Source of the DNA: a bacterium
GTDB taxonomy: Bacteria; Acidobacteriota; Blastocatellia; HR10
Assembly: GCA_041640655.1 (NCBI GenBank)
Contig: JBEPZV010000045.1
Location: forward strand, 1-18,237
DNA length: 18,237 nucleotides
Direction of reading: 5' to 3'
Shown: positions 1 to 18,237 of the stretch, piece by piece
How the letters are laid out: each line of letters opens with the position of its first letter
How positions within the stretch are numbered: the first letter of the stretch is position 1
Position numbers and translations under genes: made by a program
Notes under the pieces: model-generated
The model's database searches: none
What the model saw: the letters and a program-made list of their open reading frames with translations, nothing else
What the model was told of the DNA's origin: nothing

Positions 1-1
1 C

Positions 2-535
2 GCCGTTCACATCGCCCACGGCCAGTGCCCATCCGAAACGAGCCTGGGGATTCAAGCTCGGGAGCGGAAGTTCCACATCGGCTTGGGCATCCAGAGAAGG
101 GCCGCCGAAGAAGACGTAGACGGCGCCTGTTCCTTGCTGCGCTCCCCCATGGGCGAAAAGCGCCGAGATGAGGATGTCCGCATGACCATCCCGATTCACG
201 TCGGCGAGCGCGATCGCCCACCCGAAGCGCGCTTCCCTCTCGGGCACCGGCGCTTGAAGGACCATATCCGCCGCAGTGTCCAAGGGCGACCCGCCAAAGA
301 AGACGAAGGCTCGCCCGGCATTCGTCTGGCCGCTGACATCGGCCAGGACGGCGCCCACGATGAGATCCGGCACGCTATCTCCGTTCACATCTCCACTGGC
401 CAGACCAAATCCGAAACTGCCGTCAGGACTGGGCGGCTGAACGATGACGGGCGGCGAGAACCCAGCGAGCGCCGATCCAGATGGACTCGCCATGAGGATC
501 GCGAAGACGATGGCCCACCACTGCATACGGCCCAT
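2..535 (-). CDS. Secreted FG-GAP (integrin-alpha-like beta-propeller) repeat protein, runs off the window start; absent from the ORF track
   Basis: Manual translation from ATG 535 (RBS GGGAGGGG upstream): signal peptide MGRMQWWAIVFAILMASPSGSALA, then repeats FGFGLASGDVNGDSVPDLIVGA..GRAFVFFG, FGWAIALADVNRDGHADILISA..GAVYVFFG, FGWALAVGDVNG; no stop before the edge. Confidence 0.93.
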   Translation of the reverse strand, partial: MGRMQWWAIVFAILMASPSGSALAGFSPPVIVQPPSPDGSFGFGLASGDVNGDSVPDLIVGAVLADVSGQTNAGRAFVFFGGSPLDTAADMVLQAPVPEREARFGWAIALADVNRDGHADILISALFAHGGAQQGTGAVYVFFGGPSLDAQADVELPLPSLNPQARFGWALAVGDVNG

Positions 536-632
536 ATTCCCCTCCCTGTCGAGTCAGGAAACGCTTTTCGCTATTCCTCCCGCGCTCGGGAGCGCTTCCT
601 TCAAAGGAGCAAGTCTTTTTTCCCTGCCGATC

Positions 633-809
633 TCACAGGAACGTTTGAAAATTCGGCGGGAGCAATCCGGCGAACGGTCCGATGCAGAGGAGGACCAGCG
701 GAGGGAAGATGAAAAAGAGCAGAAGACAAATGCTCGGAAGCAGCGCGGAGCCGAACGCGAGCACGAATGGAGCGAGCATCATGAGCATCGCGACGAGCTT
801 CTTCATCAT
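633..809 (-). CDS. 58-aa hydrophobic small protein with signal-peptide-like N-terminus; absent from the ORF track
   Basis: MMKKLVAMLMMLAPFVLAFGSALLPSICLLLFFIFPPLVLLCIGPFAGLLPPNFQTFL*; strong RBS GGAGGT just upstream, near-consensus promoter at 840-868, TGA at 633-635. Confidence 0.75.
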   Translation of the reverse strand: MMKKLVAMLMMLAPFVLAFGSALLPSICLLLFFIFPPLVLLCIGPFAGLLPPNFQTFL

Positions 810-839
810 CGCACCTCCCTCGAAATCATCATCGGCTCC

Positions 840-868
840 ATCATACCGATCGTCCCGAGCGCGGTCAA
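840..868 (-). promoter_or_regulatory. Sigma70-type promoter for the small peptide and FG-GAP genes
   Basis: Minus strand TTGACC (868-863), 17-nt spacer, TATGAT (845-840). Confidence 0.7.
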
Positions 869-887
869 GAGGGAATCTGGCCTCGGC

Positions 888-916
888 TTGACGGGGGAGA
901 CGCCCGCTGGTACGCT
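888..916 (+). promoter_or_regulatory. Sigma70-type promoter for the uORF-TonB receptor unit
   Basis: TTGACG (888-893), 17-nt spacer, TACGCT (911-916) with extended TG at 908-909. Confidence 0.6.
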
Positions 917-926
917 ACCTTCTCCT

Positions 927-1310
927 ATGGCGAGGCGAGAGGCGCGCGCGCACATGAGGAGCTCTCGGCTCATCCCCGTGCTCCTTCTGCTCCTCGCGTG
1001 CGATCTCATGGCGCATGCCGTAGCCCCTGTGGGTGAACATGCGAGCCCCTCGGAGACGACGGCGCTTCACCGACGGCTCCCCTTGGATGCGCATTCGCCT
1101 TCGGGAGCGACGCATTACGGCCCTTGCGCCTGTCAGCATGGACACTACCCGTTCCTCTCGGCGATTGGGGAAGCGATCCTACCGCCCCCCTCTCTCGCCC
1201 CCACGGAATGGGCCCTTCTGCTGCGCAACGCTCGCCTGTTGCGGACGGAGCGCGTTATCCGTTCCCCTCCGCGGCGCGAGCCCCACGCTCGGCGCGACGT
1301 CGCAGGGTGA
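927..1310 (+). CDS. DUF2946/CruR/CutF-like metal-binding upstream ORF (alternative start 954)
   Basis: 3' part of the 444..1310 ORF: hydrophobic segment LIPVLLLLLACDLMAHA, scattered His, GPCACQHGH, Pro-rich stretch, RSPP near the C-terminus; lies between a promoter and a TonB-dependent receptor. Confidence 0.65.
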   Translation: MARREARAHMRSSRLIPVLLLLLACDLMAHAVAPVGEHASPSETTALHRRLPLDAHSPSGATHYGPCACQHGHYPFLSAIGEAILPPPSLAPTEWALLLRNARLLRTERVIRSPPRREPHARRDVAG

Positions 1311-1446
1311 GGCTTCCCGCGTGAGATCGCGCGGACGGATCTTCGCCCGATGCTGTCCCTTCCTCTGATGTCCCGCTCGATCTATGGGATCATGAGCGGT
1401 GCTCACGAAAAGACCGAATCTCTCTGCGGAAAGGAGGGGAATGAGG

Positions 1447-3738
1447 ATGCAACGCGCATATTCTCAGCTCGTTCTCTCTCTGAGACTCCGCTCAATATGG
1501 ATGCACGTGGGGCGCGCGAGCCTGCTGTGCATCGTGGGGCTATTGTGCGTGGGCTCGGCATCCGTCCGAGCGGCACAACCATCTGGAGCGCTGCGGGGAA
1601 GAGTCCTGCTCAAACCGGCCGACACGCCGGTGCACGGCGTGACGGTGACCCTGGTGCCGGGAAACCGCTCGTCTGTGACCGATGAGACCGGCATGTATGA
1701 ATTCCCCGAGGTCCCTCCGGGCCGATACACGGTCATCGCTCACTTGGAGCGATTGCCCGACGTCATCAAGACTGTGGAGATCCCATCGGGCGCCATCGTG
1801 ACGCTCGATATCGAGTTCACGCTCTCGCCCATTCGAGAGCAGGTCACCGTGACGGCGAGCGGACGCGAGGAGACACTCGCGGAGGCCTTCCAAGCCGTGA
1901 CCGCACTCGACGCCACGGACTTGCTCGGCAAGAATACGACCTCGCTCGGTGACGCTCTGGAATATCAGCCGGGGATCGCCAAACGCAGCTTCGGCCCCGG
2001 CTCCGCGCGTCCCGTCATTCGAGGGTTCGACGGAGATCGCGTGCTCGTGCTTCAGGATGGCATCCGCACGGGAACGCTCTCCTCGCAATCGGGCGAACAC
2101 GGAGAATCCCTGGATGTCCTGGAAGCAGACACGCTGGAAGTCGTCAAAGGTCCCGCCACACTGCTTTACGGCAGCAATGCGCTCGGTGGCGTCATCAACG
2201 TCATCACGCGCCATCACCAGGTGCACCAGCATCCGCATCAGGGCCTGCGCGGCTACGTGACGGTCGTGGGCGGCTCGACGAACGACCAGGGGCAGGGAAG
2301 CCTCGGGCTCGAATACGGCGTGGGCCACTGGCTCCTCTGGGGCACCGGCGGCGGACAGCGCACGCGCGATTATCGCACGCCGCTTGGCCGCGTCCCGAAC
2401 TCCGCGACGCGAGGGGGGAATGGGACCGGCGGCTTCGGCCGCTACGGCGAGCGCGGGTTCTTCAGCCTGAGCTACAGCTACGATGTGCGCCGGTACGGCG
2501 TCCCCTTCGCCGGAAGCCTCCATGCGGAACATGACTCCGAGCATGAACCGCACGGGGACGACGCGCACGAAGCCGAGCCGCTCGTGGATCTGAAGCTCCA
2601 GCGCCACAATGTGCGCGCGAGTGGCGGCGCGCGCAATCTCGGCCTCTTCGTGGATCGCCTGAACGCCTCTTTTGACTACACCGATTACCGACACCGGGAG
2701 CTGGAGGACGGCGCGCCGAAGACGCTCTTTGAGAACCGCCAGCTCGTCTCGCGCCTGGTCTTCGACCAACGCCCGTGGCGCGGCCTCTCCGGGAGCTTCG
2801 GCCTCTGGTTCCTGCATCGGAACTATGACGTCAGCGGCGAGGAGGCGCTGGCGCCGCCGGTCACGCATCGCGCCTTTGCGCTCTTTGCCCTCCAGCAGTG
2901 GGACGCGCGCCGTTTCGTTCTCCAATTCGGCGGACGCCTGGAGCACAACGGCTATGATCCGGTCGGACGGCCGAGTCGCTCTTTCACCGGCTTCTCAGGA
3001 GCCGCGGGCGTTCGATTCCCCCTGTGGGAAGGGGGGACGCTCGTCCTCAACTACACGCATTCGTTCCGCGCGCCTGCGCTCGAAGAGCTGTATAACTACG
3101 GGCCGCACATCGGGAACCTCGCCTTCGAGATCGGCAATCCGACGCTCACGCGGGAGCGCGGCGATGGCCTGGACATCTCGCTGCGCCATCGAAGCGATCG
3201 CTGGCGCGCGGAAGCGAACGCCTACTACTATCGCCTCGCCGACTTCGTCTTCCCCGCTCCCACGGGGGAGATTCGCGAGGGCCTGCGCGAGGTCCTGTTC
3301 CGACAGGCGGACAGCCGCTTTGTGGGGACGGAGCTGGGGCTCGATCTGGCGCTGCACCGGCAGGTGTGGCTCAACCTCGGCTTGGATGCCGTGGATGCGG
3401 AACTGCGTCCATCGGGAACCCCATTGCCCCGCATCCCGCCGGTGCGCGGACGCGCGGGCCTGGACATTCAGGTCAAAGGGTTCACGTTCGCCCCGGAGGT
3501 CATCATGGCCCGCGCTCAAAATGATCTCTTCCCCACCGAGACGCGAACGCCTGGATACGCCGTCTTCAACGCGCGTGCGACCTATACCCTCGCGCACGCC
3601 CATGTGCTGCATATCTTCTCCATCACCGGCTTCAATCTTGGCGATCGGCTCTACCGGAACCACCTCTCCTTTATCAAAGACCTGGCTCCGGAGATCGGAC
3701 GCGGTGTGCGGTTCACCTACACGCTGCGGTTCTTTTGA
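1447..3738 (+). CDS. TonB-dependent outer-membrane receptor, ZnuD-like, with N-terminal carboxypeptidase-regulatory-like domain (start could be 1441 or 1501)
   Basis: RBS AGGAGG 1432-1437; TonB-box-like EQVTVTA; plug motifs GPGSARPVIRGFDGDRV and EVVKGPATLLYGSNALGGVINVIT; His/acidic loop HAEHDSEHEPHGDDAHE; C-terminus NLGDRLYRNHLSFIKDLAPEIGRGVRFTYTLRFF. Confidence 0.95.
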   Translation: MQRAYSQLVLSLRLRSIWMHVGRASLLCIVGLLCVGSASVRAAQPSGALRGRVLLKPADTPVHGVTVTLVPGNRSSVTDETGMYEFPEVPPGRYTVIAHLERLPDVIKTVEIPSGAIVTLDIEFTLSPIREQVTVTASGREETLAEAFQAVTALDATDLLGKNTTSLGDALEYQPGIAKRSFGPGSARPVIRGFDGDRVLVLQDGIRTGTLSSQSGEHGESLDVLEADTLEVVKGPATLLYGSNALGGVINVITRHHQVHQHPHQGLRGYVTVVGGSTNDQGQGSLGLEYGVGHWLLWGTGGGQRTRDYRTPLGRVPNSATRGGNGTGGFGRYGERGFFSLSYSYDVRRYGVPFAGSLHAEHDSEHEPHGDDAHEAEPLVDLKLQRHNVRASGGARNLGLFVDRLNASFDYTDYRHRELEDGAPKTLFENRQLVSRLVFDQRPWRGLSGSFGLWFLHRNYDVSGEEALAPPVTHRAFALFALQQWDARRFVLQFGGRLEHNGYDPVGRPSRSFTGFSGAAGVRFPLWEGGTLVLNYTHSFRAPALEELYNYGPHIGNLAFEIGNPTLTRERGDGLDISLRHRSDRWRAEANAYYYRLADFVFPAPTGEIREGLREVLFRQADSRFVGTELGLDLALHRQVWLNLGLDAVDAELRPSGTPLPRIPPVRGRAGLDIQVKGFTFAPEVIMARAQNDLFPTETRTPGYAVFNARATYTLAHAHVLHIFSITGFNLGDRLYRNHLSFIKDLAPEIGRGVRFTYTLRFF

Positions 3739-3753
3739 ATCTTGAAAATGGGA

Positions 3754-3785
3754 TGGGCCGGACCTCGCTCGCGGGGTTCGGCCCA
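3754..3785 (+). terminator. GC-rich stem-loop after the TonB receptor
   Basis: TGGGCCGGACCTCG / CGGGGTTCGGCCCA inverted repeat with G-U pairs; no clear U-tract. Confidence 0.4.
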
Positions 3786-3836
3786 CATCGGACTGAGCCC
3801 TTCGCCTACAGCGCTTGGGGCAACCTCTGGGGTGGG

Positions 3837-4136
3837 ATGCCCAGCCGGTGGTGGCGACAGGCCGAACGCGATCTGCAACACACCCGACACGCGCTTGAAA
3901 CGAGGATGACGCCGGCTTCGCCACTCCTCATGCCGCCGAGAAGGCGGTGAAAGCCGTATCCTCCAAGCTGGGGGCTGAAGCGCGCGGTCGCTCTTCTCCT
4001 GGCCGGACCTCCGACGTATCCGGCGAACGCGCTCTCGACACCCGCCAGGATCGCCCGCTTGCTCGAGGAACGGAATCCGTTCCTTCAACGCGCCCTTTCG
4101 GAGGGAAAGGAGATCTCCGGCTCTGAAGGAGAATAA
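3837..4136 (+). pseudogene. Degenerate HEPN-MNT toxin-antitoxin remnant
   Basis: MPSRWWRQAERDLQHTRHALE (HEPN N-terminus); in another frame AAEKAVKAVSSKLGAEARG from 3932 (HEPN core); then TPARIARLLEERNPFLQRALSEGKEI (MNT nucleotidyltransferase C-terminus-like). Frameshifts, internal stop and large deletion. Confidence 0.65.
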
Positions 4137-4159
4137 GCCGGTCGCTCCGGCCCGACGCC

Positions 4160-4669
4160 TCACAGCAACAGATATTTCCGCCACGCCTCCTGCTGACGCC
4201 CCAGGTGAGCGAGGATCTGATGGCTCACGCGCCAGGAGAGCGCGCGCGGATGCTTGAGCAACGTCATCCCGGCTTCCTCAGGCGTGCGATTCCCCTTTCG
4301 GACATTGCACCGACGGCAGCAGGCGACCACATTGTCCCAGGACGTCCGTCCCCCCTTCGAACGCGGGATGACGTGATCCACCGTCAACTCGGATGAGGGA
4401 AACCGCCGTCCACAGTACTGACACGTGTAGCCGTCGCGCAGCAGGACGTTCTTTCGCGACAGCTCCTTCCGCTCAAACGGAACGTGCACGTACTCGAGCA
4501 GGCGAATCACCGAGGGGATGGGAATCGCCACATGCGCCGAGCGCACGATTCGCGACGTCACCTCCTCCGGCCGCGCCGTGCCCTTCAAGATGAGCACGAT
4601 CGCCCGCCGAGCCGTCGTGACGTTGATCGGCTCGTAGGTCGAGTTGAGCACCAGGACCGGAGCTTTCAT
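4160..4669 (-). CDS. Stand-alone HNH endonuclease, McrA-like (alternative starts 4681, 4687)
   Basis: [14 protein letters not shown]-terminus; [48 protein letters not shown] motifs. Confidence 0.93.
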
Positions 4670-4699
4670 GCGATCGCCCATCCGCATAACAGAAGCAGA

Positions 4700-4727
4700 A
4701 TTATACCAGAGTCGTCCCTTCAGGCAA
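4700..4727 (-). promoter_or_regulatory. Extended -10 sigma70 promoter of the HNH gene
   Basis: Minus strand TTGCCT (4727-4722), 16-nt spacer, TATAAT (4705-4700) preceded by TGG. Confidence 0.65.
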
Positions 4728-4855
4728 GGGCATGATCGGCGAGGCGATCCGCGGCGCAACGGCCGCTTCGTGCTCCCGCTTCATTTCCCGGACATACCTT
4801 TGAGCTCACGAAGCCATCAAAGCGAGCGAACACATACGACACGGGAGGACGGCGG

Positions 4856-6574
4856 ATGAGGAATGCGGCGCGGAGGATGCGAACGTGCGCGCTGTGGCTC
4901 GCGCTCGGGAGCGCGCTCGTGTCATGGACATCGAGCGCCTCGGGAATCCCTGCTCGACGAGCGGCCCATGCGGTAGATGTTGTCAGTCGCCGATACGTGA
5001 TCCTCGGATACGACGAACCGAATACACCGCCCAACGTTCCGGTCTCGGACGCACTGCGCGCAGCGCTCACCGATCCAGAGGTCATCCGCGATGGGCAGGT
5101 GAATCTGAACCAGATCGCCTACGTGCGCTTCTTCGACGGGAATCGCATGCGCCCACCGGAAGCGATCCTCATCCTCGTACCGGGCCCATTGACCGGAGCC
5201 AACGCCTTTCGATTCCTGGCGACCGAAGTCGTGCGTCTCTCCGAAGGCGCCGTGGAGGTCTGGGCGCTCGACCAGCGCGCCAATCTGCTCGAAGACGTGC
5301 TGCCGCTCTGGCGCGCGGAGCGCATCGGCACGGTCGAAGCCGCCCGTGAAGCGCTCGCGCATATCACCGAGCATCCCGATGGACCCGGAGGCCACATCGC
5401 CAACCACTGGGAAGAAGTCAGCCGCTTCATGAGCGAGTGGGGGCTGGACGTGCACGTCCGCGATCTCCGCGCCGTCGTCGAGCATGCCCGAAGGATCGAA
5501 AATGCGCGCCTCTTTCTGGGGGGGCATTCGCTCGGCGCGATCCTCGCCCAAGCCTTCGCCGCGTACGATTTCGATGGCGTACCGGGCTACAGTCTCCTCC
5601 ACGGCCTGATCCTGCTCGATGGCACGGGCATTCCGGGCATGGCGCCGATGATCACGGACGATCAGTATCTGGCCGGTGTGCAGGCCCTGCGCTCGCCCTC
5701 GCGGCCGGAAGACGCGCCCTTCGCGATCCGTCCCTTTGGACCGTATCACTTTCAGCTCTTGCAGATCGCTGCGCTTCTGGCGTTGGTAGACCCCGAAGGA
5801 CTCTCTCCCCTCGCGGCGTATGCTCCGGATTTGGTGCCCGTGCCCATGACCAACGCCGCGGCTTTCGGGGTGAATCTCGATGACGAGTTTCAACCTCAAC
5901 CGCTGGCCCGCTTCTCGATCGGCTTCCTCCACATTCCACCCGATCGCCCCCTGGCGTCCATCGCGACGCGCAGCCGCGATCCATCTCAGGTGAACCCCAA
6001 CGGCCTTTACGCCCCTAAGGACTTGGGAGAGACGCGACAGCGTTGGGCTATGTGCGCCGACCTTCGCGCTCTGGATCCAACCTTCGCGCATGGGCCTGAG
6101 CCGTCGGACTTCTCCCGAGTCGCTCGCCTCATGCTGACGGGAAGCGGGCCCGGTTCCTCGAACCTGGCGCGCGAGCTTCTGCCGGACGCGCCGGAGGCGA
6201 ATCTTCTCGAATGGTACTTCCCGCAACGGCTGCTGCTCGATCTCTTGCGCTTCTCGGACCTCGATGCGACACGCCTCTCCCCCTCCATCCTCTCTGCGCT
6301 CACGGCGCGCGGCGGCCGTGTCCCGGCCCTCACGGAGAATCGGCGGATGAACCTGCCGGTGCTCGCCCTCCAAGCTCGACAAGGCCTCTTCCCCCCTCTG
6401 GCCGGCTCTCTCCCCTTCACCCGGTACAAGAACAGCACGCGCACGCCCCAATTTCTCTATGCCCTCATGCCGAACTCCGCCCACGGCGACCTCCTGACCG
6501 GAACCGATCGCGACGCGCGCGGCCGAACCCCGGCCGAGCTCATCGTGACGTTTGTGAACAGCTCCCGGAGATGA
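4856..6574 (+). CDS. Secreted alpha/beta-hydrolase fold protein
   Basis: RBS GGAGG; signal-like N-terminus; ILILVPG, VEVWALDQRANLLED, nucleophile elbow GGHSLGA, GLILLDG, putative catalytic His in SAHGDLL. Confidence 0.85.
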   Translation: MRNAARRMRTCALWLALGSALVSWTSSASGIPARRAAHAVDVVSRRYVILGYDEPNTPPNVPVSDALRAALTDPEVIRDGQVNLNQIAYVRFFDGNRMRPPEAILILVPGPLTGANAFRFLATEVVRLSEGAVEVWALDQRANLLEDVLPLWRAERIGTVEAAREALAHITEHPDGPGGHIANHWEEVSRFMSEWGLDVHVRDLRAVVEHARRIENARLFLGGHSLGAILAQAFAAYDFDGVPGYSLLHGLILLDGTGIPGMAPMITDDQYLAGVQALRSPSRPEDAPFAIRPFGPYHFQLLQIAALLALVDPEGLSPLAAYAPDLVPVPMTNAAAFGVNLDDEFQPQPLARFSIGFLHIPPDRPLASIATRSRDPSQVNPNGLYAPKDLGETRQRWAMCADLRALDPTFAHGPEPSDFSRVARLMLTGSGPGSSNLARELLPDAPEANLLEWYFPQRLLLDLLRFSDLDATRLSPSILSALTARGGRVPALTENRRMNLPVLALQARQGLFPPLAGSLPFTRYKNSTRTPQFLYALMPNSAHGDLLTGTDRDARGRTPAELIVTFVNSSRR

Positions 6575-6609
6575 TTCGAAGCTCACCAACACGCTCGCCG
6601 GTCGAATGC

Positions 6610-6630
6610 GCTGAGATCGAAAGGCTCAGC
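6610..6630 (+). terminator. Hairpin after the hydrolase gene, possible terminator
   Basis: GCTGAG(A)TC-GAAA-GGCTCAGC stem with GNRA loop followed by TTGACTT. Confidence 0.35.
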
Positions 6631-6658
6631 TTGACTTCACGCGATAGGTCAGTAGAAT
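6631..6658 (+). promoter_or_regulatory. Sigma70-type promoter upstream of the 6882 gene
   Basis: TTGACT (6631-6636), 16-nt spacer, TAGAAT (6653-6658). Confidence 0.55.
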
Positions 6659-6881
6659 CTACGCCGTGGTCATCAAGGTGGGTGCGAGCAATCCCCACTT
6701 ATGCTGACCCCCGCAGATTTCCCGGATCATACGGGAGACGCTGCGAACACATCAGAAAGGATAACGACGTCGCTGAGGCTCGGATCACAAATTCGGAGGA
6801 CCGGGACATCAGCCAGGACTCCTTCGTCTCCCTTGAGACGCCGGGACCTCGGTCGCTCGATCCTGAGGAAGGAGAACCCCG

Positions 6882-8633
6882 ATGCGCACCTGGAAACCGC
6901 CAATCACTCTGAACCTTCAGGCTGTGGCGGCGAGGATGAGTCATGACGCTTCCCTCACGGTCTCTCTCCGCCGCCGCAGAACGATGACTCTGCTGTTGCT
7001 GATCCTCCCCCTCCTTTTCACAGGGGCGGGAGTTCAGATACCTCCGGTCGCCTCTCCGGCGGCCCAGCGGATCCCCCCAATAGGCATCAAGGCGCAAACG
7101 CCCATCCCCTGCAGCCTCACGCCGAACAGTGGCCTGCCCGGCGACACATTCTCGGCGACGATCAGCGTGGGTCCCCACGCGCTACTCTCACAGCTGATGG
7201 CGACGATGACCCCGGCCGAGATGCAGGCCGCGACGAGCTTGAGTTTCTCCCCTATCGGCGTTCAAGCCTTCGTGATTCAGACGGCGTACACGCAAACTTC
7301 ACAGGTCGTCTACACGAGCATGCTGACGCTCCTGCCCACCGCTCCGTCCGGCCCGCGAGATCTGGTGATCACCCTCCAACCGCCGGGGCGAACGCCCGTT
7401 GGATTCGTCTGCCCGCGCGCGTTCGCGATCGAGACACCGGAGGAACGTATGCAGAGGGCGAACCAGAGATTCCGTGAGGAAATCGCCGGTGCCCTTCAAG
7501 CCATGGGGCGACAGATGGGCGTGCCCGTGCGGACGGATGACTTCGTGGCCAGTGCCGACGACGATCCGCCGCTCATTGTCGGTGCCCTCATCGCCGGGGC
7601 CGAAGACCTTCCCATCGAAGAACTGGCGCGGGGCGCGGACCTGCTCTTTGTCTTTCTCCGGGTGCCCCAGGGGTCGGGGCTGCCGTCGGGATTCTACGTC
7701 ATCCGCGTCTCCCAAGATTCGGGCCGATGGCGAGCCCAATTCCGGGACGCGCAGGGGCGAATCGCGTTGGAGACGCCGATGGACGTGGAAATCAAGGAGA
7801 CGACTGACGAGCAAGCGGACTTGTTCAGAATCAAGGTCACCACCCCAAGAGGCCGTGTCATCATCAAGGACATCAGAAAGGGGCTCCGTATGGCGGGGCC
7901 GGGAAGGACGGTAGATGCTCAGATCGAACTGCCCCTCGGCACCGGCGGACCGGATGGAACGCCCTTGCCTCCGGCCGGGCAGGCCATCCTCCGCGCTACC
8001 GATACCTTGCTGAGAGCGGCCCGCGACAGTATCGCCGCCGGAGCCAAACTCACCAAAGCCGATGCCGCTCGCGCCGTCGGAGCAGCAAGTACGGGGGAAG
8101 CGTTCATCGTCTGGACCTACATCAACGGTATGGAACGGGCCAGCATTGAGGAGTTGGCCCGGGGCCGACCCGCGATGTTAGTCATCGCAGGGGACCAGCG
8201 CTGGGGAGATAAGCTCTGGCTCTCTCGAATCGGACGAGACGCCGCCGGCCAGTGGTTCGCCACCAATCAATTCCTGACGGGGGAGTCCATTACCGTGCCG
8301 GCTGACGTTTCGCCCTCTGGAGTATCAACGATGGCGCCTCTTCTGCTGACGAATATCGAACCGGATGACATTTCGCCCACGTTGGTCACTCCGGCCGGGA
8401 TCGTCATCAAGGAGAAAAGCTTTTGTACAAGATGCAACTGTTGCAATAGATGCTGCAATCCTGCCGGGGCAGCGGGCTTCTCCTGCAGGGAGACCGGGTC
8501 CCCGGCTGACATGGTCGCCGGGGCGAGCATTCGCGAGGACGCCGTCCATCGCCTCGGCATCGCGCCGAGAGGCCAGAGCACGGTCCGGCTGGTGGCATGC
8601 GAAATCAGAGGCGCGAGGCGAATGTATCGCTGA
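6882..8633 (+). CDS. Secreted hypothetical protein: Ig/IPT-like domain, two copies of an unrecognised domain, Cys-rich segment near the C-terminus (start may be later, at MTLLLL)
   Basis: RBS AAGGAG; RRRR plus hydrophobic LLLLILPLLFTGAG; IPT-like CSLTPNSGLPG..GPRDLVIT..CPRAFAI; IEELARG twice; FCTRCNCCNRCCNP. Confidence 0.75.
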   Translation: MRTWKPPITLNLQAVAARMSHDASLTVSLRRRRTMTLLLLILPLLFTGAGVQIPPVASPAAQRIPPIGIKAQTPIPCSLTPNSGLPGDTFSATISVGPHALLSQLMATMTPAEMQAATSLSFSPIGVQAFVIQTAYTQTSQVVYTSMLTLLPTAPSGPRDLVITLQPPGRTPVGFVCPRAFAIETPEERMQRANQRFREEIAGALQAMGRQMGVPVRTDDFVASADDDPPLIVGALIAGAEDLPIEELARGADLLFVFLRVPQGSGLPSGFYVIRVSQDSGRWRAQFRDAQGRIALETPMDVEIKETTDEQADLFRIKVTTPRGRVIIKDIRKGLRMAGPGRTVDAQIELPLGTGGPDGTPLPPAGQAILRATDTLLRAARDSIAAGAKLTKADAARAVGAASTGEAFIVWTYINGMERASIEELARGRPAMLVIAGDQRWGDKLWLSRIGRDAAGQWFATNQFLTGESITVPADVSPSGVSTMAPLLLTNIEPDDISPTLVTPAGIVIKEKSFCTRCNCCNRCCNPAGAAGFSCRETGSPADMVAGASIREDAVHRLGIAPRGQSTVRLVACEIRGARRMYR

Positions 8634-8708
8634 TGCGAAGAGTCGGCGTCAGCGCTCTTCCCCTCTCGCGCACGAGGTGAGAAAATATGGGGCCGAAAGG
8701 AGGAAGCG

Positions 8709-9509
8709 ATGGACAGCATGTGGTCGAAAAGAATCACTTCTGCGCTCATGGTCGCCTGGCTCTTCCCCTTACTCCAGACCGGCTCGCCGCAGCAAGCTCC
8801 GCCGCCCTCGAATCCGGAGCTTCACGCTCTGCGGAGAGAGATCGAGGCGCTCAAGGAAGGGCAGGCGCGGATCGAGAAGCAGCTTCAGGAGATCCGAGAT
8901 TTGTTGAGCACGATTCTGGCTCCGCGCCCGACCGAGCCGCGCGAGATCACGCTCACTGTAGATGGTGCGCCCGCGAAGGGGGAGAAGACCGCTCGCGTAA
9001 TCCTCATCGAATTCTCCGATTACCAATGACCGTTCTGCGCGCGGCACGTCCGGGAGACGTTGCCTCAAATCGAACGCGAGTATATTCAGACGGGGAAGGT
9101 CCGGTACGTCGTGCGCGATTTCCCCTTGCCCACGCACCGGCACGCGTTCAAGGCGGCTGAAGCCGCTCACTGCGCGGCCGAACAAGGGCGCTTCTGGGAG
9201 ATGCACGCTCGACTCTTCGAACATCAGAATGCTCTGGATGTGGAGGCCCTCCCGCAGCATGCGCAAGCTCTCGGTCTCGATCTCCCCCGGTTCCAACAGT
9301 GCTTGCAACAAGGGCGATATGCCGAGGCCATTCGCCGCGATCTGGAGGAGGGGCGGCGGGCGGGCGTTCGGGGAACGCCGACGTTCTTCCTCGGCGTCCT
9401 CGAGCCGGATGGCGCGCGAGTGAAGGTCCAGCGGGTGATCGTGGGCGCGCAGCCCTATGCCGCTTTCCGGGAAGCCCTCGAAGCCTTGCTCGCCGCGCAA
9501 AAGCCATAG
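8709..9509 (+). CDS. dsbA: DsbA-family thiol-disulfide oxidoreductase, predicted selenoprotein (266 aa, Sec at codon 107, UGA 9027-9029)
   Basis: ORFs 8709..9029 and 9060..9509 are in one frame; reading through TGA gives EFSDYQ-U-PFCARHVRETLPQIEREYIQTGKVRYVVRDFPL, with UGA at the first Cys of CxxC; GVRGTPTF cis-Pro loop; RBS AAGGAGG; hairpin 9043-9064. Confidence 0.92.
9030..9064 (+). promoter_or_regulatory. Bacterial SECIS-like element
   Basis: Stem GGCACGTC (9043-9050) / GACG-T-TGCC (9056-9064) with one bulged U; loop CGGGA with G at position 2; 21 nt between the UGA and the loop. Confidence 0.75.
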
Positions 9510-9614
9510 CCGAAGAGGCCGCACGTTGAGTCGGGAGCGGGCCCCATCCCGCTCGGCTCCCCTCCGACGCCTCCTTCCGGCTGCAGAGGCGCGGCCCCTC
9601 CCCAGAATTCGCGC

Positions 9615-9643
9615 TTGACATCGCCCGCAGGAGGCGGCATACT
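9615..9643 (+). promoter_or_regulatory. Sigma70-type promoter for the 9676 and 10708 genes
   Basis: TTGACA (9615-9620), 17-nt spacer, CATACT (9638-9643); RBS TAGGAGGTG 9662-9670. Confidence 0.7.
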
Positions 9644-9675
9644 GAGGCCACCATTACAAATTAGGAGGTGGGAAA

Positions 9676-10647
9676 ATGCAACGAGCATTTGCATTCTGCT
9701 CTCTCGCCTTGTGCCTCCTACTTAGCCTTCCGAGCCGCCTCATGGCTGCTCAAGCTCCCGGAACGTCGCAGGGCTTCTCGGTGACGATCATGAATATTTG
9801 CGGAACTCCTCTGGCTCCAGAGACCATTGAGATTTCGAGCGTGACGCTCACGCTCAATGGGCTTCCCATCGCGACGCAAGCCGGCCCGCGTCCGCTGAAG
9901 ACCGGAGAGACGACGACATTCCAATTCCCCGTCTCGCAATTCCCAATCCTCGCAACCACCACGCCCAACGACGTGACGATCACATGGCGACGTGGTGCTC
10001 AACAACTTACCACACTGTTCTTCCCCATGCCGATTGGAGAACCCCGGGATCAGTCATGCTTGCGCGTGCTGCTGACAAGCGGCCTGGAAGGAGAGGCGGG
10101 GACGATCTTCAACCAAACGCGCAGCCTGATCTCGGGCACGGCCAGTCGGCTCGGCGTCTCCGTGGATCCGGCTCAAGCGAAGCTCTTCCAGATCGGCAAC
10201 GTGCCGATGGCCATGGCTCCGGCAACGGCGGCCGGACCGACGCTCGGCGTCATGGAGCTGGGAAGCGCGATGACCATTGGGAGCGTCTTGCTTTCTCCCG
10301 GAAGCTACAAAATCAACGTGGACTTCACCACCCGCGAGATCAGCTTCATTGACGCCTCGGGGATCACGCGCGCTAAAAGGGATGCTCAGATCGAGCCTGT
10401 GGCAGGACCGGCGGCCGTGATGTCAGGACCGCTCACTCTGACGGCCACTTCGACGTGCCAGGCGACGACATCCTCGGAGGAGCCTGTGGAACCCATGGCC
10501 TTCGCCGGATGCGTGGGACCGACGATCAGCTTCAGCCTCACGTTCATCCCCGCTCCTCCGTTCGTTCTCCTTCTGACGTGCATCGGCTTCTTGTGCCATC
10601 CTTTTCACCCGCTTCCGCCCTATGTCTCAATCGGCTTCTGCTTCTGA
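9676..10647 (+). CDS. Secreted hypothetical protein: beta-rich domain, domain resembling the 6882 repeat, hydrophobic Cys/Pro-rich C-terminal peptide
   Basis: Strong RBS and promoter; signal peptide MQRAFAFCSLALCLLLSLPSRLMA; tail FAGCVGPTISFSLTFIPAPPFVLLLTCIGFLCHPFHPLPPYVSIGFCF. Confidence 0.85.
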   Translation: MQRAFAFCSLALCLLLSLPSRLMAAQAPGTSQGFSVTIMNICGTPLAPETIEISSVTLTLNGLPIATQAGPRPLKTGETTTFQFPVSQFPILATTTPNDVTITWRRGAQQLTTLFFPMPIGEPRDQSCLRVLLTSGLEGEAGTIFNQTRSLISGTASRLGVSVDPAQAKLFQIGNVPMAMAPATAAGPTLGVMELGSAMTIGSVLLSPGSYKINVDFTTREISFIDASGITRAKRDAQIEPVAGPAAVMSGPLTLTATSTCQATTSSEEPVEPMAFAGCVGPTISFSLTFIPAPPFVLLLTCIGFLCHPFHPLPPYVSIGFCF

Positions 10648-10707
10648 ACGGCGGGCTTTGCCCCCCAGGTCTCGCGACCCGGGGGCTAACCAAAAAAGGG
10701 GGAACCC

Positions 10708-12498
10708 ATGGAGAACCGAATGCTCTGCGCTCGACACGTCCTTCTCACGGGGCTCGCGATCGCGGGCGCCCTCTCTCTCCTGATGTGGCCCGGATCGCCT
10801 CCCCAGCCGGAGGCGAGATCCCACACAGTCTTCGCCGCATCGCAGGACGTCTGTGGGGAGTTCTCCCAATTCATCCAGTTCGTCCTCCAACCGACGGGCG
10901 CCGGATGCTGCCCAAGCTGCTGTTGGGACCTGAAGGTGCGGAACACACTCCCAGGTGCTGACTGCCTCAAGCCCACGCTCACGCTCAAGGCGAGCCCTGC
11001 GTTCATCGAATTCGTTCAGGTGAATCTGGCTCCCAATTGGACGCTCTCTCCGCAGCCCCCCACCACTGGGCCGCTCACCTTAACCTACTCAGGCTCCCAA
11101 ATCCCCACGGGGGAGACGACGATCGGACGATTCTGTCTGAACTTTCAGAACCAACCAAATGGCAGTCTCACGATTCAGTGGACGGTGGGGTATGGGCCTA
11201 GTGCGTGTGGCCCTTATGAAGCGACCTGCTCCACCACGTTGAATCTCACCTGCCCGGCCGGCTGCCTGTTGTGTGGGAGAAAGTGCCGAGACCTGAACGG
11301 AAACGGCGAGTGTGATCCCAGTGAGCCTCTGCTTGCCAATTGGCCGATCACCCTGACCGATGCTAGTGGCAACTCGTTGACGATCAAAACGGATCAATGG
11401 GGACGATTCTGTTTCTTCAATCTGGCTCCGGGGCTCTACACGATCTCGGAAGCTGTCCCATCCGGTTGGGTGGCCGGACCGGTATCGTGCACCAAGTTCA
11501 TCCCTGTCCAGGTCCCAGGATATCCGAAGACGGTGGATTGCGGCCAGCAAGCCGGAAGTTGCCAATTCACGTGCGAATACCGCGAGGACATCCGGCGGTA
11601 CGACTGCATCATGTGCCGGTTCCCGAACCTGCGCGCCGAGGATGTGGCGGAGAGAAAGGAGTGCGACGATCGCCCGGAGATCCTCAACACCGGCTGGGAT
11701 GAGCGCATCCAGTCCACGATCTCGATCAGTGATCCGGATGACGAATGGGTGGTCATTGACGACCCAGATCCGAGCACTTCGGAGCCACGCCCGGCCACGG
11801 TGATCGCCAATCCGATGACGAAGAAGGAGCCGCGCTCGGAATGGATCTCCGCCGATCAGCTTGGTCGCGTTCGCCGAACGGGCCAATACGTGTTCCAGCG
11901 CTGCTTCTGTCTGGACCCGGATGATCTGGCGAAGGCGAGCATGAAGCTCACGCTCTGGGCGGCCAACGAAGCCATCGTGTTTCTGAACGGGAACCAGATC
12001 GGCACAACGCCCCCGCGCTCCTATCAGCAGCCGAATCCCACGGCGATCACGGTGTCGAGCGGATCTCTCCGCGCGGGTCTCAATTGCCTTCAGGTCGTCG
12101 TCACCGGCGGACCGACGGGCTTTCCGCTCACCCCGCAAGCCGGGTTCGACCTGGTCGGGGAGGTCACCGCCGGAAGTGACCTCTGTTGCGAGGGCGGGGC
12201 CATCTGCGGCGTGAAGTTCCATGACGCCAATGGCAATGGAGTGATGGACACCGGAGAACAACTGCTCCCCGGGTGGCCGATCGTGTTGCGCGATGACCAG
12301 GGGACGGTCGTGAGGATAGCGGTCACGGATCGAAATGGCGCCTACTGCTTCGACCGCCTGCCGCCCGGGCAGTACGTGGTCTCCGAAATCCTCCAGCCGA
12401 ATTGGCGACAGACGTACCCGCCGCCACCCGGGACACATCAGGTGAACCTGGACCCGAAGCAGTCCGTCCTCCATCGCGATTTCGGAAACCGACAGTGA
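10708..12498 (+). CDS. Secreted Cys-rich protein with two SdrD B-like (Cna-B type) domains flanking a galactose-binding-like jelly roll
   Basis: CGRKCRDLNGNGECDPSEPLLANWPITL..NLAPGLYTISE and CGVKFHDANGNGVMDTGEQLLPGWPIVL..LPPGQYVVSE..DFGN; jelly-roll motifs WISAD, AIVFLNGNQIG, LRAGLNCLQVVV; about 30 Cys. Confidence 0.88.
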   Translation: MENRMLCARHVLLTGLAIAGALSLLMWPGSPPQPEARSHTVFAASQDVCGEFSQFIQFVLQPTGAGCCPSCCWDLKVRNTLPGADCLKPTLTLKASPAFIEFVQVNLAPNWTLSPQPPTTGPLTLTYSGSQIPTGETTIGRFCLNFQNQPNGSLTIQWTVGYGPSACGPYEATCSTTLNLTCPAGCLLCGRKCRDLNGNGECDPSEPLLANWPITLTDASGNSLTIKTDQWGRFCFFNLAPGLYTISEAVPSGWVAGPVSCTKFIPVQVPGYPKTVDCGQQAGSCQFTCEYREDIRRYDCIMCRFPNLRAEDVAERKECDDRPEILNTGWDERIQSTISISDPDDEWVVIDDPDPSTSEPRPATVIANPMTKKEPRSEWISADQLGRVRRTGQYVFQRCFCLDPDDLAKASMKLTLWAANEAIVFLNGNQIGTTPPRSYQQPNPTAITVSSGSLRAGLNCLQVVVTGGPTGFPLTPQAGFDLVGEVTAGSDLCCEGGAICGVKFHDANGNGVMDTGEQLLPGWPIVLRDDQGTVVRIAVTDRNGAYCFDRLPPGQYVVSEILQPNWRQTYPPPPGTHQVNLDPKQSVLHRDFGNRQ

Positions 12499-12546
12499 AG
12501 TGAGCGAATCCCTCGCGCTACTCCGGTGTGAGGGATTCGCTCCTTC
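12497..12546. terminator. Long hairpin between convergent genes, probable terminator
   Basis: GAGCGAATCCCTCGCGC / GTGTGAGGGATTCGCTC stem, extended by GAAG/CTTC. Confidence 0.6.
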
Positions 12547-12612
12547 GCGGACGTCAAGAGGCGCAGAGCGAGAAATGGAGGCACACAGAGGCGGACGCGC
12601 TTTGGCGCATCG

Positions 12613-13287
12613 TCATTCGCAAGAGTCGGGCAGGAGGTCACAGAAGCCGAAGTCCCCGCGGATGACGACCTCGCCCCGGGTGAAGCGTACGGGCTGATGA
12701 AAGAGCGGCCCATCGAAGACGAAGGAATGAAATTCCCCATTCTCCCCGCACGGGTCAACGTGCGGGGGGAGATCGCGGAAGAAGTCCTCGTCCAGGAGCC
12801 GCCCGGCGAACGAAGCATCCAGGACCTTCAGATCCACGCAGACGGCGACGGCGCGAAATCCGGCACCTAAGAAACGGCGCACCAGCTCTTGCGTGTCGCA
12901 CTTCCAGAGCGGGAAAAGGCCGCGCATCCCGATCCGCGCCAGGTTCGTCTCGCGATACTGCCGCACATCCTCCAGGAAGATGTCGCCGAAGACGACCGTG
13001 CGCACCCCTTGGGCATGATACGCGCGCAACACTGCTTCCATCCTGGCCTCGTACTCTTGATTACCGGCGTTCGGAGGGATGAAGACCTCCTGAAGCGGCA
13101 CGCCCACAGCCCGCGCCTGCTCGATGAGGAGCGCGCGGCGCACCCCGTGCATGCTCACGCGCTCGTACCCTTCGGTCACCGTCGTGAGCAGGGCCACGAC
13201 CTCATAGGCTCCCGCCTTTTGCATCTCCCAGAGGGCCATCGCGCTATCTTTGCCCCCGCTCCAGCCTATGAGCACTCGCTCGCCCAT
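12613..13287 (-). CDS. Diphthine-ammonia ligase (Dph6/MJ0570)-like PP-loop ATP-binding protein, 224 aa; the 480-aa ORF call is over-extended
   Basis: RBS AAGGAG before ATG 13287; WSGGKDS PP-loop, RVSMHGVR, VFGDIFLED, DPCGENGEFHSFVFDGPLF. Confidence 0.93.
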   Translation of the reverse strand: MGERVLIGWSGGKDSAMALWEMQKAGAYEVVALLTTVTEGYERVSMHGVRRALLIEQARAVGVPLQEVFIPPNAGNQEYEARMEAVLRAYHAQGVRTVVFGDIFLEDVRQYRETNLARIGMRGLFPLWKCDTQELVRRFLGAGFRAVAVCVDLKVLDASFAGRLLDEDFFRDLPPHVDPCGENGEFHSFVFDGPLFHQPVRFTRGEVVIRGDFGFCDLLPDSCE

Positions 13288-13449
13288 TGTCTCAGGCCTC
13301 TCCTTTTTCCTCGCCTCGCGAGTCACAAAGGAGTATACCCCGCGGCCGAGGGAGAGGAAACTTGTGGAACCCTGGGTTCGACGGTCGCGTCTATACGGGT
13401 GTGAGCCTTTGGAGGATGAAGGCCACGATTCACCGGAGGAGGAGAGGTG

Positions 13450-15366
13450 ATGCGTCGAAGGACGCTTCGTCAGCTCTCGAAGGGGATCTCCGTCGGATTC
13501 CTCGCGATCTTCCCCCTCGGCGCGGGGGATGGATCGCCGCGCGATCGAGATGACTTCGCTCGGCCTGTGCCGGCACAGGAAAGGAGCGATGCCGAGCGCG
13601 CGAAACAGGAGGAGGCACAAGAAGCCATAGAGCGAGAGATGCAACAGATCGTGCAGCTGCTCCGGCACGCGTACGAGGTGGCTAAAGACGTGAGCGATCC
13701 CGTCATTCGCATCCGCAGCTATGTGGCGATCGGCGAGGCCTTGTGGGAGCACGATCGCGCCTTCGCTCGCCAGCTCTTGCGCACGGCTTTCGAAGAGATC
13801 AACCAAGTCCCACCTCCGGAGCGACCGAGGGACGTACAGGCATGGATTGGGAGCACCCGCGATCCGAACGAGCTGCGCCGGGAGATCCTCGCCAAAGTGG
13901 CCAAGCTCGATCCGCCCTTGGCGATGGAGCTGGCCAAGAGCATCGAGACCGAAAAGACCGAAGCGCAGGAGTCCAAGAGGGAGGAGTCCCCGGACGTTCA
14001 TATGCGCCGCGCCCTCGGGACCGAACGCGCGCAGGCGCTCATGAACCTCGCCCAAGCGCTCTTAGAGAAAGATCCGACGTCGGCCATCGAAGCGGCAACC
14101 GCTGCCTTGAGCCAGGGGATCACGCAACCGTTTGTTCACTTCCTCATGCGGCTTCGACAGAAGGATCCCGTGCGGGCCGACCACCTGTTCCTGCAGGCCG
14201 TGCACACGGCCCAGCGGAATGTGCCGGCCCGGCTTTACGAATTGATCCCACTCGGCTCCTATCTGGCTCAGGATTGGGCGCTCCCCATCCGCCTGAACGT
14301 TGGCGAGGCTCCTCGATCGGTCCCTCCGGCTCTGATCGCGCGGTATTTGAGCGTGCTCCTGGAAACGCTCGCCCACTATGTCGAGATCGCGATGAACCCA
14401 GGGCTCGCTCCGGGACTCGCTCAAATGGATTGGTTCACAGCCCCCACGGACCTGCACCGAATCCTCACGAGCATTCGACCGGGCGTACAGGCGCACCTGC
14501 CGGACCGCGCTCCGGTAGTGGAGGGGCTCTTGAATCAGTTGGCGGCTGTACTCCCCCGAGCGCAGGCTGAGATCGAAGCCCCCGAGTCGAAGCGCACGCT
14601 CAGCCCGGAGGAGCGGCTCACCGATCTGCTGCGACAGGCGGAGCGCACGACAGATGCCGAAGAGCGGGATGCGCTTCTCTTTCGCGCTATCCTCCAGGCG
14701 CTCTCCAATGGAGATTTCGAGACGGCCGCGAGTCTCGTCCCCCGCCTGAGTGACGTGAAGCGGCGCGCGGAGGTCTCGGACTATGTCAACTTCCGCTGGG
14801 CTGAGCACGCGCTGAGAGAAGGAGACATCGAGACGGCGCGCCGCCGCGCGCTGGACGTGAACCATCCCGAGAGACTCGCCTACCTGTTCGGCGCCATGGC
14901 TCAGAAGCTCGATGCGCAAAAGGACAAAATGGCAGCGCTCTTCATGCTGAAGGAGGCCGAGGCTCGAATCCGGCGCCTATCGGCCTCTCCGGAGCAAGCC
15001 CGCGCGCTCTTGCTGCTCGCCGAAGCGTTCCTGCCGCTGGATGCTGACTCTGCGTTCGAGGCCTTCGCGCACGCCCTCGGTCCGCTCAATCGCTCGGACG
15101 CTCAGGGGGAGACGCCGGGCGCCAATTTCCAACTCAACTTCAAAACCACGGGCCTCGTCATCAGCGTCTCCGAACGAGACAGCACGCGCTTGCTCGAACG
15201 GGTCGTCACTGCGCTGACGACCACCGATCCCGCGCGCACGCTCACGCTCCTCATGGGATTGGAGAATCCCCCGTTCCGTCTCATCGCCCATCTCGCGCAC
15301 GCGCGCCGCCATCTCGAGATCCTGAAGGAGAAGAAAGCCAAGCTCGCGGAGAAACGATCGGAATGA
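13450..15366 (+). CDS. Secreted alpha-helical repeat (TPR/HEAT-like) hypothetical protein
   Basis: RBS GGAGGAGGAG; basic then hydrophobic N-terminus; repeated helical units ERAQALMNLAQALLEKDPTSAIEAA and EQARALLLLAEAFLPLDADSAFEAF. Confidence 0.8.
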   Translation: MRRRTLRQLSKGISVGFLAIFPLGAGDGSPRDRDDFARPVPAQERSDAERAKQEEAQEAIEREMQQIVQLLRHAYEVAKDVSDPVIRIRSYVAIGEALWEHDRAFARQLLRTAFEEINQVPPPERPRDVQAWIGSTRDPNELRREILAKVAKLDPPLAMELAKSIETEKTEAQESKREESPDVHMRRALGTERAQALMNLAQALLEKDPTSAIEAATAALSQGITQPFVHFLMRLRQKDPVRADHLFLQAVHTAQRNVPARLYELIPLGSYLAQDWALPIRLNVGEAPRSVPPALIARYLSVLLETLAHYVEIAMNPGLAPGLAQMDWFTAPTDLHRILTSIRPGVQAHLPDRAPVVEGLLNQLAAVLPRAQAEIEAPESKRTLSPEERLTDLLRQAERTTDAEERDALLFRAILQALSNGDFETAASLVPRLSDVKRRAEVSDYVNFRWAEHALREGDIETARRRALDVNHPERLAYLFGAMAQKLDAQKDKMAALFMLKEAEARIRRLSASPEQARALLLLAEAFLPLDADSAFEAFAHALGPLNRSDAQGETPGANFQLNFKTTGLVISVSERDSTRLLERVVTALTTTDPARTLTLLMGLENPPFRLIAHLAHARRHLEILKEKKAKLAEKRSE

Positions 15367-15373
15367 ACCGACC

Positions 15374-16198
15374 TCATCCGAAGGCGCGCAGCACGCTCCA
15401 GAGATTGAGGCTCACGACGGTCGCGCCGACAACGCCTTCCAGCACGCGCGCGGGGAGATGGCGGCAGAGATAGGCGCCACACGGTGCCGCGATCAATCCC
15501 CCGGCCCAGAGCGCGATCGGGAGCCCCAATGGAAAGCCGTATGAGCCGAGCGCGCGCAAGAGACCAATCGCGCTCGCGCCGGCTACAAAGAGCTCGACGC
15601 AACTGACCGTCCCGATGATGTAGCGGGGTGAGCCCCCGCGCGTGAGCAGAAGCAGCGTCGTCAGGAACGGCCCATAGGCTCCGCTCATGGCATTGAAGAG
15701 GCCGGCCAAAAACCCGATGCCGGCAAGTGACCATCCCCCTCTCGGACGCTCATCGTCGCATGAGTGGCGCACCTCAGCCTGGGAATCAAACGCGGAGAGA
15801 ATCCCGAGCACCGGCGCTTCTTCCCGCACGCGAAGAAGGAAGCGGGCGAAGAGCAGCCCTCCGAGGGCGAGCAAGAGCACGGAGACCCACCGCCGAACCG
15901 TATCTTCAGGGAGTTGACCGATGAGCGTCGCTCCCAAGAGAGCGCCCGCGACGCCGGGAATCGCGAGCGGGAGCACCCATTCCCGACGCACATTGCCGAA
16001 CCTCCAGTGAGAGAGACCGGCCAGTATGCCGTTTCCCACCTTCACGAGATTCACCGTCGCGACGACCACGACGGGAGGCAGCCCGGTCGCGAGCATGAGA
16101 CTGCTGGCGATCACGCCGAAGCCCATCCCCGTCATCACGTCCACGAATTGCGCCAGAAGCCCCGCCAGAATCACGAGTCCCCACAACCCGATGGACAT
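15374..16198 (-). CDS. TSUP (TauE/SafE) family sulfur-compound transporter
   Basis: Highly hydrophobic; AQFVDVMTGMGFGV, GLSHWRFGNV, PGVAGALLGA, PRYIIGTV; downstream of cysH. Confidence 0.9.
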   Translation of the reverse strand: MSIGLWGLVILAGLLAQFVDVMTGMGFGVIASSLMLATGLPPVVVVATVNLVKVGNGILAGLSHWRFGNVRREWVLPLAIPGVAGALLGATLIGQLPEDTVRRWVSVLLLALGGLLFARFLLRVREEAPVLGILSAFDSQAEVRHSCDDERPRGGWSLAGIGFLAGLFNAMSGAYGPFLTTLLLLTRGGSPRYIIGTVSCVELFVAGASAIGLLRALGSYGFPLGLPIALWAGGLIAAPCGAYLCRHLPARVLEGVVGATVVSLNLWSVLRAFG

Positions 16199-16293
16199 TG
16201 TCCTCCCCCCTCACTTGTGCGCGTGATGCCCGTGAAAGACTCCGCCTGCCCCTCAGCCAAAGAGCCTCCGACGGGACGCGCGCGTTTTCGCCC

Positions 16294-17124
16294 TCACGCG
16301 CTCGAAGCCGCCATATCCTCACGCGAGGAGAGCGTGATCGGAACGCGCGCGGGATCATCCGCGACGTGCAGCCCGCACTCTTGAAGAGCGGGATTCCGCT
16401 CCCACCACCATCGTCCGGCGCGCGGGTCTTCGCCCGGTTGAACGGCTCGCGTGCACGGCGCGCAGCCGATCGAAGGATACCCGCGATCATGCAGCACATT
16501 GTACGGCACATCATGCCGACGAATATACGCCCACACCTGCTCCCACGACCAGTCCGCGAGCGGATTGAGTTTCACACGCCCGCCGTGCGCGGCGTCCCAT
16601 TCGATCTTGGCGACGTGCGCGCGCGTCACGGCTTGCTCCCGCCGCAATCCCGTGATCCAGGCGTCCAATCCCGCGAGCGCTCGCGCCAATGGCCTCACTT
16701 TCCGAACATGGCAGCAGAGCTTGCGCAGCTCGACCGAACGATACATCAGGTTGTATCCATGCGCGCGCACCATCTCCGCGACCTCATCCGGATCCGGCGT
16801 GTAGATCTCCACGGCGATCCCATAGCGCTCGCGAACCCGATCCATGACGTCGTAGGTCTCCGTCGGCAAGCGCCATGTGTCGAGCGTGAAGACGCGCGCC
16901 TGTGGCTGGAGCCGCCAGAGCATGTCGATGAGCACGACGTCCTCCGCTCCGAAACTCGACGCCAGCGCGATGCGCGGATGGAAGCGCTCCAGCGCCCATT
17001 GCAGTAACGCCTCGGCCGGTCTCCCGGCGAACTCCTCATTGAGCCGACGAACATCTTCCGGAGACAACCCGTGAGCCGGGGTCGTCAAAGCCCCTCCCCA
17101 TTGACGGACAGACGTCTCGCTCAT
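16294..17124 (-). CDS. cysH: Adenylyl-sulfate (APS) reductase, thioredoxin-dependent, Fe-S type
   Basis: SSFGAED, FTLDT, KLCCHVRKVRPL, WITGLRREQ, KLNPLADW, GYPSIGCAPCT, RAGRWWW, ECGLH. Confidence 0.96.
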   Translation of the reverse strand: MSETSVRQWGGALTTPAHGLSPEDVRRLNEEFAGRPAEALLQWALERFHPRIALASSFGAEDVVLIDMLWRLQPQARVFTLDTWRLPTETYDVMDRVRERYGIAVEIYTPDPDEVAEMVRAHGYNLMYRSVELRKLCCHVRKVRPLARALAGLDAWITGLRREQAVTRAHVAKIEWDAAHGGRVKLNPLADWSWEQVWAYIRRHDVPYNVLHDRGYPSIGCAPCTRAVQPGEDPRAGRWWWERNPALQECGLHVADDPARVPITLSSREDMAASSA

Positions 17125-17813
17125 GAGCCATCACCTCCTGAGAGAATATTCGGCGCGCCTTCTGGCGAAGGCTCCGCGCACGCCCACTGCTCGATGAGAG
17201 CGCGAGCATGGTCCTCGGCAGCCGTCCTCCCCCCGGCGCGCAAGCGCTCCAACATCTGCGATCCCGCGAGACGGCGGAAGACTTCCGCCCGCCGCTTCGG
17301 ATCAGGAATCCGTTCGCGCACGAGCGGGCGCCATCGGCCGAGCAGTTCCGCCAAGGTGGCGTACTCCGGGCCGATGAACGAAGCAATCCGCCGCTTGAGA
17401 TGAACGGCCAGAGCCGGGCTCTGCCCGCCCGTCGAGATGGCGATCGCGATCCCCCCGCGCCGGAGGACAGCCGGGGCGAGGAACGAACAGCGCGCGGGCG
17501 CATCGGCGATATTGCAGAAGAGCCGATGGCGAGCGGCGGCCTCGGCCACGCGCTGATTCGTCTCGGCCTCATCGGTCGCCCCGATGACCAACCACGCTCC
17601 CTTCAGATCGGACTCCTCGAACTCCCCACGACGAAAGGCGATCCGCCCACAGGCGACCAACTCGGCGAGCGCCGGGGTGAGCGTCCGACTGATCACGCGC
17701 ACGCGAGCACCAGCCTCCAGAAGCTCCCGCACCTTTCGCTCGGCGACGGCTCCCCCGCCGACGACCACCACCTCGCGATCTCGCAGATCGAGGAACACGG
17801 GATAGTACGTCAC
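17121..17813 (-). CDS. sirC: Precorrin-2 dehydrogenase / sirohydrochlorin ferrochelatase (CysG N-terminal, Met8p-like), 230 aa
   Basis: GTG 17813 after GGAGGGGG; YYPVFLDLRDREVVVVGGGAVAERK, CNIADAPARCSF, IAISTGGQSPALA; 4-nt overlaps with both neighbours. Confidence 0.92.
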   Translation of the reverse strand: MTYYPVFLDLRDREVVVVGGGAVAERKVRELLEAGARVRVISRTLTPALAELVACGRIAFRRGEFEESDLKGAWLVIGATDEAETNQRVAEAAARHRLFCNIADAPARCSFLAPAVLRRGGIAIAISTGGQSPALAVHLKRRIASFIGPEYATLAELLGRWRPLVRERIPDPKRRAEVFRRLAGSQMLERLRAGGRTAAEDHARALIEQWACAEPSPEGAPNILSGGDGS

Positions 17814-18237
17814 GTCTCCCCCTCCCCCACGAGCACAGCCCGCGCGGCGAGGGCGCGCTCTTCGAACCAGGCCAATTGCTCTCGCAAGGTCACGACCTCG
17901 CCGATGACGATCAACGCCGGAGGGCGAACGGGCTCCGCCGCCACGTGGGCGCGGATCGTGCCCAGCGTGGCCACGCGCACCCGCTGATGCGCGTGAGTCC
18001 CGCGCTCGATGACGGCGATTGGCGTCTCCGGCGCACGACCCGCCTCCAGCAGGCGCTCGACGATCTGCGGCAGCCGACTCGCCCCCATGAAGACCACGAG
18101 CGTGTCCACAGCATGCGCCAATGCGTCCCACCGCACCGATCGCGGCGAGCCCGCGCATTCATGTCCGGTCACAAACGCCACGCTCGAGGCGAGACCGCGA
18201 TGCGTGAGCGGAATCCCCGCATAAGCGGCCACGGCAT
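17810..18237 (-). CDS. cobA: Uroporphyrinogen-III C-methyltransferase, 3' part (5' end outside the window)
   Basis: AYAGIPLTHRGLASSVAFVTGHE, TLVVFMG, TPIAVIERGT..QR, PPALIVIGEVV. Confidence 0.95.
   Translation of the reverse strand, partial: AVAAYAGIPLTHRGLASSVAFVTGHECAGSPRSVRWDALAHAVDTLVVFMGASRLPQIVERLLEAGRAPETPIAVIERGTHAHQRVRVATLGTIRAHVAAEPVRPPALIVIGEVVTLREQLAWFEERALAARAVLVGEGET

Follow-up and report, generated by a model that had tools for sequence, protein, structure and literature searches.

A predicted selenocysteine-containing DsbA/DsbG-like oxidoreductase with a heptad-repeat helix in Acidobacteriota

Introduction

Selenoproteins of the DsbA-like and DsbG-like type, marked by a UxxC active site, have been catalogued in surveys since 2005 (PMC1088965, PMC1794560, PMC2398784, PMC13188914), and their functions are largely uncharacterised (PMC13188914); the initial annotation of the DNA described here had said as much of the DsbA-like ones. 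The "DsbG-like" family is listed as COG1651 (PMC1088965, PMC2398784), and is equated in a 2026 review with NF041057, the Rcas_1661 family of thioredoxin-like (seleno)lipoproteins (PMC13188914). The selenoprotein called "DsbA-like protein form 1" corresponds to PF01323 and COG2761 (PMC1088965), the catalogued "thiol:disulfide interchange protein" to PF13098. Bacterial SECIS elements are modelled as hairpins located 16–37 nt from the UGA, with a stem of at least 4 bp, a loop of 3–9 nt with G in the first two loop positions, and an MFE of -7.5 or lower (PMC13188914). Sec-to-Cys reversions have been found mostly in FdhA and SelD, remnant SECIS elements having already been described (PMC1794560), and are called rare (PMC13188914).

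DsbA-like domains preceded by a long helix are known from the trimeric isomerases ScsC, of Proteus and Caulobacter, and alpha-DsbA2, of Wolbachia (PMC6450060, PMC5524982, PMC8900818). In the comparison reported in PMC6450060, nothing distinguishes an isomerase better than an N-terminal region of at least 50 residues, and a G-T-cisP loop is present in all five isomerases compared. The window analysed here is a stretch of 18,237 nucleotides (contig JBEPZV010000045.1) from a bacterium of the phylum Acidobacteriota. Its gene at 8709–9509 combines features of both groups. No paper on the subfamily or on "Rcas_1661" was found in the open-access literature, and supplements of selenoproteome surveys may list these genes. 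In the available text of PMC12013277 Acidobacteriota are mentioned only in a test table.

Results

One gene with an in-frame TGA

The gene spans positions 8709..9509 of the plus strand, measures 266 codons plus a TAG stop, and encodes a predicted Sec-containing DsbA/DsbG-like thiol-disulfide oxidoreductase. The ATG at 8709, the TGA at 9027–9029 and the TAG at 9507–9509 share one frame. A Shine-Dalgarno sequence, AGGAGG (8698..8703, plus strand), is found 5 nt ahead of the ATG, and the same hexamer precedes the start codon in the related loci L066, L067 and L068. Standard gene calling yields two ORFs, of 106 aa (8709–9029) and 149 aa (9060–9509). When the TGA is read through, a product of 266 residues featuring FSDYQ-U-PFC is obtained, with no other in-frame stop. 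In a public protein collection the two fragments figure as separate proteins (clusters 7 and 8), which shows that the gene is indeed split by gene callers, as the initial annotation had anticipated. Its central claim, that the two ORF calls are one gene with a frame intact from the UGA down to the TAG, was confirmed by the Pfam domains Thioredoxin_4 (E 2.8e-32, residues 87–229) and DSBA (E 1.1e-18), which both span the TGA.

The in-frame TGA (9027..9029, plus strand) corresponds to predicted selenocysteine 107, the nucleophile of the UPFC motif. It occupies the first Cys of the CxxC motif, again as first proposed. The same column is Cys in all 114 aligned database homologues, a set obtained from the 120 matches listed after exclusion of the window fragment and of five proteins of greater length (115 sequences when the window protein is included).

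The TGA codon 9027–9029 is no assembly error. It is bridged unchanged by contigs from three of four sequencing runs (X4 record 17, X12 record 1, X13 record 3), and two of the three bridging contigs differ from the window at 21 and 8 other positions, not at the TGA. Contigs of run X3 agree with the TGA and stop 24 letters past the codon, and a minor X4 contig with 48 differences was unreadable at the TGA. The check is thus one of contigs, not of raw reads, and at this level the concern that reads might show TGC or TGT is not borne out, since independent assemblies carry TGA. Most runs containing the stretch are labelled hot-spring metagenomes. Contigs of the RNA run X13 cover the gene; contigs cannot show transcription. 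A promoter and terminator scan revealed no promoter-like site directly upstream of the gene and no terminator downstream.

TGA and Cys codons in homologues

The 8 genomes of the family hold 15 homologues, with TGA as active-site codon in 5 and TGT or TGC in 10. In a sample of 401 genomes of the phylum, 33 genomes gave 37 matches at E <=1e-45, and 16 of these matches, from 15 genomes, hold one TGA. The TGA was at the active site in each of the 15 matches that were read, G277:C30 lying outside the reading. A class sample of 401 genomes gave 16 matches outside the family, all devoid of internal stops. A search for related loci gave 160 loci, of which 150 were read at a total of 157 sites, 3 of them with TGA; since the Cys motif was part of one search pattern, this ratio was not taken as a measure of how frequent Sec is. 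Orthologues in the family genomes and in the phylum sample pair TGA with TGC or TGT at this codon, which settles the initial doubt whether UGA occurs here in any of them.

The SECIS hairpin

A SECIS hairpin is predicted within the coding sequence (9043..9064, plus strand) from folding and from conservation in TGA genes. In the fold, a 4-bp core stem is formed by positions 9047–9050 paired with 9056–9059, a CGGGA loop of 5 nt (9051–9055) is set 21 nt past the UGA, and a U is bulged on the 3' side (9060/9061), all on the plus strand. The element satisfies the published model as encoded in our own script (loop CGGGA, spacing 21, upper stem of 4 bp, -14.9 kcal/mol). The same script passes 17 of 22 active-site TGA genes, the remaining 5 failing, but it also accepts ordinary TGA stops from the genome (30 of 120). 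The bulged-U hairpin with a G-containing loop, on which the initial annotation relied, is therefore present, but by itself proves little, and the generic model was set aside as weak evidence. Stability was rejected as evidence as well, z-scores against shuffled sequences ranging from +0.24 to +1.69 in all four folds.

Conservation is more telling. The 13-nt core, made by the 4-bp stem and the loop, is found in 20 of 22 TGA genes and in 1 of 175 Cys genes; the count is based on 197 distinct active-site contexts (206 rows before removal of duplicates), the motif filter having missed 10 genome loci and 10 collection loci. The two TGA genes lacking the core belong to a more distant subfamily with a different hairpin. 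When the peptide is fixed as [HY]VRxT, the exact SECIS codon set is found in 19 of 19 TGA genes and in 1 of 14 Cys genes, where a rough estimate from the codon usage of the genome predicts about 0.04. The set is kept in 13 of 13 TGA genes outside the family, and also in G363, which the filter missed. Third-codon positions 18, 21, 27 and 30 past the UGA, which form the pairs 18–30 and 21–27, are invariant in 20 of 20 genes. Position 24 is G or U only, which fits the published loop pattern (PMC13188914). The core being invariant, covariation cannot confirm the pairing. In these SECIS counts relatives are not independent, and two variable positions of the motif were fixed after viewing the data. 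What exceeds chance, and is strong evidence for the element, is thus not stability but the retention of the hairpin by TGA genes and its loss from Cys genes.

A second type of hairpin marks the distant DsbA-like subfamily represented by L239 (G181) and L252 (G132), which also has an active-site TGA. Its loop is a 3-nt GUC, set 19 nt past the UGA. In G181 both kinds of TGA gene and hairpin reside within one 3.7-kb locus adjoining an AhpC/TSA gene.

Selenocysteine machinery

All components of Sec insertion, for which the initial annotation proposed to search, were identified in the genome (3.13 Mb searched, 89.8% complete). Profile matches to selA (586 bits), selB (372 bits) and selD (365 bits) are over curated cut-offs; a tRNA-Sec gene (selC) scores 75 bits against a gathering score of 47, and is called by ARAGORN too. 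The selD gene of the same genome has its own in-frame TGA. Matches to selB over the cut-off were found in 8 of 8 genomes of the family and in all 14 other TGA-bearing genomes of the phylum sample. Genomes lacking selB (6 of 45) have only stop-free matches; yet this co-occurrence is a weak test, because 39 of the 45 genomes carry selB anyway.

A census of selenoproteins over the whole genome was abandoned, as two screens by motif and codon usage gave 908 and 472 candidates, mainly noise. Other TGA codons that lie in frame within redox or metal-motif contexts were seen in this genome (G000) at C1:57025, C1:58998, C1:148452, C1:218158(-), C1:53466(-), C5:34043(-) and C3:30138(-), and 5 of these 7 sites pass the scripted SECIS model. 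With seven additional sites of this type, the G000 genome looks selenoprotein-rich.

Features of the protein

Residues 1 to about 29 (8709..8795, plus strand) make a probable cleaved signal peptide, whose end is inferred. It has a basic start and a hydrophobic core, as judged by eye and by a hydropathy scan, and its best 15-residue mean (1.65) lies at the low end of the range of coiled-coil relatives (1.5–3.05). No Cys is found ahead of residue 107, and a lipobox is thus absent. The signal peptide would very probably export the protein to the periplasm in soluble form.

In an AlphaFold2 model, computed with Cys at the Sec position (mean pLDDT 87.9), a low-confidence N-terminal segment is followed by a helix (residues 36–70) and by a thioredoxin fold with a helical insert (residues 81–264). 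The 35-residue helix (8814..8918, plus strand) is, from the model and its heptad pattern, a probable oligomerisation stalk. Hydrophobic residues occupy 7 of 8 a/d positions and polar residues 17 of the 20 others; L41, Q52, L59, L65 and L66 are at least 90% conserved in 115 homologues, and the pattern recurs in coiled-coil TGA genes of other families. About 60 mature residues, heptad helix included, precede the thioredoxin fold.

The resolving Cys110 (9036..9038, plus strand) is invariant in the 115 sequences, as is a second Cys pair in the helical insert (9171..9302, plus strand), made by Cys155 (9171–9173) and Cys198 (9300–9302). The latter pair, probably a structural disulfide, is retained in 21 of 22 TGA genes. 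The loop G-T-P (Gly222, Thr223, Pro224; 9372..9380, plus strand) has T223 and P224 invariant and G222 at least 90% conserved; the cis geometry of Pro224 is inferred from the thioredoxin fold. Several TGA genes feature S-T-P or A-T-P in place of G-T-P.

Comparison with known families

The best NCBIfam match is NF041057 (E 5e-40). Like members of this family, the window protein has its UxxC where the first Cys of a Thioredoxin_4/DSBA-type domain would be, begins with a probable export signal and has homologues that use Cys. It differs in scoring 137.6 bits (129.4 in a six-frame genome search) against a cut-off of 190, in having no lipobox Cys, in carrying the 35-residue heptad helix ahead of the catalytic domain, and in its spread across Acidobacteriota. 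The score under the cut-off and the missing lipobox indicate that it resembles the NF041057 family and is not a member. Pfam scores are 112.6 bits for PF13462, the best, 68.2 for PF01323 and 34.7 for PF13098. UxxC and scores over the cut-off for the latter two models are shared with "DsbA-like form 1" and the "thiol:disulfide interchange protein", from which the window protein may be set apart by its higher score for PF13462. As for DsbA-like oxidoreductases in general, PF13462 and PF01323 score over the cut-off, and a CxxC-type motif, a T-P loop and a helical insert are present. The initial annotation as a DsbA-like oxidoreductase thus holds for the DsbA/DsbG-type domain, not for the catalogue entry, the nearest one being "DsbG-like" (NF041057) rather than "DsbA-like form 1". 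Classical DsbG (NF008657) is distant, at 19.2 bits against a cut-off of 124, and the DsbC_N dimerisation domain of DsbC was found neither in the protein nor in the genome.

Similarity to ScsC and alpha-DsbA2 lies in the placement of a DsbA-like domain after at least 50 residues with a long helix, in the G-T-P loop, and in matches to PDB sequences (4xvw, 7rgv, 6eez; E 1e-9 to 3e-8). These proteins are Cys enzymes with PY, GY or GH in the active site, whereas the window protein has a predicted Sec and PF, and has no scsB or dsbD neighbour. The closest solved sequences are 4pwp (E 2e-20) and BdbD 3eu3 (E 2e-11), both with Cys, the match being limited to residues 83–238; 4pwp shares the CPFC motif and the G-T-P loop. 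We take 4pwp to be MdbA of Corynebacterium, and both proteins to be of the monoderm type, presumably membrane-anchored oxidases without a heptad stalk.

Paralogues and Sec/Cys switching

The family also includes two clades of membrane-anchored paralogues which lack the heptad helix. One is all Cys and includes the copy on contig C4 of this genome. The other (L064 in G003:C4, L065 in G004:C32, L053 in G001:C26) has TGA in two members and TGT in one, with the same hairpin. Three paralogues coexist in G004, two of them with TGA.

When 183 catalytic domains were placed in a tree, a quick method required 8 changes of the Sec label. The clade of the window's orthologues has full support, and in it 5 Sec rows are mixed with 10 Cys rows. 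Topology tests were run on 19 of 32 rows, paralogue and distant rows being left out; the Cys state of P0002–P0006, P0122 and P0137 was taken from protein records. A single gain of Sec was rejected (trees keeping Sec rows together, p-AU 3e-12), and so was a single loss (trees keeping ingroup Cys rows together, p-AU 2e-5). Rejection of both constrained topologies implies at least three Sec/Cys changes.

An orthologue with TGC has the SECIS core fully intact (L068:2850-2885), the sole case among 175 Cys genes; its hairpin is likely a fossil SECIS. The hairpin is decayed in L067. The intact and the decayed hairpins, together with the hairpin being common to distant families, favour reversion from Sec to Cys as the direction of change.

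Genomic neighbourhood

The gene sits among three exported-looking genes, and the order of the four genes is kept in 5 related loci (L057, L066, L067, L068, L069). G006, G007 and about 13 distant TGA loci examined do not share this neighbourhood, and none of these has a dsbD or vkor neighbour. No operon partner conserved across the phylum was found among the neighbour ORFs scanned (flanks of about 1.5 kb).

Downstream reside genes for an exported-looking cysteine-rich protein (9676–10647; 9 Cys, no Pfam family) and for an exported-looking protein with SdrD_B domains and 30 Cys (10708–12498). Copies of their products 70–75% identical flank the oxidoreductase in related loci. A promoter-like TTGACA-17-CATACT (9615–9643; 10/12, 0.3 expected by chance) ahead of the gene at 9676 suggests that the downstream genes may have their own promoter. 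The product of the upstream gene (6882–8633) belongs to no Pfam family and has a conserved cysteine-rich C-terminal tail (CxxCxCC-like). In L057, L066, L068 and L069 the upstream gene stops just past the tail; the window frame is about 55 codons longer, apparently because of a small indel removing the stop. Elsewhere in the same genome (L267, G000:C1:209605-211530) the stand-alone DsbD_TM (CcdA-like) gene adjoins a Laminin_G / SdrD_B / CARDB surface-protein gene, and a gene similar to the latter is found upstream of the oxidoreductase cluster in L069.

Discussion

The evidence collected on codon, hairpin and machinery bears on whether the TGA is decoded. SelB would almost certainly read the hairpin 21 nt past the UGA at 9027–9029, and Sec would be inserted to give one 266-residue UPFC protein. 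The opposite view, that the TGA genuinely ends translation or results from an error and the gene is a pseudogene whose job is done by the Cys paralogue on contig C4, is hardly credible. It can draw on the prevalence of TGA as main stop codon in the genome (989 of 1296 long ORFs), on the single base change that turns TGC or TGT into TGA, on the intact state of the C4 paralogue, and on a protein 91% identical that is recorded with Cys (BAL54143.1). Yet a TGA with an intact downstream frame of 158–171 codons and the same hairpin recurs in at least 7 families, independent assemblies carry it, and a genuine stop would not fix synonymous bases downstream.

For the function, we favour a disulfide isomerase or reductase of the ScsC / alpha-DsbA2 type, with two or three catalytic domains joined by the heptad helix, and give this reading a probability of about 0.5. 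The selenolate would attack wrong disulfides in exported proteins, Cys110 would resolve the mixed intermediate, the DsbD-type protein of the genome would re-reduce the selenenylsulfide, and the VKOR-DsbA fusion would handle oxidation. Likely clients would include the cysteine-rich exported proteins encoded by neighbouring genes. The partners invoked have counterparts in the genome, which holds a DsbD_TM + thioredoxin gene, a stand-alone DsbD_TM gene and a VKOR-DSBA fusion; matches to DsbB and DsbC_N were not found, which at 89.8% completeness is no proof of absence. The heptad helix, which had escaped the initial annotation, points towards an oligomeric isomerase over a classical DsbA oxidase: with helix 36–70 in the modelled structure, the N-terminal extension exceeds 50 residues and appears capable of serving as an oligomerisation domain. 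The proposed task does not require selenium, because close relatives use Cys. The G-T-P loop is also found in the best PDB match, 4pwp, whose chain is named DsbA and has the same CPFC motif.

A dithiol oxidase like DsbA, BdbD or MdbA, with the helix as a spacer or tether, is less likely but the main alternative for what would still be a real selenoprotein. The enzyme would donate its selenenylsulfide to freshly exported proteins, and the VKOR fusion, which the genome has, would then re-oxidise the enzyme. The best solved relatives, 4pwp ("DsbA", E 2e-20, same CPFC) and BdbD 3eu3, agree with such a role, as do paralogues with 57–65% identical catalytic domains in which the helix is replaced by a membrane anchor and a low-complexity linker; some of these carry TGA, so that Sec does not depend on the helix. 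Oxidation, however, could already be covered by the VKOR fusion together with the membrane-anchored paralogue on C4, which has Cys, and a selenenylsulfide is as a rule more reducing than its disulfide counterpart, a poorer fit for an oxidase. The heptad helix, long and conserved, moreover fits the isomerase rule set out in PMC6450060. Specialised protection by a real selenoprotein, for example by repairing oxidised cysteines as DsbG does or by binding copper as ScsC does, is improbable. The nearest family bears the catalogue name DsbG-like and the PDB matches include ScsC proteins of copper sensitivity (4xvw, 7rgv, 4gxz, 6mhh), but no copper or scs gene adjoins the gene, either in the window or in those related loci that were scanned, and the true DsbG model NF008657 gives about 19 bits against its cut-off of 124.

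The gene encodes a predicted soluble coiled-coil form that is spread over Acidobacteriota and whose close relatives have switched repeatedly between Sec and Cys; neither the mechanism nor the class of system is new. The same hidden codon is shared by 16 of 37 homologue matches in the Acidobacteriota sample, and a publicly split gene is corrected. The subfamily offers natural Sec and Cys versions (72–91% identity) and a short SECIS with an intact but unused natural copy, which make the question of why Sec is used in an exported thiol oxidoreductase easy to test. We put forward only tentatively that these genes form an uncatalogued, Acidobacteriota-wide group of exported, oligomeric coiled-coil Sec isomerases, with repeated Sec-to-Cys reversion within one Sec-competent genus. 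If true, they would be a bacterial counterpart of Sec-containing protein disulfide isomerases. The fossil SECIS, along with natural Sec and Cys counterparts that reach 91% identity, would contradict the published view that reversion seldom happens except in FdhA and SelD, and would provide a ready test of selenium's contribution to periplasmic folding.
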